A program made the position numbers and the translations under genes. Source: a virus (taxonomy: Duplodnaviria; Caudoviricetes). From it: a DNA stretch of 58,854 bases. Positions 1 through 58,854 of the stretch are shown one piece after another; the stretch's first letter is position 1, and each line of letters begins with the position of its first letter. The notes beneath the pieces were generated by a model that worked only from the letters and a program-made list of their open reading frames with translations, ran no database searches and was not told where the DNA came from. Location: positions 1 through 58,854 of the IMG/VR virus record IMGVR_UViG_3300028025_000002; one strand, 5' to 3'.

Positions 1-127
1 AAAGGGATACCGTACTTACTCTTTGAGAATGTTAAAGGACTCCTCAATCACGACGGAGGAAGAACCTTCGAAATCATCCTTGAAGTCTTGGATGGCATGG
101 GGTATGACTGTCAATGGGAATTGCTTG
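1..127. repeat. Terminal direct repeat, copy 1 (circular overlap)
   Basis: 1-127 is identical to 58728-58854 and the MTase reading frame runs through the junction. Confidence 0.97.
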
Positions 128-765
128 ACAGCCAAAATTTCGGCGTCCCACAGCACAGAGAAAGGATATTCCTTATCGGACATCTTAGAGGAAAACCCCG
201 ACCAAAAGTATTTCCTATCGGAGCAACAGGTAGAAGCAATGATGAAGCGAACACGCAAAAACGAGAAGGAAGGCAGGGGCTTTTCTCCGACATTTCTCCG
301 ACCCTCGACGCCCACTACTACAAAGGAGGAAACTCTCGACAGTATGTAGTTGAGCAGTTCATTCGTCGAGATAATTCTTTTAGAACTTTTGAAAATGTAG
401 CACCAACATTATTAGCCCACATGGGAACTGGTGGAAATAATGTTCCTTTTGTTCGTCCAGTTCTTGATGTAGCAAGAGTAAACAAGTCACCAAACGGGCG
501 ACTCATTAAAGATGATGGAGACCCGATGTACACGATAACAGCGCAAGACCGTCACGGAGTTCAAATCGGAGACGAAGATGGTTTTGCGATTAGAAAATTA
601 ACTCCCTTGGAGTGCGAGCGCCTTCAAGGATTACCCGATGGATGGACGGAGTTCTACGATGACGGACGACGAGTTTCAGATTCCGAAAGATACGAACGGT
701 GCGGAAGAACAATTACAATTCCAGTTGTGGAAGCGATTGGTAGAAGGCTTCATGAGTTCTACTGA
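1..765 (+). CDS. C5 cytosine DNA methyltransferase, C-terminal part
   Basis: Motif VIII FGVPQHRERIF, motif IX RKLTPLECERLQG, motif X variant RYERCGRTITIPVV. Confidence 0.95.
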   Translation, partial: KGIPYLLFENVKGLLNHDGGRTFEIILEVLDGMGYDCQWELLDSQNFGVPQHRERIFLIGHLRGKPRPKVFPIGATGRSNDEANTQKREGRQGLFSDISPTLDAHYYKGGNSRQYVVEQFIRRDNSFRTFENVAPTLLAHMGTGGNNVPFVRPVLDVARVNKSPNGRLIKDDGDPMYTITAQDRHGVQIGDEDGFAIRKLTPLECERLQGLPDGWTEFYDDGRRVSDSERYERCGRTITIPVVEAIGRRLHEFY

Positions 766-1399
766 GCCATTCTCTTTTGACACAATCGATAACTTTGACG
801 AACACATTGCTCAGTCAATCCCTAACTATCACACGCTGACCGAGGCAATCTGTGACCTCAGTACATACTTCATGACCGAAGATACCCAAGTGATTGACCT
901 CGGCTGTTCAACTGGAAAACTACTTGAGCAACTTCCTCATCGTGGTAAAAAAATTGGAATTGATATAGCCGATAATCTTTTGCCTGAGTCACATGATGAA
1001 ACTATGTATATCCGTAAAGACTTGAGAGCCTTTAATGGTTTTGGTAAATCAAGTTTGATTCTTTCTAACTTCACTCTTCAGTTCATTCCATACGAGGACA
1101 GACCAAACATCCTGAGCATCATCTATGAATCTCTAGTTGAGGGTGGGGCTTTTATATGGGCTGAGAAAGTCCGCGAAGAATCAGGCGAACTCGAGCAAGT
1201 AATCCATGGCGCTCACTATGATTTCAAGCGCAAAGCCTTTAGCGCTGAAGAGATATTAAACAAAGAACGCGACCTTCGACCAATCATGAAAGTAAACACT
1301 TCCATGAGAAATCAGATAATGGCAGAGAACGCAGGATTTACAGTCGGCACAATGTTTTGGAAGTTCTTTAACTTCGAAGCATGGATTTACATTAAATGA
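752..1399 (+). CDS. CmoA-like (carboxy-SAM synthase-like) class I SAM-dependent enzyme
   Basis: FSFD..FDEHIAQSIPNY, DLGCSTG, NFTLQF, AEK, DFKR, FNF motifs follow the CmoA pattern; overlaps the MTase stop. Confidence 0.8.
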   Translation: MSSTEPFSFDTIDNFDEHIAQSIPNYHTLTEAICDLSTYFMTEDTQVIDLGCSTGKLLEQLPHRGKKIGIDIADNLLPESHDETMYIRKDLRAFNGFGKSSLILSNFTLQFIPYEDRPNILSIIYESLVEGGAFIWAEKVREESGELEQVIHGAHYDFKRKAFSAEEILNKERDLRPIMKVNTSMRNQIMAENAGFTVGTMFWKFFNFEAWIYIK

Positions 1400-2583
1400 A
1401 AGCGAAGATAAAAGTTGGGCAAGTTGCTTCAGTTCCTTTGTCATCCCTTGAGGCATATCCGACAAATCCTCGTCGTGGCGATATTGAAGCGATTGCTCAG
1501 TCTCTCAAAGCCCATGGGCAATATAGACCGATTGTTGTTCAGTATGGTTCGAATTTTATCTTGGCAGGAAACCACACATACAAAGCGGCAAAGAAACTCG
1601 GCTGGAAAAAAATAAAGATTACTTATGTTGATGTAGATGAAGAAAGCGCTCGCAAGATTGTTTTGGCTGATAATCGCATGACTGACCTAGCGACCTATAA
1701 CGAGCCATTACTCAAAAGTTTATTGACCGCACTTCCTGAACTCGAGGGAACAGGCTTCACTCAATCTGAGGTTGAGACTTTAGATAGGCTGATGACTGGT
1801 AAAGATAAAGACCCTGTGGGCGGTTCTAAGCCTTTACCTAGCGACCCTGAAGTAAAGGTTAGCGCTTGGAAGTTTACAGTCGAGATGGAGGCTTACAAGG
1901 CTTGGAAAGAGCAACTTTATGTAGATGCTCCTACAAAACAAAAAGCCATCAAAGAGATTAAATCCCGATTAGGATTACCTGAGAGAAAGCCAGTTGAGCC
2001 TGAGCCAAGCGGTGAGCGCTCTGAAGTTAGCGCTGAGGATATAGAGACAGTCTCCATTAACGAGATTAAGGTTCATCCACTTAATCCAAGAGAAGGCGAC
2101 ATTGGTTCAATCATTGAGTCCCTTACACACATGGGTCAATATCGACCTATCGTGGTCAATAAAGTAACAAAACATATTCTCTCAGGGAACCACACCTATC
2201 AAGGGGCGGTTCAGTTAGGGTGGGAGAAGATTGCCGTTCATTGGGTTGAGGTTGATGATGTAGAGGAAATCAAAATCCTTATCGTAGATAACCGCACCTC
2301 TGACTTGGCAACATACGACCCACAGGAGTTAAACAAACTTCTGACGAGTACGGGCTTGCGGGGAACAGGCTTTAGTGCGGAAGAAGTTGCCGAAATCTTG
2401 GGTGGGGGAAAATCCAAGCCTGGGCATATTCCTGTGGGTCGCACCACCATCCGAGTAGGCGAACATTCAATGAGAGTTCATACAGAGGACTTAAACGAAT
2501 GGGCTAATTCAATCTATGGCTGGAAAGATGTTGCTGAGTTATTATTGATGCCTATTGAAGCGTGTACAACCGAGGTAGAATAA
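1396..2583 (+). CDS. Tandem ParB/sulfiredoxin-like N-terminal domain protein
   Basis: Two copies of NPR.GDI..I..SL...GQYRPIVV...ILxGNHTY...DNR. Confidence 0.85.
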   Translation: MKAKIKVGQVASVPLSSLEAYPTNPRRGDIEAIAQSLKAHGQYRPIVVQYGSNFILAGNHTYKAAKKLGWKKIKITYVDVDEESARKIVLADNRMTDLATYNEPLLKSLLTALPELEGTGFTQSEVETLDRLMTGKDKDPVGGSKPLPSDPEVKVSAWKFTVEMEAYKAWKEQLYVDAPTKQKAIKEIKSRLGLPERKPVEPEPSGERSEVSAEDIETVSINEIKVHPLNPREGDIGSIIESLTHMGQYRPIVVNKVTKHILSGNHTYQGAVQLGWEKIAVHWVEVDDVEEIKILIVDNRTSDLATYDPQELNKLLTSTGLRGTGFSAEEVAEILGGGKSKPGHIPVGRTTIRVGEHSMRVHTEDLNEWANSIYGWKDVAELLLMPIEACTTEVE

Positions 2584-2587
2584 AGAC

Positions 2588-2716
2588 ATGGAAAAGAAGG
2601 TAGGACGATACTGGTTCGCTTGTGGACGCAAGAGCGGGTTTGGTATTGGCTTCAATATCAGTAAGTACGGTTGGGATATTGATTTAGGATTTTGGTACAT
2701 CGGGATGGAGTTCTAG
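2588..2716 (+). CDS. Small hypothetical protein (42 aa), probably leaderless
   Basis: MEKKVGRYWFACGRKSGFGIG...; TAGAAT lies 6 nt upstream; stop overlaps the next GTG. Confidence 0.55.
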   Translation: MEKKVGRYWFACGRKSGFGIGFNISKYGWDIDLGFWYIGMEF

Positions 2717-3234
2717 TGGCAACGGCAGTAGCAAAGAAAGAACCCGCTAAACCAAAGGGGCGACCTAAAGGGACGACAGTTCTCCTTGATGATATTAAAC
2801 GCGAGGAGTTAATCAACCTCATTGTTCTTGGTATGCCAGTAAACAAAGCGGTAGCCATGGTAAACATTGCTGAGTCCACTTTTTACAACTGGATGAGTCG
2901 TGGAATGGTTGAGCGAGATAGGTTAGCGACGCTTGCTGATGCTAAACCTAAACCCGAGGAGAAAATATATTTAGATTTTTTGGAGTCACTCACACGGGCG
3001 CGAGCGGAAGCAATCGCTAAAAAGGTTGCAGTTATCTCAAGTGCGGCAAGCCAAGGGGATTGGAAAGCGTCGGCTTGGTGGCTAGAGCGTCAAGTCCCTG
3101 AAGATTTTGGTCGCATTGATAAGCAAGAGGTTTTGAGTCATTCCGTATCAGAGGTTAGAGTTACAGTCACTATGGGAGAACTACAAGAAAAGATAGCCAA
3201 AGTCCTCGAGTCCCGTAAGACAAAGAGCGCTTAA
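2716..3234 (+). CDS. Terminase small subunit (putative)
   Basis: GRP motif, HTH (IAESTFYNW), DWKASAWWLER; directly upstream of TerL. Confidence 0.75.
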   Translation: MATAVAKKEPAKPKGRPKGTTVLLDDIKREELINLIVLGMPVNKAVAMVNIAESTFYNWMSRGMVERDRLATLADAKPKPEEKIYLDFLESLTRARAEAIAKKVAVISSAASQGDWKASAWWLERQVPEDFGRIDKQEVLSHSVSEVRVTVTMGELQEKIAKVLESRKTKSA

Positions 3235-3237
3235 CTT

Positions 3238-4839
3238 ATGAGCGAGAGACTTCTCGATAAGTTCCTCGAAAGCGATTCCAATAAACAGGCTGAGTTGCTT
3301 GCGATGCTTACACCTGAAGAGCGTCATGCCCTGTTAGTAATCCTTGATGCCGAACTAGATAACCCTTGGGCTAGATGGCAAGGCGACCCAGTTGGTTTTG
3401 TTGAGCAAGGGCTAGGCGAGACTTTGTGGAGTAAACAAAAAGAGATTCTTAATTCCTTGCTAGTAAATAAAAGAACGGTAGTTCCTGCTTGTCACGCGCC
3501 TGGGAAATCTCACCTTGCGGCGCGAGCAGTTGCTTGGTGGCTATCAACCCATGCGGCGGGTACAGCGGTAGCAATTACAACAGCGACCACACACCGACAG
3601 GTCAGAAACATTATGTGGCCGCATATTCGAAGAGTTCACGCTAAACATAACTTGCCTGGCGAAGCCGATACGGTTCAATGGAAAATCAATGGCACCGTAG
3701 TTGGATACGGATTTAGTCCAAGCGCTCACGACGAAACAGCGGTTCAGGGTATTCACGCACCTAACTTGCTCGTAGTAGTTGATGAGGCTGGAGGTTTATC
3801 AGACACAATCGGTGGCGCCCTTGAATCTCTTATGACGGGTGGAAATACAAAACTACTTGTCCTTGGTAACCCTCCAACAGATACAGAGCAAACATGGTTC
3901 GAAAGAATCTGCTCGAGTCCGCTCTATAACATCATTCCAATCAGCGCATACGACACACCAAACTTTACGGGTGAACCAACTGGCAGATGTCGCTCATGCC
4001 CTGACTACATAGAAGCCCATGAAGTAAAAACTCACTTGGTTGATGAGACTTGGGTACATGATGTTATTTCTGAATTCGGTGAGGATTCTCCATTCGTTGA
4101 AGCCCGTGTCATGGCTCAGTTCCCTAAGTCAAGTACAGGCAAGGTAATTCCTTTTGCTTGGGCTGAGTTAGCAACAGAGAACGAAGAGCCGATTGAATCT
4201 AAGGTAATCAAACTTGGAGTTGATATTGCATCCGACGGCGGAGATGAATTTGTTATCGCTCGACTAGATGGCGGAGCAGTCAGTATTGTCCATCGCTCAT
4301 CGGGTAAACAAAACGCCAACGCAGTTGATGTTGCTGGTGTGGTCATGCGAGAGGTCGAAGCCTGTATCAAGATTCATCAGGATAGAGAAATCAGGGACAG
4401 AGTTAGAGTCAAAGTCGATACCATCGGATTAGGTTGGGGCGTTGTCTCCATGCTGGATAGATGGTGCAAAGAGCGAGCGCTACCCGCTGACATCATCGGA
4501 GTCAATGTAGCCGAGAAGCCTAAAGACCAAGCCAAATTTAAGAATCAAAGAGCCGAGATGTGGTGGAACGCCCGTCAGTTGATTCAACCCAAGGATGGCA
4601 AGCAAGAGATTCGATTGAATGTAGATAGATTCGTCTTATCGCAGTTGGCAGGACCAACCTATACATCGGATGCTTCAGGTCGAGTTGTTATTGAATCAAA
4701 GATAGACATGAAGAAAAGAGGCGTTGCTTCTCCTGATAGAGCCGAGGCAATCCTCCTAGCACTTTATGAGAATCGCTCGGTCATTCAAAGCATCGCCCCT
4801 ATCTCCATCGGTCAGTCGAATCAATGGGGAACTTTGTAA
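3238..4839 (+). CDS. terL: Terminase large subunit
   Basis: Walker A HAPGKS, Walker B VVVDEA, GNP coupling motif, nuclease GVDIA and SPDRAEA. Confidence 0.93.
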   Translation: MSERLLDKFLESDSNKQAELLAMLTPEERHALLVILDAELDNPWARWQGDPVGFVEQGLGETLWSKQKEILNSLLVNKRTVVPACHAPGKSHLAARAVAWWLSTHAAGTAVAITTATTHRQVRNIMWPHIRRVHAKHNLPGEADTVQWKINGTVVGYGFSPSAHDETAVQGIHAPNLLVVVDEAGGLSDTIGGALESLMTGGNTKLLVLGNPPTDTEQTWFERICSSPLYNIIPISAYDTPNFTGEPTGRCRSCPDYIEAHEVKTHLVDETWVHDVISEFGEDSPFVEARVMAQFPKSSTGKVIPFAWAELATENEEPIESKVIKLGVDIASDGGDEFVIARLDGGAVSIVHRSSGKQNANAVDVAGVVMREVEACIKIHQDREIRDRVRVKVDTIGLGWGVVSMLDRWCKERALPADIIGVNVAEKPKDQAKFKNQRAEMWWNARQLIQPKDGKQEIRLNVDRFVLSQLAGPTYTSDASGRVVIESKIDMKKRGVASPDRAEAILLALYENRSVIQSIAPISIGQSNQWGTL

Positions 4840-4887
4840 CTCACCCTAGAGATTCGCAGTCTGCCTCTTTTGAAGTAGATAAACCAG

Positions 4888-5286
4888 TTACGCATCTATG
4901 AAATTTTCAGGCTGGATGTCGTAAACAGATTCGTAGAGCAGTTGTCCGCCTTCCCAATCAGCCCAGTCACCATCGCTGGAGATTTTGATGTTATCTCCAA
5001 AGACTTTCTTGGCATGAATGAGCGAAGCAGTCACGGCAATGTCGTAAGGCTTTTGAGCAGTCTTGCAAAAATTGAAATCAACTCCGTCAGCGCTTACAAA
5101 GAAAGTTTCATGAGCCTCGGCTCCGACTCCGTTAAATACGATTTTGTCATCTCCGTACTCTTCATCGGCAATGTCGATTCCTGCTTCTTGAGCAGTAGCC
5201 ACTATCTGCTTGACGCCTTCAACGAACTCAATGAACTTCTCTCGAGATGGTTCCTCGATAAAGTTCCAGTAATGTGTGTACCCCAT
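4888..5286 (-). CDS. Hypothetical phage protein (MGYTHYW...FCKT..KPYD)
   Basis: GGAGG RBS upstream; last gene of a minus-strand operon. Confidence 0.7.
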   Translation of the reverse strand: MGYTHYWNFIEEPSREKFIEFVEGVKQIVATAQEAGIDIADEEYGDDKIVFNGVGAEAHETFFVSADGVDFNFCKTAQKPYDIAVTASLIHAKKVFGDNIKISSDGDWADWEGGQLLYESVYDIQPENFIDA

Positions 5287-5287
5287 T

Positions 5288-5440
5288 TTATGCAACCTCC
5301 CTTTTGTTTAGTTCATCTGTGATTTCTTCTATGCGCTTCAAGTATTTTTGGCGCTTCTCTTCAGTTGTGTTCCAGTTTGTCAGTCTTTGGTAATAAATGC
5401 CAAGACTTTCTTGGAGTGTCTGAGTGCTGATTCCTTGCAT
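5288..5440 (-). CDS. Small hypothetical protein
   Basis: RBS; coupled to its neighbours. Confidence 0.6.
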   Translation of the reverse strand: MQGISTQTLQESLGIYYQRLTNWNTTEEKRQKYLKRIEEITDELNKREVA

Positions 5441-5796
5441 TACGCCACCTCTTTTTCTAGGCATCGGTTTCTCCACCAAGCACCCTCAAGAGTTTTTGCT
5501 GGAGTTAAAACATTGATAAACGATTCAGGAGCCTCGTAGTAACAAGGACCTTCTGATTCTCCTAAGACTTTTACAGCCACAGAGCCATTCTTGCGACGAG
5601 TCAAAAAGACAGTTGCAATGACTGAGTTATCTTCAAGTTTCTTAAGGGCTACATAAAAAGCCTTTTGACCATATTCATTTTTACCCTCGAAGATTTTAAC
5701 TGGCTCGTAAACACCATCATAGGTACTTTTGAGATACCAGTTAATAAATTGCTTGGTGGTGATATTGCTACCGACCTGAGTTACATCCCACCCCAT
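5440..5796 (-). CDS. DUF6927-like hypothetical protein
   Basis: MGW start, K.LGESEGPCYYEAP...WR pattern. Confidence 0.55.
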   Translation of the reverse strand: MGWDVTQVGSNITTKQFINWYLKSTYDGVYEPVKIFEGKNEYGQKAFYVALKKLEDNSVIATVFLTRRKNGSVAVKVLGESEGPCYYEAPESFINVLTPAKTLEGAWWRNRCLEKEVA

Positions 5797-6050
5797 TACG
5801 CAACCACCTTTTCGAATTGAGCCAACACCTTTTGTCTTTGAGCCTCGGTGAAGATTGCGTCCTCAGCCTTGTATGGCTCGTTGTTTAACTTGCCATAAGT
5901 TTCGATTGTTGCGTTTGCTTGACGAATGGCATATTCCTTACCAACGCCATACCAAGTTCCCTCAGTTTCAACGCCGTCTACGAACGCGTTAATCTGCCAG
6001 CCTTTGCCGTAAGGCGCGATATTTGTCGCCTTGATAATTACTTTTTTCAT
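5796..6050 (-). CDS. Hypothetical early protein
   Basis: Follows a motif promoter and GAGAGGAG RBS. Confidence 0.7.
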   Translation of the reverse strand: MKKVIIKATNIAPYGKGWQINAFVDGVETEGTWYGVGKEYAIRQANATIETYGKLNNEPYKAEDAIFTEAQRQKVLAQFEKVVA

Positions 6051-6077
6051 TATGTTCTCCTCTCTAAGAACAAGTCC

Positions 6078-6106
6078 AGTATATCCTACTGGGGTTTAGA
6101 AATCAA
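6078..6106 (-). promoter_or_regulatory. Promoter with AACCCCAGT spacer motif
   Basis: TTGATT-N17(tctaaaccccagtagga)-TATACT on the minus strand. Confidence 0.75.
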
Positions 6107-6478
6107 TTAGGCACTAACTAATTCCTTGACAAGATTTTCAGCAGTTTTGTAATACTCGGCAAACATCTTCTTGAAAGTCTCTTCTTCGCCCACAATGTAC
6201 TTTCCGATGTCAGTAGCATTAAAAGTTCTCTTTTGGTATTTCTCTCCTGCTTTACCGTTCTTCAAGATAGATACATAAGAGACCTTCAAAGATGCTTCAG
6301 GAATTCGCTTGCCATATTCCCAAGCCTCATTGATAGAGGCGTAGTTCAAGTAATACTCTTCGTCAAAGATTTTTACCTTGGCTAGATTTCCCTCTATTGG
6401 GAAACTTAAAGAAACTGTTGCTTCGTGATGAACAGTTGTAACAGTTTCGCTTCTTGTTTCAATTTCATATTGACTCAT
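6107..6478 (-). CDS. Hypothetical protein
   Basis: ORF coupled to 6478-6690. Confidence 0.7.
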   Translation of the reverse strand: MSQYEIETRSETVTTVHHEATVSLSFPIEGNLAKVKIFDEEYYLNYASINEAWEYGKRIPEASLKVSYVSILKNGKAGEKYQKRTFNATDIGKYIVGEEETFKKMFAEYYKTAENLVKELVSA

Positions 6479-6690
6479 TAGTTGCTCACCCCTATTCCGT
6501 AACCTTCTCTAACAGCCTGTTGAACGCCTTGCTTGATTTCACCGACAGCCCACTCAAAGTTTTCTTTGTTGGCGATGTTTTCTACATGAACACCAGTTGC
6601 CTTTGTGCCGTAGTAAATCTCGTAGATGCCGTAGCCCTCTACTTTGTAAAGCCTGTACTGCCCAATCTTCTTGACTGCTTTCTGAGCCAT
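6478..6690 (-). CDS. Hypothetical protein
   Basis: Follows a motif promoter and RBS. Confidence 0.7.
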   Translation of the reverse strand: MAQKAVKKIGQYRLYKVEGYGIYEIYYGTKATGVHVENIANKENFEWAVGEIKQGVQQAVREGYGIGVSN

Positions 6691-6717
6691 CTGATTCCCC
6701 TCTCTGAGAACAAGACC

Positions 6718-6741
6718 ATTATATCACAACTAGGGTTGGTT
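6718..6741 (-). promoter_or_regulatory. Promoter with AACCCTAGTT motif and extended -10
   Basis: aaccaaccctagttgTGaTATAAT; nearly identical to the copy at about 42972-42995. Confidence 0.78.
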
Positions 6742-6985
6742 ATTCACCTTTTCGACAATGATTTCCTTGATTTTGTCGGTGTCCTCTTTAGATACCCCGA
6801 CGCCTATAACCACGATTTTGTCTGACCAGTTGCTCACTTTGCTACCTCTTCTTTCACAAAGATTCCACCGATTTCACGGCGCTTTAGTTCTATCGCCCAA
6901 CACTTACCGCACACCACAAAGAACTGATGCCCGTAACCTTCTTCAAGAATGTTGAATTGGGCTTGGCACTCATCGCAAGTCTTTA

Positions 6986-7147
6986 TCACTTTGCCACCTC
7001 TTCCTTGATAAAGATTGCTGTGATTCTGTACTTACCGCCGACCCAAGCAGTCGCAGTTATCGCGTAAGCCTCAGCCTCACCTTTAGTTTCGAAGTAATAC
7101 TTTTCTTTCCAGCCCTTGATTTCTACCTCGTAGATTTTCTTAGCCAT
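6986..7147 (-). CDS. Small hypothetical protein
   Basis: MAKKIYEVEIKG...; GAGAGGA RBS; motif promoter at 7177-7205. Confidence 0.65.
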   Translation of the reverse strand: MAKKIYEVEIKGWKEKYYFETKGEAEAYAITATAWVGGKYRITAIFIKEEVAK

Positions 7148-7176
7148 TTCGTATCCTCTCTTAACCTCGTACACTA

Positions 7177-7205
7177 AGTATAACATAACTGGGGTTAGAA
7201 ATCAT
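7177..7205 (-). promoter_or_regulatory. Promoter with AACCCCAGTT motif
   Basis: ATGATT-N17(tctaaccccagttatgt)-TATACT. Confidence 0.75.
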
Positions 7206-7256
7206 CCCGACACAAAGACTAATTTCTTCGAACAGGTGTTCGGGTACACTTTTCCC

Positions 7257-7685
7257 ATGTCTCTTACACCAGCAGTCTCCGCACTTTTGAAGGCTTCATG
7301 CCCAACCGCAACTCAGGATGTAAGAGCCAACCTTGAGAACCGTGCCAAAGCCATTGAGACGGCTTCCTACGGTCCTCTAAACCCTTCCGAGCCTAATGAT
7401 GACTACTGGGCAAAGATGGGCGCTGAATGGGGCGTTAGCGCCGAAGAAGCCAAGAAGCAAAGATGTGGCAACTGTGCGGCGTTTATCCAAACCTCAGCGA
7501 TGCTCCAATGTATCGAAGGCGGATTAGCCCAAGGCGATGACCGAGTGACCGCTTGGGAAGTCAGCGAGGCTGGCGAGTTGGGATATTGCGAGGCTTTTGA
7601 TTTTAAGTGTGCGAGCGCTAGAACTTGCCGTGCTTGGATTGTCGGAGGTCCAGTTACAGATTCAAATGCAGGGCGCTTGAAGTAA
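7257..7685 (+). CDS. Cys-rich hypothetical protein, probably leaderless
   Basis: CP.ATQD...YGPLNP...RCGNCAAF...GYC...FKC..RTC.AW; TACACT lies 6 nt upstream. Confidence 0.7.
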   Translation: MSLTPAVSALLKASCPTATQDVRANLENRAKAIETASYGPLNPSEPNDDYWAKMGAEWGVSAEEAKKQRCGNCAAFIQTSAMLQCIEGGLAQGDDRVTAWEVSEAGELGYCEAFDFKCASARTCRAWIVGGPVTDSNAGRLK

Positions 7686-8080
7686 TGTACGAGTACCGAG
7701 TTAAACAAGTTTTGAAAGTTGTCGATGGTGACACTATTGATGTCATTATCGATTTAGGTTTCGATGTCTCTTTCACCTCCCGAGTTCGCCTTGCTGGAAT
7801 CGATACTCCTGAATCTCGAACAACAGATGCAAGAGAAAAAATCCTAGGGGTCGAAGTAAAAGATTATTTGAAAAAGGCTTTAGAAGGCGCAACCGATATT
7901 GTCATCCGCACCGAGAAAGCGGACAGTTCAGAAAAGTACGGCAGAATTCTTGGATGGCTATTTATCAATCGCCAAACAGATTCGCTCAACATGGAATTAG
8001 TGAATAAGGGCTACGCTTGGTCTTACGACGGTGGAACTAAGAAGAAAGATTTTGAGGAGTTGTTGAGGAAAAGACGATGA
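7685..8080 (+). CDS. Thermonuclease (SNase family)
   Basis: VVDGDTID, RVRLAGIDTPE, KYGRILG, N.ELV..GYA. Confidence 0.9.
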   Translation: MYEYRVKQVLKVVDGDTIDVIIDLGFDVSFTSRVRLAGIDTPESRTTDAREKILGVEVKDYLKKALEGATDIVIRTEKADSSEKYGRILGWLFINRQTDSLNMELVNKGYAWSYDGGTKKKDFEELLRKRR

Positions 8081-8213
8081 GCAAAGGAACTTCTAAAACC
8101 AAACACCCTTTTAATCCCATACAGATTAAAGATGGCTGGATAGTGCGACTTTACAAAGACGGAAGAATCAAAGAGTGGATTGAAAAATATCCACCTGAGT
8201 CAAAGAAAAAGAA

Positions 8214-8420
8214 ATGACCGCGATGGTTCGGACACCTATTGAAGTGTTCGAGAACTGTGATAGATGCGGAGCCAAGGCAAAGGTCGGAGCATCTTTTCTA
8301 AGTGGAGAACTATTTTTTTGTGGACATCATGCAAAGACTTTACAACCGCACTTGATAGCAAAGGCGATAACTATTTATGACCCTGAACGATATATGGAAA
8401 AACGAGAACCACTCGGCTGA
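8214..8420 (+). CDS. Small Zn-ribbon protein
   Basis: CDRC...FCGHH. Confidence 0.65.
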   Translation: MTAMVRTPIEVFENCDRCGAKAKVGASFLSGELFFCGHHAKTLQPHLIAKAITIYDPERYMEKREPLG

Positions 8421-8487
8421 TTGCTACCGAGTAATTCCCGTTCCTAATCCAACTTACTTCGAGTCCCGAGTAATCTGTGTGTGCGGA

Positions 8488-8679
8488 TTACAGGGCTTCG
8501 ATAATCGAAGTAATCAGAGTCGTAATAACGACCAATACAAAACTTCCGAGCAGAGTGACACCCCATAGGTATCGCAGTTCAGGAAACTTTGCTGGCTCTC
8601 TCTTTTGCTTAACAACTTGATTGATAATCTTTGGTTGTACCAAAGCATCAAACTTTTGGTTTACCTCTTGTTCGTTCAT
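8488..8679 (-). CDS. Small membrane protein
   Basis: C-terminal hydrophobic helix; GAGAGGA RBS; degenerate motif promoter at about 8697-8716. Confidence 0.65.
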   Translation of the reverse strand: MNEQEVNQKFDALVQPKIINQVVKQKREPAKFPELRYLWGVTLLGSFVLVVITTLITSIIEAL

Positions 8680-8723
8680 ATATTCCTCTCTGTTGTAATC
8701 ATATACAACTAGGGTAGAGGATA

Positions 8724-9284
8724 CTACTTTTTAGTTGAAGTTGCAATCTTTCGCTTAGTCTGCTGAAAATAAATAAATGGCGCAGATGTGTAAGCGTCGT
8801 TGTCTGCACTTATCTTGAGTGCCTTGGCTAAAGATGCTCCAGCCGATAGCGCACCAATTCCATAACTAGAACCTGACCCGACACCATAAAAACCTTTTGA
8901 GTCTAAACAAACAGAAAAATCATCGGCTATCTCAAATATCTCTCCACCGATAGAAACAAGAAAAGCAAACTTGGGTTCGTCGTCCTCTGTATCCCATTTG
9001 TATTCGTTTTCTTTGAAACAGGCTTTTAACGAGGGAACAACTTTAGCAATCATAAAATGATAAATGTCATTCCAGTCTTTATTTGTTGGGGTTGGCGGAA
9101 CCCAAATATGTTGAGCAATATCGCAAGGCGCACATTCACCAGCACCCGCAATTATGTAATCGCCTTTTTGACTTATCTTTACCATCTGAGGATGGTTAGC
9201 AGTTCGCCCATTACTCGCAGTTACTTGCGAATCAGCACCAATAGAAACTTTGTCAGGATGCTGAACAGCAAGAATGGTTGTCAT
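8724..9284 (-). CDS. Ntn-hydrolase, HslV/proteasome beta-like protease
   Basis: N-terminal MTTI, GADSQVT, conserved Lys, GSGS motif. Confidence 0.8.
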   Translation of the reverse strand: MTTILAVQHPDKVSIGADSQVTASNGRTANHPQMVKISQKGDYIIAGAGECAPCDIAQHIWVPPTPTNKDWNDIYHFMIAKVVPSLKACFKENEYKWDTEDDEPKFAFLVSIGGEIFEIADDFSVCLDSKGFYGVGSGSSYGIGALSAGASLAKALKISADNDAYTSAPFIYFQQTKRKIATSTKK

Positions 9285-9329
9285 AAGACTTGGCTCTGTT
9301 TCTCTCGATTTATAGCCTTATCTTAACGC

Positions 9330-10253
9330 CTATGGTTTTACAACCTCGGTTTGAACCGCCATGAGTCCGAGCGCAACTGTCGCCCATAGGTCAGGAGTTT
9401 CTGTATCAGGCTGATAGCCACCTGCTCCACCAAGCAAGATTGGATGGTCGAAGTATTGCTCCCTAATCATCCGCATCGATTCGAAATAACCCTCTTTAGT
9501 GAACTCAAGAGATGAGAGTGGGTCATTCTTCAAAGCATCGGCACCACAAGCAATAAAAATCATCGTAGGTTGGAATTCATCGCAAGCCTTGAGGAATCCC
9601 TCAGTAGCAGATAACAAAGCCTCATCGCCCGACTTAGGCGCTAGAGGAAAGTTATACGCACGATTCTTCCAATCGCTGAGTAAACCCGTGCCTGGAAAAA
9701 TCCCATACTCATGAACCGAGTAAGTCATAACATTCTTATTCGATTTCAGAAGCATTTCAGTACCGTCACCATGGTGAGCATCGCAATCAAAGATTGCTAC
9801 ACGCTGTTCAAACTCGTTAGTTGCTTTAGTAGCGGCGATAGCAAAATCATTGAAGATACAGAATCCGCTGGAGTAATCACGCATCGCATGATGCTTAGCA
9901 CCAGCAAAGTGAACAGCCAATCTAGTTTTGTAATCAATCAAAGAATCAAGGGCAGTCAAAGTACCGCCAGCGAATAACTTGGCTAGTTCACCTAAGTCGT
10001 GGCGTTGTCCATCCCATTCAGTCGATTCTCCTCGAACAGTTACATCGTAGACATATTCCATATCGTGAACCGCATGAAGGTCATCGGTGTGTGGCATCTG
10101 AGATTCAATCTCATACACATTCAAACGACGCTCTTGCGCTCGCAAAAGGAATTGATTACGGGCATGAAGGAATCTACGCCCTTGAGTTGGATGCGTAGGG
10201 TCAAAAACCCAATTCGCATACTCAGGCGAATGAACTAATACAGCGTGTTCCAT
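9330..10253 (-). CDS. Zn-dependent deacetylase (HDAC/AcuC family)
   Basis: HP, HHA, SGFCIFND, DCDAHHGDG, SVH, FPGTG, GADA..DPLS, GGY. Confidence 0.92.
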   Translation of the reverse strand: MEHAVLVHSPEYANWVFDPTHPTQGRRFLHARNQFLLRAQERRLNVYEIESQMPHTDDLHAVHDMEYVYDVTVRGESTEWDGQRHDLGELAKLFAGGTLTALDSLIDYKTRLAVHFAGAKHHAMRDYSSGFCIFNDFAIAATKATNEFEQRVAIFDCDAHHGDGTEMLLKSNKNVMTYSVHEYGIFPGTGLLSDWKNRAYNFPLAPKSGDEALLSATEGFLKACDEFQPTMIFIACGADALKNDPLSSLEFTKEGYFESMRMIREQYFDHPILLGGAGGYQPDTETPDLWATVALGLMAVQTEVVKP

Positions 10254-10420
10254 CAATCTTCATACCTCTCTGTAAGTGGATAAAGATAACCGCCCATTGC
10301 GACATCCATTCCAGTTTTAATAACAACACCCTCGGATGAGAGTTCGACTTTTGCACTAGACATGAATTGAATAATCCATGCTTGTAAATCTTCTTTCGTC
10401 TCTACTTCAGCAATATCCAT
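10253..10420 (-). CDS. Small hypothetical protein
   Basis: MDIAEVETKE...; RBS and promoter upstream. Confidence 0.55.
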   Translation of the reverse strand: MDIAEVETKEDLQAWIIQFMSSAKVELSSEGVVIKTGMDVAMGGYLYPLTERYED

Positions 10421-10440
10421 TTCCCATCCTCTCTATTATT

Positions 10441-10475
10441 AACCCCAGTTTATTGTATTTCCTTTATTGTGTCAA
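10441..10475 (-). promoter_or_regulatory. Housekeeping-sigma-type promoter overlapped by an inverted motif
   Basis: TTGACA-N17-TAAACT followed by ggggtt (reverse-oriented AACCCCAGTTT). Confidence 0.65.
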
Positions 10476-10598
10476 TGTCCCAATGTTTATCTAAACCAAA
10501 CCGCGTTTCAGCAATCTCATAGGCATGGTCTTTATCTTCAGCGTTGATTGGCACAACTTTTGTTCTAATCAAATGTATCTCGAATTTAGGACTCATAA

Positions 10599-10913
10599 CT
10601 ATAAACGCTCACTCTTGAAGAAGTAACCATCGTCATGCAATTTGTACCCAAGGGAATTAACCACATGGAAACACATATCCATTCCTGTGCCACTTACTTT
10701 TAGAGCCTGTGTCTTTTCGTCTTGCTTGTAATCGAGAATGTCTCGAACCGCTGGAGTTATCCATATCGGCTTGTTATCTACTATTACATAGAAATCAATA
10801 GTTCTTGATAACCCACTAGCAGAGACAGTACGAACTATCGAATAAATCTCTGTGTTTCTAGGTAGTTGCTCGAGAACCTTTTGCCCATAAGTTTTTTCTT
10901 TTGTTTTATTCAC
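10599..10913 (-). CDS. Hypothetical protein
   Basis: VS.SG.SR.I...G.GMDM.F pattern; GAGGA RBS. Confidence 0.7.
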
Positions 10914-11070
10914 TTTTTATTCCTCTCTTTAAGAATCACCTTCGCGGCTTCTAAGTTCAATTCATCTTCAGCGGTATTTAGGGCTGGCAACATCTTTAGC
11001 GCCTTGACCATATTTTTCAATGCCCAAGTTGGTTGATTGCCAATCCTTTGCTTTGCTTCAATGATATTCA

Positions 11071-11397
11071 TTATGCGTTTACCTCGACTCTTTGGAATCC
11101 AAGGTCTTTGCAGACATAAGCGCGACCATCAATCTCAACCTCATCGCCTACTGAAAGGGATGTGTGAGTTCTAGTTGGAGACAACTTTGATTCGATTGTT
11201 TCCCATAGATTGATTTCCGCTAGTGAAGCACCAAAGTCAGCGAGTTCACCTTGAAGGTTGGTCACCTTATAGATTGCCTCGCAGATTTTGAAGTCATCAT
11301 TAACCTGCTTTGCAAGTTCTACTTCAACGCTACTAATGAAGCGTCCGCGCTCAGGCTTATCGCCAAACGCTTTCCAAGTAATTTTGATTTTAGTCAT
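11071..11397 (-). CDS. Hypothetical protein with YodL-like SLSVGD C-terminus
   Basis: [10 protein letters not shown]...YVC..LGF. Confidence 0.6.
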
Positions 11398-11726
11398 TAT
11401 GCAACCACCTTTCCGAAGTCACGATTAGAACGGAAGCAAGATGCTTGATAAGCAACCTCGCCCACTTGGTCTGCATACACGCCCTCGATAGTTCCCTTAT
11501 CGGAAACAACGCCCTTGCGGACAAACTGGCGAGATACTGTCCATGTATCGTCCCAACCTAATTTGATTGAAACACGATAACCATTTGAAACTGGTAATTC
11601 GATTCCGACTGTTTCGTTGTTTTCACGAATCACGCCGACACGACCACCTGAAATTGCAAACACATTCATGTGACCGATTTGGTTAATCAATTCGTCCTCA
11701 TTGAATGGACGCCCTGTTGATGTCAT
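11397..11726 (-). CDS. Hypothetical early protein
   Basis: GAGAGGAG RBS after a motif promoter. Confidence 0.7.
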   Translation of the reverse strand: MTSTGRPFNEDELINQIGHMNVFAISGGRVGVIRENNETVGIELPVSNGYRVSIKLGWDDTWTVSRQFVRKGVVSDKGTIEGVYADQVGEVAYQASCFRSNRDFGKVVA

Positions 11727-11752
11727 TTTTGTCTCCTCTCTAAGACAATCTG

Positions 11753-11776
11753 AGTATATCATAACTAGGGTTAGTT
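11753..11776 (-). promoter_or_regulatory. Promoter with AACCCTAGTT motif
   Basis: aactaaccctagttaTGaTATACT. Confidence 0.75.
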
Positions 11777-12094
11777 ATTCCTGTTAATCCTTACCTGAGA
11801 CACAGGAATTCCGTTAGCCTCAGCAAACTTCTTTTTTGCCTGAGCCAAGTTAGAACGCTTTTCTTTTGATTCCGCAGTTAAGTCCATGAAGGCAATACAG
11901 TTAGCAAACGCCTGTGCTAATTCCTTATGCTCTGCTGAAGCATAGATAGCCAACCACTCCGCCGCCCATCTCAAATCAGATGCACTTGGAGCCTGTGGCT
12001 TTACTTCTCCATTGACGATTGCTCGCTCGACTGTATCTTCATCGGCTGAGACAAATCTGTCGCCATAACTCCAGTTCTTGTAATCAAGAGCCAT
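11771..12094 (-). CDS. Hypothetical protein
   Basis: Start at MALDY, coupled to the upstream stop. Confidence 0.65.
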   Translation of the reverse strand: MALDYKNWSYGDRFVSADEDTVERAIVNGEVKPQAPSASDLRWAAEWLAIYASAEHKELAQAFANCIAFMDLTAESKEKRSNLAQAKKKFAEANGIPVSQVRINRNN

Positions 12095-12225
12095 TACTTC
12101 AACCTCGCTATCTTTAAGGCGCTTTGAAATTCCTTTTCGAATTCCACCGCATAACAAGTCAAGCAAACGCCACCCTCAAAGACTTCCATCTTTTCGACGG
12201 CGACCCCGCATTTAACGCATTTCAT
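12094..12225 (-). CDS. Small Zn-finger-like protein
   Basis: CxxC...CxxC; GAGGAGG RBS. Confidence 0.6.
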   Translation of the reverse strand: MKCVKCGVAVEKMEVFEGGVCLTCYAVEFEKEFQSALKIARLK

Positions 12226-12252
12226 TATCTGTCCTCCTCTCGGACTCCCCAA

Positions 12253-12385
12253 GTATAACACAACTGGGGTTAATAATCCCAATTAAGAAAGCCCGATTCG
12301 GCTGTCAAATCGTGGCGTGTCGGGTCAAAGTTGAGCGGAGGCGACTCAAGTTTTGGATTATTTCTAAACCCCCATTTGATATAAT
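12253..12385. promoter_or_regulatory. Divergent promoter pair, both with the spacer motif
   Basis: Minus strand attaaccccagttgTGtTATACT (12253-12275); plus strand tctaaacccccattTGaTATAAT (12363-12385). Confidence 0.72.
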
Positions 12386-12409
12386 GACCCATAAGAGAAA
12401 GGAATACCC

Positions 12410-12931
12410 ATGGCAGGTACAAAACCTAGGGACAGTCAGAGACAGCGCCTATACGACGCTCAGAGGCTCGCTGGCTTCTATTACAGGGGCGAGGTCATGA
12501 CAATCAAAGAGGCACAGAAATTTGTCAATCAAGTTTTGTCTCATCAGAAAACCAAGAAACTCCATGAGCAGTATCGATTCCAGTTCAGCACTTATCCATC
12601 AAAGATAATCGTCGAGGCTGGTAGCGGAAACCATGCCACGATGAGAACTCGAAACTGGGAACTTGTCCGATTGATTCGATTGACCAAGGCTGGTCGAAAT
12701 AAATTCATCATCCTTCATGAGATTGCCCATCACATAACTTGGGGACGAGAATCCCATGGAGCAGAGTTCGCCGATGTCTTACTTCAATTCACTACTAGGT
12801 ATCTTGGAAAGCCCGACGCCGATAAATTGGCAAACGCCTTTCATGAAAAGCGGGTCAAGGTGATGACTAAATCTAAGAAAGCGAGAGTGCCAAGAAAGCG
12901 GGAAATTGAATCCGCTAGACTTGTCGCATGA
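12410..12931 (+). CDS. SprT-like zincin metallopeptidase
   Basis: ILHEIAHH...HG.EF. Confidence 0.75.
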   Translation: MAGTKPRDSQRQRLYDAQRLAGFYYRGEVMTIKEAQKFVNQVLSHQKTKKLHEQYRFQFSTYPSKIIVEAGSGNHATMRTRNWELVRLIRLTKAGRNKFIILHEIAHHITWGRESHGAEFADVLLQFTTRYLGKPDADKLANAFHEKRVKVMTKSKKARVPRKREIESARLVA

Positions 12932-13218
12932 AAAAACTTCAAGACATCTTAAGTCGCATGGTTGCGGTCTTTACTGTTGGCGCTCTCGGCACTCTAGGCG
13001 CTGGAGCAATCATGGGAGTTGAAACTTGGATTGCGTTATCGATGGCTGGATTATTAGCAGTCGCATCCGTGGCAGAGAGATTAGCCCGTGAATATCTTGA
13101 TGACGGAAAACTAACTCTCGATGAAATCAATGGAGCGTTTAGTCCGTTTGCTAAGTCGGAAGAAGTTAATCTTTCTCCCGACGAAGAGGGTAAGTCAAAG
13201 CCCAAACGCCAAGCGTAA
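12928..13218 (+). CDS. Small membrane protein (two TM helices)
   Basis: Two hydrophobic segments then YLDDGKLT.DEIN.AF. Confidence 0.65.
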   Translation: MKKLQDILSRMVAVFTVGALGTLGAGAIMGVETWIALSMAGLLAVASVAERLAREYLDDGKLTLDEINGAFSPFAKSEEVNLSPDEEGKSKPKRQA

Positions 13219-13333
13219 TTAAAATAGCGTTTCCGACGATGCCCTTTGCGGTTCCGTCAAGAACAATCCAAGCAACGAACATTCCAAGTAATGTCCACAG
13301 TTGCCCAATCATGTCATTGATAAAGTTTTTCAA
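13166..13333 (-). CDS. Small membrane protein (55 aa)
   Basis: TTG start with GGAG RBS: MKNFINDMIGQLWTLLGMFVAWIVLDG...; coupled to 13330-15051. Confidence 0.55.
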   Translation of the reverse strand: MKNFINDMIGQLWTLLGMFVAWIVLDGTAKGIVGNAILITLGVWALTYPLRREKD

Positions 13334-15051
13334 TTTGGTCTCCTATATCCGACACCGCCGATAGCGACGGAAGCCATTGTAGTTGTAGCGATATTGCCAA
13401 CGATTGTCGCGGCAATGATTGTCTTGGTTGCCTCATCTCTTTCTTCAGGTGACATATCGGCACCAAGGTTTCCAAGAGCAAAAATAAGTTGAGCAGGTGA
13501 TTCAAAAATTGCTTGAAGCATTTTGGCTGGAGATTCGAGGAGTTGTAGAGCAACAGCAACCTCAGCAGTAATTACAACTTCATTACCATTCTCATCTTGG
13601 CGAACTTCAACAGGTTGTGTTGCAGGTAAATCTTCTAAAGTAATTCCAGCCTCAGCAATAGCCTCGACAGTTACCGCTTGACCATCTGCCGATTCGATAA
13701 GAGCCTCGGCAACGAGTTCTCTTTCTGCCTCAGTAAATTTTCCATCTTCGGATAAAGTCTCAGAAAGATTATTAACTTCATCTTGAGTAATCTCTCCATC
13801 TTCCATCAACGAGTCGATTACTAATTCAGCATCTTCAGGTGTAATCTCTCCATCTGTTAAAACATTTTCAACAATTTCGGAGGTAGTCTGTGGTTGTGGT
13901 TCAGTTGTGGGACTTATCGGGTCGATTTCCGTTGGGGGTTCAACGGGTTCAGGCTGAGGTGGCTCAACAGGCTCAGGCGTTGGCTCAATCTCAGGGTCGG
14001 GAGAAGGTGTCGTATCAGGATTTGGTTCAGGTTCAGGAACAGGAGTGGGTTCAGGCTCAGGGTCGGGAGTCGGCTCTACCGCAGGGGTATCGGTTGGATT
14101 CGGAACAGGGATTGGTTCGGGACTTGGTTCAGGTGACGGAAATGGAATTGGGGTAGGCGATGGCAAAGGTGTGGGTTCAGTTGTGGACGGCGAAGGTTGC
14201 GGGTTCGGTTCAGGTTGAGGAATCGGAGTTACGGAAGGTTCAGGGTTTGGAGTCGGTGAAGCCGTTGGTTCCGATGTTGGTTGAGGTGTCGGAGAAGGAG
14301 TGGCAGTTGGTTCCGTCGGTGTTGGTGAAGGAGTCACCGTTGGTTCAGGTGATGGACTTGACTCGGGTTGAGGAGATGGTTGAGGTGTTGGAGCCGTAGG
14401 TTCAGGAGTTAATTCAGGTGCAGTTTGAACTTGTTGAATGTTTGCTTGTTCTAAAGGAACAATAGTTCCATCATTAAGGCGAGCGCCTGTTCTTGGATTG
14501 TATTGAGACCAATCAGTACCCGAAATTACATAAGAGATTGCAACAGTTCCGTCGGTATTGATTGCGGCGGTAACTACGATATTTGTTGGGGCTACCGAAG
14601 TTGTCTGATTCCAAATTGGTCTTGCTGATAAATCAACTTGAAATCCACCATCACTTGAATTGATGATGAGGTGTTCGTCATTGCGCTGGTTTGGATAGAC
14701 AACCCAGTCGATTGAGGCTACCGAAATACTTGGGGTTGATGGATATGTCCAGTAAGTTCCATCAGGTTGTCCAAAGGTAATAACGCTATTTGTCGTTGAA
14801 TAAACTCTATCGAATTCAACGCCGTCATAAGTGATAGAGGTCGTTATTGGGACTTGGTAAGAAACATCATCTCCACCACAGGTCACTAAAGTCGTGACAG
14901 TTGCGGTTTCACCCTCGGGGGTTGGAGTAGCGGCGGAAGCGATAGTTGCCGCTTGAGCAGAATTGACGCAAGAGGCTGAGGCTGAATCTACGGGTAGAAG
15001 AGTCCACCAAAAAACCAATGAGCAGATGGCGAGAACACGGACGAGGCGCAA
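13330..15051 (-). CDS. Secreted/surface Pro-Thr-Glu-rich protein
   Basis: Signal peptide ending ASA-S, beta-rich domain, long P/T/E linker, acidic DGEIT-type repeats, hydrophobic tail. Confidence 0.75.
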   Translation of the reverse strand: MRLVRVLAICSLVFWWTLLPVDSASASCVNSAQAATIASAATPTPEGETATVTTLVTCGGDDVSYQVPITTSITYDGVEFDRVYSTTNSVITFGQPDGTYWTYPSTPSISVASIDWVVYPNQRNDEHLIINSSDGGFQVDLSARPIWNQTTSVAPTNIVVTAAINTDGTVAISYVISGTDWSQYNPRTGARLNDGTIVPLEQANIQQVQTAPELTPEPTAPTPQPSPQPESSPSPEPTVTPSPTPTEPTATPSPTPQPTSEPTASPTPNPEPSVTPIPQPEPNPQPSPSTTEPTPLPSPTPIPFPSPEPSPEPIPVPNPTDTPAVEPTPDPEPEPTPVPEPEPNPDTTPSPDPEIEPTPEPVEPPQPEPVEPPTEIDPISPTTEPQPQTTSEIVENVLTDGEITPEDAELVIDSLMEDGEITQDEVNNLSETLSEDGKFTEAERELVAEALIESADGQAVTVEAIAEAGITLEDLPATQPVEVRQDENGNEVVITAEVAVALQLLESPAKMLQAIFESPAQLIFALGNLGADMSPEERDEATKTIIAATIVGNIATTTMASVAIGGVGYRRPN

Positions 15052-15162
15052 TTTTGACCCTTTGAACAGGGGTCACGGGGACACGGGGACACGAACTAGG
15101 GCTAATTGTACCTTGTGGATAATTCATGCTAAACTGGGGTTGTAAATACGAGAGGAGTTCCA

Positions 15163-15963
15163 ATGAGCGTGACCAAAGAGTTCGCGGTCAAGATTGATAC
15201 AGAGTTGTCATCTTGGTACGACAAGCGTTGGAATTTAGTCAGCAAACTAGAAACTGCTGAAGATACAAAAAAGTTTTACGAGAAGCATTATGCAAACAGA
15301 GTCGAAGAGATTCAAAAAGCAATAAACGAGATTACTGGCATCAAGGTGGAAATCGCCAAGGTCAATATCGAGATTGCTAGATTGAACAACATTTATAGCC
15401 AAGACCCTTGGACAAGAGCGTTCTTAGTTCTTGCCAGCAATGGTCATGTTCACAGTTCAATGGATTGCAATACTTGTTTTCCAACTACTAGATACAACTG
15501 GTTGATTCAGTACAGCAACGACGATGAGAAAACTATTGTCGAAGATGCTGGTCAAGACGCTTGCACAATTTGTTACCCAAGCGCTCCAGCCGATGTTTTG
15601 AATCGTCCATCACGAATCGTTACAGCGGACAAAATTGCAAAGGCTCAAGCCAAGGCTGAGAGAGATGCAAAGCGTGAGGCAAAGTTAGCCAAGGAAAAAG
15701 CCAACGCTCCAACAAAGAGCGGTGAGTTCCTTTACTTCAAAAAAGGTAAGTACACAGAGGTAATCAAAACAGAAAGAACAGCGGTTTCTGAATGGCTTAA
15801 CAATCAATACTGGATTTTGAATTCCAATAACCCTGAATCACAGGAATCTAAAAAGCAGGTTAATGAAATCATCTGCCAAAATCTTGCAGAGAAGAACGGC
15901 GTGTCATTTGACCAGCAGTTGAAAATCCTTCAGAATAAGTACAAGAAGAGGGGGGACAGATGA
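15163..15963 (+). CDS. Hypothetical protein (coiled coil plus HVH..C.TC and CTIC Zn motif)
   Basis: GAGAGGAG RBS; TGcTAAACT promoter at about 15127-15141. Confidence 0.75.
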   Translation: MSVTKEFAVKIDTELSSWYDKRWNLVSKLETAEDTKKFYEKHYANRVEEIQKAINEITGIKVEIAKVNIEIARLNNIYSQDPWTRAFLVLASNGHVHSSMDCNTCFPTTRYNWLIQYSNDDEKTIVEDAGQDACTICYPSAPADVLNRPSRIVTADKIAKAQAKAERDAKREAKLAKEKANAPTKSGEFLYFKKGKYTEVIKTERTAVSEWLNNQYWILNSNNPESQESKKQVNEIICQNLAEKNGVSFDQQLKILQNKYKKRGDR

Positions 15964-16613
15964 GTCAAGTAGAAGAGTTAATGGCAAAGATGGTTGCTGA
16001 ATACAGCGAGCCATTAAACGCTGACTTAATTCCATACCTCGAAACCAGCGATGCTGGATGGTCGATGTTGCGTCACCCGCTTGTTTATCAGGTGCCATTC
16101 TTTTCAAACGGTAGTGCCAATGCTTACTACCAACAGAAAAAAACAGCAGTTGAGCAAGTGTTAGAAAAAAAGAACTACAAACAATTTGTTTGGTTATTCG
16201 AGCGCCCTTATCGCGTCGAGGCTTTTATCAAGATTGCTGACAAGTTAAGCGATACTGATTACTGGAGAGTTCTTAGCGATATTTGGATTGATACAGAGAA
16301 TCAATACGCATACCTCAAAGAGTGGAAAAAGTTGTTGGCTTCAAAGCGCTCTAATCGTCATTACATGATGACCGAAGAAGAGGACAACATCTTGCGCTCG
16401 CTCGCTCAAGAGGTAACTATCTATCGTGGATGCCAAAAAGGTATTAACGAGGATGGATTGTCATGGACTTTAGATAAGTCCAAGGCACAGTTTTTTGCCA
16501 ATCGTTTTGGCAAGAAGGGAATCATCTTAGAGAGGAAGATTCCTAAGTCAGACATCATCGCGGTCTTGACGGGGCGCAATGAATCCGAAGTTATATGGGA
16601 GGAGAAAAAATGA
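15960..16613 (+). CDS. ADP-ribosyltransferase-like protein (putative)
   Basis: IYRG...GLSWT...ESEVI gives an R-S-E layout. Confidence 0.55.
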   Translation: MSQVEELMAKMVAEYSEPLNADLIPYLETSDAGWSMLRHPLVYQVPFFSNGSANAYYQQKKTAVEQVLEKKNYKQFVWLFERPYRVEAFIKIADKLSDTDYWRVLSDIWIDTENQYAYLKEWKKLLASKRSNRHYMMTEEEDNILRSLAQEVTIYRGCQKGINEDGLSWTLDKSKAQFFANRFGKKGIILERKIPKSDIIAVLTGRNESEVIWEEKK

Positions 16614-17063
16614 AATGTTTTACTTGCGGTAGCGAGATAAGACTGACAATGATTAAAGGAAAAACCTATTGCTTCAGATGCGAACCTGATGCTTCAATGG
16701 TTCAGTACGGAGTGATTCGACCAGTCAAAGAGAGGACAGCATGAAAACTATCAATGATGAAATCGGCTTTATCGAAAAGCGATTACTGAGAAAAGGATAC
16801 CGATTGACCCCCAAGGGACGCAGTTGGGCAGAAAATCTTGAGGCAATGGTTTTCCTAGGTGGACTCCTGCTTATTTTCGGGATTGTAGGGTCAATAGAGA
16901 CTGGTAGGTGGTTTGGATGAATCTACTATCACGCCTAGGGCGAAACAATCCTCTACTGGTCTCTGAAGGCTCATTACGGGCTATTCGTAAGGCGCAGTTG
17001 GAGAAAACCCTTGCTGAAGAGGCTGATAAGCGACGCGCTCGGAAAAAGGCTCGAGAGTTCAAG

Positions 17064-17092
17064 TTGAATTCTTAACCCCAGTAGGGTATACT
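17064..17092 (+). promoter_or_regulatory. Promoter with AACCCCAGT motif
   Basis: TTGAAT-N17(tcttaaccccagtaggg)-TATACT. Confidence 0.75.
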
Positions 17093-17119
17093 TTGAATTG
17101 TCCGAGAGGAGGACATGAA

Positions 17120-17533
17120 ATGACAACTTCAGTCATTGAGAAGAAAAAGGCTCTTACAAAAACTCAATGTAAGAAAATTTATGTTGAAGCATACGAGGCT
17201 GGTCTTGCGGCTGGCAAAGATGCAGATACTCCAAAGTTTGTAGTTGGTACACCAACTACTCCATTTGGGGACGATATTGATTTCAACAAGAAAACTTACA
17301 TCCTTGATGGTCTTTGCGGATTCGCTTGGGTAAACATTTCTCCAGCGCGAGGTGCGTTTGTGAATTGGTTAAAGGCTCAAGGGATTGGTAGCAAAGGTTA
17401 TTACGGCGGTTACGAAATTTGGGTTCGTGAATTCGGACAGAGCGTAGACCGTAAAGCGGCTTTTGCTGGAGCGTTTGCTCAAGTGCTTGGGAAATACGGA
17501 ATCGAAGCGAGCGCTGGTAGCAGACTTGACTAA
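17120..17533 (+). CDS. Hypothetical phage protein
   Basis: GLCGFAWV...QSVDRK.A.A.AFA...SRLD; GAGGAGG RBS. Confidence 0.75.
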   Translation: MTTSVIEKKKALTKTQCKKIYVEAYEAGLAAGKDADTPKFVVGTPTTPFGDDIDFNKKTYILDGLCGFAWVNISPARGAFVNWLKAQGIGSKGYYGGYEIWVREFGQSVDRKAAFAGAFAQVLGKYGIEASAGSRLD

Positions 17534-17546
17534 GTAACAAAATAGA

Positions 17547-17586
17547 ATTCATCCCGTCGGTCTCTTCTTAGATTGGCGGGATGAAT
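17547..17586 (+). terminator. Stem-loop after the gene (putative terminator)
   Basis: attcatcccgtcggtct/agattggcgggatgaat inverted repeat with G-U pairs; U-tract weak. Confidence 0.55.
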
Positions 17587-17650
17587 CGCATAATCACTTT
17601 CTAACCTTTCTTGGTTATGCGTGGGGTATCATTTACGCGGGTACCCAATA

Positions 17651-17724
17651 GTTCGGTGGCGTAGTAGCGCCTGTTGCGCGTCCGTCCTCTCTCTAGCGTG
17701 ACTTTCATCGCTCCGCCACCGAAC
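17651..17724 (+). ncRNA. Candidate structured small RNA
   Basis: 11-bp perfect stem gttcggtggcg/cgccaccgaac around a CU-rich interior; TATCAT -10 just upstream. Confidence 0.35.
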
Positions 17725-17876
17725 GCCCATCCTTGACACTCATTCATATTCATGATGTACCCTTAAACAAGGTTCGCAAAACACCTACTCGCCAAAGTGA
17801 GGTCAGTCCAATACTGACAACATAGAAGCGCTACACCCAGTAGCGAATAAATGTTCACCCCTAACAATGGAGGAAT

Positions 17877-18332
17877 ATGCGATTCTATGAAAAAGTTATT
17901 TCGAAACCAGTTCCAGTCGCATTATTTATACTTGGATTTATAGTCCTCAATCCATTTCACATCCCACCTGACGAACCAGCCCAAGCGGCTGAAGTAATCA
18001 TGAAACCAATCTTGGTGGAACGAACACCTGAAGCATCTAAAGAGTTCGCTCAAAAGCGTCTCGATGCTTATGGTTGGGATACTCCCGCTCAATGGGAATG
18101 TTTGCTATCGCTATGGACCAAAGAATCAAACTGGCGTCCAAACGCATACAACAAAACACCCGTATACCAAAATGGAGAAAAACTTAACGCTGGCGGTATT
18201 CCGCAGATACTCGGACTTGACCCTGACTTATCAGTTGAGGAGCAAGTAACGCGAGGACTCCTTTATATCGAGCATAGATATTCCAATCCTTGCTCGGCGT
18301 GGCGTTTTTGGGAAAGAAATTTTTGGTACTAA
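17877..18332 (+). CDS. Lytic transglycosylase-like (SLT/Rpf-related) exported protein
   Basis: N-terminal hydrophobic anchor, WECL..LWTKESNW, GIPQ, YI..RY..PC.AW.FW. Confidence 0.85.
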   Translation: MRFYEKVISKPVPVALFILGFIVLNPFHIPPDEPAQAAEVIMKPILVERTPEASKEFAQKRLDAYGWDTPAQWECLLSLWTKESNWRPNAYNKTPVYQNGEKLNAGGIPQILGLDPDLSVEEQVTRGLLYIEHRYSNPCSAWRFWERNFWY

Positions 18333-18341
18333 CCTCCCCAA

Positions 18342-18611
18342 ATGGGAATTGAAGAAGAACAAAAAAGACCTTCAGCAATAGACGATGCGCTTGCGGAAAT
18401 CGGGCGCATCGCTTTTGTTGAACCTGCAATTTGTACGGGATGGGTTTTAGTATCTGAATGGATGGGCGAAGGCGATAAGGATTACTGGACACTCACTCTT
18501 GCTGATGACCAAAATCCTGATTGGCGTCACCTTGGATTAGTTCATCATGGGCTAAAGAATTGGGAGGGAAATGATGATGTCGGACTTCGAGATAAACCAA
18601 GCGAAGATTGA
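18342..18611 (+). CDS. Hypothetical protein
   Basis: ORF with a W/E-rich pattern, in an operon. Confidence 0.6.
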   Translation: MGIEEEQKRPSAIDDALAEIGRIAFVEPAICTGWVLVSEWMGEGDKDYWTLTLADDQNPDWRHLGLVHHGLKNWEGNDDVGLRDKPSED

Positions 18612-18726
18612 AGAAGAAAGATTACAGTTACTCAATGATTTAATCAGGGAGCGTTTTGGCGATTGGGCGACACGCAAAGATGTTCCAATCAAAGATAATC
18701 AAGAAGTCTCAAGATAACATTTATAC

Positions 18727-19065
18727 ATGGGTTCATTTACATCTAAAGCGCCATGCCGTGAGGCAGACCCTTGGCTCTTTGACCAATTTAATTTAGATTT
18801 AGCGCAACCAGCACTCAACTATTGTTCTCGATGTATTTTTTGGGGAGAGTGTGAATCTCTAGTACAGCCTAAGCCTAGTTTTTATGATGGAGTAGTTGCT
18901 GGCAAGGTATGGCGAAATGGAAGAATTGTGGCTAAGTTAGACGCCTCTTCCCCCTATCGTCTAATTGTTGGAGAGGAACCCGATGAAGATATTGATGCCA
19001 TGGAATTTCGAGGGAGCGAGTTGTTGGGGGATAGAGACGAACTATTTTTTTCCCGAGAAGAATGA
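18727..19065 (+). CDS. WhiB-like protein (divergent), probably leaderless
   Basis: APC...DP.LF...C..C.F..EC...GVVAG. Confidence 0.7.
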   Translation: MGSFTSKAPCREADPWLFDQFNLDLAQPALNYCSRCIFWGECESLVQPKPSFYDGVVAGKVWRNGRIVAKLDASSPYRLIVGEEPDEDIDAMEFRGSELLGDRDELFFSREE

Positions 19066-19258
19066 GATAACTGAGGAGAATAAAAAAGTAAAAAAGATTT
19101 GTAATGGATGTTACTGGAAAGAAGAATGTCTGACCTATGCGTTACATTACAAAGTAGTCGGCATTTGGGGTGGAAAATCTACTAAAGAACGCGACAGTAT
19201 AAGAAAACAACTAAACATAATCGCCAAATCAATATCCAATGAAAGGCATATAGCATGA
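18983..19258 (+). CDS. whiB: WhiB family transcription factor
   Basis: Four Cys (C...CNGC..C), FFP, GIWGG..ER; GAGAGGA RBS. Confidence 0.9.
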   Translation: MKILMPWNFEGASCWGIETNYFFPEKNEITEENKKVKKICNGCYWKEECLTYALHYKVVGIWGGKSTKERDSIRKQLNIIAKSISNERHIA

Positions 19259-19698
19259 CAGCAATAGCAATAGCAGGAAACCTAGCAAGCGACCCTGAGT
19301 TGCGTTTTACTCCTAACGGTAAAGCAATGGCAACTTTTACAATTATTTCTTCTAAATCACAAAAGAAACCTGATGGCACTTGGGAAAATACCGATGTCAC
19401 TCCATGGTCAATTAAGTGTTGGAATAAACTCGCTGAGAATGTAGCGGACTCTTTGAAAAAGGGTATGGGTGTAATTATCCAAGGGACGGCAGTTTGGGAA
19501 TCTTGGGACGATAAAACCACGGGAGAGAAAAAGGGCAAGATGACCGTGACCGCTTTTAATGTGGGAGTGGACTTGAAGCGCCACACAGTTCATGTAGTCG
19601 ATGTACGCCGTAACGCTGAAGGCGATAGCGAGATTGACCCTTGGAGCGCTCCAACTTGGAAGAAAGAACCCGAGGTTCCTGAATCGTTTCCTTTCTAA
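19255..19698 (+). CDS. ssb: Single-stranded DNA-binding protein
   Basis: GNL..DPELRFTPNGKA, LAENVA.SL.KG, acidic C-terminus ending in PF. Confidence 0.93.
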   Translation: MTAIAIAGNLASDPELRFTPNGKAMATFTIISSKSQKKPDGTWENTDVTPWSIKCWNKLAENVADSLKKGMGVIIQGTAVWESWDDKTTGEKKGKMTVTAFNVGVDLKRHTVHVVDVRRNAEGDSEIDPWSAPTWKKEPEVPESFPF

Positions 19699-19747
19699 CC
19701 CTGATGTAGTATTATTGGGGTTGATAAACTCTCGAAAGGGGTTGTAA

Positions 19748-20047
19748 ATGGCTTGGACAGATTTCTTCACAGAAAAATTGTCAGGTTCTAAAGTAGTTGT
19801 TGATTCAGACGGTAAACCATTTATTTCAAAAGAAATTGCTCTAAAAGAGTATATTGAGATTGAATTAAACATTCAGGAAAATGCTTTGCCTTACAACATC
19901 TACTTCCGTCGTTTTGATGCTATCGGTGGCGAACTAGAAAACCGTCTATTTGCTCAGGTTGGCGACAGAGAATTGGCTTTGAAATCTTCTTTAGACATTG
20001 CTAACAAAAGACTAAACTCTTTTGAATTTGTCCTAGACGGAGAATAA
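19748..20047 (+). CDS. Hypothetical protein
   Basis: ORF with RBS. Confidence 0.65.
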   Translation: MAWTDFFTEKLSGSKVVVDSDGKPFISKEIALKEYIEIELNIQENALPYNIYFRRFDAIGGELENRLFAQVGDRELALKSSLDIANKRLNSFEFVLDGE

Positions 20048-20081
20048 AAAGGCTAAATTCGCTTAACGGTATAATCTACGG

Positions 20082-20246
20082 GTGTACGATAACCTTTCAC
20101 CCAATAGTGAAGGAGTCGTGTCTGTTTTAGGGGCTTTCGCTATTCAGACTCACGAATTATTTTCGGAGTTAGTAAACGCGGGATTCAATCAAGAACAGGC
20201 AATCGCAATCGTCGTAGGATTAGCAACCAAAGAGGCAGAGGGTTAA
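20082..20246 (+). CDS. Small hypothetical protein, probably leaderless
   Basis: GTG 6 nt after TATAAT; ELF.EL..AGF...QA; stop abuts the portal ATG. Confidence 0.6.
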   Translation: MYDNLSPNSEGVVSVLGAFAIQTHELFSELVNAGFNQEQAIAIVVGLATKEAEG

Positions 20247-21680
20247 ATGGCTGAGAAAATAACGCCTGATTTACAAGAGTTCGGCTCTACTGGTCTGCGT
20301 CGTTCGGGCGGAACTGTCTTTGAAGAATTTTTAGTTAATCTCCGTGGACAACGCGGAGCGAGAATCTATCGTGAGATGGCGGACAACGACCCGACTATCG
20401 GCTCGATGTTATTCGCAATCGAAAAAGTTATTACTCGTCTTGAATGGCGCATAGACCCTTATTCAGATAATTCTAAAGATGGAGAGATTTCTCCTGAAGA
20501 TAAAGAAGTTGCGGCGTTCGTAGAATCTTGTTTACACGATATGAGCGAGTCTTGGGACTCTGCTTTATCTCAAATGCTTTCGATGTTGGTCTTTGGTTAT
20601 TCATACCATGAGATTGTTTACAAAATCCGCGAAGGTGATAACGAAAACCCACAGCGTAAATCTAAATTCAATGATGGTCGTATCGGCTGGCGCAAGATGC
20701 CAATTCGCGCCCAAGAAACTTTATTCCGATGGATGATGGATGAAGATGGCGGTATTCAAGGAATGGTTCAAGTAGACCCTTCCTCGGGCGGTATCCACCA
20801 CATTCCAATCGAAAAGTCTTTGCTATTCCGTACCAGTTCACAGAAGAATAACCCTGAAGGTCGTTCTATTCTTCGTAACTCATATCGCTCTTGGTACTTC
20901 AAGCGCCGTATTGAAGAGATTGAAGCAATCGGTATTGAGCGCGACTTAGCAGGTTTACCAGTTGCTTATGTGCCACCTGAGTTTCTTTCATCAACAGCAA
21001 CTACCGAGCAAGCATCAGTATTAGCGACAATTCAAAATATCGTTACATCTATCAAGCGTAACGAGCAAGAAGGAATCGTCATGCCTTCTATGTATGACGA
21101 CCAAGGACATAAGGTATTTGATTTAGTTCTTCTATCTTCAGGCGGTTCTCGTCAGTTTGATACAGACAAGATTATCCAGCGTTATGACCAAAGAATTGCA
21201 ATGTCAATCCTTTCTGACTTTATTCTCCTTGGTTCTGACCGAGTTGGTTCTTATGCCCTTGGTACATCCAAGATGGATTTGTGGTCAATGGCGGTTGATT
21301 CAATCGCTAAGAACATCGCTGAAGTAATCAATCAACACGCAATTCCTCGTTTATTAAAACTAAACGGTATGGATGTTTCTCGCGCTCCTTATCTAACTTA
21401 TGGTGAAGTAAGCCATGTTGATTTGAATGAGATTGCTGGATTTGTTGGAGGCTTAGTACAAACAGGCGCAATAGTTCCTGACCCTAAGTTAGAAGAGTAT
21501 CTTCGCGATTTGGCTGGATTACCACCTGCTGAACATGATGGACAGAATTTTGGTATGCCTCCAATGCCTGAAGGCGAAGGGCTTCCTCCAATGCCTGAAG
21601 AATCAACTACATCAGGCGAAGAAGAATTACCTCCCGCTCCTACACAAACTGAGGCTCCGAAACTTCCTGAAGTTGGTTAA
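20247..21680 (+). CDS. Portal protein (DUF935/Mu gp29-like)
   Basis: YREM..ND..I, FGYS..EIVYK, NPEGRSILR, GIERDLAGLP, GSYAL; first gene of the head module. Confidence 0.88.
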   Translation: MAEKITPDLQEFGSTGLRRSGGTVFEEFLVNLRGQRGARIYREMADNDPTIGSMLFAIEKVITRLEWRIDPYSDNSKDGEISPEDKEVAAFVESCLHDMSESWDSALSQMLSMLVFGYSYHEIVYKIREGDNENPQRKSKFNDGRIGWRKMPIRAQETLFRWMMDEDGGIQGMVQVDPSSGGIHHIPIEKSLLFRTSSQKNNPEGRSILRNSYRSWYFKRRIEEIEAIGIERDLAGLPVAYVPPEFLSSTATTEQASVLATIQNIVTSIKRNEQEGIVMPSMYDDQGHKVFDLVLLSSGGSRQFDTDKIIQRYDQRIAMSILSDFILLGSDRVGSYALGTSKMDLWSMAVDSIAKNIAEVINQHAIPRLLKLNGMDVSRAPYLTYGEVSHVDLNEIAGFVGGLVQTGAIVPDPKLEEYLRDLAGLPPAEHDGQNFGMPPMPEGEGLPPMPEESTTSGEEELPPAPTQTEAPKLPEVG

Positions 21681-21682
21681 AG

Positions 21683-22687
21683 ATGGCAATTCATTTTGCG
21701 AAAGCGCGAAATAAGCGAGTTCCTTTAACACCTCAAGAACAAGAACTTGCTCGCACTCTTTATCAATCAATTCAGCGAGCCACAGATAAAATCTCTATGA
21801 GACAACTTGAATCGTTGCTTCGCAATATGAATCCTGAAACTTTAGAGCGTTTGTTATCAAGCATAACTATTGCTAACCAAAAGAGTATCCAAGAATCTTT
21901 ATTAAATTCGATTGACCTAGGTGGTAAAGATGCCATCAAACAAATTCAAAAGATTGCTCCTAAATTAGCCCTTCCAGCCTTCTCGCCTTCTAAGGTAAAG
22001 ATTGATAATCGACAGGCAATGGCTAACCTTGAATTCACAAAACTTCCTACATGGGCGCAATCTAAACCACCCAAAGTTGAATTCACTATGTCATTTAATA
22101 AAACAAACCCAAACTCTTTAGCCTTTGCTCAACGCCGTGCTGGAGAACTTATTACCTCGATTGACGCTTTAACCCGTAATTCAATTCGTAAAGCAATCAT
22201 TGACGCCTTTAATGAAGGCTTGGATTACAGAGCAACAGCCCGAAGAATTAAAAGTGTCGTAGGGCTACATCCAAGATGGGCTGATGCAGTAACTAATTTT
22301 GAAAAAAGAGAGTTTGCCCGATTAGTCAAAAGCGGAATGAAAGAAGAGACTGCTCGCGCTCGCGCAATAGAACGCTCTACCCGCTACTCAGATTCTCTCA
22401 AGAGCAAAAGAGCAACAATGATTGCTCGAACAGAGATTCAGATTGCTCAAAATGAGGGGCGCTACGAAGGTTGGAAGCAAGCATCAGAACAGGGTTATGT
22501 AGATGTTGAATCACAGAAGATGTGGATTATTGCTCAAGATGAACGCACTTGCGAAATTTGTTCTGAATTAGATGGCGAAATAGTTCCTTGGAACGAAACA
22601 TTTTCTAGCGGACATGAAACTCCAGGCAGAGTTCATCCTAATTGTCGTTGCACCATGGTAATCATTCCACCTGAGAGACGCTCATGA
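21683..22687 (+). CDS. MuF-like minor head protein
   Basis: RA.MIARTE, K.W....D.RTC.IC..LDG, HPNCRC. Confidence 0.9.
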   Translation: MAIHFAKARNKRVPLTPQEQELARTLYQSIQRATDKISMRQLESLLRNMNPETLERLLSSITIANQKSIQESLLNSIDLGGKDAIKQIQKIAPKLALPAFSPSKVKIDNRQAMANLEFTKLPTWAQSKPPKVEFTMSFNKTNPNSLAFAQRRAGELITSIDALTRNSIRKAIIDAFNEGLDYRATARRIKSVVGLHPRWADAVTNFEKREFARLVKSGMKEETARARAIERSTRYSDSLKSKRATMIARTEIQIAQNEGRYEGWKQASEQGYVDVESQKMWIIAQDERTCEICSELDGEIVPWNETFSSGHETPGRVHPNCRCTMVIIPPERRS

Positions 22688-23460
22688 GTATTACAATCGC
22701 ATTTCCACTTGGATATAAGCCAGTAATTAAACACGGAGACCACGACCAGTCTAGCCATGGTGCTTGGGCTTCAGGAATCATGAATGACCTTGTTACTTTA
22801 GGTAATTTCAATGAAGAGGAGTTGGGAGAAAGTTCACAAAATCTGTATTTTGAAACATACGGGATTAAAACTGATGGCAGTAAAGAACCCGTAGGAATCT
22901 CCCGTAATCAAATAGAAAGTTTGAACTCCTACACAGGAGAGGGATATACAAAAATAAATGCTTTTTTGCGCGGGCGAGGAGATAGTGGAAGCGACCCATT
23001 ATCAACAACAGAAGGCAAAATTTCTGATTTAGATAAACTTATAGAAGATTCACCCGATATGTTCGGAGACAAAAATTTATATCGAGTATTTGATAAAAAC
23101 CTAATAGATACTCTAAAAGAAGGAGACATTTTGACAGACAAAGGATTTATGTCTACAACTAGAGTTGATATAACAAGTGATGAGGGTCAAGAAGTATTGC
23201 AAAACTTACAGTTGATTCGCTTAACAGAAGATAGAGCCTCAATTATTTTGCCAAGTGAGTCTAAAAAAGGCAAAGGTCTTGCAGTCGATTATCTTAAAAA
23301 TTCTGTTTCAGATTTGTTCACAAATGTAGCAACAGCAAATAATGAAAAAGAAGTATTATTGCCACGCAATACTTCTCTCAAATTCCAAGGCTATAAAAAA
23401 TTGAATGAGGGAACGGACAATGCCATGGAGATTGCAGTCTTTCAAAGGATGGACAAATGA
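22684..23460 (+). CDS. ADP-ribosyltransferase (VIP2/Alt-like) with HDQ tag
   Basis: YT..GY..IN..LR, LYR, DKGFMSTT, EKEVLLPRNT. Confidence 0.88.
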   Translation: MSITIAFPLGYKPVIKHGDHDQSSHGAWASGIMNDLVTLGNFNEEELGESSQNLYFETYGIKTDGSKEPVGISRNQIESLNSYTGEGYTKINAFLRGRGDSGSDPLSTTEGKISDLDKLIEDSPDMFGDKNLYRVFDKNLIDTLKEGDILTDKGFMSTTRVDITSDEGQEVLQNLQLIRLTEDRASIILPSESKKGKGLAVDYLKNSVSDLFTNVATANNEKEVLLPRNTSLKFQGYKKLNEGTDNAMEIAVFQRMDK

Positions 23461-24179
23461 GTAGATTCATAACCATGCTTGGGGATGTTGAGATAACCCG
23501 AGCCAAAGATGTTAAAAAACATGGAGACCACGACCAAAGTTCTCACGGTGCTTGGGCTACGGGAGTTGGCTATAAAGATTCAGATGAACACCCCAAATAC
23601 GATTCTGCTGAAAATGGCGTAAATGTTGAATACTATACAAGTGTCGGGTCTTGGGAAATTAACGGTCTGCTTAGAACTGGAAAAGTACCTGAAGATTCAA
23701 ATTCTAATAAAGGAGAAATTCGTGACTATATTAAATCTCTTGATACCGAAATAAGTAAAACTTCAACACCTAGAGATTTAGTTTTATTTAGAGGAACTTC
23801 GGGAACTGGAACTGAAGTTTTTGAAAAACTTAAAGTAGGCGATATTTATATTGACAAAGGTTTTGTTTCAACTACTTTAGATATAGCCGTTGTACCTGAA
23901 TTTATGTCTACGGCTACGGGCGGGAGATACGATTCAAGACCAATAGAAAAAGGATATGTTTTAGAAATAAGCGTTCCTAAAGGCAGTAAAGCCTTATCAG
24001 TCAATAGTTATTTTAGAAATGTAAGTGGCAGATATGGACCAAGCGACGATATTCGTAAAGAGGATGAACATATTTTGCCACGCAACACAAAATTTAGAGT
24101 GGATAGCATAAGTAGTATTGATGTTCGAGGTCTAAAAGATAAACTTATTAAAGTATCGGTGGTAGATGATGGCAAGTAA
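23457..24179 (+). CDS. Second ADP-ribosyltransferase (VIP2/Alt-like) with HDQ tag
   Basis: IN.LLR, LFRG, DKGFVSTT, EDEHILPRNT.F.V. Confidence 0.88.
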   Translation: MSRFITMLGDVEITRAKDVKKHGDHDQSSHGAWATGVGYKDSDEHPKYDSAENGVNVEYYTSVGSWEINGLLRTGKVPEDSNSNKGEIRDYIKSLDTEISKTSTPRDLVLFRGTSGTGTEVFEKLKVGDIYIDKGFVSTTLDIAVVPEFMSTATGGRYDSRPIEKGYVLEISVPKGSKALSVNSYFRNVSGRYGPSDDIRKEDEHILPRNTKFRVDSISSIDVRGLKDKLIKVSVVDDGK

Positions 24180-26040
24180 ATATGTTTATGCCGAATCAGA
24201 CGATATTGAAATCCTTATATCTAAGCACGGCGACCATGACCAGTCTAGTCATGGCTCATGGGCGAAGGGAGTCCAAGTAGCCCCTGAGATTGTCCGCTCA
24301 ACCCTTGAGAGGGTCAAGGAGAATGGCGGTCTCTCAGTAAGCCTAAAGGACGGTTCTGAGCCTACTAAGGGGTTCATGGTTGCCAAAGGTAAGAAGTTCG
24401 CGGCGATAGTCAAGGCTGACGAATTTTTTGATGAGGCTAAGGGCGCTGAGATTCTTTCCTCCTATATGAAGCAACATAAATCAGAGTTCAATAATTCGAA
24501 TAACTACCTAGGTTTATGGCACAATACTGATGATGGACAGGTTTACCTTGATGTTTCAGAAAACATTGAGGACGAGGGGGAGGCTATCTCTCGGGGTCGT
24601 GAACGCGACCAAATCTCAATTTGGGATGTAGCAAACTTCAAAGAGATAGAAACAGGAGGAACAGGTGGCATCGAAAAAACTCGAAGCGGTACAACTGCCC
24701 GATATGTCGAACATGACAGACGAGCAGATAGACGCTTACGCCAAAGAGATTTGGGCGAAGTTAGCAAAAGGCAAGAACGAGTCAAAGTAATTTATTTTGA
24801 TTATGGATTAAAACCCGTATTCAAACACGGGGAACATGACCAGTCCGAACACGGTAACTGGGCTAGAGGTTTTACTGAAGATGAAATTGCTCGCATAGAA
24901 GAAATGCGCGGTGTTGGTCCATCTTTAGAGGACTTAGATAATGTCATGAAAGATATGGAAGTTGAATTTAGTGATGAGCGATTAAAACTTACTGTTGAAA
25001 ATGACAGCGACTTTTATAGAGAAGCAACTCAAGATATTGATGAAAAGGTTGCTGAACGCCTTAAAAACCTACAAGAAGAATTTCCTAACCATGAATATAG
25101 TGAGCAAGAAAAAGCAACCATCTATGAAGATGTACAAAACGAGATGATTGATGAGTATGTAGAAAATTACAGAGATATGCTGACTGAATACGAAACACTT
25201 AATTCAGGCGAAACAGGCGGTACCCAACAAGACCCTGAAGAGTTAGTTCCGTATTTTGACGAGGTTTTTGGAGTTAGCCATACGGGTACTCACCCTGATG
25301 GTCGTGAAATAACTTTGACCGCAAACATCGGTAGCGTGTTTAGAGACGGAAATAGTATTTATGTCCGTGGAGATATTGTCGATGAAAACGGCGATATGGT
25401 CGGAGAACTTAGCCGAAGATTTTTTAATGAAAACGGTATATGGAATGTTGAACACGAAGTCCTAGCAATTCCTGACCCTGATTATCAAGGTACAGGTTTT
25501 GGTAAAGCACTCATTGAGCAATCTGAGGCTTGGTACACAGCAAGAGGTATGGGATATATTCAAGTTGGAACAGCATGGGATGGCGCTCGCCATTGGGCGC
25601 GAGCAGGTTATGACTTTGCGCCTGGGAAGGTTGCTGACAGTCTACAAACGATTGCTAACAATGTTGAATATGTAGATGGATTCGAAAGAGGCACTCCAGC
25701 AAGAGCGGAGTACGATGCTTTGATGAGTAGAGCAACAAATAATTATCAACCTGATTTTACAGATGAAAGTGGTAATCAATACCCCGCTTGGGATTCAGTT
25801 AAAGATATAAAAGAAGATGGTTTTCCCCTTCCTGCTCATTTTGCAAACATTGGTTACACAGAGGGCGCAAGAGATTGGGCTGGCAAGAGTTTGATGTATG
25901 ACTTGAGATTGAAGTATGTAAAGTCATTGACTGCTGAAGGTCAGAAACTATTAGAGGGTCCTATCGACCATGATGGCGATGGATTGATTTATGACGGAAC
26001 AGCGCGTGAGAAGCCAGCACCTACTGGCGGAAAGAACTAA
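24169..26040 (+). CDS. Multidomain protein with two HDQ tags: unknown domain plus GNAT-like acetyltransferase
   Basis: GNAT motif YQGTGFGKAL...G..HWARAGYDF; C-terminal DHDGDG..YDGT motif. Confidence 0.75.
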   Translation: MASKYVYAESDDIEILISKHGDHDQSSHGSWAKGVQVAPEIVRSTLERVKENGGLSVSLKDGSEPTKGFMVAKGKKFAAIVKADEFFDEAKGAEILSSYMKQHKSEFNNSNNYLGLWHNTDDGQVYLDVSENIEDEGEAISRGRERDQISIWDVANFKEIETGGTGGIEKTRSGTTARYVEHDRRADRRLRQRDLGEVSKRQERVKVIYFDYGLKPVFKHGEHDQSEHGNWARGFTEDEIARIEEMRGVGPSLEDLDNVMKDMEVEFSDERLKLTVENDSDFYREATQDIDEKVAERLKNLQEEFPNHEYSEQEKATIYEDVQNEMIDEYVENYRDMLTEYETLNSGETGGTQQDPEELVPYFDEVFGVSHTGTHPDGREITLTANIGSVFRDGNSIYVRGDIVDENGDMVGELSRRFFNENGIWNVEHEVLAIPDPDYQGTGFGKALIEQSEAWYTARGMGYIQVGTAWDGARHWARAGYDFAPGKVADSLQTIANNVEYVDGFERGTPARAEYDALMSRATNNYQPDFTDESGNQYPAWDSVKDIKEDGFPLPAHFANIGYTEGARDWAGKSLMYDLRLKYVKSLTAEGQKLLEGPIDHDGDGLIYDGTAREKPAPTGGKN

Positions 26041-26059
26041 ACTGGGGTATAATTAAACT

Positions 26060-26221
26060 ATGGCTATGAGTAGACGAGAAACCCAAAAGGCTATCCAAGA
26101 GGCTTATTCAAAATGGGCTGAGAAGGTTCAATTTACTTCTTACACAGGCGCCGATGAAGCCGATGAAACAATACTTATGCAAGAAATTCAAACCATACTT
26201 CAAGGAAATAAACCCGAGTAG
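26060..26221 (+). CDS. Small hypothetical protein, probably leaderless (candidate immunity protein)
   Basis: ATG 6 nt after TATAAT; 53 aa; sits between effector genes. Confidence 0.55.
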   Translation: MAMSRRETQKAIQEAYSKWAEKVQFTSYTGADEADETILMQEIQTILQGNKPE

Positions 26222-26246
26222 TAATACCATCCGCTATTCTTAGAAC

Positions 26247-27884
26247 ATGGCGGATATTGCTCCTAAACTGATTCATCTAAGCGCTGAGAAACTACTCGCG
26301 CTTCATGAGAATGTCCATAAATCAGCGTCTCCAACCTCGGCTGAAATTGAGGTTCATCACACCATTCTCAATGAGATGGCTAGACGCAAGATGGAACGCC
26401 CAAAGGATGATTGGGATAAGTACGAGATTCTTATAGATTCAATCGACAATGTAGACCTAACTAGCCTTAACGGATTACCAGCCGAGACCATCCTTGATGT
26501 CATAAAAACAACAGGGGATACAACTGGCAATATCAAAACTTTCTTAACAGTTGATGGCTACCAAATGCGAGTAGAGGCTGTTGAAAAAAGAATTGCTCAA
26601 GAAGATGGTAAATGGATTGTTTACAATGAAGAAGGAACTAGAAGTTTTGGAAGTTATGATTCTAAAGAAGAGGCTGAAGAACGCTTAAAACAAATTGAGT
26701 TTTTCAAAGCCGAGGGAGATTACAAACCACCTAAGTCTGTTAGAGAAGCGGCGCAAAGAGCGATTGAATGGATTGAGGCTGGTCTTGCTGGAGATGGTTT
26801 TACTTCAGTCGGTAGAACTAGAGCAGGTCAGTTAGCCCGTGGAGAAAACATTAGCATTGAAACTTTGAAAAGAATGAAATCATTTTTTTCTCGACACAAA
26901 GTTGATGGACAAGCCCTTGGATTTAATCGTGGCGAAAAAGGATTCCCTAGCGCTGGTCGAGTGTCATGGGATGCTTGGGGTGGAGATGCTGGATTCGCAT
27001 GGGCAGAATCAATGGTGGAGAGATATGAAAATCAAGTCAAAAAACACGGAGACCACGACCAATCTGAACACGGAAGTTGGGCTACTGGAGGTAGCGGTGG
27101 AGAAGATAAAGGTTCTACTGGTCGTCCCTCTATGGCACCCGATAAAAAAGCATCCGCAGAAAGAAGCCCTGACGCAGTTAAACAAGCACAGAGAATTAGA
27201 AGAGATGCTGAAGCAGTTGAGCCAGTAGTTACATCTTTGATGGAGGGAATCGCTAAATCTATTGATGCTGATTTTGCCGAATTAGATGGCAAGAGTTCTC
27301 TTGTAAATAGATTAAAGTCCACAGATTCTCTCGCACGAAAAATTGACCAAGATGCAGAAAAGGATTACGGCGGAGATAGAGAAAAAGCGGCAAACGCACT
27401 TTCTGATGCTGTTCGCTACACACTCAATGTTGATGATAATAACTACACAGACGGCGTAGAAAAAGCGATTAAGTCTGTTGAAGAAACTGGTTGGAAAGTT
27501 GAATCAGTTAAAAACTTTTGGCAAGCAGGTGACCCTTATGACGGTACCAACATTAAAATTAGCAAAGACGGGGTAAAGGTTGAATTACAACTTCACACCC
27601 CAACATCTCATAAAGTTAAAGAAGTAGATTTACATGATGACTATGAGGTTTATCGAGTTTCCAAAGACAACACAGAGCGCAAAGCCCTGTGGGATTCGAT
27701 GGTCAATAAGGCTAAGGCAATCCCTAGACCAGCGAACATGGGCAAACTATTGACCCTTGGAACGCTAGTTACACAGACTTTTGAGACCGCACAGCAAGCA
27801 GGTTTGGTAAAATCAACGGGGGTTGATATAATGTGGACAATAACGAGAGGAGGTATAGCCGTATGCGGTATTTCGCAAAACTAG
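26247..27884 (+). CDS. Multidomain head-associated protein ending in an HDQ-tagged RelA/SpoT-like synthetase domain
   Basis: RLKS..SL.RK, DAVRYT, KNFW...YDG.N, VELQLHT; upstream small domains (RMKSFFSRH...WGGD). Confidence 0.82.
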   Translation: MADIAPKLIHLSAEKLLALHENVHKSASPTSAEIEVHHTILNEMARRKMERPKDDWDKYEILIDSIDNVDLTSLNGLPAETILDVIKTTGDTTGNIKTFLTVDGYQMRVEAVEKRIAQEDGKWIVYNEEGTRSFGSYDSKEEAEERLKQIEFFKAEGDYKPPKSVREAAQRAIEWIEAGLAGDGFTSVGRTRAGQLARGENISIETLKRMKSFFSRHKVDGQALGFNRGEKGFPSAGRVSWDAWGGDAGFAWAESMVERYENQVKKHGDHDQSEHGSWATGGSGGEDKGSTGRPSMAPDKKASAERSPDAVKQAQRIRRDAEAVEPVVTSLMEGIAKSIDADFAELDGKSSLVNRLKSTDSLARKIDQDAEKDYGGDREKAANALSDAVRYTLNVDDNNYTDGVEKAIKSVEETGWKVESVKNFWQAGDPYDGTNIKISKDGVKVELQLHTPTSHKVKEVDLHDDYEVYRVSKDNTERKALWDSMVNKAKAIPRPANMGKLLTLGTLVTQTFETAQQAGLVKSTGVDIMWTITRGGIAVCGISQN

Positions 27885-28594
27885 GCGCAAACAACGAAGC
27901 GATAAACATTTATCGTTTTGAGGTGGGCGAGACGACCATTACTGAGGACAGATGGGACATTCGAAGCAAGGCTTGGGTGGATAACCCTGATGCTGATGTA
28001 GTTCGCTATCTAACCCAAGGCGAAGGTGAATTCCAAGAAGTTACTGAGGATGTAGCCCGTCAAATTTTTCCTGATGTATTTAGTGAAAATGCTACAAAGG
28101 CTTTAGGTAAGTTTGACTTGCAAAAAGCAGAAGGTGAAAAGCGATACACGCTTGGAGCAATGTATATCCCTGATATGGAAGATGCTCACGGTGAGTGGAC
28201 AGATTCCGAAGAATTACAAAGAGCGGTTTGGGATTATGTAAGAAGTAATGACCGTCGTATCCGTTTACAACATAACCGTGATGTAGTTGCTGGAGAATGG
28301 GTTGAAGTTATGGCTTTCCCTTATTCATTAACAGTTCCAATCAAAACACCTAATGGTCAAGACTTAGAACATACATACCCACCCAACACAGTTTTCCTTG
28401 GAGTCATTTGGGAACCGTGGGCGTGGGAAATGGTCACCGAAGGAAAAATTCGTGGCTATTCAATCGGCGGAAAAGCAGAGCGTTTATTCGTTGATATAGA
28501 CTTAGAAAAGAATGACCCAACTGTGTCGGATGTACACATTGATACAATTATGTCCCCTTCAAAGAAAAAGCCAAAGAAAGAAGAGACTGTATGA
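27863..28594 (+). CDS. XkdF-like prohead protease with an extra N-terminal domain
   Basis: Y.PD.EDAHGE, LQH, W..V..G.I.GYSIGG.A; GAGGAGG RBS and internal TGaTATAAT promoter at about 27824-27832. Confidence 0.85.
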   Translation: MRYFAKLGANNEAINIYRFEVGETTITEDRWDIRSKAWVDNPDADVVRYLTQGEGEFQEVTEDVARQIFPDVFSENATKALGKFDLQKAEGEKRYTLGAMYIPDMEDAHGEWTDSEELQRAVWDYVRSNDRRIRLQHNRDVVAGEWVEVMAFPYSLTVPIKTPNGQDLEHTYPPNTVFLGVIWEPWAWEMVTEGKIRGYSIGGKAERLFVDIDLEKNDPTVSDVHIDTIMSPSKKKPKKEETV

Positions 28595-29025
28595 AAAAAG
28601 ACCTTAGAATGTTAGACGAATTACGCAAAGGACCTTTGGCTGGTATGGACGAGGACGAGTTCAAAATGATTGAAGCGGATGTCCGTAAGTTTGGCTTTAA
28701 GGGGCTTAGTGGCTACGCAAAATCTATGGTCATGGAGGCTATGCGCCGTTTAGGAACCACTATCAATAAAGCGGTTGAAGGAAAGTTAATTGAATTTAAT
28801 AAAAGCATTTCTGTTGGAGATAAAGTAAGTTGGAATTCTTCAGGAGGAAGTGCCGAAGGAAAAGTATTACGAATTGAACGCTCAGGAAAAATCAATGTTC
28901 CTGATTCATCATTCGAAATTGAAGGCACAGAAGATGACCCTGCGGCGTTAATTGTCCTTTATCGTGATGGTAAACCAACTGATACTAAAGTTGGGCATAA
29001 AGTTTCAACACTAAAAAAAAAGTAG
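28591..29025 (+). CDS. Protein with Hva1/DUF2945-like Tudor domain; ends in a slippery A-run
   Basis: VGDKVSWNSSGG...G.V...DDPA...VGHK.STL. Confidence 0.7.
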   Translation: MKKDLRMLDELRKGPLAGMDEDEFKMIEADVRKFGFKGLSGYAKSMVMEAMRRLGTTINKAVEGKLIEFNKSISVGDKVSWNSSGGSAEGKVLRIERSGKINVPDSSFEIEGTEDDPAALIVLYRDGKPTDTKVGHKVSTLKKK

Positions 29026-29234
29026 TTCTTGAGAAGCACGGGGACCATGACCAATCAAGTCATGGCGACTGGCGCAATGCCGATGATTCTGAAGGTGAAG
29101 ATTCATCAGAACCAAAAAACCCAAAACAAAATTTTGTTCCATACGATGATGACTCCGAAGGTGAGTTTGCAGATTTAGATTACGATGACCCAAAATGGAT
29201 GGACACAATGGATTACCCAAGAAAGAAGAAGTAA
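29013..29234 (+). CDS. -1 frame extension of 28591 carrying the sixth HDQ tag and an acidic tail
   Basis: KVVLEKHGDHDQSSHGDWRN...YPRKKK*; no start codon before the tag; its TAA overlaps the next ATG. Confidence 0.7.
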   Translation, partial: KKKVVLEKHGDHDQSSHGDWRNADDSEGEDSSEPKNPKQNFVPYDDDSEGEFADLDYDDPKWMDTMDYPRKKK

Positions 29235-29500
29235 TGCCAAGCGTTATTGATGACACGATGCAAGTTCTTAAATCTATTGGTATCGAGTCTTATCGAGTTT
29301 CAACCCCGCCTGGGTACGCTGGAATCCAAGTAAATCTACCTAATGATTCTCAAGCATTTTTTGTATGGACAAAGATAGACACAACTGATTATCACTTCAG
29401 ATTGGCTCGGTTTTGGGCTAACGAGAATCCATTTTCAATGTGGGTCTCCCCGAACTTAATTGAAGCCTTGGCAAAGACAAGGGTTTTAGCAAACCAATAA
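29234..29500 (+). CDS. Hypothetical protein
   Basis: MPSVIDDT start in a TAATG overlap. Confidence 0.65.
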   Translation: MPSVIDDTMQVLKSIGIESYRVSTPPGYAGIQVNLPNDSQAFFVWTKIDTTDYHFRLARFWANENPFSMWVSPNLIEALAKTRVLANQ

Positions 29501-29603
29501 AAGGCTTGAATTACACTTATGGTATTCTTCATCTGTCAAGACCCGAGGTTAGTTTTATTAGCCCTATGCTAAAAGACTACCCTCTAGTTTGTTAGGAGCA
29601 TAA

Positions 29604-30407
29604 ATGTCAAAACCCCGTACCCGTAAAATGGTGAATTTAGCCATCGAGGAAACGAGTGGAGTAGACCATCCAGCGCACTTACATGAAGGTTGGCTTGTTA
29701 TGAAGTCAGCATCCGAATCTGAAGTTCAGAGGGTTCTCGACAAATCGCTGACCGAGGAGGACTCCAATATGGAGGAAACAACTACCACGGCACCTGAAGA
29801 GCAGGTTGAAAAAACCGTTGAGGAAGAACTAGCGATGGCGCAAGCCCGTATCGCTGAACTCGAAGCCAAACTCGCCGACAAGGAAGAAAAGCCTGAATTG
29901 GAAGTTGAAATGGCGATGGGTCAAGACTCAAAGGAACCAAAGAAGGAAGAAGAGGACTACATGAAGTCCGCTCCTGCTCCAGTTGTCAAAATGATTGAGG
30001 ACTTGAGAAAGCAAGCAGAATCAGCAACCGCTGAACTTCGCAAAGAACGCGAAGCCCGTGCTGACGCTCAAGCCGTTGAAAAAGCAAAGGGTTGGGCTAA
30101 TCTCAATCTCAATGCTGAAAAAGTTGGACCAGCGCTTCGTCGCTTGTCCGAAACAGATTCAGAACTAGCAAAGAGCGTAGAAGAAATTCTTTCTTCAGTT
30201 AATGCTCAGGCTGAATCAGCATCTATTTTTGCAGAAATCGGCAAATCTGCGGACTTCAAATCAGGCAATGCTTATGAGCGTATGACTACGCTTGCTAAGT
30301 CTGCCGTTGATGAGGGTGTAGCAAAGTCTTTCGCTCAGGCGATGGCTGATGTTGCGTCAAAAAACCCTGACCTTTACAGCCAATACCTATCCGAGAAAGG
30401 TGCCTAA
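29604..30407 (+). CDS. Capsid scaffolding protein (putative)
   Basis: EETSGVDHPAH N-terminus, acidic coiled coil, position before decoration and capsid genes. Confidence 0.75.
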   Translation: MSKPRTRKMVNLAIEETSGVDHPAHLHEGWLVMKSASESEVQRVLDKSLTEEDSNMEETTTTAPEEQVEKTVEEELAMAQARIAELEAKLADKEEKPELEVEMAMGQDSKEPKKEEEDYMKSAPAPVVKMIEDLRKQAESATAELRKEREARADAQAVEKAKGWANLNLNAEKVGPALRRLSETDSELAKSVEEILSSVNAQAESASIFAEIGKSADFKSGNAYERMTTLAKSAVDEGVAKSFAQAMADVASKNPDLYSQYLSEKGA

Positions 30408-30410
30408 AAC

Positions 30411-30803
30411 ATGGCATACGAAATCTCTAACTACTCGGTAAAGGTCACCCTCGTTGCAGGTGCCGACCTTTCCAGTAAGCAGTACAACTTCGTCAAGTTG
30501 AATTCATCAGGAGAAGCAGTCGCTATTGCGGCTATTACTGATGTTCCAGTTGGCGTTTTACAAAATGCTCCAACTTCAGGACAAGAAGCAGAAGTTCTTG
30601 TTTCAGGTGGAACTAAATTAGTAGCAGGGGAAGCAATTACCCTTCCAGCGTTCTTGAGCGTTACCTCAGCAGGTAAGGCAGACAAGATTGCTGTAACCGA
30701 TACCACTCAATATGTTGTAGGTCAGGCACTTACAGCGGCAGGAGCCGATGCTGAAGTCATCACCGCCGTTGTTAATTGCTCAAACCCAACAAGAGCGAAC
30801 TAA
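30411..30803 (+). CDS. Head decoration/cement protein (DUF2190-like)
   Basis: AGADLS..Y.FVKL...GVLQNAP..GQ.A.V..G. Confidence 0.75.
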   Translation: MAYEISNYSVKVTLVAGADLSSKQYNFVKLNSSGEAVAIAAITDVPVGVLQNAPTSGQEAEVLVSGGTKLVAGEAITLPAFLSVTSAGKADKIAVTDTTQYVVGQALTAAGADAEVITAVVNCSNPTRAN

Positions 30804-30818
30804 GGGGGCTAATTAAAA

Positions 30819-31796
30819 ATGCCACAGCCAAATATCAATTCCGTCCATGTGGACGCAATTCTTACAAATATCTCGGTTGCTTACTTACAGAACCAAGATA
30901 ACTTTATCGCAGACAAGGTATTCCCAGTAATCCCTGTCGATAAGAAGAGCGATAAATACTTTACTTACACCAAGAACGATTGGTTCCGCGATGAGGCTCA
31001 ACGCCGTGCGCCTGGAACTGAATCTGCTGGTGGCGGTTACAATCTTTCAACTGGAACTTACTCAGCAGATGTTTGGGCGTTCCACAAAGATGTAGATGAC
31101 CAAACAGTTGCTAACGCAGACGCTCCTCTAAACCCTCTTCGTGAGGCAACAGAGTTCGTTACTCGCCGTTTGATGCTTCGTCGTGAACTACAATGGGTTT
31201 CAGATTTCTTTGGAACTGGTGTATGGGCTGACGATGTAACTGGCGTTGCTGGCGCACCATCTTCAGGACAGACAAAGCAATGGTCTGACTACACATCATC
31301 CGACCCAATCTCAGACATTGAGGCTGGAAAGGCTGAAATCTTGGGCAACACAGGAATGGAAGCAAACACTTTGGTTCTTGGATACGATGTATTCAAGTCA
31401 CTAAAGAATCACCCTGACCTTGTAGACCGCATCAAGTACACATCTTCACAGACAATCACAACCGATATGTTGGCCGCAATGTTCGACATTCCTCGCGTTA
31501 TGGTTGCAAAGGCAGTTAAGGCAACAAACGCTGAAGGTGCCGCAGAGGCATACGGATTCGCTCATGGTAAGAAGGCTCTTCTTTGCCATGTTGCTCCACA
31601 GCCTGGACTACTAACCCCTTCTGCTGGATACACATTCGCATGGACTGGTGTATCAGGCGGACTTGGCGCAACTATCGGAACTTCACAGTTCCGTATGGAA
31701 TCCATCAAGTCAGACCGAGTTGAAGCAGAAATGGCTTTTGATAACAAAGTTATTTCTTCTGACCTTGGCTACTTCTGGAACACAATCGTCGCTTAA
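30819..31796 (+). CDS. Major capsid protein
   Basis: HVD..LTNISVAY...FIADKVFP.IPV.K.SDKY; position; terminator follows. Confidence 0.9.
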   Translation: MPQPNINSVHVDAILTNISVAYLQNQDNFIADKVFPVIPVDKKSDKYFTYTKNDWFRDEAQRRAPGTESAGGGYNLSTGTYSADVWAFHKDVDDQTVANADAPLNPLREATEFVTRRLMLRRELQWVSDFFGTGVWADDVTGVAGAPSSGQTKQWSDYTSSDPISDIEAGKAEILGNTGMEANTLVLGYDVFKSLKNHPDLVDRIKYTSSQTITTDMLAAMFDIPRVMVAKAVKATNAEGAAEAYGFAHGKKALLCHVAPQPGLLTPSAGYTFAWTGVSGGLGATIGTSQFRMESIKSDRVEAEMAFDNKVISSDLGYFWNTIVA

Positions 31797-31806
31797 TTAG
31801 TTAAAC

Positions 31807-31849
31807 GAAGGGGGTGAGGCTTTTCATGGTCTCACTCCCTTCCTTTATT
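31807..31849 (+). terminator. Intrinsic terminator-like hairpin after the capsid gene
   Basis: gaagggggtgag...ctcactcccttc then a T-rich run. Confidence 0.65.
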
Positions 31850-31860
31850 TAGGAGAAAAA

Positions 31861-32205
31861 ATGGCATTAGTAAACAGACTTACAAAGGGTGAAGCGGCAG
31901 TCGGCGCTCTACAAATTGGCGACAACGACACCGTATACGGTATCGAGTTCGGCACGGTAGCAATCGACCCTGCTAACCTCAATGCAACAACTCGCGGTGC
32001 AACAACATTCACATTAACTGGTGCGGCTACAACTGACATCATTATTGTGAACCCACCATCAGACTTGAATGATGATTTGATTTTTGCTGGAGCGGCTGTC
32101 ACAGCGGCGGATACAGTAACTATCTATCTCTACAATCCAACAGCGGGAGCAATCAATCAGGCAGAAGCAACATTCTCATACTGCTGGATTGACACAACTG
32201 CGTAA
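31861..32205 (+). CDS. Virion structural protein (putative)
   Basis: Ala/Thr-rich beta protein after the capsid gene. Confidence 0.65.
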   Translation: MALVNRLTKGEAAVGALQIGDNDTVYGIEFGTVAIDPANLNATTRGATTFTLTGAATTDIIIVNPPSDLNDDLIFAGAAVTAADTVTIYLYNPTAGAINQAEATFSYCWIDTTA

Positions 32206-32206
32206 T

Positions 32207-32413
32207 ATGAAAGCACAAATTCTTAAATCAATGATTGTTGATGGTCGCAAACTTGTGGCTGGAGACATCGTAGAAGTAAAAGGTTGGCGCCATGCTAAGG
32301 CTTTGGTAAATAACCGCTACATCAAATTGATTGAAGAAGATGTAGTTGAAGAAAAGGTAGCAGAGGCTTCAAAGCCAAAGGCTACAAAGAAAACAAAAGA
32401 AGTCGCTGAATAG
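32207..32413 (+). CDS. Small hypothetical protein
   Basis: GDIVEV...A..LV...YI with a Lys/Glu tail. Confidence 0.6.
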   Translation: MKAQILKSMIVDGRKLVAGDIVEVKGWRHAKALVNNRYIKLIEEDVVEEKVAEASKPKATKKTKEVAE

Positions 32414-32416
32414 TGC

Positions 32417-32457
32417 AAAAGGGCGATTCGGTAAAATGAGTCGCCCTTTTCTTTCTT
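32417..32457 (+). terminator. Intrinsic terminator
   Basis: aaaagggcgattc/gagtcgccctttt followed by Ts. Confidence 0.75.
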
Positions 32458-32467
32458 AGGAGTTTAT

Positions 32468-32740
32468 ATGGCTGTATCACACGCAAGAGTTTCAGTAGGA
32501 ACTACCGCTACTAAACTTACTTCAGACTATGATGGCAAAGACGGTCAGACCATCAATGTTCAAAATCCCGCAGGTGGAGCAGATGTTTTTCTTGGTGGCG
32601 AAGGCGTCACTACGACAAGTTATGGATACCTGCTTAAGGCTGAAACAAGTTTTTCGGTAGAACTTCAAGACGATGAAAAACTTTACGCCGTAGTTGCATC
32701 ATCAACACAGACTGTAAATATACTTCGTCAAGGTGCCTAA
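32468..32740 (+). CDS. Virion structural protein (putative)
   Basis: Beta-rich protein, first gene of the fibre cassette. Confidence 0.6.
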   Translation: MAVSHARVSVGTTATKLTSDYDGKDGQTINVQNPAGGADVFLGGEGVTTTSYGYLLKAETSFSVELQDDEKLYAVVASSTQTVNILRQGA

Positions 32741-32743
32741 TAA

Positions 32744-33289
32744 ATGGCTCTTCCGACAACATTATCTACCTGTACGGTTGTTGGGACTTATGTAGATTTG
32801 AGCGGTAACCCTGTTCGTGGCTCAATCAATATCACCCCACAGACGATTCTAAAAGAGGTCACAGAGAATGTAATTATCATTCCTGTTGTAATCCAAAAAA
32901 CTTTTGATGCCACAGGTTCTTTTTCTGTTGTTTTACCAGTAACTAGCGATACAGATGTAACACCTCAACCTTTTATTTATACTTTTGAAGAAAATTTTAC
33001 AGGCGGACGCACAATCGAATTGGCTTTGCCTTTATCGGTAGCAGGAACAACTCAGAATCTAGCAGATTTATTGCCAGCGCTAGGTTCCGTAGAAGCGGCA
33101 TCTTATGTATCCGTAGACTCTTATCAGGCTTTATTAACCCGTTACAACGGCGCTGAAAGCATCCGTGTTCTAGTTGTAGACGCGGACGACAAAGCCGATG
33201 ATGCAGAAACTTACGCGAGCGATGCCTCTAAAGCGGCTGGTGCTTTAGAAAATTACAACACTAATCAATTGATGATGATGGGGGTCTAA
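32744..33289 (+). CDS. Structural/fibre-associated protein (paralog of 33488)
   Basis: G.Y...G....G...G.FSV.LP.T.D.DV.P.PF.YT.EE.F.GGRT. Confidence 0.65.
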   Translation: MALPTTLSTCTVVGTYVDLSGNPVRGSINITPQTILKEVTENVIIIPVVIQKTFDATGSFSVVLPVTSDTDVTPQPFIYTFEENFTGGRTIELALPLSVAGTTQNLADLLPALGSVEAASYVSVDSYQALLTRYNGAESIRVLVVDADDKADDAETYASDASKAAGALENYNTNQLMMMGV

Positions 33290-33290
33290 A

Positions 33291-33488
33291 ATGTCTGAAC
33301 CGTATGTACCCATTGCTCGATATAACACCGCTAATACTTTATTAACAGATTTAGAAGTTGCCACAACAGAGGCTTCAACTAATACTGGTTTATTATCAAC
33401 CGCGGTTAGTAATGCTTTAACATCTAAACAAACAGCAGAAAATCTTGTTGCTTCTCGTTTTGATTTATTCTTTTTGGTAGGTGCGTAA
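33291..33488 (+). CDS. Small structural protein (putative)
   Basis: Coupled ORF ending FFLVGA. Confidence 0.55.
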   Translation: MSEPYVPIARYNTANTLLTDLEVATTEASTNTGLLSTAVSNALTSKQTAENLVASRFDLFFLVGA

Positions 33489-34165
33489 TGGCACTAGCCC
33501 CATCATTAACCACAGTCACTCTTACTGGTAATTATGTAAATTATGAAGGTCAGGCTATCCAAGGACAGGTTCGATTTACTCTTGGAGAAGTTCTTCGTAA
33601 TGGAACAGATGACCAAATGGTTGCTCCATCTAGCATCGTAGTTCCTCTTAGCGCAGGTGCTTTTAGCGTCTCTCTACCCGCTACAAACGACCCTGATGTC
33701 ATTCCTAACCCTTTTGTCTATACCGTTGAAGAATCCTTTGCTGGAGGGCGTACATACACGATTTCGGTGCCTTATACGACCTCGGGTTCACTAGATTTAG
33801 CCGACCTAAGCCCTACCCCTACATTAACCGAAAACTTCGTACAGGCTATTGATGAAACAAGTTTTGCAAGCCTTGAAACTAACATCACCGCTTTAGATGC
33901 TTTAATCAATCAGACAACAGACAAGATTCTTGCTTCAGGAAAGTATTGGTATATCGGCAGTACCTACGCTACTTATACAGCGTTAGATACGGCTTATGCT
34001 ACATATACCGCATTAACCGCTGGTACTTACAGTTTGGATGGCGCAGATGTTTCTCCCTTCGTCACCTTGGCTCAAGCCTCAGCGTCGAGTGCATCATCAA
34101 GTGCAACAACAGCCACAAATAACGCGACTGGTACAATCAGTCCATTACTTCTAATCGGAGGATAA
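33488..34165 (+). CDS. Structural/fibre-associated protein (paralog of 32744)
   Basis: Shared N-terminal domain; TY.AL repeats. Confidence 0.65.
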   Translation: MALAPSLTTVTLTGNYVNYEGQAIQGQVRFTLGEVLRNGTDDQMVAPSSIVVPLSAGAFSVSLPATNDPDVIPNPFVYTVEESFAGGRTYTISVPYTTSGSLDLADLSPTPTLTENFVQAIDETSFASLETNITALDALINQTTDKILASGKYWYIGSTYATYTALDTAYATYTALTAGTYSLDGADVSPFVTLAQASASSASSSATTATNNATGTISPLLLIGG

Positions 34166-34169
34166 CCGT

Positions 34170-34499
34170 ATGGCAACAACTTACAAGGTATTGGGTCAAT
34201 CCAATCCCTCAGCCACGACTGCTACAACTCTGTATACCTGCCCTGCCTCAACACAAACGGTTATCTCAACCATCACAATTTGTAACCAAGCGGGAACTTC
34301 AGGAACATACAGAATTGCTGTTCGTCCAAATGGAGCGACACTTGCTCCTGAACACTATGTAGTTTATGACGCTACTATTCAAGCCAACACAACAGCGGCT
34401 TACACTCTAGGTCTCACCATTGATGCTTCAGATGTTGTAACTATCTACGCATCAGCAACAACTATGTCATTCAGCGCCTTTGGAAGCGAGATAGCATAA
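34170..34499 (+). CDS. Structural protein (YKVLGQ..P.ATT.TTLYT.P type)
   Basis: Jelly-roll-like pattern ending FGSEI. Confidence 0.7.
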   Translation: MATTYKVLGQSNPSATTATTLYTCPASTQTVISTITICNQAGTSGTYRIAVRPNGATLAPEHYVVYDATIQANTTAAYTLGLTIDASDVVTIYASATTMSFSAFGSEIA

Positions 34500-34500
34500 T

Positions 34501-35148
34501 ATGGCAATTACCACGAATGGTGGCGCTGGAGTCACCGCAGATGCAGTAGCAACACTTAGCAATAAGACCCTTGAAGCACCAGTAATTAACAACGCAACAT
34601 TTACAGGCGCTCAGGCTGGTCTTGAAATTAAGTTTGGTAATAACATTGTTCTTGAAGGAACAACAGCAGATGCTTTTGAAACAACTGTTACGGCTGGAGA
34701 CCCAACCGCTGACCGCACAATTACTTTGCCTGATGTGACTGGAACAGTTGTTACTACTGGCAATTTAACTGCTATCACAACTTTAACAAGCCCAACAATT
34801 ACTGGCGCAATTTTTAATGACGGCTCAGTAGTTTTTGAAGGTACTACTGCTGATGCTTTTGAAACAACACTAGCAATCACAGACCCAACAGCAGATAGAA
34901 CAATTACTTTTCCTGATTCAACAGGTACAGTTGCTTTAACTTCAGGAGTTATCAATAACTCTTTAACAACAACAACAGGCGACACAATTTACGCATCAAG
35001 CGCAAATACACCTGCTCGTCTCGCTATTGGTACAGCAGGACAAACTTTAACTGTATCGGCTGGCGGAGTTCCTGAATGGGCAACTCCAGCGGCAGGTACA
35101 ACCGCCAACGACCAAGCCTTCGCCTTCGCGGTGCAGGTATTCGCATAA
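34501..35148 (+). CDS. Fibre shaft protein
   Basis: Two EGTTADAFETT...DPTADRTIT.PD repeats; ARLAIG..GQ.L.V..G.P.W. Confidence 0.75.
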   Translation: MAITTNGGAGVTADAVATLSNKTLEAPVINNATFTGAQAGLEIKFGNNIVLEGTTADAFETTVTAGDPTADRTITLPDVTGTVVTTGNLTAITTLTSPTITGAIFNDGSVVFEGTTADAFETTLAITDPTADRTITFPDSTGTVALTSGVINNSLTTTTGDTIYASSANTPARLAIGTAGQTLTVSAGGVPEWATPAAGTTANDQAFAFAVQVFA

Positions 35149-35159
35149 GGAGAAAATAA

Positions 35160-35519
35160 ATGGCAACAACAGTATCAAGAATCCCGCTATCGGGTTCAAC
35201 TCATGGTCGTGGAATCAAGGTCGCCGCTACTTCTTCTGCTGGCGATACTATCCACACCGCAACTTCATCAACAACTGATTGCGATGTTATTACGCTATAC
35301 GCATATAACTCAAGCGCATCAGCAGTAAACCTAACAGTTCAATGGGGTGGAACAACCTCGGTAGATGATGACATCAAGTTATCTATTCCAGCAACATCAG
35401 GTTTAACTCTTGTTCTACCTGACCTTGTTCTTCGTAACTCTTTAATTGTAAAGGCTTACGCTGGAACAACAAATGTTGTAACAATCCACGGATTCGTAAA
35501 CCGCGTCGCTACTGCATAA
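35160..35519 (+). CDS. Structural protein (putative)
   Basis: LSGST.GR.IKV...GFVNR. Confidence 0.65.
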   Translation: MATTVSRIPLSGSTHGRGIKVAATSSAGDTIHTATSSTTDCDVITLYAYNSSASAVNLTVQWGGTTSVDDDIKLSIPATSGLTLVLPDLVLRNSLIVKAYAGTTNVVTIHGFVNRVATA

Positions 35520-35531
35520 GGAATAGGGTCG

Positions 35532-36140
35532 ATGTCGCTACCAAGCAGACTTCTAGGAGCGAACCCGTCAATTCAGGCATCAAGCCTGTTGTCGGGTTCG
35601 TTATCGACCCCTAGCGCAAAACAAGCATTTGTTCCGCCTGGGGAATTTGTCGCTATTGCTACATACACATCTACTAGCGCTTTTGATGCTTTTTCATTTT
35701 TGAACATTCCTCAGACATATAGATTCTTAGTTGTCCGAATTAACGGTGCCACAGTTGTGCCACAAGACTCTTCCTACAAGATGAGATTTAATACAGATAC
35801 AGATACAGGACAACTTTCAACACGCGATAACTACCCAAGTGGCGGTAGTTTGTACCACCAATGGTTAGCCAACGGTGGCATGATGGATGACGGAACAGAC
35901 TCAACTGGTTCTACTCAATCATGGCATTTTGTAATTGGAAACTATACAAATACTACTGGTTACAAAACTACAAACATTATTACTGGCGTTATTAGAGATA
36001 GTAATTCCCGTGTCATAAACTGGACTGGCATGGCAAATAAAAAAAGTGAAGCCGCTATTACTGCTCTTTATTTCTCACACAATAACGGTGCTAACTATTT
36101 TGCCGCTAATTCTCGATTTACTTTATACGGGGTGAAATAA
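35532..36140 (+). CDS. Putative receptor-binding/fibre tip protein, paralog 1
   Basis: F..IPQTY..L...FTLYG. Confidence 0.65.
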   Translation: MSLPSRLLGANPSIQASSLLSGSLSTPSAKQAFVPPGEFVAIATYTSTSAFDAFSFLNIPQTYRFLVVRINGATVVPQDSSYKMRFNTDTDTGQLSTRDNYPSGGSLYHQWLANGGMMDDGTDSTGSTQSWHFVIGNYTNTTGYKTTNIITGVIRDSNSRVINWTGMANKKSEAAITALYFSHNNGANYFAANSRFTLYGVK

Positions 36141-36616
36141 TGCCTACATTTGATTTAATATCTAGCACAACTTTAACTGGCACCAGCACAAGTATTGTTT
36201 TTTCGTCAATACCGCAAACATATACTGATTTGGAATTGCATTTTTTTGGGATATTTAGTGCTAATTTGCAATTACGATTCAAAGTAAATCATGGAACTAC
36301 AAGTTACACATATAGAATTATTAAAACTGGCAGTCCTGGTACATCAAATTACAATGTAAATGATACTGAATGGACAATTCCTGACGCCGCGGCCGCTTCA
36401 GCGAATATGTTCATAAGAATGACTTTAGATAATTATAGCAATTCTACTGCTGAAAAATCAGGAACATATTTTGTAAACAGGGATGCTACTCATATCGAAT
36501 ATGGAGCCATAATGAAACAAAATACAGCGGCAATAGAAACACTTGAAATTGCTGTTACTCAATCTAGTTTTGCGGCAGGTACAACTGCTCATCTATACGG
36601 GATTGCGAGTTCATAA
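36140..36616 (+). CDS. Putative receptor-binding/fibre tip protein, paralog 2
   Basis: FSSIPQTYTDL...HLYGI. Confidence 0.65.
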   Translation: MPTFDLISSTTLTGTSTSIVFSSIPQTYTDLELHFFGIFSANLQLRFKVNHGTTSYTYRIIKTGSPGTSNYNVNDTEWTIPDAAAASANMFIRMTLDNYSNSTAEKSGTYFVNRDATHIEYGAIMKQNTAAIETLEIAVTQSSFAAGTTAHLYGIASS

Positions 36617-37173
36617 TGGCCGCTGATATTACTAAAATTGCAGATATTGATGTTACTGGTTCAACAACCGACACAATTACATTCTCAAGTATCCCGCAAA
36701 CCTATAAAACCTTGATGGTAATGCAATCTTCATACTATGACCGTGGTGGAGGAAGTAATGATGGTTTTAGAGTAAATGGTTTATCAACAAATATCTACAC
36801 CACTCTATACAATTATTTAAGCACTCAGTCTGCAAGTGGTAGTAGAAGCATTGGAACTATTACGGGCGCTGGTGTGACATTTTGTTATGCCATGTTTACG
36901 CAATCACTTGGTCCTTCTAATAGCGTTTTATATTGGGGTAATTCAGTTTATTATTTCCCTAATTATAAAAGTACCTCTGAGAATAAATTAGCATTACAAA
37001 TTGGTGGAAACGCGGCTTTTGAAAGCCCAAGCGGATATGACCCAGTTAGAGGTGGCGTAATTGCTTACAAGGTTGCTACCACAAATGCTATAACTCAACT
37101 ACAATTTGGCTCATACGAAGCATCAGTTTATTGGCGCGCTGGCACTAAATTTACCCTCTACGGAATATCATAA
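36616..37173 (+). CDS. Putative receptor-binding/fibre tip protein, paralog 3
   Basis: FSSIPQTYKTL...FTLYGI. Confidence 0.65.
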   Translation: MAADITKIADIDVTGSTTDTITFSSIPQTYKTLMVMQSSYYDRGGGSNDGFRVNGLSTNIYTTLYNYLSTQSASGSRSIGTITGAGVTFCYAMFTQSLGPSNSVLYWGNSVYYFPNYKSTSENKLALQIGGNAAFESPSGYDPVRGGVIAYKVATTNAITQLQFGSYEASVYWRAGTKFTLYGIS

Positions 37174-37183
37174 GGAGAATAAA

Positions 37184-37420
37184 ATGACAGAAGAAATCAA
37201 AACGGTTGTAGAAGTAGATTGCACAACTGGTGAACAAACAGTCAGGGCAATGACAACAGAAGAACTTGCTGATTTAGCAATTACAACTGCCCAAGCGCAA
37301 GAACGCGATGAGGCTCTAAGACTAGAGCGTTTAGCATTTGAAGAAGCAAGAGCATCTGCTCTCGCAAAACTCACTTCTCTTGGTCTAAGCGAAGATGAAC
37401 TAAAAGCAATCGTTGGCTAA
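37184..37420 (+). CDS. Fibre assembly chaperone-like protein
   Basis: VDC.TGE...R.MT.EE...SALAKL..LGL.EDE. Confidence 0.6.
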   Translation: MTEEIKTVVEVDCTTGEQTVRAMTTEELADLAITTAQAQERDEALRLERLAFEEARASALAKLTSLGLSEDELKAIVG

Positions 37421-37445
37421 TTAACCATAGTAAGAAAGGCAGAAA

Positions 37446-38366
37446 ATGGGACTCCATCTAGGACTTCAGCGGATATTACTTCCGTCAGCCCAAGTCAGTT
37501 CGCTGACTACGGGTTCTATTACCCTGCCTTCTGCTAGAGGTGCTTTTGTTGAAACATTTCCAGTTGAGTATTTAGTTCTTGCTGGTGGGGGTAGTGCCGC
37601 TTCTAGTCAAAATGGTGAAGGTGGTTCAGGAGGAGGAGGAGCGGGTGGTTATCGTACTTCTACTTTAAGTGTTTTGCGTTCTACAAATTACACCGTAACT
37701 GTTGGCGCTGGTGGTCCTAGTACAAGCGGTGGAACAGATGGAACCAAAGGTTCAAATTCAGTATTTGCAAGTATCACATCTACGGGTGGCGGAAGAAGTA
37801 GAATGTCAGCGGTAAGTGAAACTGGTGGTTCAGGTGCAGGTGGTCGTTGGAATAATGGACTTGGTGCCGCTGGTAATCAAGGTGGTTTTACTCCCGCAGA
37901 AGGAAATGCAGGTGGAGATAGCCAATCCCTATCAGGTGGTGGCGGTGGCGGTGCTAGTGTTGCAGGTGGAGTTACTACAAGCAATACCAATGGTGGTAAT
38001 GGTGGTAACGGTGCTACAAGTAGCATTACTGGTGCAAGTATTACCCGTGGCGGTGGCGGTGGCGGCGGCGGTGGCGGTACAGGCTCAGGAGGATTAAGTA
38101 GTGGTGGTGCTGGCGGTGGCGGCGGCGGCGCTGGAAATACTGGTATTGGAAGTAGTGGAACTGTAAACACAGGTGGCGGCGGTGGTGGTTCTTATGGTCT
38201 AAATGCTCAAGGTGGTGGTGGTGGTTCGGGTATTGTAATTCTTAAATACTTAACAGCCGATGGAACTATAACTGTTGGCGCTGGTCTTACCAGTTCTACC
38301 ACTACAAGTGGTTCATATAAAATTACACAAATTACTGCTGGTACAGGAAATGTGAGTTGGGCATAA
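37446..38366 (+). CDS. Glycine-rich fibre protein
   Basis: EYLV.AGGG...GGGGAGG.R...NTGGGGGG...GGSGIVILKY. Confidence 0.8.
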   Translation: MGLHLGLQRILLPSAQVSSLTTGSITLPSARGAFVETFPVEYLVLAGGGSAASSQNGEGGSGGGGAGGYRTSTLSVLRSTNYTVTVGAGGPSTSGGTDGTKGSNSVFASITSTGGGRSRMSAVSETGGSGAGGRWNNGLGAAGNQGGFTPAEGNAGGDSQSLSGGGGGGASVAGGVTTSNTNGGNGGNGATSSITGASITRGGGGGGGGGGTGSGGLSSGGAGGGGGGAGNTGIGSSGTVNTGGGGGGSYGLNAQGGGGGSGIVILKYLTADGTITVGAGLTSSTTTSGSYKITQITAGTGNVSWA

Positions 38367-38734
38367 TGGCACATTACGCATTTTTAGATGAAAATAATGT
38401 AGTTACCGAGGTCATTACTGGAGTTGATGAACACATAACTCAAATTGATGTTGATGGTTCTCAAGTTGGTGGGTCAAGTGAGGCTTGGGAAACATTTTAT
38501 GGAAACTTGAGAAATCAAACTTGTAAAAGAACTTCATATAATCATAACTACCGCAAAAATTTTGCTGGTATTGGATTTACTTATGATGAAATAAGAGATG
38601 TTTTTATTCCTCCTAAGCCATTTAATTCATGGATATTAAATGAAGAAACTTGTCTTTGGGAATCACCAATACCTAGACCAAGTGAAGGTTTTAGTCAATG
38701 GAATGAAGAAACTTTATCTTGGGTACTAATATAA
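38366..38734 (+). CDS. Fibre-associated protein
   Basis: MAHYA.LD.NN.V..VI...TSYN...RKN.AGIG.TYD..RD.FI.PKP..SW. Confidence 0.7.
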   Translation: MAHYAFLDENNVVTEVITGVDEHITQIDVDGSQVGGSSEAWETFYGNLRNQTCKRTSYNHNYRKNFAGIGFTYDEIRDVFIPPKPFNSWILNEETCLWESPIPRPSEGFSQWNEETLSWVLI

Positions 38735-38901
38735 TGTCTTCTGAATCATTAGAAACTAAAGTATTTACTTATGAAGTAAAAATGATTGTTTCTGTATTTG
38801 ATGTAGACGATAAATCCGCACAAGATAAACTTGATAAAGATGGTGGTTATGTATCTAAAAGAGAAGTAATTCTTTTAGATGCTCAACCAATAATTAGTTA
38901 G
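38734..38901 (+). CDS. Small hypothetical protein
   Basis: Coupled ORF. Confidence 0.55.
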   Translation: MSSESLETKVFTYEVKMIVSVFDVDDKSAQDKLDKDGGYVSKREVILLDAQPIIS

Positions 38902-38909
38902 GGGATAAC

Positions 38910-39455
38910 ATGGCAGGTACAACAACTAAGGGTTTAAGATACCCAACCGCGGGTGATAATCCTGCCGTTCATACCGACATCTTTAATTTAGCCACAGATG
39001 TCGATACAGAGTTAGATGATTATGTCTTAAAATCTTCTCCAGCATTTACATCAACAATAACTCTTGGTGCTGGCAATGACATTATTTTTGAAGGCACTAC
39101 TAATGATGGTTTTGAAACTACTTTAACTGTTGCAGACCCAACGGCTGACAGAACAATCACTATTCCCAACGCAACCGATACCTTAGTTGGACGCAATACA
39201 ACCGATACCTTAACTAACAAAACTTTAACTTCCCCTATTATTAGTAACGCTACTTTTTCAGGTCAGCAGACAGGGCTAGAAATTGCTTTCAATAACTCAA
39301 TCGTCTTTGAAGGTACGACAGCCGATGCTTTTGAATTAACTCTTTCAGCAGGAGAACCAACTTCTGATGTGACAGTCACTCTCCCTAATGAAACAGATAC
39401 GCTGGCAAACGAAAACTTTGTTCGAACATCTGTTCTAATGCTAGGTGGAATGTAA
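38910..39455 (+). CDS. Fibre shaft protein (shares repeats with 34501)
   Basis: Two FEGTT.D.FE.TL repeats; TLTNKTLTSP. Confidence 0.72.
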   Translation: MAGTTTKGLRYPTAGDNPAVHTDIFNLATDVDTELDDYVLKSSPAFTSTITLGAGNDIIFEGTTNDGFETTLTVADPTADRTITIPNATDTLVGRNTTDTLTNKTLTSPIISNATFSGQQTGLEIAFNNSIVFEGTTADAFELTLSAGEPTSDVTVTLPNETDTLANENFVRTSVLMLGGM

Positions 39456-39901
39456 TGACATTTACCTACTCAGGTGACCCAAGCACATCTACCCGTAATT
39501 ATGTGCGTTTTCTTATTAACGATACAGATTCAACTGATGCTTTATTTAGCGATGAAGAATTAAACTATGTAATTAGTGAATGGGGTGGTGACGCATATAA
39601 ATCAGCCCGTGAATGTGCTGAAATTCTTATTGCTCGATTTAGTCGTCTAGCCGATAGCAGTTCCAAGAGTGTAGGAGATATTTCTGTCTCTGAGTCTTTT
39701 GGACAAAAAATTCAACACTATAAAGAATTGGCTAATTCTCTTTTAACAAGAGAAATGCGTAAATCTCCACCTCGTCCGTTTGCTAATGCTCAGTCTCTTA
39801 AATCTACAAATGACAGAATTGTTGATGATTACAACACAGATGCCTATACTGGAATTCACGATAACCCCAACAATGTCTACGACCATCGTATAGTTGAATA
39901 G
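39455..39901 (+). CDS. Head-tail adaptor
   Basis: YSGDP...VRFLI.DTD....FSDEE...VGD.S.S. Confidence 0.75.
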   Translation: MTFTYSGDPSTSTRNYVRFLINDTDSTDALFSDEELNYVISEWGGDAYKSARECAEILIARFSRLADSSSKSVGDISVSESFGQKIQHYKELANSLLTREMRKSPPRPFANAQSLKSTNDRIVDDYNTDAYTGIHDNPNNVYDHRIVE

Positions 39902-39910
39902 GGGTAGCCA

Positions 39911-40246
39911 ATGGATGCTATCTATAACAAAGTAGCGGAGTTCATGACCGATACTGTGGTCTTTACACCAAAAGCCTCAGTTGATAAATACAATAAAACT
40001 ACTTTTGGTGCTTCTAACACAAATGTAACTGTTACTGGTCGTTTAATTTACGACACTACAAAATCTAAAGATGTTCAAGGTATCGAAGTTGTTGATATTG
40101 GACGATTCATTACTAAGGGTCCCGCGACCTCAATCACGGTGGCTCACAGGATGGTCGTCGGGGCGGACACCTTTACGATAAATGCAATAGATAACATCGC
40201 AGACGAAAACGGAGCGCATCACACCGTCATCAGATTTGGACGGTAG
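39911..40246 (+). CDS. Head closure/stopper protein (putative)
   Basis: Neck synteny; beta-rich. Confidence 0.6.
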   Translation: MDAIYNKVAEFMTDTVVFTPKASVDKYNKTTFGASNTNVTVTGRLIYDTTKSKDVQGIEVVDIGRFITKGPATSITVAHRMVVGADTFTINAIDNIADENGAHHTVIRFGR

Positions 40247-40248
40247 AA

Positions 40249-40659
40249 ATGGCAAAGTCGTCTTTTACACTCGACTTATTCGGTGATAAAGAGTTAGTTA
40301 ATGCTCTTAAGGCTGGACAGGAAGATACTCCTCAAGCAATAGCCCAAGCAATATGGGAAGAAGCCAATGTTATTTTTGCTAAATCACAAGTTCTTGTCCC
40401 AGTAGATACTGGAGTTCTTCGAGGTTCAGGTGGAGTCTCTGCTCCACAAATGGGAAATGCGGGTTATTTCGTCGATATTTTCTATGGTGGTCCCGCCGCT
40501 TCTTATGCTCTTTATGTCCATGAGATTATTGGCAACTACCACAATCCACCAACACAGGCTAAATACCTTGAGCAACCAGTCATGGAAGCGATGTCTACAA
40601 TCCAAGAAAATATAAAGGGTAGAATTATCGACATCATACGGAAAGGTCACAGGGGCTAA
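40249..40659 (+). CDS. HK97 gp10-like tail completion protein
   Basis: VPVDTG.LR.S, YA.YVHE, AKYLE.P. Confidence 0.8.
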   Translation: MAKSSFTLDLFGDKELVNALKAGQEDTPQAIAQAIWEEANVIFAKSQVLVPVDTGVLRGSGGVSAPQMGNAGYFVDIFYGGPAASYALYVHEIIGNYHNPPTQAKYLEQPVMEAMSTIQENIKGRIIDIIRKGHRG

Positions 40660-41084
40660 TGGCAACTATTCTTGAATCAGTAGGGGATTACCTACAAAAC
40701 ACTTCAAGCGCTTTTGGCGCCCATGCCTCCCAAGGAACCCTTGGTACATCTATCTTTCTTGGAACACTCCCTGAAACCCCTGATGCTTGCGTAGCCGTAT
40801 ACGAGAACGCTGGAAGTTCCCCTACATTCACTATGGGTTCAGGCGGTATCAGAATTGACTACCCAATGCTTCAAATTATCTGCCGAGCGGGTCGAGAGGA
40901 TTATCCAACCGCTAGAGACAAGGCAGAAGATATTCGCGTTTTGCTCGCGTCGGTGCTTGAACAAACTGTCTCAGGGGTGCATATTATGAGGATTGAACCG
41001 ATGGGTTCAGTAAACTTGTTAGGAGTAGACCCGAAGTACCGTCCACTAATCTCGGTGAATTTCCGATGCCTAGTGCGAATGTAA
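40659..41084 (+). CDS. Tail terminator (minor capsid family)
   Basis: P.TPD....YE..G..P...P..QI..R...LG.D...R.L.S.NF. Confidence 0.72.
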   Translation: MATILESVGDYLQNTSSAFGAHASQGTLGTSIFLGTLPETPDACVAVYENAGSSPTFTMGSGGIRIDYPMLQIICRAGREDYPTARDKAEDIRVLLASVLEQTVSGVHIMRIEPMGSVNLLGVDPKYRPLISVNFRCLVRM

Positions 41085-41254
41085 ACGAGGAGCCAACGGC
41101 TCCGCAAGAGAGAGTGGTAGACCCGTATGGCAGAAACGCAACAACCGATGAGTTCCAGCGATGCTGGAAATGTGACAGGCTCCTCTTCGAAAGCGCAACG
41201 CGTCCGTGGAGTATCCGATGTCCCCGTTGTAAATCCAAAAATAAATCAGGATGA
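41066..41254 (+). CDS. Small Zn-finger protein (Com-like)
   Basis: RCWKCDRLL...IRCPRCK..N. Confidence 0.6.
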   Translation: MPSANVNEEPTAPQERVVDPYGRNATTDEFQRCWKCDRLLFESATRPWSIRCPRCKSKNKSG

Positions 41255-41513
41255 TTTCTTCAAGGATTTAGATTCTTTGATTGGCATAAGCCGAGAACAG
41301 GGCGGTTGCTCAATCGGCAGATTAGTTTCAAAATTAGATGAACCTTTGCGTTCTAAACTTAATGAAATTATGAGAAATGAAAAAGTAAACTCTGCTCGTC
41401 TTTCTGAAGTTATGTTAGCCTATGGGCTTCAAGTATCTTCCAGCGATGTTCTCAGAAGGCATCGACGAAGGCTTATAGGTAAAGACGGGTGTAAGTGTCC
41501 GAATGAGTCTTGA
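41127..41513 (+). CDS. Hypothetical protein (start uncertain)
   Basis: C...RHRRR...CKC pattern; overlaps the phosphoesterase start. Confidence 0.55.
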   Translation: MAETQQPMSSSDAGNVTGSSSKAQRVRGVSDVPVVNPKINQDDFFKDLDSLIGISREQGGCSIGRLVSKLDEPLRSKLNEIMRNEKVNSARLSEVMLAYGLQVSSSDVLRRHRRRLIGKDGCKCPNES

Positions 41514-42696
41514 TGACGCTTTAGATAATCTGCTTAAAACTAGCGAGATGAATTCAGTTCAAAAAACTGAACCTCGTCAAAGACAAGCAGAGTGGTTGCC
41601 TGGGGTTACTTGGCAAGGCGAAGAAGGAGTAGTTACTACTCAGCCAATGGAAGGCGATAACGCGCCTGATTGGTCAGGAGTTCTTCGAATGTGGGGATTA
41701 GACCCTGAGCATTTCCAAGTAGTAGAACCAGTTCTTTTCAATGTATGGGGCGATACTTTAGGAATTCTTAATCGCCAATGGAAAGGCAAAGTAGTTCGCA
41801 AAGGCAAACAAGAAGTTGCCGATATTGAAGCCTTAATTGAAGAGATAAAGAAACACAAACCCCGCGAGCGCAAACCAGTTACAGGTGGAGCAAGCCTTGT
41901 TGTATGTGCCTCAGATTGGCAAACAGGTAAAAGAGATGGGGACGGTCTAAAAGGTTTAGTTGGTAGATGGCTCCAAGCCATTGATGATGTTGAGTTCAGA
42001 ATTAAAGAATTGAAAAAAATAGGTCGCCCGATTGATTCAATCACCGTCTTATGCCTAGGTGATTTAGTTGAAGGATGCGATGGTCACTATGACATTCAAA
42101 CTTTTACAGTCGAAGTTGATAGAAGAGACCAAGTAAAGATTGCTCGTCGCCTCCTAAGAGATGCTCTTATCCGTTGGTCAAAGGTTGTCCCTAATATCAC
42201 CGTTGCGGCGATTGGTGGAAACCACGGTGAAAACCGAAAAAACGGAAAAGCCTTTACGACCCTGAACGATAATGACGATGTAGCCTTAGTTGAATCCGTT
42301 GCTGAAATCTTCCAAGCCAATCCTGAAGCCTACGGTCATGTTCGTTTTGCTATTCCAACAGATGAGTTGAGTCTTACAGTTGAAGTCAATGGAAAGATTA
42401 TTGGAATTACTCACGGACACCTTGCTCGCAGTTCAGGTAGCCCTGAAGCCAAACTTCGTCGGTGGATTGCTGACCAAACTCTAGGACGCCAATCAATCGG
42501 CGATTGTGACATTTTAGTATCAGGTCATTATCATTCATTCCGACTAGCAGATTGGGGAGGAGTCAAATGGCTACAAGCACCAGCCCTCGACGGGGGAAGC
42601 GTTTGGTGGAGACAGTCCAAGGGGGAGGTTGCGGATGTGGGAGTGCTGACATTCCTAGTGACCAGCGAGGGAATCTCGGACATCCAAGTATTATGA
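41503..42696 (+). CDS. Calcineurin-like metallophosphoesterase (Mre11-like)
   Basis: SDWQ.G, LGDLVEG, GNHGE, THGH, GHYH. Confidence 0.85.
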   Translation: MSLDDALDNLLKTSEMNSVQKTEPRQRQAEWLPGVTWQGEEGVVTTQPMEGDNAPDWSGVLRMWGLDPEHFQVVEPVLFNVWGDTLGILNRQWKGKVVRKGKQEVADIEALIEEIKKHKPRERKPVTGGASLVVCASDWQTGKRDGDGLKGLVGRWLQAIDDVEFRIKELKKIGRPIDSITVLCLGDLVEGCDGHYDIQTFTVEVDRRDQVKIARRLLRDALIRWSKVVPNITVAAIGGNHGENRKNGKAFTTLNDNDDVALVESVAEIFQANPEAYGHVRFAIPTDELSLTVEVNGKIIGITHGHLARSSGSPEAKLRRWIADQTLGRQSIGDCDILVSGHYHSFRLADWGGVKWLQAPALDGGSVWWRQSKGEVADVGVLTFLVTSEGISDIQVL

Positions 42697-42977
42697 ACGA
42701 CCCAAGGGACATTGCTTTATATGCCGCTGAGTTAGTCTCAGGAGAGCGTCAGGACGCTTATGGACATCCACTTGATAACTTCACCCGTGCCTCAAAGATA
42801 TGGGCTGTAATCCTCGGCTGTGAGGTTTCTGCTGAGCAAGTTGCTCTCTGTATGGTCGGCATGAAGGTAGCCCGTGAGGTCAATCAATCCAAGCCCGACA
42901 CGGTGGTGGATGGGATTGGCTACTTTCTCACGCTCAATATGATTCAAGAAGAGCGCCTCAGAAGAGAGAATAACTAA
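42693..42977 (+). CDS. DUF6378-like protein
   Basis: A.ELV.GERQ.AYG.P.DNF.R...W...VALCM...K..R...D..VD..GY. Confidence 0.8.
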   Translation: MNDPRDIALYAAELVSGERQDAYGHPLDNFTRASKIWAVILGCEVSAEQVALCMVGMKVAREVNQSKPDTVVDGIGYFLTLNMIQEERLRRENN

Positions 42978-42995
42978 CCCTAGTTGTGATATAAT
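42972..42995 (+). promoter_or_regulatory. Motif promoter inside the structural region
   Basis: aactaaccctagttgTGaTATAAT followed by ggtcttgt..gagagg, as at 6718-6741. Confidence 0.78.
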
Positions 42996-43020
42996 GGTCT
43001 TGTCCTGAGAGGAGGACGAG

Positions 43021-43374
43021 ATGAAGTACGAAGGATTAGAAGTTGTTGAGCGTAATACTGCTCGCGGGTCTGCTGAGTACATCTACAAGGGTGTCAGAAT
43101 TTCTAAATACACTCAAGAGCGTGGACACAAAACAAGAATTCGTGGCGGTTATAGCCGTGCTGGTGTGAAGTTCACTTACAAAGTTAATAACTTTCGCGCT
43201 CATGCCATAGTTGCTACAAGTTACACAATCGTTAAAAACTACACTTTGAAAGAAACCATTGCTGAGATTGATGCTTACTTAACTCGGGAAAATGTCATTG
43301 CCGATAGGGGCGAGATTATCAACGGCGTTGCTGAAAGAGAGATTTTCAGAAATAGAGGGGAGTACAACGGGTAA
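43021..43374 (+). CDS. Hypothetical protein
   Basis: GAGGAGG RBS after the motif promoter. Confidence 0.7.
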   Translation: MKYEGLEVVERNTARGSAEYIYKGVRISKYTQERGHKTRIRGGYSRAGVKFTYKVNNFRAHAIVATSYTIVKNYTLKETIAEIDAYLTRENVIADRGEIINGVAEREIFRNRGEYNG

Positions 43375-43790
43375 TGGCTAGACCAATCGAGAGTTCAAAA
43401 CCTTGTTTCAAGTGTGGTCGCACAGTAGTCAAGTGCGAATCCAAGGGCGGAAAAATTTATGTGGCTAGTATTGAAGTCGTCTCCAGCCAATATGCTGACT
43501 ACACAGCGCGTGGAAAGGCTATCTATCCAGTTCATGAGTGCGATGAATCTGAAATCGTCAAATATCAAGAACTCCTCAAGCGCCAGTTAGCCGAGGGTCA
43601 AATTGTTAAAGGTCAAAAAGTTGTTGTGGTCAAAGGTCGTAAGGTGGCAAAGGGAACCGAAGGAGAAATTTTTTGGCTTGGATACGAGACTTGGAATGGC
43701 GAATCTATTTTGAAGCGCGTTGGAATCGTGGTTGAATCAGGTGAAAAAGTCTTTGTGAGTTCAGAATATGTTGAGGCTAAAGTCTCTTAA
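43374..43790 (+). CDS. Hypothetical protein (Zn motif plus KOW/SH3-like domain)
   Basis: CFKC...HEC; VVVVKGRKV.KGT.G.IFW.G. Confidence 0.65.
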   Translation: MARPIESSKPCFKCGRTVVKCESKGGKIYVASIEVVSSQYADYTARGKAIYPVHECDESEIVKYQELLKRQLAEGQIVKGQKVVVVKGRKVAKGTEGEIFWLGYETWNGESILKRVGIVVESGEKVFVSSEYVEAKVS

Positions 43791-43909
43791 AACTCACCTG
43801 ATACACTAAACCTACTGTGCGCTAGTCGCCCGAGTTTTTCGTCTCTTCCGTGTCCGAGTGACCTGACGGTTACTTGGGTTACCCATGTGCCGTATCGGAG
43901 GAGGTTTGA

Positions 43910-44221
43910 ATGGCTCGTTATAGAGTCTTACAGGGTATTGATTACCCGCCTAATAAACGCGCTGAGGTTGGCGATATTGTCGAAGATATTCCAGCACAAT
44001 CAGTCAAGTGGCTTTTAGAGTCAGACATCATTGAAGATGCAGATAAGCCAACAAAGAAAATCGAAAAAACTGTCGTAGAAGAAACTAAAGCCGAACCAGT
44101 TGTCGAGGTCGTAGAAGAATCTGCTGTTGCAGATGGTTTTGACCCTGATGCAACTGATGGTGATGGCGATGGATTCCTACAAGACGGCACCCCACACCAA
44201 CGCCCAGTCGAGGAAAAATAA
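43910..44221 (+). CDS. Small acidic protein with DGDGDG..QDGT motif
   Basis: GGAGGAGG RBS; coupled to the next gene. Confidence 0.7.
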   Translation: MARYRVLQGIDYPPNKRAEVGDIVEDIPAQSVKWLLESDIIEDADKPTKKIEKTVVEETKAEPVVEVVEESAVADGFDPDATDGDGDGFLQDGTPHQRPVEEK

Positions 44222-44952
44222 TGCCTACATTTCGCCACGGTAAAAATGTCAATGTCTTTTTAGACCAATATGACTTTTCAACTTATTTTAATGATGTTAC
44301 CGCTTCAACAACTATTGATACCGCTGAAACCAGCGCCTTCGGTACAAGCGCAAAGACCTATGTAGTTGGTCACCGAGATGGAACAGTTTCTTTATCAGGA
44401 ATGTTTGAAGCCACAGAATCAACTGGTACTGACCAATACTTTGCAACTGCTCTTGGTTCAACCACAAAAATTAAACTAATTGTTGCTCCTGAAGGTCATT
44501 CAAATGGCGCTGGAGCAATCATGCTACAAGCAGACGATACATCTTACGAGGTCTCAAGCGCCATCGCAGATATTGTCCAAGCAAGCGCAGAATTCCAATC
44601 AACAGATGCAGTTGAACACGGAAAGATTCTTTCTTCAGGTTCGACTGTTTCTGCAAGTGGAAATGGAACAGCCGTAGATAACACAACCTCAACCACTAAC
44701 GGTGGCGCAGGTTTTCTATCAGTTCCAGTAAACACACGCAATGGAAACATCACAGTAAAAATCCAACACTCAGCAGATAACTCAACTTTTGCTGACTTGG
44801 TTACTTTTACCGTGGTAAGCAGTACAGCCAAGACTTCTCAAAGAGTTGAGGTTGCTAGTGGTACAACAGTAAACAGATACCTACGCGTGAACTACACGGT
44901 TGCAGGTTCAACAGGCTCGGCTACCCCTGTGGTGGCTTTTACTAGGAGGTAA
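44221..44952 (+). CDS. Tail tube-like protein with a C-terminal extra domain
   Basis: MPTFRHGK...DTAETS.FG..AK.YVVG plus VKIQHS.DN.TF.DL..F..RYLRV. Confidence 0.7.
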   Translation: MPTFRHGKNVNVFLDQYDFSTYFNDVTASTTIDTAETSAFGTSAKTYVVGHRDGTVSLSGMFEATESTGTDQYFATALGSTTKIKLIVAPEGHSNGAGAIMLQADDTSYEVSSAIADIVQASAEFQSTDAVEHGKILSSGSTVSASGNGTAVDNTTSTTNGGAGFLSVPVNTRNGNITVKIQHSADNSTFADLVTFTVVSSTAKTSQRVEVASGTTVNRYLRVNYTVAGSTGSATPVVAFTRR

Positions 44953-44958
44953 AAAACA

Positions 44959-45375
44959 ATGCCTACATTTCGTCATGGTAAATCCACCGTATTCAAGGTA
45001 GACAATTCAGGTGGAACACTTACCGATATTTCAAACACACTTACAGATGTGTCATTTCCACAATCAGTAGACACAGCCGAAACTTCTACTTTTGGAAGTT
45101 CTGCAAAGTCTTATGTAGTTGGATTAACAGATTCAACACTTAGCGTTTCAGGAAACTTTGATGCAACAGTTGATGCTCACTTGGCTGGAGTTCTAGGTCA
45201 AGCGGCTTCACTTTCATTCGAGTATGGTCCTGAAGGTTCAACAGCAGGATATGTCAAGTACACAGGAGAGGCATACCTAACTTCTTACGAGAAGAGTGGT
45301 GCCATCGGAGATGTAGTGACATACTCAGCCGAGTTCCAAGTGACAGGTGCCATTACTCGCGGTACCTATTCATAA
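44959..45375 (+). CDS. Major tail (tube) protein
   Basis: Paralog of 44221; precedes the chaperone and tape measure; SAEFQVTG. Confidence 0.78.
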   Translation: MPTFRHGKSTVFKVDNSGGTLTDISNTLTDVSFPQSVDTAETSTFGSSAKSYVVGLTDSTLSVSGNFDATVDAHLAGVLGQAASLSFEYGPEGSTAGYVKYTGEAYLTSYEKSGAIGDVVTYSAEFQVTGAITRGTYS

Positions 45376-45439
45376 TAGGAATTGATTCAAAAAAACTAAA
45401 TAATTTATCGTGACCAACCTAGTGTCCCAAGGAGAAAAA

Positions 45440-45802
45440 ATGACAGATTTACGCGGAAAGATATTTTCGGCTGACGATATTACGAGAGAATTAGTGGAAG
45501 TCCCTGAATGGGGAGTTTCAGTAGAAATTCGTTCTATGACAGCAGGACAAAGAGCAACACTTACTGAGGGGGCAACCTCGGCAGATAAAGTAGATGTATC
45601 TAATATGTACGCAAAGACTGTTATCGCAACTGTGTTTGACCCTACAACGGGTTTGCCAGTCTTTACAGAACAAGACCGTGAAGCAATTCTTTCAAAGAAT
45701 GGCGCAGTCATTGAGCGTTTAGCAACAAAGGCTCTTGGCAGTTCAGGTCTCGGCGAAAAGGCGGTAGAAGAATCACAGGCGCGATTTCCTCAAGAATCCT
45801 GA
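45440..45802 (+). CDS. Tail assembly chaperone
   Basis: ELVEVPEWG.SV.IR.MTA..R; position before the tape measure. Confidence 0.8.
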   Translation: MTDLRGKIFSADDITRELVEVPEWGVSVEIRSMTAGQRATLTEGATSADKVDVSNMYAKTVIATVFDPTTGLPVFTEQDREAILSKNGAVIERLATKALGSSGLGEKAVEESQARFPQES

Positions 45803-45980
45803 AAGACGGTTTCTTTTTGAATTAGCAGAAAAGTTAGGTCGGACGGTGGGAGAACTTCTTTACGGAAGTGAATCCCACCGCCCACTTAGCAGTATGGAAT
45901 TAACTGAGTGGAACGCTTTCTATATCGTAAAAGAAAAAGAACGCGAGAAAGCCGAGAGAAGAGCAAAGGCGAGGAGATAA
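45786..45980 (+). CDS. Tail assembly chaperone extension (gpGT-like), +1 frame
   Basis: FLKNPERRFLFELAEKLGRTVGEL...SSMELTEW.AFY...; stop abuts the tape measure ATG. Confidence 0.65.
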   Translation, partial: FLKNPERRFLFELAEKLGRTVGELLYGSESHRPLSSMELTEWNAFYIVKEKEREKAERRAKARR

Positions 45981-48900
45981 ATGGCTGAGTCCCCAACCAT
46001 GGAAGTCCGCGCTCGCCTCACCGCCGATTCCGCACAATTTACAAAAGGTTTAAGTGAAGCAACAAAAAGTGCTGAAACTTTTCAAAGTGCGGCTGGAAAA
46101 CTTAACTCTTCTTTAGTTGGACTTGGCGCAGTTTCGGCTGGCGTAGGTATTAGTTTAATTCTTTTTGCTACAAGGTCATTTAAGGCGGCCGCTGAAGTTC
46201 AAGAGTTAGATAATGCTTTACAGGCTATTGGTCAATCTACTCGTTACGGATATACCCAACTTGCTCTTGCAGTTGAAGCAATTCAAGATGTTGGCATTAC
46301 CGCGGCCGCATCTCAGAGGGCAATTATTAAACTTGCTCAAGCAAATGTTGATTTAGGTCAGGCTACTGAATTAGCCACCGTTGCTCAAAACTTATCTGTT
46401 ACAGCAAGTGTCAATGCTTCTGACGCTTTGCAAACTCTTATTTTTGCTATCACGACTGGGCAAACAAGAATGTTGCGTCAAATTGGTATTACAACTGGGG
46501 CTACTGAGGCTTTTGCTATTTATGGTCGGACAATAGGTAAGAGCGCTAATGAGTTAAGTATGGCTGAAAGACGCCAAGCGGTATTGAATTTTATCTTAAA
46601 AGAAGGAACAAAAGTTACAGGCGCCTACGCCTTAGCAATTCAAAGTCCTTCTAAAGCCCTTAAAGAAATGTCAGACCTTACCAACAATTTACAGGTTGCT
46701 GTTGGTGGTAGATTGCTTAATGCCTTTAGTAAAATAATTTTAGCCACCTTTGATTTATACACAAAATTTACGGTAGCGGCTGATGGAACTGGCACTTTGT
46801 CTAAATTCCTTGATGCTATGGAAAAAGTTTTAACTAAGTTAGCAGACCCATTTGCAAAAATAGCAACAAATCTAGGAAACCTTATTGAAAAACTAGATAA
46901 GAGCGAATTAAGTGTTAATGGAATTGCTGGCACCATGGAAAAAGTATTACCAATAGCGGCCGCGTTTGCTACTTTCTTTGGTATCAAAGCAGGAAAATCT
47001 TTAGCCCAAGCGGCGCCTTTCTTCCAAGGATTTTTTACAACACTAGCAAAATTTAATTTAGTTTTTACAGCCTTCACCCTAGCCGTGACCTCTCCTCAAA
47101 TACGAGGAGCAATAGGACAATTAGTTACTGCATTTACACCTTTATTGCCAACCCTTACTAAGTTGGGAGCAATACTTACGGAAGTGTCCGCTTTACTTAT
47201 TGGTGTTCTTGCAAAGGCTATAAGACTTGTTGCTTCCGTAGTTTCAACAACCATTGCTGTTGTTCAAAGATTTGCTGAAGTTTTTAAGGTTTTAGGAGTT
47301 GTAATCGCGGCGGTTGCTTTGGGATACGGTGCTTATAGAACAGCCATATTACTCACCACAGCGGCAACGGTAATTTGGGGAACTGTCACAGCGGCAACTA
47401 CAACAGTCATAACTGCTCTAAGAAGTGCAGTTGCTATATTAAATGCAACCATAGCCTTGAACCCAATTCCTCTCTTTATTGGAGTTGTCGTTGCTTTATT
47501 AGTGGCTCTCGGTTATTTAATTAAAACAAATAAATCAGTAGCCGATGCTTTTAAGACAGTCTTTAATTTTGTCGCTAAGGTTGTAATTAGCGTCTTTGCA
47601 TACATTATAAAAATCATTGGCTATGTCATAAAAGCCTTTGCTTCCTACATGCGAGTTCTTGGTTTCTTCGCAGAGGTAGTCGCCAAAGTATTTGAGTTCA
47701 TCATAGATATAATTCTTACTTGGTATCAATTTATTCTCAAGGCTATTAAGTTTGTTGTTGATGCTTTTATTACATTTATGGAAGCCCAAGGAACACTTTA
47801 CGATGTAGTTAAGACTATATTTAACGCAATTATCAAAGTTATTTCTTTGGTTGTTGAGGGAATTGTCAGAGTCTTTGCTTTCATTATTGGCGCCGTTGCT
47901 GACCTAGTTGGAGCATTTAACGATTTATTTGGTGGGGTCAAAAACATCTTCCTGAAAATTTTGTCCGCTATTGGAAATGTAGGCTCAGGTATTTTTGGCG
48001 TATTGAACAAAATTGCAGAAGGCATTGGTAGTTTCCTTGGTTGGGCTTTTGATAAAATGACCGCTTGGATTCGAGGCATTGCTTCTTTGTTTAGCAAGAT
48101 TCCTAAAATTGGAGAAATGGTTGCAAGTGCAATCAATAGCGGATTAGATGCTACGAAAAATGTAGTAACTGGCTTTGCTTCAGGCATGGTCGGTCTCGGC
48201 GAAAAGATGTTTGACGGCATTATCAAAGGAACAACAAATACAATCAATGGAATATCTACTGTTGGAAATGCTGTTGAAAAAGGATTAAGAGCAACAGAAA
48301 AAACTCTTACCAAGTTTGCAATCAAAGTTGAGCAATTTGGAAATCAAGACAACGGCACAAAACTTATTGAATCTTTAGTTGGTGGAGCAAAGACAGCATC
48401 GAGCGCTTTAGGAACAATGATTGATGCCCTTGGTAAAGCAGTTAAATTTGACTTTGCTGGAACCGTAGGAAAATTTATTGACAGCGTGGCTGACAAGGCT
48501 GATGCGGCTGGTGATTACTTAATCAATCTTTCAACTCAAATGTTGGCGTTTGCAGAGACAACAGATTTTGCAAGTAGTGTTGCAGATGGCATTGGCGACT
48601 TTATTGGAAAAATTCAAGATAGTCTTAAAGAAGGTCTTGGCTTTGGAGACATTCTTAAAAAGGAACGCGAAAAAGCAGAAGGTCTACCTACTACTGGAAC
48701 CGAAGATGCTTTAGGTGATATTCAAGACCAAGCAGATTTGATGAAAAAGATTCGTGAAGCAATGACCGCTGGCATTGAGTCAATGCGTGATGTTTTACAA
48801 GACTTGCAACAAGCGGCTAAGGACTTTGCGGATTCTCTTAAAGACACAATTATGGGTTTTGCAGGACTCAAAGGTGTAGAACTTCCTGATGGATTTATTC

Positions 48901-49388
48901 CAAAGGCTAAATCGCTTATTGAAAATATGCGAACTCGTTTGGATAAAAGCCAACAGTTTGCTAGTCAGATAACTCAACTACAAGCCCTTGGTTTAGATGC
49001 AACAGCAATTAAAGATTTAGTTGAATCGGGACCAATCAAGGGCGCTCAACTTGCGGCATCAATTCTTGGTGGCGGTGCTGAGGCGATTGCACAAATCAAT
49101 GAGATTCAAAAGTCGATTGCATTTACTGGAGCGGCGATTGGTAAGTTTGGTTCAGAAGCGGCGTTTGGTCAAAAGATTGCAAGCGCTCAGGCTGGACTTG
49201 CACAGATTACAGATGCAGAAGCAAGCATTAGAGGTGCTGGCGGAAACAATATAGTTATTGAGCAGGGTGCGTTTGTGGTAAATGTTGATACAACAGGTGC
49301 TACAAATCAAGATGAAAAGGCTGACATAATCACAAAGCGAATTCAAGAAACATTCGCTATCTTGGCAAAGGAACTGGCTAACAAATAA
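45981..49388 (+). CDS. Tape measure protein
   Basis: 1135 aa, Ala/Gly/Ile-rich helical repeats, after the chaperones. Confidence 0.92.
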   Translation: MAESPTMEVRARLTADSAQFTKGLSEATKSAETFQSAAGKLNSSLVGLGAVSAGVGISLILFATRSFKAAAEVQELDNALQAIGQSTRYGYTQLALAVEAIQDVGITAAASQRAIIKLAQANVDLGQATELATVAQNLSVTASVNASDALQTLIFAITTGQTRMLRQIGITTGATEAFAIYGRTIGKSANELSMAERRQAVLNFILKEGTKVTGAYALAIQSPSKALKEMSDLTNNLQVAVGGRLLNAFSKIILATFDLYTKFTVAADGTGTLSKFLDAMEKVLTKLADPFAKIATNLGNLIEKLDKSELSVNGIAGTMEKVLPIAAAFATFFGIKAGKSLAQAAPFFQGFFTTLAKFNLVFTAFTLAVTSPQIRGAIGQLVTAFTPLLPTLTKLGAILTEVSALLIGVLAKAIRLVASVVSTTIAVVQRFAEVFKVLGVVIAAVALGYGAYRTAILLTTAATVIWGTVTAATTTVITALRSAVAILNATIALNPIPLFIGVVVALLVALGYLIKTNKSVADAFKTVFNFVAKVVISVFAYIIKIIGYVIKAFASYMRVLGFFAEVVAKVFEFIIDIILTWYQFILKAIKFVVDAFITFMEAQGTLYDVVKTIFNAIIKVISLVVEGIVRVFAFIIGAVADLVGAFNDLFGGVKNIFLKILSAIGNVGSGIFGVLNKIAEGIGSFLGWAFDKMTAWIRGIASLFSKIPKIGEMVASAINSGLDATKNVVTGFASGMVGLGEKMFDGIIKGTTNTINGISTVGNAVEKGLRATEKTLTKFAIKVEQFGNQDNGTKLIESLVGGAKTASSALGTMIDALGKAVKFDFAGTVGKFIDSVADKADAAGDYLINLSTQMLAFAETTDFASSVADGIGDFIGKIQDSLKEGLGFGDILKKEREKAEGLPTTGTEDALGDIQDQADLMKKIREAMTAGIESMRDVLQDLQQAAKDFADSLKDTIMGFAGLKGVELPDGFIPKAKSLIENMRTRLDKSQQFASQITQLQALGLDATAIKDLVESGPIKGAQLAASILGGGAEAIAQINEIQKSIAFTGAAIGKFGSEAAFGQKIASAQAGLAQITDAEASIRGAGGNNIVIEQGAFVVNVDTTGATNQDEKADIITKRIQETFAILAKELANK

Positions 49389-50959
49389 TGGCTACTTATG
49401 TACTTCGCCCCAACGCAAACTGGAATAACGCCTCGGCTTTTACTATCTCAGGTGGTTCAGGTTCAGTCCATGCGGCTCTTGCTGATTCAAGTGACAGCAC
49501 TTACATCACCCGTACCAGCATAACAGTTCCAGCCTCTTATGAGGCAGAGTTTGGAACACAGACTCTTGCCTCTACCGAAAAAGTCGCCTATGTAAATCTG
49601 CGAGCAAAAGCAACTATTGGAACAACGGGTTCAATAGAGTTGAGCCTTGGTGTTATCACAGACCGAAATGGTCGTACCGTTAGTTATTCAGTTCCTTACT
49701 CAAAGGCAAACACACTTTCTTTAACTACTCTCGATACTGCTCTAAAACTAACAACTGCACCGAACGGCGAGGCTTGGACTCAAACTCTTATTGATAACTT
49801 AGTTGTTAAATTTACTGATAATGCGACTACAACTGGTGACCGTGCTGGACTCTATGAACTATTTGTAGATGTAATTACAACTACTCAACCAACAGTTACA
49901 GTCACCGCTCCAAGTGGAACAATCACAGATACAACTTTCCCTTCAGTAACTTGGACTTATGCTGACGCAGACGGTGACCAACAAAACGCATACGAAATTA
50001 AAGTATTTGATTCAACAACATACGGGGCAGGTACTTTTAGTCCTGATACTTCTACACCAACAGTTCAAACTGGGATAGTAACTTCTAGCAATGATGGTCA
50101 AACGCTTGAGGCTGACTTAGCAGATGGAACAACATATCGAGCCTATGTTCGAGTTGCTCAGTTACTTAATGGCTCAAATTACTTTAGTGATTGGGCTTAT
50201 AGCCAATTCACTATTGATGTTGATGCCCCAGCAACTCCTTTGATTACCGCATTTTATGATTCTCAAATAGGTGCTGTAACGGTAACGGTTTTTGGAAGAA
50301 CTAACTCTCTATCACCAAACCAAGCATCTCTTGAAACTAACACAACTGGTTGGGCGGCAGTAACTAACTCTGCTATTGCTCGCTCAACCGCTCAAGCATC
50401 TGTTGGTAGCGCATCCCTTGAAATAACTGCTAGTGCGGCTGGCGATGCTGTTGCTTCAACTACAACCGCTACAAAATTTACTGTTACTGCTAATCAAGAT
50501 TTTTCTGCTATTGCTGATTTTAGAGCAGGAACAACAACTCGTTCAGTTGCAGTTGGAATTCGTTACCTGACTTCAACTGGTTCAACGATTAGTACAACTT
50601 ATGGAACATCAGTTAGCGCAACAAGTTCAGACTTTGTTACAGCAAGCGCAACAGTATTGGCTCCGCCTACCGCAACACACGCCCAAGTCTTTGTAAAAAT
50701 TACTAGCGCTGGTTCAGGTGAAGTTTTCTATGTAGACAAGATTGCTTTCCATGCTGGAGATACTCCTGTATTCACTCGCGGTGGATTTAGTAATTTTCTT
50801 TTCGATGTTGAACGCTCTGACGATAGCGGTGTTACCTACTCAGCAATTCGTAACAGCCCAGTAACGGCTAGTGCTACTCAAATTGCTGAACTTAATGATT
50901 ATGAAGTTCCTATTGATAAAACTGTCACATATCGTGCGAAAGCGAGGGCTGACATCTAA
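49388..50959 (+). CDS. Minor tail protein with Ig/carbohydrate-binding-like domains
   Basis: P.VTWTY.D.DGD.Q.AY.IKV; NQAS.ET.TTGW...YVD.I. Confidence 0.7.
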   Translation: MATYVLRPNANWNNASAFTISGGSGSVHAALADSSDSTYITRTSITVPASYEAEFGTQTLASTEKVAYVNLRAKATIGTTGSIELSLGVITDRNGRTVSYSVPYSKANTLSLTTLDTALKLTTAPNGEAWTQTLIDNLVVKFTDNATTTGDRAGLYELFVDVITTTQPTVTVTAPSGTITDTTFPSVTWTYADADGDQQNAYEIKVFDSTTYGAGTFSPDTSTPTVQTGIVTSSNDGQTLEADLADGTTYRAYVRVAQLLNGSNYFSDWAYSQFTIDVDAPATPLITAFYDSQIGAVTVTVFGRTNSLSPNQASLETNTTGWAAVTNSAIARSTAQASVGSASLEITASAAGDAVASTTTATKFTVTANQDFSAIADFRAGTTTRSVAVGIRYLTSTGSTISTTYGTSVSATSSDFVTASATVLAPPTATHAQVFVKITSAGSGEVFYVDKIAFHAGDTPVFTRGGFSNFLFDVERSDDSGVTYSAIRNSPVTASATQIAELNDYEVPIDKTVTYRAKARADI

Positions 50960-51384
50960 TGGCAACTATTTCTTCGGGATATACAACTACCGTACCTATT
51001 CAAATTACCAATCCTGAAACTTGGTCATTTACTGCACCTCAACAGCCTAGTATTCAAATTACTGGTATCAAGGTTCTACAACCATTAAATTTGAACATTG
51101 TTGAATCCTACGGAGTGTTCAAACCTCTTGGTGCATCTAAAACAGTAGTTGTATCTCAGTCTATTTATGGAATTGACGGAACATACGAATTTGTGACTAC
51201 TGGGGAAACAGAGTGGGATGCTTTATATCCAGTCTTAACTTATCAAGGAACACTTCATGTTCATGACCCGCTAGGTCGCCAAAAATATATTCGGTTAGTA
51301 GAAAGAAACTGGACGGAATCAGGAAACATTAACTCTTTGGTTCGAAGAATTAAAGTTACTTACTACGAGGTCGGAGCGCCGTAA
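50959..51384 (+). CDS. Distal tail-like minor tail protein
   Basis: Synteny. Confidence 0.55.
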   Translation: MATISSGYTTTVPIQITNPETWSFTAPQQPSIQITGIKVLQPLNLNIVESYGVFKPLGASKTVVVSQSIYGIDGTYEFVTTGETEWDALYPVLTYQGTLHVHDPLGRQKYIRLVERNWTESGNINSLVRRIKVTYYEVGAP

Positions 51385-52502
51385 TGTATCCAGTTTCCGC
51401 TGACTTCAAAGAGGCAGTTCGGAAATCTCATTCAACGATAGTCAAAGTTGAGATTTACGATATGGCTAACGGAACCATCTTAAGTACAGCATCACCTATT
51501 AGCGGAGAAGTGACTATTGATAATCGTCGGTCAATTCGCCGTGAATGTACTTTAGAGTTCGTAGATACTGATGGGACTCTAGTACCCACCAATAACATTT
51601 CCTCAGTTCTTTTGCCATATAACCGTGAGGTAAAGATTTATCGTGGAATTTCTTTCCCCAATGGAACAGAGGAATTAGTTCCTCTCGGTGTATTTATTAT
51701 TACGAGCGTCGATATAACCGAGTCCGCTCAAGGCGTTAGAGTTACAATCAAAGGCTCAGACAGAAGCCTTATCTTGGCTCGCGCTAAGTTCACTAACCAT
51801 GAGTTCTATATTGCAGATGGCACAGCAAAAGAGACAGCCATTGAAAACATCCTTAAATATCGCTATCCAAAAGTTAAAACTATTTTTCCTGCTACAAATC
51901 AAGTAACGACTTTGCTTTACCCAACTCTTGACCAGTCAAGTGACCCATGGCGCGAGGCTCTTAAAATTGCGACATCAGCATCTATGGACTTGTATTTTGA
52001 TGAAAACGGTATTGCTCGCATGAGACCAATCCCTGACCCTGACAAGGGAACAGCAGTTGCCACATACGAAGATGGGACGGATTCAATCCTTATTCAGATT
52101 GCTCGCTCCCTTTCAATCGATGAGTCTTACAACGGGGTTATCTATACAGGTGAGGGAACTAATTTAAGTATTGGAGTTATTGGCGAGGCTTGGGACGATA
52201 ACCCAAGTTCACCAACCTACCGAAAAACATACGGAGAAGTTCCGCTCTTCAAATCATCTCCAACAATCCTGACAGTCGGTGAGGCTCAAGAAGCGGCGGC
52301 CGCTGAGTTAAAGAAAGTTATTGGGGCGTCAGAGAAAATTACATGGGACCAAATAGTAAATCCTGCTCACGATGTTTTTGATTTAGTCAAGGTTACGCGC
52401 TCGCCCGTTGGCGTAGATAAAATCCTAATGTTGGATGCTATCTCAATCCCTTTAGCGGCTAGTGGGACAATGAACGCAATCGGAAGAAGTAGGAGATTCT
52501 GA
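51384..52502 (+). CDS. Baseplate hub-like minor tail protein (DUF5047-like)
   Basis: MYPVS..F..A...H...G.VT.D....RR...VPLGVF. Confidence 0.75.
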   Translation: MYPVSADFKEAVRKSHSTIVKVEIYDMANGTILSTASPISGEVTIDNRRSIRRECTLEFVDTDGTLVPTNNISSVLLPYNREVKIYRGISFPNGTEELVPLGVFIITSVDITESAQGVRVTIKGSDRSLILARAKFTNHEFYIADGTAKETAIENILKYRYPKVKTIFPATNQVTTLLYPTLDQSSDPWREALKIATSASMDLYFDENGIARMRPIPDPDKGTAVATYEDGTDSILIQIARSLSIDESYNGVIYTGEGTNLSIGVIGEAWDDNPSSPTYRKTYGEVPLFKSSPTILTVGEAQEAAAAELKKVIGASEKITWDQIVNPAHDVFDLVKVTRSPVGVDKILMLDAISIPLAASGTMNAIGRSRRF

Positions 52503-53179
52503 TGGACTTAAGTTATTTAGTTGGTCAAATCAAGGGCGACATTATTGCCCCAACTTTACGAATCCGTCAGGGTAAAGTAATCACAGTCAATGCCAATAGA
52601 ACAATAGATGTTCAAATTGCGGGTGATACCAACACCCTGCCTTCAGTTAAATACTTGAGCAACTACGCCCCAAAACCTGATGACCAAACATGGTTAATAA
52701 ATTCGGGTGCGGACTTGTTGGCTATTGGAATGGTGGCTAGCGCTGATAGAACTTTGGCTCCTACCGCCTCACGCTCAACCGCTCAAACCATCCCTACATC
52801 TACTCAAACCAAAGTTGTCTTTGACGGGGTAGATTCAGATGGCTGGAATTGTTGGGATTTGAGTCCTAACCCAACAAGACTTACGGTTCCCGTAACTGGG
52901 CGATATATCATCACAGGTAATGTGGCTTTTGAAGCGGCAAGTTCAGGTCATCGCGCTATCAATATCTTAAAAAACAACACAGTTGAATTGGCTCGCTCTG
53001 ACTTCAATCCCGTCTCTAATTCAGTAGACACGCACAGCACAGTCACTTGCCATGCGGTTTCCTTAACTAAAGGAGATTATGTAGAGTTGCGTGTATGGCA
53101 AAACAGCGGAAGCGATTTAGACATCATGAATACAGGCGACCATAATCCGAAGTTGAGCCTTATCTACCTTGGTTCATGA
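52502..53179 (+). CDS. Tail tip protein with C1q-like C-terminal domain
   Basis: OB-like N-terminus; RLT.P.TG.Y.I...L..GDYVEL.VWQ.SG. Confidence 0.65.
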   Translation: MDLSYLVGQIKGDIIAPTLRIRQGKVITVNANRTIDVQIAGDTNTLPSVKYLSNYAPKPDDQTWLINSGADLLAIGMVASADRTLAPTASRSTAQTIPTSTQTKVVFDGVDSDGWNCWDLSPNPTRLTVPVTGRYIITGNVAFEAASSGHRAINILKNNTVELARSDFNPVSNSVDTHSTVTCHAVSLTKGDYVELRVWQNSGSDLDIMNTGDHNPKLSLIYLGS

Positions 53180-53220
53180 ACCATAGGTTATTATTAACCC
53201 ACTACTCTTAGGAGAATAAA

Positions 53221-53511
53221 ATGGATAAGAAAACACAAGCAATGTTCGCTTCGTATGGACGGTCATTCTTAGCGGCGGTAACAACAGCCTTCATGATTAC
53301 AGGCGGGGACATCCTTGCTCTTGATGGTGATTCACTTAAAGCAATTTTAGCGGCTGGTGTTTCAGCCGTTCTTCCAGTCGCAATCAGAGCGGCTAACCCT
53401 AAAGACCCTGCCTTCGGCAAGATTGCCGATGGAATCACAGAGGCAGTTGTCGGTAAACTTACAAAAAAGGCTCCAGCGAAAAAGTCTGTTGCAAAGAAAA
53501 AGGCTAAGTAA
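53221..53511 (+). CDS. Holin (putative)
   Basis: SY.RSF.AA, two TM segments, NPKD.AFG, basic tail; precedes the endolysin. Confidence 0.75.
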   Translation: MDKKTQAMFASYGRSFLAAVTTAFMITGGDILALDGDSLKAILAAGVSAVLPVAIRAANPKDPAFGKIADGITEAVVGKLTKKAPAKKSVAKKKAK

Positions 53512-54026
53512 TGCCAGCGCCAAAAGGGACAGCGGAACTCTTAGTTGAGATAGCCACAGCAGAAATCGGTTATATCGAAGAGGCAGTTCCCGAAAACAAA
53601 ACTAAGTATCAAAAAGCAAACCAACCATGGTGCGGAGCCTTCGTTAATTGGTGTGGTAAAAAAGCGGGAGTTGAAATTCCTAATACTGTTTACACTCCAG
53701 CAGGAGCCGATGCTTTCAAAAAAGCAAAGTCTTGGTTTGAGGGTGAAGATGCGAAACCTCAAGCGGGAGATATTGTCTATTTTGATTTCCCTTCAGATGG
53801 CGTGGACCGTATTAGTCATGTCGGGATTGTTGTAAAAGATAATCTTGATGGAACAGTTACCTGCATTGAAGGAAACACAAGTTCAGATAAAAAAGGCGAC
53901 CAGCGAAACGGTGGCGAAGTTTGCCTCAAGATTCGTGCCTACAAGAAAAAGAACAGAAACAAATTTAAGCCAAATATGCCAGTTGCTATTGTGGGCTTTG
54001 GACGCCCAAAGTTTACGGGAGCATAA
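53511..54026 (+). CDS. CHAP-domain endolysin
   Basis: PWCGAFV.W, GD.V.FD, SHVGIV, IEGNTS. Confidence 0.9.
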   Translation: MPAPKGTAELLVEIATAEIGYIEEAVPENKTKYQKANQPWCGAFVNWCGKKAGVEIPNTVYTPAGADAFKKAKSWFEGEDAKPQAGDIVYFDFPSDGVDRISHVGIVVKDNLDGTVTCIEGNTSSDKKGDQRNGGEVCLKIRAYKKKNRNKFKPNMPVAIVGFGRPKFTGA

Positions 54027-54028
54027 AA

Positions 54029-54310
54029 ATGAGCGAAGAAGTGAAGCCAAGTTTAGGAGAAATTATGCGTCGGCTCGATGACCTGACAATGGAAGTCAAG
54101 CAGATGAATCTAAATGTAAGCCAAACCTATCTTCGCAAAGATGTTTATGACTCTGACTCTGAGAGAGTCACGCAAGCAATGGAACACATTACAGACCGTC
54201 TTGAAAAGATGGAGAGTCGCTCCGAATGGGTCATCCGTACCGTCGGGGCGCTCTTCATCGCCACAGTTGTCGGTGCTTCCATGTATGTTGGACAAATCAT
54301 TGGGTTGTAG
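54029..54310 (+). CDS. Coiled-coil membrane protein (lysis-associated, putative)
   Basis: C-terminal TM helix. Confidence 0.6.
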   Translation: MSEEVKPSLGEIMRRLDDLTMEVKQMNLNVSQTYLRKDVYDSDSERVTQAMEHITDRLEKMESRSEWVIRTVGALFIATVVGASMYVGQIIGL

Positions 54311-54313
54311 GGC

Positions 54314-54343
54314 TTGACAATCTAAACCCCCGTTTAGTACCCT
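54314..54343 (+). promoter_or_regulatory. Promoter of the replication/recombination operon, with spacer motif variant
   Basis: TTGACA-N18(atctaaacccccgtttag)-TACCCT. Confidence 0.65.
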
Positions 54344-54365
54344 CTCCCTAACGAGAGGAGTCCAC

Positions 54366-54908
54366 ATGGACAACGCATTATCAGTAACACCGATAGACGA
54401 TTTTGAAATCGTTGAAGAACCAGCCCGTGAGCCATTCGTCGTTGATGACGATTCAAAAGCAGATTGGGCTATGAGAAAACTTGCATCTATTCGACGCAAG
54501 CAATCAGATAACAAAGCCATCTTTGACCGAGAGGTCAAGAGAGTCGCAGAATGGCTAGATAAGGTCAATACAGACCTCGAAAGAGATGCTGAGTGGTTTG
54601 AGGCGAACCTACGCCCTTACGCCCTTCAGGAGCGCTCTAAAGACCGTAAAAGCATAGTTCTGCCCCACGGCACCATCAAAACTATTTCAGGTCGAGTTAA
54701 GTTCGATATTGAGGATGAATCCAAGTTCCTTGAATGGGCTGAAACCAATGCACCTGAATTAGTTCGAGTTAAAAAAGAAATTGATAAAAAAGCCCTAGGT
54801 GCTTTGAATCAGTCAGAAGATAAAGTAATATCAACCCAAGGAGAAATTGTTCCTTCAGTCAAAGTTGTACCCGCTGAAGTATCAGTTTCGTTTGTAATCG
54901 CGGAATAG
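54366..54908 (+). CDS. Mu Gam-like DNA end-binding protein
   Basis: F.V.D...ADWA.RKL...KS..LPHG...V.VK.E.DK. Confidence 0.8.
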   Translation: MDNALSVTPIDDFEIVEEPAREPFVVDDDSKADWAMRKLASIRRKQSDNKAIFDREVKRVAEWLDKVNTDLERDAEWFEANLRPYALQERSKDRKSIVLPHGTIKTISGRVKFDIEDESKFLEWAETNAPELVRVKKEIDKKALGALNQSEDKVISTQGEIVPSVKVVPAEVSVSFVIAE

Positions 54909-54919
54909 AGAGAGGGAAC

Positions 54920-55591
54920 ATGGAAAACAAATTACCTATCGCTCAAGCATTGAGTGAAGTTATGAAAGCAGTCGGAGCAATCTCAAAGAAGGACAAGAAT
55001 ACAGCCCAAGGATTTAACTTCCGAGGAATTGATTCAGTCGTCAATGCGGTCTCACCAGCACTTCAAAAGTTTGGCGTAGTTGTTGTGCCTTCAGTTGAAG
55101 AGTACGACTATCAAACAGTTGAGATTGGACGCAACCGAACAGCAATGGGTCATGTAAGAGTCAAAGTGACTTACACATTTATCGGAGTAAACGGCGATGC
55201 AATTAAAGCAACAGTAGTTGGAGAAGCAATGGACTCAGGCGATAAGGCAACAGCCAAAGCCATGTCAGTTGCTTTTCGTACTGCTCTACTTCAATCGCTA
55301 TCACTACCAACTGATGAAGTAGACCCTGATGCACATTCTTATGAGCGTTCAAGTGCTAACGATGTTTTAGCGCCCGAGGCTCTTATTACAAAGATAAATC
55401 AAGCAACCACGATTGAATCTTTATCTGAAGTCGGTCAGTACATAACCGCGAACAAGGACGCTTACCCCGTTGGACTTCTTGACCAATTCCGTGCCAAGTT
55501 CAAAGAGCAACAATCTAAATTGAACCCGCCAAAACTGGAAGAGGAAATTGAAGATGTCAGCACTATTGAATCAGCCCGAGTTACCGTATAA
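54920..55591 (+). CDS. ERF family ssDNA-annealing protein
   Basis: K...N..QGF.FRGID.V...GEA.DSGDKAT.KAMS.A. Confidence 0.85.
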   Translation: MENKLPIAQALSEVMKAVGAISKKDKNTAQGFNFRGIDSVVNAVSPALQKFGVVVVPSVEEYDYQTVEIGRNRTAMGHVRVKVTYTFIGVNGDAIKATVVGEAMDSGDKATAKAMSVAFRTALLQSLSLPTDEVDPDAHSYERSSANDVLAPEALITKINQATTIESLSEVGQYITANKDAYPVGLLDQFRAKFKEQQSKLNPPKLEEEIEDVSTIESARVTV

Positions 55592-55931
55592 CGGTACTTC
55601 AGGACATAGCGGAACAGATACTTCTAAGGAGCGAGCGCTTAACGCAGACAGGTCAGGAAAAACTGCCTTGCGTCAAGCGCAAGCCTTAAACCTTCTATCT
55701 CAACGAAAGATGTCAGGTTTAACTTGGAAAGAACTCTCCGATATAACTGGACTTCACCACGGAACCGCTTCGGGTGTATTGTCCGTCCTTCATAAAACTG
55801 GACGCATCGCCCGTCTTAAAGAGAGTCGGGATGGTTGTAAAGTTTATGTTGATGTGGCTTGTATTGAAGGTCGAGTAATTGAAAGTCAAGGGCGCAAAAA
55901 ATGTTGCCCTCATTGTGGAGGTAATTTGTGA
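55554..55931 (+). CDS. Winged-HTH protein with C-terminal Zn knuckle
   Basis: GLTWKEL...G.HHG.ASG.LS.LH..G.I.RL; CPHCG. Confidence 0.7.
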   Translation: MSALLNQPELPYNGTSGHSGTDTSKERALNADRSGKTALRQAQALNLLSQRKMSGLTWKELSDITGLHHGTASGVLSVLHKTGRIARLKESRDGCKVYVDVACIEGRVIESQGRKKCCPHCGGNL

Positions 55932-56644
55932 GCATTAGATGGATTACAAAAGTTTGGTCAGACTCGCCTTATGACGGGACTCGCCTACTTATTCATCTAG
56001 CGCTCGCAGATATTTCTCATGATGATGGTCGCTTCTTTGCATCTCAATCCAATCTCGCAACCAAGGGTCGATGCTCTGTTGAGTATGTCCGAAAAGTCAT
56101 TAACGAGATGATTGCGGACGGACACTTGAAGATTATTACAAAGGGAAACTCTCGGGGTAATGCAACTGTGTATCAGTTGATATGGAAGAAACTACCCAAC
56201 TCTGTTGGGGAGGAACAAAGTTTAGGAGAGGTAGAACTCCCCAACTCAGATACCCCCAACTCCCCAACTATGGAGCCTCAACTCCCCAACGCCACTCCGT
56301 ACCATCCGTCCTATACATCCGTCCTATCTACAACAAAGAGCGACGAAACTGCTATCGCAGTTGTCGCGCTCTCAGAAGCAGTTGCTAGAAAATGGTGGGA
56401 GAAGCAAAGAGTTAAACCTCTAGGTAAAAGTGCATGGCACTCGTTGTTAGCAATATGCCAAGCGGCAGAAAAGCGTGGCTATACAGCAGACCAAATTGAA
56501 CAGGCTTTGGATTACATCGGGACGGTTCCGTCAATGCGTCAAATGGATTTAGTTCTTAGGGGAGTAGGAGTTAAAACAAAACATGAACAATCAGCAATTA
56601 GAGCAATCGACTTGGCAGAAAAGTTCCGCAATGAGTCTCTCTGA
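55928..56644 (+). CDS. Replication initiator (HTH) with internal iterons
   Basis: L...LALAD...D.G..F.S...LA......V...I; Pro-Asn low-complexity middle encoded by repeats. Confidence 0.75.
   Translation: MSIRWITKVWSDSPYDGTRLLIHLALADISHDDGRFFASQSNLATKGRCSVEYVRKVINEMIADGHLKIITKGNSRGNATVYQLIWKKLPNSVGEEQSLGEVELPNSDTPNSPTMEPQLPNATPYHPSYTSVLSTTKSDETAIAVVALSEAVARKWWEKQRVKPLGKSAWHSLLAICQAAEKRGYTADQIEQALDYIGTVPSMRQMDLVLRGVGVKTKHEQSAIRAIDLAEKFRNESL
56191..56290. repeat. Iteron-like CCCCAAC repeats (putative origin)
   Basis: About five direct (C)CCCAAC(T) copies plus one inverted gttggggag inside the initiator gene. Confidence 0.65.
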
Positions 56645-57023
56645 CCTAGCCATCCTTTTAGGATTTATTGGAATCTATGACCTACGAATCCAAGTCGATG
56701 AGTTAAAGGTTCGTGCATGGGCTGAGTCCTTGGATTCAGATGTGCCTTTAGATGAAGCGAAGAAAATCGTTTCTTATCATTATTCAAACCATGACACGGC
56801 AATTACCCCGTCACACATAAATCGAGAATGGCGTCGTAGAATAGCCGACGCACGGGAACGCGAGCGCTCGCGGTTGATGTCTCTTGAATATCAAGAGTTA
56901 GAAAAGAAAAAAGCCTCACCTGAGTTTGTAGCACAAATTAAAAAAGAGTTACTTGATAAATTGAACAGAGGTACAAATGCTCCGTTGGAAGAAGATAATG
57001 GAACGGTGGCACCTAACTCATGA
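56631..57023 (+). CDS. Helicase loader/inhibitor-like protein (G39P-like, putative)
   Basis: LL..I..YD.R...V.AW...L...A...V..HY....I.P..I; follows the initiator. Confidence 0.6.
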   Translation: MSLSDLAILLGFIGIYDLRIQVDELKVRAWAESLDSDVPLDEAKKIVSYHYSNHDTAITPSHINREWRRRIADARERERSRLMSLEYQELEKKKASPEFVAQIKKELLDKLNRGTNAPLEEDNGTVAPNS

Positions 57024-57122
57024 AGATGTTTCGATTTGTCGGTTGGTACAGCAGGTGGCGATTCAAACGAACTCAGAGATATGCCCTGCTTGCTTGGACG
57101 CCATCGCGGATGAAAGACTCCA

Positions 57123-57512
57123 ATGGCAAAGGCTAAACCAAACAGAGTTTCTGAATCAACAAGATGGCAAGTCCTAGCCCGTTCTTTCTATAAATGTGAA
57201 AGATGCGATAGAGATTTCATAGGGTTTCCAATGTCGGTTCATCATCGCCGTCCAAGAATGATGGGTGGTTCAAAAAATGAAATGCTTCATGAACCAGCAA
57301 ACTTAATTGTTTTATGTGGTACTGGAACTAGCGGTTGTCATGGTTGGGTTGAATCCAATCGAGCCAAAGCCCGTGAACTCGGCTACCTAATTCAAAAGAT
57401 TGAGTCGGCTGAAGAGATTCCATTTCAAGATGAAACTGGTACTTGGTGGAACATTGACAATCTCGGACGAAAAACCCAACTGGACATGATTAGGACTAAC
57501 CCTCATGCTTGA
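57123..57512 (+). CDS. HNH endonuclease
   Basis: CERC...HHR.PR.MGG...NL..LCG.GT.GCHG.VE. Confidence 0.85.
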   Translation: MAKAKPNRVSESTRWQVLARSFYKCERCDRDFIGFPMSVHHRRPRMMGGSKNEMLHEPANLIVLCGTGTSGCHGWVESNRAKARELGYLIQKIESAEEIPFQDETGTWWNIDNLGRKTQLDMIRTNPHA

Positions 57513-57515
57513 CCT

Positions 57516-57923
57516 ATGGAATGTTTTTGTCAGATTGATGAAGCCGAGCAGACGATTTATCGTCTTGAGTTCAATCAGCGACCTTGGACGACAAATGCTG
57601 AACGCGCTGGCAATAGATGGGAGCGAGCAAAACTTACTAAGGAATGGCGCTCGGGTTTTCAACTCTTGGCTAAATATGAGAAGATACCGCCTATGGCGTG
57701 GATTACCGTTACGGTGGAACCACATCAGAAGGGTGGTCGCTTACAGGATGTAGGGGCGTGTAATCCCTCAGTTAAAGCGGCGATTGACGGACTTGTAGAT
57801 GCAGGAGTTCTTCCTGATGATTCTTCACAGTTTGTTAAGTCGTTAGTTTTTCTGCCACCTAAGAACGACAAAAATTCGTTAGTTATTTATATTCGAGGAG
57901 TTAAGAAGGAGAGGACATATTGA
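57516..57923 (+). CDS. RusA-like Holliday junction resolvase
   Basis: D......K..IDGLVDAGV..DD. Confidence 0.78.
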   Translation: MECFCQIDEAEQTIYRLEFNQRPWTTNAERAGNRWERAKLTKEWRSGFQLLAKYEKIPPMAWITVTVEPHQKGGRLQDVGACNPSVKAAIDGLVDAGVLPDDSSQFVKSLVFLPPKNDKNSLVIYIRGVKKERTY

Positions 57924-58126
57924 ACTGGAATTTAATATGGACAGTAGTTGGATTAGCGGTTGCTAGTTTTTTCGTACTGCCGTTTTATCTCGCAATGTTA
58001 ATTGCGTATAAGAAATCTGTTATGAAGATTGAATTGGAATTTGTTGCAACAGCAAACTCTATTCAAAAGAAGGTTAAGTTTGATGATGCTGTCGAACGCC
58101 TGTTCGAAGAAGGAGAAGTTATATGA
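57920..58126 (+). CDS. Small membrane protein
   Basis: N-terminal TM helix; GGAG RBS. Confidence 0.6.
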   Translation: MNWNLIWTVVGLAVASFFVLPFYLAMLIAYKKSVMKIELEFVATANSIQKKVKFDDAVERLFEEGEVI

Positions 58127-58422
58127 GTACAGTTATGGAAGCAACAGAGTTAGACGGCAAAGGACTTGATGAAGTCAAACTACTTACCGATGCTATCCGT
58201 ACCCATCAGGTACAGATTCAAGATTTAGGTAAACGCCGTAAGCAGTTGATTCTTCGACTTCGTAAACAGCGCATCACATATCGTGAAATTGCCGAAGCAA
58301 TGGGAGTATCCGAGCAGTTGATTTACAAAATCATCCGCAATGATATTTCTCGTACACCCGAGTACGACGCTCAAGGCAAACTAATTCGTAGACGAGGGCG
58401 ACCAGCGAAACCTGTTGCCTAA
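58123..58422 (+). CDS. HTH DNA-binding protein with AT-hook-like RGRP tail
   Basis: TYREIAEAMGVSEQLIYKII; RRRGRP. Confidence 0.75.
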   Translation: MSTVMEATELDGKGLDEVKLLTDAIRTHQVQIQDLGKRRKQLILRLRKQRITYREIAEAMGVSEQLIYKIIRNDISRTPEYDAQGKLIRRRGRPAKPVA

Positions 58423-58854
58423 TGAAGTTCATAGAGTTATTCGCAGGAGTTGGTGCGTTCAGACTCGGACTTGAAAGAACTGGTCATGAGTGTGTGTGGG
58501 CTAACGAATGGTTAGAGAGACCTAGGAGTATTTATGCACGAAACTTCGGACACCAACCTGACGGACGAGATATTAGAGATGTTTCCGCTGGAGACATTCC
58601 TGATGCCGACCTCCTCGTTGGAGGATTCCCTTGTGCGACTTTTTCAGTTGCAGGAAAGCGAACTGGATTCTCTTTGGATGACACCCGAGGGACACTCGCT
58701 TTTGAAATGTTTAGACTCGCTCGCGACAAAGGGATACCGTACTTACTCTTTGAGAATGTTAAAGGACTCCTCAATCACGACGGAGGAAGAACCTTCGAAA
58801 TCATCCTTGAAGTCTTGGATGGCATGGGGTATGACTGTCAATGGGAATTGCTTG
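58422..58854 (+). CDS. C5 cytosine DNA methyltransferase, N-terminal part (continues at 1-765; about 356 aa joined)
   Basis: ATG overlaps the upstream TAA; motif I ELFAGVG, motif IV GGFPCATFS, motif VI FENVKG; missing from the ORF track because the contig end truncates it. Confidence 0.95.
   Translation, partial: MKFIELFAGVGAFRLGLERTGHECVWANEWLERPRSIYARNFGHQPDGRDIRDVSAGDIPDADLLVGGFPCATFSVAGKRTGFSLDDTRGTLAFEMFRLARDKGIPYLLFENVKGLLNHDGGRTFEIILEVLDGMGYDCQWELL
58728..58854. repeat. Terminal direct repeat, copy 2 (probably a k=127 assembly overlap)
   Basis: Exact copy of 1-127. Confidence 0.97.

What the first reader, a model, noticed from the sequence alone, without database searches (positions are those of the whole stretch)
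1..1399. Candidate DNA carboxymethylation system: C5 MTase with a natural motif X Asn->Arg overlapping a CmoA-like gene
Seen: the C5 MTase (58422 through the junction to 765) has CGRTI where motif X normally reads GN(S/A)V (Arg codon 706-708) and PCATFS where motif IV normally reads PCQxFS (Ala codon 58635-58637); the catalytic Cys and ENV are intact. Its stop overlaps a CmoA-like gene. Established: CmoA makes carboxy-SAM from SAM and prephenate; engineered Asn->Lys at this motif X position (M.MpeI N374K, Dcm N436K) turns C5 MTases into carboxymethyltransferases; Gln82 and Asn304 are the M.HhaI residues mutated to accept bulkier cofactors. Inference: the phage makes its own carboxy-SAM and writes 5-carboxymethylcytosine, probably against restriction. 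Caveats: by eye the CmoA Arg199 position aligns as K-E-R rather than K-R, and natural phage examples may already be published, so novelty needs checking.
Basis: partly seen in the sequence, partly recalled or inferred. Interest (0 to 1): 0.92.

Follow-up and report, generated by a model that had tools for sequence, protein, structure and literature searches.

The report
Phage DNA carboxymethylation module (CmoX–CmoA type)
This phage carries a cytosine methyltransferase-like enzyme with an arginine in its cofactor pocket, fused in an operon to its own carboxy-SAM synthase, which most likely writes 5-carboxymethylcytosine into its DNA; this chemistry was published for another phage in 2025, but here it sits on a different, M.HhaI-like enzyme lineage.

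Summary
The window is a complete circular 58.7-kb phage genome with a 127-nt end overlap. One 356-aa C5-MTase runs 58422 through the junction to 765.

- Ala (58635-58637) sits at M.HhaI Gln82.
- Arg (706-708) sits at M.HhaI Asn304.
- Cys and ENV are intact.
- A CmoA homolog starts at 752, 14 nt before the MTase stop.
- A double ParB_N gene overlaps the cmoA stop.

Yang et al. 2025 (PMC12783734) showed that Synechococcus phage S-B43 CmoA makes Cx-SAM. Its CmoX, with Arg350 at HhaI Asn304, writes 5cxmC.

What is new here:
- This enzyme is not of the SpCmoX (SPPC) lineage. It forms one clade nested inside ordinary GFPC Gln/Asn methyltransferases.
- An AU test rejects a single origin of the Arg enzymes (p 0.0008).
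- Ala, the ERxGR motif and an adjacent cmoA are strictly linked: 159 of 159 loci, against 0 of 16 Gln/Asn relatives.
- No CmoY ligase is present, so plain 5cxmC is the likely end product.
- The CmoA Arg199 worry is answered. The proven SpCmoA has the same Glu199/Arg203 swap.

No biochemistry exists for this protein.

The parts
58123..58422 (+). Small HTH protein (99 aa). Its stop TAA shares one base with the MTase ATG (taATG). Likely first gene of the operon or a regulator.
   Evidence: Pfam HTH_23 E 1.1e-08. Junction sequence read. Conserved upstream of the MTase in most related loci.
58422..58854 (+). N-terminal part of the C5-MTase-like carboxymethyltransferase candidate (CmoX-like). Motif I FAGVG is at 58440-58454. 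Motif IV FPC-A is at 58626-58637, with Cys71 at 58632-58634 and Ala72 at 58635-58637. ENV is at 58752-58760. The last 127 nt repeat window 1-127.
   Evidence: PF00145 E 7.1e-47. M.HhaI E 7e-37 against 8YF3 E 7.1e-07. Overlap shown. Coordinates.
1..765 (+). C-terminal part of the same gene. It holds ENV (25-33), QHRER motif VIII (151-165), and the target-recognition region with repeated PTLxAH..GG modules (298-315 and 403-420) plus YTITAQ (529-546). Motif IX starts at 589. Motif X YERCGR is at 691-708, with Glu334, Arg335 and Arg338 (706-708). Stop is at 763-765.
   Evidence: PF00145 E 1e-33. Alignment to M.HhaI Asn304. DNA read. Coordinates. Modules.
752..1399 (+). CmoA-like carboxy-SAM synthase candidate (215 aa from ATG 752). 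It overlaps the MTase stop by 14 nt. SAM-binding DLGCSTG is at 896-916 and FTLQF at 1070-1084. Helix KERDLR is at 1262-1279, where Glu172 matches EcCmoA Arg199 and Arg176 matches EcCmoA Glu203.
   Evidence: TIGR00740 E 1.6e-29 (103 bits, below the 193-bit equivalog cut-off). PDB 1im8, 4iwn and 4gek. 42% identity to SpCmoA in pairwise alignment. Residue map. The 14-nt overlap holds in 80 of 80 related loci.
1396..2583 (+). ParB_N x2 protein (395 aa). Its start ATG overlaps the cmoA stop (ATGA). It is a conserved third member of the module, with unknown role.
   Evidence: PF02195 E 8.2e-15, two stretches. Junction read. Found downstream in 54 of 58 related loci that have at least 700 nt after cmoA. 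The ParBc association is also reported in PMC12783734.

Best explanation
This is a phage DNA cytosine-C5 carboxymethylation module of the CmoX/CmoA kind. Four translationally coupled genes are read together: HTH, cmoX-like, cmoA-like and a double ParB_N gene.

Inferred from homology to the assayed SpCmoA: the CmoA-like enzyme converts host SAM and prephenate into carboxy-SAM.

Inferred from the catalytic motifs and from SpCmoX: the MTase-like enzyme flips out a target cytosine, attacks C6 with Cys71, and transfers the carboxymethyl group of Cx-SAM to C5. Arg338, held in an E-R-x-G-R motif, pairs with the cofactor carboxylate. Ala72 in place of Gln makes room.

No amide ligase is encoded, so the product probably stays 5-carboxymethylcytosine rather than the glycyl amide.

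The purpose is most likely protection of phage DNA from host restriction at the enzyme's target sites. I guess that these sites include GCGC, the one G+C-rich 4-bp palindrome this lineage does not avoid.

The enzyme belongs to the M.HhaI-like GFPC branch of C5-MTases. It acquired the Arg independently of the published SpCmoX (SPPC) branch.
For: (1) All catalytic motifs are present. Arg sits at HhaI Asn304 and Ala at Gln82.

(2) The published homologous system works this way (PMC12783734). SpCmoX motif X is TERVGR and the window's is YERCGR. Motif IV is SPPCS against GFPCA.

(3) The CmoA-like protein keeps 8 of the 9 EcCmoA cofactor contacts I mapped besides Arg199: Y39, D62, G64, S66, D89, D117, N132, F137 and E164 are kept, and N90 is Ile. 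The list of contacts comes from passages of PMC3663124; the map is. It shares the Glu199/Arg203 arrangement with the assayed SpCmoA.

(4) Linkage. Among loci fetched from IMG/VR, 159 of 159 Ala/Arg MTases with enough flank have cmoA next to them (12 clusters at 80% identity; 93 distinct sequences among 161 loci). Of 16 Gln/Asn relatives with at least 1.2 kb on both sides, 0 have one within 3 kb (14 clusters). The overlap is 14 nt in 80 of 80 loci.

(5) I compared 151 sequences: P0002 plus the 150 nearest 50%-identity representatives.
- 131 are Gln/Asn and 7 are Ala/Arg.
- Ala with a true Asn was not seen. The single Ala/Asn row, P0124, is a 233-aa fragment that ends before motif IX.
- The remaining rows are Pro/Asn 4, Gln/Asp 2, Gln/gap 2, Gln/Met 1, Pro/Leu 1, gap/Arg 1 and Ala/gap 1.

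(6) No cmoB, so Cx-SAM has no tRNA use encoded here. No Asn-synthase-type ligase. No ligase in 44 ORFs scanned with Pfam.

(7) It is the only DNA MTase family found in the genome.

(8) Tree: the Ala/Arg clade has 100* support and is nested in the GFPC Gln/Asn family (99*). The SPPC family is separate (99*). Holding all Arg enzymes together costs 123.3 lnL, p-AU 0.00076.

(9) Structure: M.HhaI is the top Foldseek hit at 2.9e-22; 8YF3 ranks 19 at 4e-15.
Against: - No assay exists for this protein or any member of its clade.
- The CmoA-like protein scores 103 bits against the 193-bit equivalog cut-off of TIGR00740. It lacks Arg at the EcCmoA Arg199 column.
- Arg alone does not define cofactor choice. 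SpCmoX R350N was dead with both cofactors. The engineered M.MedI N377K still methylates fully with SAM (passage). A mixed 5mC/5cxmC output is therefore not excluded.
- The target site is unknown. The recognition region has no PDB relative at E up to 10 and is modelled at pLDDT below 50.
- The genome avoids AGCT, GGCC, GCWGC, CCGG and ACGT almost completely. Whatever is written does not give broad GC or CG protection.
- The groups in the AU test were defined by a trait, but after I had seen the tree.
- Loci from different scans partly re-sample the same contigs, and the Ala/Arg enzymes are one clade. The 159-against-0 table therefore reflects one origin followed by retention, not many independent events.
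Confidence: 0.8

Rival explanations
1. 5cxmC is only an intermediate. An enzyme in this genome that is not of the CmoY/asparagine-synthetase type converts it further (amide, ester or decarboxylated form), so the final base is a hypermodification not yet described.
For: In S-B43 the phage DNA carries only the glycyl amide and no free 5cxmC. 2,251 ligases accompany the paper's 5,615 CmoX candidates. The window encodes enzymes of unassigned role: a histone-deacetylase-family amidohydrolase (PF00850, E 5.5e-57, 9330-10256 minus strand) and a GNAT-containing 624-aa protein. Many ORFs have no Pfam hit.
Against: No PF00733 hit at E up to 1 in a complete genome. No ATP-dependent ligase in 44 ORFs scanned. 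The conserved module in the related loci is MTase, CmoA and ParB, with nothing else inserted. S-CRM01, an isolated phage, also has cmoA and cmoX without a ligase between or beside them. ORFs under 100 aa and part of the structural region were not scanned.
Confidence: 0.12
2. The MTase is an ordinary SAM-dependent 5-methylcytosine methyltransferase. The CmoA-like gene serves something else, such as draining host SAM against SAM-dependent defences or supplying Cx-SAM to host CmoB.
For: Engineered Asn-to-Lys enzymes keep methylation activity. The paper itself raises SAM depletion as a possible side role of phage CmoA. The CmoA-like protein is below the equivalog cut-off.
Against: Asn at this position is kept in 131 of 151 nearest representatives and is replaced by Arg only together with Ala72 and an adjacent cmoA. 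The 14-nt overlap is kept in 80 of 80 loci. Wild-type SpCmoX with the same Arg takes only Cx-SAM.
Confidence: 0.06
3. The CmoA-like enzyme makes a SAM derivative other than Cx-SAM, and the MTase transfers that group.
For: The Arg199 column differs from the bacterial family, and the score is below the cut-off.
Against: SpCmoA has the same Glu199/Arg203 pattern and was shown to make Cx-SAM, at higher kcat than EcCmoA. The other cofactor contacts are kept.
Confidence: 0.02

Closest known systems
CmoX / CmoA / CmoY of Synechococcus phage S-B43 (Yang et al., Nat Commun 2025, PMC12783734; PDB 8YF3)
   Same: A C5-MTase homolog with Arg at the M.HhaI Asn304 position sits beside a phage CmoA. The E-R-x-G-R motif X is shared. 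A small residue follows the catalytic Cys (Ser there, Ala here). ParB-domain neighbours are reported for 1,660 of their contigs. CmoA shares the Glu199/Arg203 arrangement and is the window CmoA's best hit among isolated phages.
   Different: - Motif IV is GFPC, not SPPC. A literal reading of the paper's filter ('SPPC' plus R350) would leave this family out. The supplements were closed, so I could not check.
- The N half matches M.HhaI at E 7e-37 but 8YF3 at only 7e-07.
- It lies in a separate clade, and the AU test rejects one origin.
- Gene order is cmoX then cmoA with a 14-nt overlap; in S-B43 the order is cmoA, cmoY, cmoX.
- There is no CmoY.
- The host group is probably different: TerL is 52-53% identical to Arthrobacter phage terminases.
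- The target is probably not the bare GC of SpCmoX, because AGCT, GGCC and GCWGC are purged from the genome.
M.HhaI (GCGC C5-methyltransferase) and its cofactor-pocket variants
   Same: It is the best solved relative: E 7e-37 for residues 1-139, and the Foldseek top hit. It has the same GFPC, ENV and QxRxR motifs. The two positions changed here, Gln82 and Asn304, are the ones I recall being mutated (Q82A, N304A, with Y254S) to fit larger SAM analogues. That recollection comes from no call.
   Different: Natural Ala72 and Arg338, plus Glu334/Arg335 where M.HhaI has Lys300/Gln301. The recognition region is unrelated.
Engineered carboxymethyltransferases M.MpeI N374K and M.MedI N377K
   Same: A positive side chain at the motif X Asn position pairs with the Cx-SAM carboxylate (passages of PMC12015181).
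   Different: They carry Lys, not Arg. They are CpG-specific and keep SAM activity. No natural cofactor supply gene is attached.
Bacterial CmoA/CmoB tRNA cmo5U pathway (E. coli b1870/b1871)
   Same: CmoA fold and cofactor contacts.
   Different: No cmoB in the phage. The Arg is moved from position 199 to 203. The acceptor is DNA cytosine.
Multispecific C5-MTases of Bacillus phages (SPR, phi3T; recalled, no call)
   Same: Tandem short recognition modules, each with a T-L/I-type motif, between motifs VIII and IX.
   Different: Here the module number varies among close relatives (1, 2 or 3 PT[LIV]xA modules). No specificity has been measured.

Membership tests
C5 cytosine DNA methyltransferase (PF00145 / TIGR00675) | Profile match over the curated cut-off across both halves | tested here: met
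   PF00145 scores 160.8 and 117.6 bits (cut-off 22). TIGR00675 scores 175.3 and 125.2 bits (cut-off 100.65).
C5 cytosine DNA methyltransferase (PF00145 / TIGR00675) | Catalytic PC (motif IV), ENV (motif VI) and QxRxR (motif VIII) | tested here: met
   FPC at 58626-58634, ENV at 58752-58760, QHRER at 151-165. They align to M.HhaI.
C5 cytosine DNA methyltransferase (PF00145 / TIGR00675) | Gln after the catalytic Cys and Asn in motix X (GN), as in SAM-using enzymes | tested here: not met
   Ala72 and Arg338. 131 of 151 nearest representatives have Gln/Asn.
CmoX, DNA cytosine C5-carboxymethyltransferase (Yang 2025) | Arg at the position of SpCmoX Arg350 / M.HhaI Asn304 | tested here: met
CmoX, DNA cytosine C5-carboxymethyltransferase (Yang 2025) | 'SPPC' motif used in the paper's sequence filter | tested here: not met
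   GFPC. This is the paper's search criterion, not a shown functional need.
CmoX, DNA cytosine C5-carboxymethyltransferase (Yang 2025) | CmoA gene in the neighbourhood | tested here: met
   The adjacent gene overlaps by 14 nt. 159 of 159 clade members with enough flank have it.
CmoX, DNA cytosine C5-carboxymethyltransferase (Yang 2025) | Common descent with SpCmoX (same clade) | tested here: not met
   The tree separates them by starred branches. AU p 0.00076 against one clade of Arg enzymes.
CmoX, DNA cytosine C5-carboxymethyltransferase (Yang 2025) | Transfers carboxymethyl from Cx-SAM and not methyl from SAM | not testable with these tools
   Needs an enzyme assay or LC-MS.
CmoA, carboxy-SAM synthase (TIGR00740) | Equivalog score over the cut-off | tested here: not met
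   103.3 bits against 193.3. It is still the best family by far (next is BioC at E 3.3e-07).
CmoA, carboxy-SAM synthase (TIGR00740) | Cofactor-contact residues of EcCmoA (Y39, D62, G64, S66, D89, D117, N132, F137, E164) | tested here: met
   All nine are kept. N90 is Ile. The residue list comes from passages of PMC3663124.
CmoA, carboxy-SAM synthase (TIGR00740) | Arg199 salt bridge to the carboxylate | tested here: inconclusive
   The column holds Glu, and Arg lies four residues on (Ec position 203). The same holds in the assayed SpCmoA, in S-CRM01, and in 9 of 9 family loci aligned. Whether Arg176 takes the role needs a structure.
CmoY, 5cxmC amide ligase (asparagine-synthetase homolog) | A PF00733-type gene in the genome | tested here: not met
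   0 matches at E up to 1 in a genome rated 100% complete.
ParBc neighbour (PF02195) | ParB N-terminal domain protein beside the MTase | tested here: met
   Two ParB_N stretches, E 8.2e-15. Found in 54 of 58 related loci.

The most novel reading that the evidence does not exclude
Natural DNA carboxymethyltransferases arose at least twice. This clade converted an ordinary M.HhaI-like Gln/Asn methyltransferase into a Cx-SAM enzyme by a small fixed set of pocket changes: Gln to Ala after the catalytic Cys, and Lys-x to Glu-Arg and Asn to Arg in motif X. It thereby converged on the same E-R-x-G-R signature as SpCmoX. It recruited a cyanophage-type CmoA (Arg203 type). A literal reading of the published SPPC filter would have left it out. 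It leaves plain 5cxmC at longer sites such as GCGC, using a recognition region built of gain-and-loss modules. That would give a natural recipe for turning other C5-MTases of known specificity into carboxymethyltransferases.
Probability: 0.5. Interest if true: 0.6.

Novelty: new variant of a known kind. Interest (0 to 1): 0.45.

Why it matters
The chemistry itself, phage-made Cx-SAM and 5cxmC in DNA, has been known since December 2025, so the headline claim is not a discovery.

This window adds a second, abundant enzyme lineage that reaches the same pocket solution from a different starting scaffold. That lineage has 179 relatives in IMG/VR and thousands of database proteins.

- It narrows down which residues matter: Ala72, Glu334, Arg335 and Arg338.
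- It shows that the ligase step is optional.
- It offers M.HhaI-like enzymes, probably with 4-bp or longer targets, for 5cxmC-based sequencing and labelling tools. Those tools now rely on engineered CpG enzymes.
- It shows that the CmoA Arg can sit one helical turn away, which matters for annotating Cx-SAM synthases.

Tried and rejected
1. **Complex prediction, CmoX-like (alignment A3) with the ParB_N x2 protein (A4).** No verdict: score 0.00 in both runs. It says nothing either way about binding.

2. **Recognition region against solved structures.** 0 hits at E up to 10, so the target site cannot be read from homology. The AF2 model is confident for the catalytic domain only (mean pLDDT 68.3; residues 177-286 below 50).

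3. **Host through prophages.** The genome-contig scan gave 9 loci. Only one is close: a 2.2-kb contig of a MAG, 97% identical over 101 residues, probably a stray phage contig. No host could be named.

4. **Sequencing runs.** 20 rows in 11 studies, all kept as contigs, with no long-read raw data to look for modification signals. I did not lay reads. Two runs hold half or more of the sampled words (labelled subsurface metagenome), and either may be the source sample.

5. **First regex for the CmoA helix.** It was too strict: 66 of 80 loci came out 'cut/none'. I replaced it with an alignment of 19 CmoAs.

6. **Regex call of motif X.** It produced three false Gln/Arg rows (L180-L182) and other odd rows. 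I replaced it with hmmalign columns, which call them Gln/Asn.

7. **AU test.** It needed three calls to finish (60, 61, 63).

8. **Start codon.** I considered ATG 638 as the cmoA start (128-nt overlap). I prefer ATG 752 because of the agaagg just upstream and because homology to CmoA starts there. This was not proven.

9. **One origin with later loss of Arg.** Considered and rejected by the nested position and the AU test. The trait's own columns were left in the tree. They would pull the two Arg groups together, so this does not favour my conclusion.

Supplementary files of PMC12783734 were not available. I therefore could not check whether this family is among its 5,615 CmoX candidates.
Full report
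**What is in the sequence**

The window is a complete virus record with direct terminal repeats. Its first and last 127 nt are identical, and its G+C is 43%. The frame open from 58422 to the end and the frame open from base 1 to 765 share 42 residues and are one gene. Database proteins of 356 aa that are 99% identical confirm the uninterrupted form (P0002, P0003).

Both halves match the C5-MTase profile (PF00145, E 7.1e-47 and 1e-33). HMMER alignments to solved structures place GFPC-A on GFPC-Q of M.HhaI, so Cys71 corresponds to Cys81 and Ala72 to Gln82. They place C-G-R-T-I on F-G-N-S-V, so Arg338 corresponds to Asn304.

Gene junctions:
- The MTase stop (763-765) lies inside the next gene, whose ATG at 752 follows an agaagg.
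- That gene's stop overlaps the ATG of a 395-aa protein with two ParB_N domains.
- Upstream, a 99-aa HTH protein ends one base into the MTase ATG.

These are four coupled genes.

**The second gene is a CmoA homolog**

Its best NCBIfam family is TIGR00740 (E 1.6e-29), but at 103 bits against a cut-off of 193. Its best solved relatives are H. influenzae YecO (1im8, E 2.9e-23) and E. coli CmoA (4iwn, 4gek).

I aligned 19 CmoAs, including E. coli CmoA taken from the K-12 record.
- The window protein keeps Tyr39, Asp62, Gly64, Ser66, Asp89, Asp117, Asn132, Phe137 and Glu164. These contact the cofactor in EcCmoA (passages of PMC3663124).
- The same is true of SpCmoA of phage S-B43, which was assayed and is more active than EcCmoA.
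- In SpCmoA, S-CRM01, two Staphylococcus phages, a Streptomyces phage and all nine family members aligned, an Arg sits at E. coli position 203, one helical turn on.
- The CmoAs of PaBG, an Erwinia phage and an Alcaligenes phage keep Arg199 and Glu203.

The 'K-E-R' Arg next door is not conserved (Lys or Gln in relatives). The conserved candidate is Arg176, the last residue of KERDLR. That Arg176 does the job is my inference.

**It is already known as a kind**

The library holds one paper on a natural system: Yang et al. 2025, PMC12783734. I read its abstract, Results, Discussion and Bioinformatics method and searched its text.

It shows:
- Cx-SAM synthesis by SpCmoA.
- 5cxmC formation by SpCmoX with Cx-SAM only.
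- Dependence on cmoA in E. coli.
- A 1.9 Å structure (8YF3) in which Arg350 replaces HhaI Asn304 and touches the carboxymethyl group.
- Resistance of the product to HhaI.
- A GC target.
- A ligase, CmoY, that adds glycine.
- A census of 5,615 candidates defined by 'SPPC' plus R350, with 4,257 CmoA, 2,251 ligase and 1,660 ParBc neighbours.

**How this one differs**

The N half of the window enzyme matches M.HhaI at E 7e-37 and 8YF3 at only 7.1e-07. A model of P0002 finds M.HhaI first (2.9e-22) and 8YF3 at rank 19 (4e-15).

I took the 150 nearest 50%-identity representatives plus P0002. The pairs of residues at the two pocket positions are:

| Motif IV / motif X | Rows |
|---|---|
| Gln/Asn | 131 |
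| Ala/Arg | 7 |
| Pro/Asn | 4 |
| Gln/Asp | 2 |
| Gln/gap | 2 |
| Ala/Asn | 1 |
| Gln/Met | 1 |
| Pro/Leu | 1 |
| gap/Arg | 1 |
| Ala/gap | 1 |

The single Ala/Asn row is P0124, a 233-aa fragment without motif IX. I take its Asn as misalignment but did not verify this.

The Arg enzymes also read R-Y-E-R-x-G-R where the others read R-Y-K-x-x-G-N. SpCmoX reads T-E-R-V-G-R. PaBG, TurkishDelight and an Erwinia phage enzyme read E-R-[LI]-G-R.

The tree has 68 rows: 7 Ala/Arg, 48 Gln/Asn-family representatives chosen by length from the list, and 13 isolate-phage enzymes.
- The Ala/Arg group is one clade (100*) inside the GFPC family (99*).
- SpCmoX and the other SPPC enzymes lie in a separate clade (99*).
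- Forcing all 13 Arg enzymes together lowers lnL by 123.3, p-AU 0.00076.

I read this as independent acquisition. The caveats are few SPPC rows, long branches (Erwinia and YongM are flagged), a quick tree, and a group named after the tree was seen.

- In the 80 closest IMG/VR loci, all 80 have the cmoA-like gene directly after the MTase, with the same 14-nt overlap. ParB follows in 54 of the 58 with at least 700 nt of room; two of the other four have a ParB-like gene upstream.
- Three further scans with divergent Ala/Arg representatives brought both kinds of enzymes.
- With residues read from an hmmalign, 159 of 159 Ala/Arg loci with enough sequence have cmoA. A further 6 that are cut at the N terminus have Arg and cmoA. 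8 with Ala are too short to say.
- 0 of 16 Gln/Asn loci with at least 1.2 kb on both sides have cmoA. 3 more Gln/Asn loci are too short. 5 other rows are cut or have Pro/Asn, and none has cmoA.
- The Ala/Arg loci fall in 12 clusters at 80% identity, with 93 distinct sequences among 161. Some contigs were fetched twice.

All Ala/Arg enzymes are one clade. This shows retention of the pair over much divergence, not repeated co-gain.

**End product and role**

The genome has no asparagine-synthetase homolog and no cmoB. It has no other DNA MTase family. No ligase turned up in the 44 ORFs scanned. S-CRM01 likewise has cmoA and cmoX without cmoY. Plain 5cxmC is the simplest end product.

**Target site**

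The genome is purged of several short palindromes (observed against expected):

| Site | Observed | Expected |
|---|---|---|
| ACGT | 0 | 102 |
| AGCT | 0 | 243 |
| CCGG | 0 | 104 |
| GATC | 0 | 243 |
| GGCC | 8 | 136 |
| GCWGC | 0 | about 74 |
| CASTG | 0 | about 55 |
| GCGC | 170 | 199 |

 Over the 80 related loci (499,849 nt) the pattern holds: AGCT 0 of 1,884 expected, GATC 89 of 2,435, and GCGC 1,614 of 1,669.

This is strong site avoidance against host restriction. I infer two things from it. The modification does not shield all GC or CG sites. GCGC may be a protected target. Absence of GCGC-cutting enzymes in the hosts would explain the pattern equally well.

The recognition region has repeated PT[LIV]xA..GG modules (10 of 22 residues identical between the two copies). 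Their number differs among close relatives: one, two or three. This recalls multispecific phage MTases, a comparison from memory.

**Verdict**

The kind is known, and the lineage and its residue signature appear to be new. No activity was measured.

Noticed in passing
whole window; also L002-L081: Near-total avoidance of short palindromes. ACGT, AGCT, CCGG and GATC occur 0 times (102 to 243 expected). GGCC occurs 8 times of 136 expected. GCWGC and CASTG occur 0 times, CCAGA/TCTGG once, and many 6-bp palindromes 0 times. GCGC is at 0.86 of expectation (0.97 across 500 kb of related loci).
   Followed up: partly
window 166-588 (recognition region of the MTase); P0088, P0107, P0120: The recognition region is built of repeated modules of about 35-40 aa (PTLDAH..GG and PTLLAH..GG). 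Close relatives carry one, two or three of them, which suggests gain and loss of specificity modules.
   Followed up: partly
L083:5977-8495 and L084:5959-7658 (Staphylococcus phages vB-SscS-F1 and SPbeta-like): The cmoA-linked C5-MTases keep Gln in motif IV but have Gly-Gly (VGGVI) where motif X has Gly-Asn. F1 has a PP-loop (SGGNGS) gene between cmoA and the MTase. This may be a third pocket solution, and an Arg-based filter would not capture it.
   Followed up: no
L091, L092, L093, L089 (Bacteroides, Flavobacterium, Bacillus, Methylophilales phages): SPPC-family MTases without a cmoA neighbour in the stretch fetched have Gly-Met or Gly-Leu at motif X and Ser or Pro after the catalytic Cys. 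In that family the Gln/Asn pair is not conserved even without Cx-SAM genes.
   Followed up: no
L090 (Streptomyces phage TurkishDelight) and L094 (Pseudomonas phage PaBG): Isolated phages show ParB-like genes next to an Arg-type MTase, cmoA and an amidotransferase or Asn-synthase gene. The ParB association is therefore seen in cultured phages too.
   Followed up: no
window 9330-10256, minus strand: Histone-deacetylase-family (Zn amidohydrolase) protein, PF00850 E 5.5e-57. This is unusual in a phage and its role is unknown.
   Followed up: no
window 21683-26040: After the Mu-F-like head protein come two tandem genes with the ADP-ribosyltransferase exoenzyme domain (E 4e-14 and 3.5e-19) and a 624-aa protein with a weak GNAT match. 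They may be packaged or injected host-modifying enzymes.
   Followed up: no
window 3238-4839; 20247-21680; 54366-55591; 7625-8080: The large terminase is 52-53% identical to Arthrobacter phage terminases. There is a Mu-type portal, Mu Gam-like and ERF recombination proteins, and a staphylococcal-nuclease homolog. No DNA polymerase was seen among the scanned ORFs.
   Followed up: no
window 1262-1279 (CmoA helix KERDLR): Phage CmoAs come in two forms: Arg199/Glu203 as in E. coli (PaBG, Erwinia, Alcaligenes phages), and Glu or other residue at 199 with Arg203 (S-B43, S-CRM01, Staphylococcus and Streptomyces phages, and this family). This looks like a charge swap one helical turn apart.
   Followed up: partly

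Follow-up and report, generated by a model that had tools for sequence, protein, structure and literature searches.

A short His-rich peptide, hereafter the tag, recurs six times in the head module of a freshwater phage, where it lies ahead of or between predicted enzyme modules, and it is not private to this phage but common to hundreds of uncultured relatives. Its position at module junctions suggests that it may serve as an encapsidation and processing signal, although several other readings have to be weighed against this.

Copies of the tag and their cargo

The window, by which we mean the whole stretch of 58,854 bases that was analysed (58.9 kb), is a complete phage genome. Six-frame translation found six copies of K-HG(D/E)HDQS(S/E)HGxW, all on the + strand and all between the genes for the MuF-like and scaffold-like proteins (Table 1), and a looser pattern, H-x1-2-H-[DEN]-Q-x2-H, returned no further copy across all 58,854 bases. 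This agrees with a preliminary description of the sequence, which had placed six copies in this interval and none elsewhere. The degenerate DNA pattern for K-H-G-D/E-H-D-Q-S matched six times, whereas 100 shuffles that preserved dinucleotide content gave 0.00 matches on average. Compared over 14 codons, the six tags are 73% identical as DNA and 85% identical as protein; the 210 codon pairs include 84 synonymous and 31 non-synonymous differences, and the 42-nt flanks are just 30–33% identical. Synonymous codon drift together with dissimilar flanks therefore points to selection on the peptide, as had been claimed.

The core consensus, V-x-K-H-G-D-H-D-Q-S-x-H-G-x-W-A-x-G, describes a linear element of ~14–18 residues, preceded by a short hydrophobic strand, the leader. 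Within the element, K, H, D, Q, H and G never vary, and it carries two or three His as well as Asp. We found no account of such a tag in the searchable literature, Pfam, PHROGs or NCBIfam, which bears out the earlier impression of novelty, and PDB sequences gave no match to the tag profile at E ≤ 10.

Table 1. Head-module features of the window; each tag interval begins at the Lys codon.
Feature	Coordinates	Strand	Evidence or remark
Portal protein (Mu-type)	20247..21680	+	Pfam Portal_Mu E 5e-40; phrog_113 E 2.3e-94
MuF-like head morphogenesis protein, no tag	21683..22687	+	Pfam Phage_Mu_F E 2.2e-19; phrog_3517 E 7.5e-62
Cargo 1: 16-aa leader, tag 1, predicted ADP-ribosyltransferase (ART1)	22684..23460	+	ADPrib_exo_Tox E 4e-14, aa 63-242
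Tag 1	22729-22770	+	in cargo 1
Cargo 2: 21-aa leader, tag 2, predicted ADP-ribosyltransferase (ART2)	23457..24179	+	ADPrib_exo_Tox E 3.5e-19, aa 53-234
Tag 2	23517-23558	+	in cargo 2
Cargo 3/4, 624 aa: leader, tag 3, alpha/beta domain, tag 4, acidic stretch, GNAT	24166..26040	+	
Tag 3	24223-24264	+	in 624-aa protein
Tag 4	24823-24864	+	in 624-aa protein, ahead of acidic stretch
545-aa protein: N-terminal region, tag 5, small-alarmone-synthetase-like domain	26247..27884	+	phrog_2859 E 1e-231
Tag 5	27042-27083	+	in 545-aa protein
Prohead protease, XkdF type (S78_2), no tag	27833..28594	+	Peptidase_S78_2 E 5e-11
Tudor-like protein, 144 aa	28591..29025	+	Hva1_TUDOR E 7.8e-7; ends ...STLKKK, then stop
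A9 run (C TAA AAA AAA AGT AG), predicted recoding site	29013..29021	+	at end of Tudor-like gene
-1 frame extension, 70 aa: VVLE, tag 6, acidic tail	29022..29234	+	
Tag 6	29034-29075	+	in -1 frame extension
Small conserved head-module protein	29234..29500	+	homologues in 53/118 loci
Scaffold-like acidic helical protein, no tag	29604..30407	+	phrog_13547 E 4.5e-91, function unknown
Putative major capsid protein, no tag	30819..31796	+	labelled by gene order and length

The tag stands 16–21 aa behind an N-terminus in three cases and between domains in the other three. Cargo is thus encoded among virion morphogenesis genes, with MuF on one side and the protease, scaffold-like and capsid genes on the other. 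The MuF-like protein is a separate 334-aa ORF that terminates ahead of ART1 and carries no cargo fusion; no MuF fusion was present among 57 homologous loci with inspected maps. The protease motifs DAHG and GYSIGG are invariant across 37 homologues. We regard the product of the gene upstream of the capsid gene as a probable scaffold from its composition and location. The putative capsid protein had no NCBIfam match, this being the sole family search run for it; its homologues occur in 39 of 118 loci with a median identity of 93%, and the L002 homologue is 49% identical.

The translations of cargo 1 and cargo 2 contain YRV...STT...EKE and FRG...STT...EDE, respectively, matching the Arg, S-T-S/T and E-x-E of the R-S-E class, and both are predicted to be ADP-ribosyltransferases of this class (C3 / VIP2 / Alt-like). 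In the 624-aa protein, the GNAT domain spans aa 392-479 (Acetyltransf_1 E 4.6e-4). The single AF2 model made, covering aa 1-245, has an alpha/beta core at aa 38-168 with block pLDDT values of 79-90, for which we found no fold match (Foldseek E ≥ 0.07; best VIA-align Z 4.3). Segments 1-37 and 169-224, flanking the core, score below pLDDT 50, and tags 3 and 4 fall in these low-confidence stretches (block means 28-52); both tags are therefore predicted to be disordered.

The C-terminal part of the 545-aa protein is probably a RelA/SpoT-like, small-alarmone-synthetase-like (SAS-like) domain: aa 300-545 match PDB 8vx3 ('SaSAS') at E 2.4e-13 over ~aa 352-498, and the NCBIfam XopAD C-terminus at E 5e-22. 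Its N-terminal region includes a domain (aa 159-263) that in other phages is fused to prohead protease or capsid ORFs; tblastn with this domain matched protease and MCP ORFs, for example a Pontimonas phage prohead protease. Single polypeptides thus hold two or more unrelated domains, an unassigned domain and a GNAT in the 624-aa protein, an N-terminal region and a SAS-like domain in the 545-aa protein. The preliminary description had each tag heading a different downstream segment; the contents it gave stand for all six copies, with the one correction that the sixth heads no ORF of its own.

A predicted recoding site at the sixth copy

Tag 6 is read in the -1 frame relative to the Tudor-like ORF that precedes it, and its reading frame offers no ATG, GTG or TTG. 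The end of that ORF carries an A9 run, in the context A AAA AAA AAG TAG (29013-29025), where either ribosomes could slip by -1 on A AAA AAG or transcription could slip and add one A. Both the run and the -1 frame of the tag are kept in 33 of 43 non-duplicate related loci. Tag and acidic tail are in frame in three of the 43 (L042, L081 and L023); L042 and L081 are direct Tudor-tag-tail fusions from which the A run has gone. One contig from an RNA library crosses the A9 run without a gap, although assembled contigs hide minor forms. The slippery run and the conserved layout indicate that programmed -1 recoding would join the Tudor-like protein through tag 6 to the acidic tail. The likely ATG of the small head-module protein downstream, placed from the conserved M(P/S)S(V/I)IDDT, overlaps the stop of the extension (TAATG).

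The tail terminates in ...WMDTMDYPRKKK followed by a stop and resembles the C-terminus of the window prohead protease, which reads ...VHIDTIMSPSKKKPKK.... The shared C-terminal pattern, h-D-T-h-[MD]-x-P-x-KKK, is present in 37/37 proteases and 36/39 tails, and at 35 of 1325 distinct ORF-segment ends from the same loci, those proteins included. This peptide may anchor its bearers in the procapsid.

Module exchange and junctions in related phages

The preliminary description had proposed a profile search for the tag with a table of downstream domains and gene positions. Run against 1.84e9 metagenome representatives, such a search returned 644 protein clusters at E ≤ 1e-3, of which 218 reached E ≤ 1e-10, with many enzyme families downstream and almost always in head or structural modules. 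Homologues of the window head genes adjoin the tag in 95 of 118 loci, and in the complete genome G001, whose gene names were read from ORF order, size and the annotated relative L064, all 12 tags fall in ORFs bounded by the portal gene on one side and, past the cargo genes, by the long ORFs on the other. The tag is therefore found mainly inside head modules, not mostly outside them.

Pfam domains in 79 scanned tagged proteins include ADPrib_exo_Tox (19 proteins), GNAT (7), Zeta_toxin, DRAT, PARP, SprT-like, ParB_N and DUFs; ART-PolyVal also occurs among the tagged modules. The largest chains are polyproteins with a tag between each pair of adjacent modules, such as P0001 (7059 aa, 20 tags) and P0002 (1880 aa, eight tags/modules), and the median distance between tags is 212 aa. 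Inter-tag modules comprise ARTs, GNATs, zeta-toxin kinases, alarmone-synthetase-like domains and some without assignment. Leader lengths ahead of the tag peak at ~14–15 and 20–21 residues, and in none of 232 tagged proteins starting with M does the first His of the tag fall within the first eight residues.

The sequences flanking the tag form 74 upstream and 105 downstream clusters in 143 combinations; one leader type is joined to 18 downstream types, and one downstream type to 15 leaders. On this sequence evidence, the tag is a recombination breakpoint between cargo modules. The proposal of a portable tag is strongly supported, with leaders exchanging downstream modules and the reverse across many enzyme families in the 644 clusters. 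When a polyprotein has come apart into individual genes, the gene boundary precedes the leader instead of falling at the tag; leader and tag would therefore act together as the N-terminal part of each module, a behaviour that would suit docking as well.

Tags also adjoin domains of the head itself, which we term vehicles. A second tag-bearing lineage shares no head proteins with the window that BLAST can detect. In 27 of its HK97-type protease ORFs, a set chosen for having tags, the tag lies no more than four residues from the end of the homologous region in 25, and 49 residues beyond it in two. There the tag also follows an S78_2 domain (P0031, P0186, L124) or a portal domain (L077, P0037), and in P0035, which comprises ART-PolyVal, a PARP-like stretch and a C-terminal MuF, it lies between cargo and MuF. 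Placed after protease or portal and before MuF, the tag thus marks junctions between vehicle and cargo. An S78 or S78_2 protease is encoded in all five distant tag-bearing records tested.

Possible roles and known systems

We tentatively favour the reading in which the prohead protease uses the tag as a signal for encapsidation and processing, comparable to the T4 CTS and the propeptide sites of giant phages. The tag would label proteins bound for the head interior, delimit their modules and be recognised by the prohead serine protease (S78 / S78_2 family). Leader and tag would bring free-standing cargo (ART1, ART2 and the 624-aa protein) into the procapsid, after which the leader would be lost. 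Maturation would release at the tag any cargo that is fused, whether to other cargo or to a vehicle (portal, MuF, protease, Tudor-like protein, N-terminal part of the 545-aa protein). The freed enzymes would exit alongside the DNA and work inside the actinobacterial host. We infer virion packaging, protease recognition, cleavage and ejection of the tagged proteins, cleavage at the tag being suggested by architecture and analogy.

Loading alone seems insufficient as the task of the tag, because a module fused to portal, protease or MuF should be encapsidated in any case; this argues that a signal for junction or processing of each module fits better. The six-frame pattern search found no tag in the scaffold-like protein, capsid protein, portal or protease of the window, and the protease would therefore need other sites or substrates. 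Against recognition by the protease, the tag is far longer and more conserved than the three-residue AXE-type sites described in PMC10052503.

It is somewhat unlikely that leader and tag instead form an uncut docking peptide, in line with the loading role put forward in the preliminary description, that tethers the modules by binding scaffold, portal, MuF or the inner face of the capsid, resembling encapsulin cargo-loading peptides or a T4 CTS minus its cleavage step. In its favour, leader and tag are the sole candidate for targeting in ART1, ART2 and the 624-aa protein and stay with the downstream module on gene fission, there is one tag per module, and the T4 CTS is described as the sole conserved part of diverse internal proteins (PMC3012670). 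However, tags are found where vehicle fusion should already ensure encapsidation, 20 anchors in one chain would impede exit, and the tag is conserved although capsid, portal and scaffold share no detectable similarity across phages.

The tag is near-identical across phages with different protease subfamilies and BLAST-dissimilar head proteins, which would be unusual for a co-evolving pair of enzyme and site and points to intrinsic chemistry or a host partner. The first of these, with no phage partner involved, would be a His/Asp metal clasp that self-associates to condense cargo, or metal-assisted or autocatalytic cleavage. The invariant residues and the near-identity in unrelated head lineages are what an intrinsic function predicts, but we consider it unlikely: there is no precedent, the PDB profile search being blank; the invariant Trp/Ala/Gly downstream rather resemble a recognition surface; most of the 20 copies in P0001 read KHGTGDQSPHGNWA, with Gly in place of the second His; and KHLPGQHDQ variants carry insertions of two to four residues. 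In the earlier suggestion of a possibly metal-binding tag, a strict three-His site is weakened by the P0001 copies. Quite unlikely, too, is a protease-independent 'punctuation' in which the tag's own chemistry, or separation at translation, splits or clusters modules; if true, it would explain a near-identical tag despite unrelated heads, portals and proteases.

A role after injection, in which a conserved protease or other partner from the actinobacterial host splits the effector modules apart or places them within the cytoplasm, is very unlikely. It would explain why unrelated phages, possibly with hosts of one phylum, conserve the tag: the window phage encodes a WhiB (E 1.1e-14), and a genome collection in which 185,579 species are represented once each gave just three tag matches, all in Actinomycetota MAG contigs. 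However, WhiB was found in 0/5 distant tag-bearing records, which leaves a shared host conjectural, and tags right behind a prohead-protease domain and ahead of the protease-like tail point to head assembly. That the tag is mainly an evolutionary linker, a shared recombination sequence for cargo cassettes with no biochemical function, is highly improbable: mosaicism at the tag is clear from the 143 flank combinations, but the mostly synonymous codon changes indicate selection on the peptide, and 42 nt at 73% DNA identity is short for homologous exchange.

Among known systems, the T4 prohead protease cleaves by the rule L/I-x-E. The internal head proteins of T4 are described as diverse effectors sharing only a short conserved N-terminal element that takes them into the scaffolding core (PMC3012670), and T4 is reported to package the ART Alt (PMC5512222). 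Three of the six tags in the window stand behind 16–21-aa leaders; unlike the CTS, the tag is also internal, is repeated up to 20 times, stands behind portal, protease or MuF, and is longer and more conserved. In the account of the giant phages SPN3US and phiKZ, the prohead protease cuts at AXE, a motif of three residues around which sequence preferences are weak, numerous head and ejection proteins have N-terminal propeptides (two of 20 and 24 residues), and the protease also removes its own C-terminal propeptide (PMC10052503). The leaders here, mostly ~14–21 residues, and the tag directly after the protease domain in the second lineage are alike in this respect, whereas the tag motif has at least 14 residues.

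Herpesvirus assemblin, which belongs to the prohead protease structural superfamily, has the order protease, site, scaffold, site, capsid-binding tail; the enzyme cleaves at the R site as well as the M site. The likeness of protease, tag and downstream modules, or of Tudor, tag and protease-like tail, is one of analogy only; the assemblin consensus is unlike the tag, at which cleavage is conjectural. In CdiA, VENN is the pre-toxin junction motif at which variable toxin modules swap. The tag is likewise a short conserved motif at a point of module exchange, but such motifs belong to secreted bacterial toxins with immunity genes, whereas the tag belongs to a lytic-phage head module. The general scheme of polymorphic toxins is outlined in PMC3482391. 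The window lacks the fusion of N-terminal MuF to C-terminal toxin that characterises MuF polymorphic toxins (Jamet et al. 2017), and differs from MuF- or portal-fused effectors in having its cargo in separate tagged ORFs, off MuF; in P0035, MuF is C-terminal. A keyword search of the main texts of Iyer et al. 2017 and Jamet et al. 2017 returned no conserved inter-module motif. The polyvalent proteins of Iyer et al. 2017 are described as carrying ARTs, GNAT, RelA/SpoT-like and ParB domains and peptidases, encoded by late or virion genes and predicted to be injected (PMC5512222). The tagged proteins share the same domains, including ART-PolyVal, are likewise encoded in head modules, some of them as multi-domain chains, and would be delivered to the host.

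Tag copies in the head region of the window

The tag peptide, K-HG(D/E)HDQS(S/E)HGxW, occurs six times in the window, on the plus strand only and in the head region only. The preliminary description had placed these copies between MuF and the scaffold; its coordinates were borne out, and its list of the domains downstream of each tag is correct. The degenerate DNA pattern of the tag gave 6 matches, against 0.00 expected from 100 shuffles. Identity between the copies is 85% at the protein level and 73% at the DNA level, and their flanks are unrelated (DNA identity 30–33%). The variation in codon usage between copies that had been noted by eye also held, with 84 synonymous and 31 non-synonymous differences across 210 codon-pair comparisons. 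The window, 58,854 bases long and bearing direct terminal repeats, is a complete virus genome.

Head region of the window, in gene order
Feature	Position	Remarks
Portal	20247–21680	Portal_Mu
MuF	21683–22687
Two ADP-ribosyltransferase (ART) genes	3' of MuF
624-aa protein	after the ART genes	GNAT domain
53-aa ORF	between the 624-aa and 545-aa proteins
545-aa protein		C-terminal part similar to a small alarmone synthetase of known structure (8vx3, E 2.4e-13)
Prohead protease, XkdF-type	27833–28594	Peptidase_S78_2
Tudor-like 144-aa protein	after the protease
Small conserved protein, scaffold-like protein, 130-aa protein, capsid protein	last four of the region	roles labelled from gene order and composition

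A WhiB-family protein is encoded at 19010–19198 (E 1.1e-14), which fits an actinobacterial host. This match is one of two overlapping Cys-rich ORFs within 18727–19258, the other of which (18727–19065) is WhiB-like by eye only.

An AF2 model of residues 1–245 of the 624-aa protein has a confident core (residues 38–168), with both tags in low-confidence flanking segments. For the first cargo domain of this protein, Foldseek returned no match at E ≤ 0.001, and the best VIA-align Z was 4.3. In the 545-aa protein, the 50 residues 108–157 (window 26568–26717) are 48–50% identical to a segment found in T4-like phages of Cronobacter, Enterobacter and Klebsiella, in ORFs whose annotation is 'RNA ligase', 'anti-CBASS protein' or hypothetical. 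PHROGs called 'RNA ligase' and 'DNA methyltransferase' match the window protease too, through their C-terminal portions. The adjoining domain (residues 159–263, window 26721–27035) matched no Pfam family, and recurs N-terminally in prohead-protease or capsid ORFs of Roseobacter CRP phages, Synechococcus S-CBS1/3, Pontimonas phage phiPsal1 and an Actinomycetia phage.

Spread of the tag, its cargo and its junctions

A strict DNA pattern scan of IMG/VR recovered at least 118 stretches, which hold 326 in-frame tag copies, always on one strand per locus. Among 266 distinct contexts, conservation extends to several residues left free by the search: Trp at +11 (85%), Ala at +12 (73%), Gly at +14 (83%) and Val at −3 (55%). 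The profile search that the preliminary description had proposed was run with 38 columns against 1.84 billion representative proteins and returned 644 proteins at E ≤ 1e-3, 218 at E ≤ 1e-10 and 22 at E ≤ 1e-30. The best matches are giant proteins (7059 aa with 20 tags; 1880 aa with 8), the median tag spacing is 212 aa, and variants include KHGTGDQSPHGNWA, KHLPGQHDQSTHG and KHLGDQHDQKSHGNWARGY. A word-indexed search found 578 tagged proteins, nearly all metagenome-derived and none informatively named.

The pattern was present in only three contigs of genome_contigs (one genome per species, 185,579 species), all from Actinomycetota MAGs with a GC content of 56–69%. A common host phylum of the tagged phages is likely; WhiB was absent from all five distant tag-bearing records. 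Against isolated phages, megablast with the window head region gave no match. A 23-aa tag query in tblastn gave nothing even at E 10, with low-complexity masking the probable cause, and tblastn with tagged proteins, or with the tagged cluster P0006, gave cargo or MuF matches only, without the tag. KHLPGQHDQ-like strings may occur in cultured actinophage proteins.

The domains of tagged proteins were also tallied, as had been suggested, in 79 proteins, each of up to 900 aa, from the best 150 profile matches. ADPrib_exo_Tox was found in 19 and GNAT in seven; also present were Zeta_toxin, DUF5872, DRAT, Peptidase_S78, S78_2, DUF6321, DUF7178, DUF3626, Hva1_TUDOR, SprT-like, ATLF, ParB_N and PARP. 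ART-PolyVal, Phage_Mu_F and Phage_portal likewise occur in tagged proteins. This repertoire is that described for phage polyvalent proteins (PMC5512222). Freshwater actinophage ARTs have been interpreted, in another study (PMC6802176), as VIP2-like 'Trojan horse' toxins against grazers. For the ARTs of the window and related loci we favour Alt-like injected effectors, which would act against the bacterial host, over anti-grazer toxins, since the ARTs lie in the head module and carry what looks like a packaging-type tag.

The tag marks the points at which these modules are exchanged. In close relatives, the syntenic portal, MuF, protease, scaffold and capsid genes have median identities of 86–93%, and the intervening tagged ORFs vary, with median identities of 61–71%. 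Clustering sorted the upstream flanks into 74 types and the downstream flanks into 105, and 143 combinations of the two occur, with one leader type joined to 18 downstream types and one downstream type to 15 leaders. Leader length among 232 Met-starting tagged proteins peaks at ~14–15 and 20–21 residues, and in none of the 232 does the first His of the tag fall within the first eight residues.

A second head lineage, comprising two tag-bearing phage genomes (G001 and G002) and two loci (L064 and L077), has a GC content of 53–57%, a different terminase and portal, and an HK97-type protease; BLAST found no similarity between its head proteins and those of the window. Where the tag follows the HK97-type protease domain, 25 of 27 ORFs (a tag-selected set) have it no more than four residues from where the homologous region ends, and the other two have it 49 residues past that point. 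The tag stands directly behind S78_2-type proteases in clusters P0031 and P0186 and in a MAG contig (L124), follows a portal domain in L077 (tags at 514, 647 and 817) and in cluster P0037, and lies between ART modules and a C-terminal MuF in cluster P0035. All five distant records tested encode S78 or S78_2.

G001 is a complete 38-kb genome with 12 tags. With genes named alongside the annotated relative L064, all 12 fall in ORFs bounded by the portal gene on one side and, past the cargo genes, by the long ORFs on the other. G001 and G002 otherwise have only tags and ARTs in common with the window, apart from a 397-aa protein (41503–42693; Metallophos_2, E 0.005, below the family cut-off) that is ~42% identical over its full length and is the only full-length non-cargo protein in common. 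This protein was considered as a common tag partner and dropped, as it lies outside the head module.

The sixth copy and a C-terminal peptide common to protease and tail

The sixth tag has no start codon; it follows, in the −1 frame, the Tudor-like ORF, whose last codons are CTA AAA AAA AAG TAG. We compared 43 non-duplicate related loci with a visible end of the Tudor-like gene. The nine-A run with the tag in the −1 frame is present in 33, and three further loci are variants: L072 (A8), L104 (a T-to-A change giving A10, by eye) and L058. The tag and acidic tail are in frame in three others. In two of these (L042 and L081) the A run is lost and the Tudor-like protein runs directly into ...STLRKSQVEKHGDHDQ..., and in L023 the tail belongs to a 314-aa protein whose Tudor similarity is weaker. 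The remaining four (L010, L015, L044 and L061) have a Tudor gene without the A run, and an extra ~323-aa DUF5824 protein (E 8.5e-6; L010:3058–4026, minus strand, with equivalents in the others), encoded between the Tudor-like and small head genes, ends with the tag and acidic tail in frame.

Judged by comparison of the sequences, the pattern across loci is a signature of programmed recoding. Either the ribosome would slip by −1 on A AAA AAG or one A would be inserted during transcription, giving a predicted 214-aa Tudor-tag-tail protein. The ATG of the next gene overlaps the stop of the extension (TAATG), which argues for the extension being translated. An RNA-library contig spans the A run without a gap, as an assembled contig, a form that hides minor variants.

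This overlapping ATG is the probable start of the small conserved gene (window 29234–29500), rather than the upstream ATG at 29195 chosen by the ORF finder. Sequencing runs of several studies, labelled freshwater, subsurface and other metagenomes, contain contigs ~85–99% identical to window 28400–29600, as does one library labelled metatranscriptomic, which is not a demonstration of transcription.

The acidic tail of the sixth tag ends ...MDTMDYPRKKK and the protease ends ...(I/V)DTIM.P.KKKPKK. The C-terminal pattern h-D-T-h-[MD]-x-P-x-KKK is carried by all 37 proteases and by 36 of the 39 tails from related loci (window 28540–28594 and 29190–29234), and occurs at 35 of 1325 distinct ORF-segment ends of the loci, a set that includes those proteases and tails. 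This common end peptide is a candidate procapsid-anchoring peptide. In HK97, the C-terminal tail of the protease is a capsid-targeting element; if such targeting applies here, the frameshift would hand the Tudor-like protein the protease's anchor, with the tag in between.

Function of the tag and comparison with known systems

The tag connects head vehicle domains with cargo, and one cargo module with the next; in free-standing cargo it stands behind a short leader. Phage heads have this layout where propeptides and polyproteins are processed, and by analogy we tentatively propose, at a little under even odds, that the prohead protease uses the tag as a signal for both encapsidation and processing. 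Several features argue against this reading: the motif far exceeds known sites in length, it is missing from the scaffold-like, capsid, portal and protease proteins of the window, it is near-identical across phages with different protease subfamilies, and gene fission leaves the leader and tag on the downstream module. A predicted complex of the window protease with the tag peptide scored 0.00 against a mark of 0.32, without controls, and is evidence neither way; an AF2 model of the G001 protease domain with the tag (240 aa, 25 rows) was unusable (mean pLDDT 38.5).

A docking peptide that is not cleaved is unlikely, though a real contender. Intrinsic metal or self-cleavage chemistry is improbable, a site recognised by the host more doubtful still, and a recombination linker and nothing more is hardly to be expected.

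The preliminary description knew of no account of the tag, and we found none either, by motif string in the literature or by keyword in the main texts of two key papers, whose supplements may contain alignments showing it. The tag itself is covered by no Pfam, PHROGs or NCBIfam family matching these proteins, and its profile had no match in PDB sequences at E ≤ 10. Head-packaged ARTs and polyvalent proteins are already known, as are fusions of MuF, portal and protease and signals for targeting or propeptides; what these searches did not turn up is a conserved junction motif of 14–18 residues punctuating them. The tag is a simple sequence marker of proteins probably carried in the heads of uncultured actinobacterial phages, so that candidate injected effectors could be listed from metagenomes by the hundred, many of them from unknown families. 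Should it prove sufficient to have proteins encapsidated and released, it would give a compact handle by which to load foreign proteins into phage capsids. The tag also allows a direct test of a general question, namely how polyvalent proteins of very large size come to be packaged, separated and delivered.

An encapsidation and processing signal would have counterparts elsewhere. Herpesvirus assemblin cuts behind its own domain and ahead of its capsid-binding tail. The T4 internal proteins have the capsid targeting sequence as their only common part (PMC3012670), and a giant-phage protease (PMC10052503) cuts off 20- and 24-residue N-terminal propeptides and its own C-terminal propeptide at AXE sites.

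Follow-up and report, generated by a model that had tools for sequence, protein, structure and literature searches.

The window analysed here, 58,854 nucleotides in length, is the complete 58.9 kb genome of a freshwater phage. The locus under study consists of two overlapping genes on the plus strand, ORF1 and ORF2 (Table 1). Residues 1-282 of ORF1 belong to phrog_2859 and residues 307-497 to phrog_7625, the latter representing a MuF-toxin C-terminus. The MuF domain (PF04233) is confined to a separate gene (21683-22687), and none was found in the toxin-carrying ORF1. ORF2, for which 503 homologs were found, matches Pfam PF14550 (Peptidase_S78_2, E 5e-11) with 43.1 bits, above the gathering cut-off of 24. 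Its neighbours are the MuF/effector genes on one side and the scaffold-like and capsid genes on the other, which is a head-gene context. A blastn search of the region against INPHARED phages gave no match, and no tyrosine integrase was found in this phage genome.

Table 1. Features of the ORF1-ORF2 locus (positions are those of the window)
Feature	Position	Strand	Basis or remark
ORF1, 545 aa	26247..27884	+	ORF list; N-terminal module, tag, Apk-like synthetase domain in that order
N-terminal module of ORF1	26247..27032	+	in many relatives, N-terminal region of an XkdF protease that is not split
Tag KKHGDHDQSEHGSWA	27039..27083	+	inter-module linker; left border of swappable cassette
Apk-like RSH synthetase (candidate toxin) domain	~27174..27770	+	motifs, PDB similarity, fold
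Synthetase motifs	syn1 27309-27341; syn2 27402-27422; syn3 27531-27551; syn4 ELQLHT 27582-27599	+	sequence
Promoter-like TTGGTA-17-TATAAT, TG-extended	27804..27832	+	within ORF1 3' end
Shine-Dalgarno GAGAGGAGG	27845..27853	+	9 nt before ATG 27863; conserved across type-A loci inspected
ORF2, 243 aa	27863..28594	+	MRYF domain, linker, XkdF prohead protease core
MRYF domain, ORF2 residues 1-74	27863..28084	+	candidate structural immunity domain; AF2, toxin association, model
XkdF protease core and basic tail	28118..28594	+	~80% conserved, type-A vs type-B relatives

As the earlier note had it, the synthetase domain comes after a tag, one of six copies of KHGDHDQSxHGxW. The motif H..H[DN]Q..HG.W occurs 6 times in the whole window, on the plus strand every time, and repeats of the tag at the DNA level lie at 22729-22776 and 23511-23565. 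In relatives, the tag is found at module borders.

The start of ORF2 had previously been put at GTG 27833. This is replaced here by the conserved ATG 27863, since the residues MRYF open the domain in all type-A relatives. From this start codon, ORF2 overlaps the end of ORF1 by 22 nt. The promoter and ribosome-binding site that the earlier note had placed inside the synthetase 3' end are both recognizable as sequences. The promoter-like element encloses a palindrome (ATCAAC-GGGG-GTTGAT, 27812-27827), and its -35/-10 layout is retained in 16/16 type-A loci inspected, divergent ones included. Judging from the sequence, ORF2 carries a ribosome-binding site of its own and probably a separate promoter as well.

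The synthetase domain of ORF1

Four synthetase motifs can be read in ORF1 (RLKSTDSLARK, SDAVRYT, DPYDGTN and ELQLHT), the last being the ELQxHT variant noticed previously. The Pfam RelA_SpoT family (PF04607) scored below its gathering threshold (E 0.056, 14.2 bits vs 27), and motif-spotting alone is therefore weak evidence; no Pfam family matched the domain at E<=0.01. In the alignment, R46, K48, D78, E137, Q139, H141 and T142 (domain numbering) are invariant in all 32 relatives. A phmmer search of the PDB with the single sequence found SaEAS (8vx3, E 2.3e-13), and the 32-sequence profile found the same entry with E 3.8e-19. The AF2 model of the domain (pLDDT 84) was compared to solved structures with Foldseek, where 8vx3 (E 1e-10) and Tas1 (6ox6_A, E 6.6e-6) were followed at lower ranks by Rel, RelP, RelQ, SpoT and CapRel. 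The inactivating D121A substitution in the SaEAS crystal is at the position aligned to the catalytic Asp of the ORF1 domain. By tblastn, Apk2-type C-termini of MuF proteins were matched in 127 phage records, including phages of Streptococcus (S. pneumoniae), Pasteurella (P. multocida) and Mannheimia (M. haemolytica), with 31-37% identity and E values down to 3e-25. The RYT/GxN/xH signature is present and agrees with the Apk signature as given in PMC12226406. The similarity is far beyond chance: ORF1 ends in a synthetase domain with the RSH fold that belongs to the Apk, or (p)ppApp-toxin, branch. The domain looks active, and it would most likely make (p)ppApp and drain ATP.

The synthetase could instead be a regulated host-takeover enzyme, acting by a short alarmone pulse or by CapRel/PhRel-like tRNA 3'-pyrophosphorylation, with the MRYF domain as its regulatory partner. 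This would be consistent with SaEAS making both alarmones (PMC12691689), with the presence of CapRel among the fold matches, and with the signalling roles that Iyer et al. (2017; PMC5512222) propose for RelA/SpoT domains of polyvalent phage proteins. However, the nearest relatives by sequence are the Apk2 toxins, whose toxicity and ATP specificity have been shown (PMC12226406), CapRel is found far down the fold ranking (E 2.8e-3, TM 0.26-0.35), and the parallel cassette of relatives carries a zeta toxin. We therefore consider a host-takeover enzyme highly improbable.

The MRYF domain and its pairing with the candidate toxin

A domain of about 75 aa had been noticed ahead of the XkdF core, and it corresponds to a well-folded unit of 74 residues (AF2 pLDDT 85-90; strands, helix, strand, helix), the Pfam XkdF match starting at residue 86 of the 243-aa ORF2. 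A Foldseek search with the full-length protease model told us little, as its core, built from an alignment of 15 rows, was of poor quality. PHROGs and Pfam contained no family for MRYF, for the alternative N-terminal domain of related proteases (type B), or for the cellular fusion protein P0130, and profile searches of the PDB with MRYF and type B returned nothing relevant at E<=10. No match linking MRYF to Tis1 or IapK was obtained by tblastn in phages. In a structural comparison with VIA-align, Tis1 (6ox6_B) ranked 9th of 48,161 chains (rmsd 3.6, 61/76 residues aligned) with a weak Z of 3.3 that was tied with unrelated folds. When MRYF was aligned with six proteins in the IapK position by hhalign, the match (67.6%, E 5e-5) covered 21 columns only, and these coincide with the stretch forming the MRYF interface in the model described below. 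Any resemblance of MRYF to the IapK/Tis1 immunity proteins is weak.

A complex of MRYF with the Apk domain was modelled with a score of 0.90, while the best of 3 controls reached 0.43, a score still obtained when MRYF was combined with an unrelated chain 1. The score mark was reached by 58/80 solved complexes and by 2/110 mismatched pairs. The runs agreed in at least 71% of contacts, with a partner pLDDT of at least 86. Since the Tas1-Tis1 complex has already been solved, the passing score may in part be due to this likeness and not to binding. The modelled interface takes in D78, the DPYDGTN motif (120-126) and Q139, and in the model MRYF is placed over the synthetase active site.

The association of the two domains was examined in two sets of candidate loci (161 and 151), the 80 best of each set being used. 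An upstream C-domain was present in 118 of the fetched loci; it was Apk-like in 106 and zeta-like in 12 (Zeta_toxin PF06414, E 2.3e-25), with no locus having both or neither. Both the toxin and the N-domain were present in 116 fetched loci, which gave 82 unique pairs: 71 of MRYF with Apk, 11 of type B with zeta, and no mixed pair. The type-B domain, ~82 aa long, follows the zeta toxin. The best 120 near-length homologs contained two N-domain types only (98 MRYF, 21 type B and 1 truncated), and conservation of the flanks was equal in both types (N-module 56-78%, core 77-84%, MCP 88-94%). Thus, immunity type is strictly paired with toxin type among the loci compared. The earlier note had named the N-terminal domain on proteases of phages lacking the synthetase as something that would refute its reading, and 0 of the 82 unique loci among the best-scoring candidates were of this kind. 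These pairs stem from few insertion events, and the counts are therefore not independent; as toxin and N-domain are adjacent, linkage alone gives co-inheritance.

It could be argued from this that the pairing is an artefact of linkage, MRYF being a protease leader that is variable and non-essential, has no functional tie to the upstream domain, and was inherited together with it through one or two recombination events. The occurrence of two N-domain types only would agree with such an origin, as would the strong correlation of the distance matrices of all parts (0.83-0.96). MRYF evolves fastest, with a mean distance of 0.295, compared to 0.257 for the toxin and 0.109 for the protease core. The partial correlation of MRYF with the toxin, given the core and the N-module, was 0.63, and that with the protease core was nearly as high (0.53). 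The existence of MRYF in cellular genomes without the toxin also speaks for linkage. However, the complex model passes its controls, MRYF has the same position as IapK in 6/6 Apk2 loci opened, the adjacency of toxin and MRYF is kept through three arrangements (the split form, L120 and P0168, described in the next section), and an empty site is known that lacks both parts. Taken together, this makes a linkage artefact improbable.

A probable toxin-immunity cassette in a split protease gene

Direct fusion of the N-module to the protease core is the commonest architecture, found in 53 of 120 longer homologs. A close relative (P0146, 85-88% identical) is an unsplit protease without tag, toxin or MRYF, and represents the empty site; the evidence for this site is the protein record, as a search of viral contigs turned up no such locus. 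In P0168, the Apk domain, MRYF and the core follow each other within a single ORF. In the locus L120, type B, core, tag and Apk are joined in this order, with a separate MRYF gene (78 aa) behind them, the assignments being based on hhalign (MRYF 98.1%, E 6.6e-14; Apk 99.95%, E 4.7e-38). L120 thereby provides what had been proposed as a check, a homolog of the N-terminal domain standing alone right after an Apk-like domain. Two further architectures among the 120 longer homologs are N-module-tag-ParB-like-core (18), an in-frame insert without an immunity-type domain, and N-module-core-Zeta (8). A conserved ORF of 65-71 aa after protease-tag-zeta fusions showed no detectable relationship to type B when compared by hhalign (probability 0.9%). 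The candidate antidote is apparently carried on the protease because the cassette, composed of tag, toxin, stop/start and immunity domain, sits inside an ancestrally single protease gene. A toxin-immunity cassette splitting a protease gene is apparently new here; our literature search for protease-fused immunity found nothing, and such a case may nevertheless be published.

Stand-alone MRYF proteins were found outside this arrangement as well. MRYF homologs are present in 6 of the 401 searched genomes of Nanopelagicales, the host lineage, and the Apk profile matched 0/401. Most of these homologs are fused to a C-domain of no recognised family, and MRYF may therefore have another role; the ESM Atlas contained nothing for the C-domain of P0130, and a search of viral contigs with stand-alone P0127 and with P0130 gave no match. 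The toxin-free MRYF of the host lineage would fit orphan immunity. XkdF cores also occur elsewhere with unrelated N-terminal domains, for example a 2H phosphoesterase in Arthrobacter phages. The MuF C-domain of these phages has no PDB relative, and a third cassette is therefore not established. The notion that MRYF is an intrinsic propeptide of the protease was rejected in view of L120, the type-B swap and the stand-alone forms.

The domain identities and the cassette borders are established. [quoted passage not shown] If MRYF binds the toxin, it might also do so for a different purpose, as a docking adaptor: toxin binding would hold the core to its former N-module for procapsid entry, with inhibition being a by-product or absent. 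ORF2 is without an N-module while the unsplit N-module-core form is the commonest, the type-B/zeta loci are split likewise, and the modelled complex supports binding; all of this would suit an adaptor. By contrast, L120 retains a separate MRYF gene next to the Apk domain even though Apk and protease are covalently joined there, stand-alone MRYF proteins exist, and the modelled interface covers the catalytic cleft. An adaptor without a primary role in inhibition is therefore unlikely in our view.

We consider it probable that ORF1 and ORF2 are the halves of a single head protease into which a cassette has been inserted, with MRYF silencing the Apk toxin. According to this proposal, an ancestral N-module-XkdF protein would have been split by the incoming toxin-immunity cassette. 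MRYF would bind over the acceptor-nucleotide and catalytic cleft of the synthetase, as modelled, and hold the enzyme inactive in the producer. Capsids would carry the ORF1 toxin and eject it into the next host, and the protease would remove the immunity domain during head maturation.

It is tempting to speculate further, and we do so only tentatively, that the toxin-immunity pair serves as a non-covalent strap by which the split prohead protease is put together again, the ORF2 core reaching the procapsid only by gripping the toxin cargo attached to its former N-module in ORF1. If this rather doubtful extension were true, each packaged toxin would bring along an inhibitor and a protease of its own, and the protease would cut at the tags, destroy or release the immunity domain, and arm the toxin in the ATP-free capsid. 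Cassettes (Apk with MRYF, zeta with type B) would exchange between tag and core like polymorphic-toxin tips, and Nanopelagicales would have captured an orphan MRYF as a defence against the injected toxin.

Toxins of phage head modules, such as MuF-Apk2, are known, and whether and how they are packaged, silenced in the producer and armed for delivery is an open question, according to PMC10083569. This lineage would offer a natural design in which the antidote is physically tied to the maturation protease. Since matched natural controls are available (the empty site, a non-toxic in-frame insert, the zeta sister cassette and a stand-alone antidote), silencing and arming are directly testable. Our findings suggest that even an essential virion gene can be invaded and split by toxin-immunity cassettes, and the orphan MRYF in abundant freshwater Actinobacteria is a candidate host counter-measure.

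Comparison with known systems

Some relatives of the ORF1-ORF2 system are similar to the polyvalent phage proteins with a C-terminal assemblin-like peptidase, as described by Iyer et al. (2017; PMC5512222): they are single polypeptides with the N-module, one or more tags, ParB-like or toxin domains, and the protease core. Unlike these proteins, the phage examined here has two ORFs, split by a toxin-immunity cassette, and the passages on such proteins mention no embedded immunity domain. The sister cassette of relatives, a Zeta_toxin followed by the ~82-aa N-domain of the protease, recalls zeta-epsilon and is absent from this window. No solved protein was detectably similar to its type-B domain (profile search of the PDB, E<=10). 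SaEAS (8vx3, PMC12691689), a small alarmone synthetase that Streptomyces albidoflavus exports, is the closest solved protein in both sequence and fold, and it shares the E-x-Q-x-H-T variant with the ORF1 domain. It differs in being Sec-exported and without an immunity gene (PMC12691689).

The toxin domain is homologous to that of the Apk2-IapK-Aph1 MuF modules described in S. pneumoniae, M. haemolytica, P. multocida and B. caccae prophages (PMC12226406, PMC10083569). In both cases the toxin belongs to the head module and has the same RYT/GxN/xH signature. The position of MRYF is also alike: in all the Apk2 loci opened, an element of ~70 aa lies directly 3' of the toxin. Unlike in Apk2, the toxin here is not fused to MuF and is attached behind a tag to the protease N-module, and the immunity domain is fused to the prohead protease. 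A downstream gene for the Aph1 hydrolase is variable within the Apk2 family; no Aph1-type HD hydrolase (HD_4, PF13328) was found in this whole phage genome, in a search whose control was positive in 10/14 genomes. Tas1-Tis1 (6ox6), the Apk1-type T6SS effector-immunity pair, provides the second-best entry by fold with Tas1, and its immunity protein Tis1, of ~76 aa, occludes the Tas1 active site. Tas1 is delivered by PAAR/T6SS, whereas the vehicle proposed here is the phage capsid.

Tagged synthetase domain in the head module

The earlier note's observation, a tagged synthetase-like domain in ORF1 followed by an extra domain (MRYF) at the start of the prohead protease ORF2, was confirmed, and the interpretation of MRYF as an antidote to the Apk-like toxin is supported. 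The domain of about 200 aa behind the tag KKHGDHDQSEHGSWA (27039-27083) did not reach the Pfam RelA_SpoT cut-off (14.2 bits vs 27). The exported alarmone synthetase SaEAS (8vx3) matched it with E 2.3e-13, or 3.8e-19 with a 32-sequence profile, and for its predicted structure (pLDDT 84) Foldseek ranked 8vx3 first (1e-10) and Tas1 second (6.6e-6), followed by Rel, RelP, RelQ, SpoT and CapRel. The RelA/SpoT motifs with the ELQxHT variant, noted earlier from the sequence alone, were recovered: RYT, GTN and ELQLHT agree with the Apk signature given in PMC12226406, and the catalytic positions are invariant in 32/32 relatives. With tblastn the domain matched 127 phage records; in phages of Streptococcus, Pasteurella and Mannheimia the matches lie in MuF genes annotated "head morphogenesis" and show 31-37% identity. 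PMC12226406 describes Apk2 toxins from these organisms as producing (p)ppApp. Since SaEAS produces both alarmones (PMC12691689), the ORF1 enzyme may by analogy make either of (p)ppApp and (p)ppGpp, or the two together.

At 58,854 bp, and bounded by direct terminal repeats, the window represents a complete virus record; no tyrosine integrase was found in the whole genome. Because the closest cultured relatives of the protease core are phages of Arthrobacter and Microbacterium, and MRYF homologs are present in freshwater Nanopelagicales MAGs, an actinobacterial host is weakly suggested.

The tag motif H..H[DN]Q..HG.W has six copies in the window, five upstream of effector-type domains and the sixth downstream of the Hva1-like gene. 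It stands behind the short N-terminal leaders of both ADP-ribosyltransferase (ART) proteins and of the 624-aa protein, and also at internal module borders; relatives carry the variants KHNQGKHDQKTHGAW, KHPGHPDQKVHAGGK and NPNHDNLGRFA. Possible roles for the tag are as a protease site or as a signal that targets proteins to the capsid. After MuF, two Alt/exoenzyme-like ART genes are followed by the two-tag GNAT protein, with no obvious immunity ORFs in this stretch (22684-26040, +); these three proteins are probably further packaged effectors. The Hva1-like gene ends in an A9 run, then G and TAG (29013-29025, +), where a -1 slip would append a tag copy and about 70 aa of acidic tail from a frame without a start codon (29001-29234, +). 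Of 77 unique relatives, 47 would have to slip on an A-run of 8 or more to reach the long form, 24 have it in frame and 6 show neither; the pattern resembles programmed frameshifting or transcriptional slippage.

Coordinates of head-module genes, tag copies and related genes in other loci
Feature	Location	Coordinates	Strand
MuF protein	window, head module	21683-22687	+
ADP-ribosyltransferase protein	window, head module	22684-23460	+
ADP-ribosyltransferase protein	window, head module	23457-24179	+
624-aa protein with GNAT domain	window, head module	24166-26040	+
53-aa ORF	window, head module	26060-26221	+
ORF1, 545 aa	window, head module	26247-27884	+
ORF2, XkdF-type prohead protease	window, head module	27863-28594	+
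Hva1/TUDOR-like protein	window, head module	28591-29025	+
Scaffold-like protein	window, head module	29604-30407	+
Capsid protein	window, head module	30819-31796	+
Tag copies	window	22732-22767, 23520-23555, 24226-24261, 24826-24861, 27045-27080, 29037-29072	+
MRYF-domain proteins	Nanopelagicales, L128; L129; L142	4827-5786; 5001-5618; 1303-1764	
MRYF-domain protein	Nanopelagicales, L140	1495-1737	-
XkdF core with 2H/LigT domain	Arthrobacter phages, L132; L133	6329-7450; 6281-7414	
65-71-aa ORF after protease-zeta fusion	L144; L145; L156	5229-5438; 5268-5477; 3768-3962	

Start and N-terminal domain of ORF2

ORF2 starts at the ATG at 27863, preceded by GAGAGGAGG; GTG 27833 was rejected as the protease start. 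MRYF begins the protein in every type-A relative. A promoter-like, TG-extended TTGGTA-17-TATAAT lies at 27804-27832, in line with the promoter proposed inside the synthetase 3' end, and its layout is preserved in 16/16 inspected type-A loci, even where the overlapping protein sequence has changed. The palindrome ATCAAC-N4-GTTGAT within its spacer (27812-27827, +) is preserved at the nucleotide level across divergent type-A loci, with the TTG, AAA, TCA and GTT codons fixed and no compensatory changes seen among them; possible roles are operator and hairpin. Residues 1-74 are confidently predicted to form a small alpha/beta domain and the Pfam XkdF match starts at residue 86, which agrees with the domain of about 75 aa proposed ahead of the core.

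MRYF homologs were present in 6/401 Nanopelagicales genomes searched, and an Apk profile search of the same genomes found the Apk-like domain in 0/401, a point against the antidote reading that would nonetheless fit orphan immunity. Most of these proteins, encoded in variable regions, are fused to a C-domain (family unassigned) that spans about 130-190 aa and contains a "WWCxxC" motif; the genes of these fusions adjoin kinase-helicase/PLD-like or methyltransferase/vWA genes. One homolog is a stand-alone 80-aa gene.

Pairing of N-domains with toxins in relatives

The protease family has 503 near-length homologs; its core is about 80% conserved, and the first 80 or so residues are of exactly two unrelated types, with MRYF in 98 and type B in 21 of the best 120 and one truncated. 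In the loci retrieved (the best 80 of 161 and the best 80 of 151 candidates), the gene upstream of an MRYF-type protease always ended in an Apk-like domain, and the one upstream of a type B protease always had a zeta toxin at its end (PF06414, E 2.3e-25). MRYF+Apk accounted for 106/118 loci and type B+zeta for 12/118 (71/82 and 11/82 unique pairs), with no mixed pair. As a point against, few evolutionary events underlie these counts, and the paired domains are neighbours on the DNA. An MRYF protease lacking the synthetase, the case that the earlier note had named as contrary to its idea, did not occur among the 82 unique pairs: all 71 stood behind Apk. Within type A, distances of MRYF correlated with those of the toxin (partial r 0.63) only slightly better than with those of the core (0.53).

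In relatives, a zeta-toxin sister cassette fills the same slot. Comparing the two types reveals no less similarity in the flanks than comparing type-A loci with each other (56-78% for the upstream N-module, 77-84% for the core, 88-94% for the capsid protein), so the exchanged unit has the tag and the beginning of the core as its exact limits, as seen for example between the relative L094 and the window. In another relative, L120, the protease has type B in front, after a zeta toxin, and ends in a tag followed by an Apk-like domain; directly after it, a separate gene encodes a stand-alone MRYF homolog of 78 aa, just the arrangement that had been suggested as a check. The protein P0168 joins Apk, MRYF and core in a single reading frame. 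By these arrangements, MRYF is linked to the toxin and not to the protease.

Among 120 longer homologs, fusion of the ORF1 N-module straight to the core is the commonest architecture (53), and 18 carry an in-frame ParB-like insert behind a tag, without an MRYF-like element; P0146, an unsplit protease 85-88% identical to the window's proteins, has no tag, toxin or MRYF. From these homologs, the likeliest origin of ORF1 and ORF2 is a single ancestral protease gene into which a cassette was inserted, splitting it; the order of the cassette would be tag, toxin, stop, promoter/RBS and immunity. Sitting inside the protease gene, the cassette leaves the probable antidote fused to the core.

Other N-domains on XkdF cores elsewhere count against the immunity reading. 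In the Arthrobacter phages Laroyevirus and Kovu, the core bears an N-terminal 2H/LigT phosphoesterase domain (annotated RNA ligase) and is preceded by a MuF protein with a C-domain of about 250 aa (family unassigned). Fusions with a zeta toxin behind the core are followed immediately by a conserved ORF of 65-71 aa, which has no detectable relation to type B and may encode an antitoxin from a different family. In some relatives, a stretch that by eye looks Dps/ferritin-like (..YHWNV.G..F...H..F...YE..) lies in or beside the polyvalent head protein (L120 2807-5827; L144 5813-6325).

Modelled complex and kinship with Tis1 and IapK

The toxin domain and MRYF gave a complex model with a score of 0.90, against 0.43 for the best of three controls, passing a mark reached by 58/80 solved complexes and 2/110 mismatched pairs; since a Tas1-Tis1 structure exists, the pass may partly reflect likeness. 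The runs share at least 71% of contacts, with partner pLDDT of at least 86. The modelled interface involves the catalytic Asp (D78), the acceptor motif DPYDGTN and Q139 of the toxin, and mainly residues 41-59 of MRYF. Together with the unmixed pairs and the stand-alone MRYF of L120, the model speaks for the proposed antitoxin fused to the protease.

Tis1 ranked 9 of 48,161 chains as a structural match to MRYF, a weak one (Z 3.3, rmsd 3.6, 61 aligned). In 6/6 Apk2 loci examined, an ORF of 68-72 aa lies between the toxin and an HD hydrolase; the profile of these six ORFs matched that of MRYF over 21 columns only (probability 67.6%, E 5e-5), which coincide with the MRYF stretch of the modelled interface. 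We take MRYF for a putative immunity domain, IapK/Tis1-like but divergent.

Going by known phage biology and Iyer et al. (2017), the toxin would be packaged and ejected, cleavage would occur at the tags, and the immunity domain would be lost during maturation. That paper (PMC5512222) notes C-terminal assemblin-like peptidases in polyvalent proteins. The six Apk2 loci examined have a small ORF and then an HD hydrolase, whereas no HD_4 hydrolase was found in the whole genome of this phage. The theme itself is already known; the new element is an Apk-toxin/Tis1-like-immunity cassette inside a prohead protease gene.
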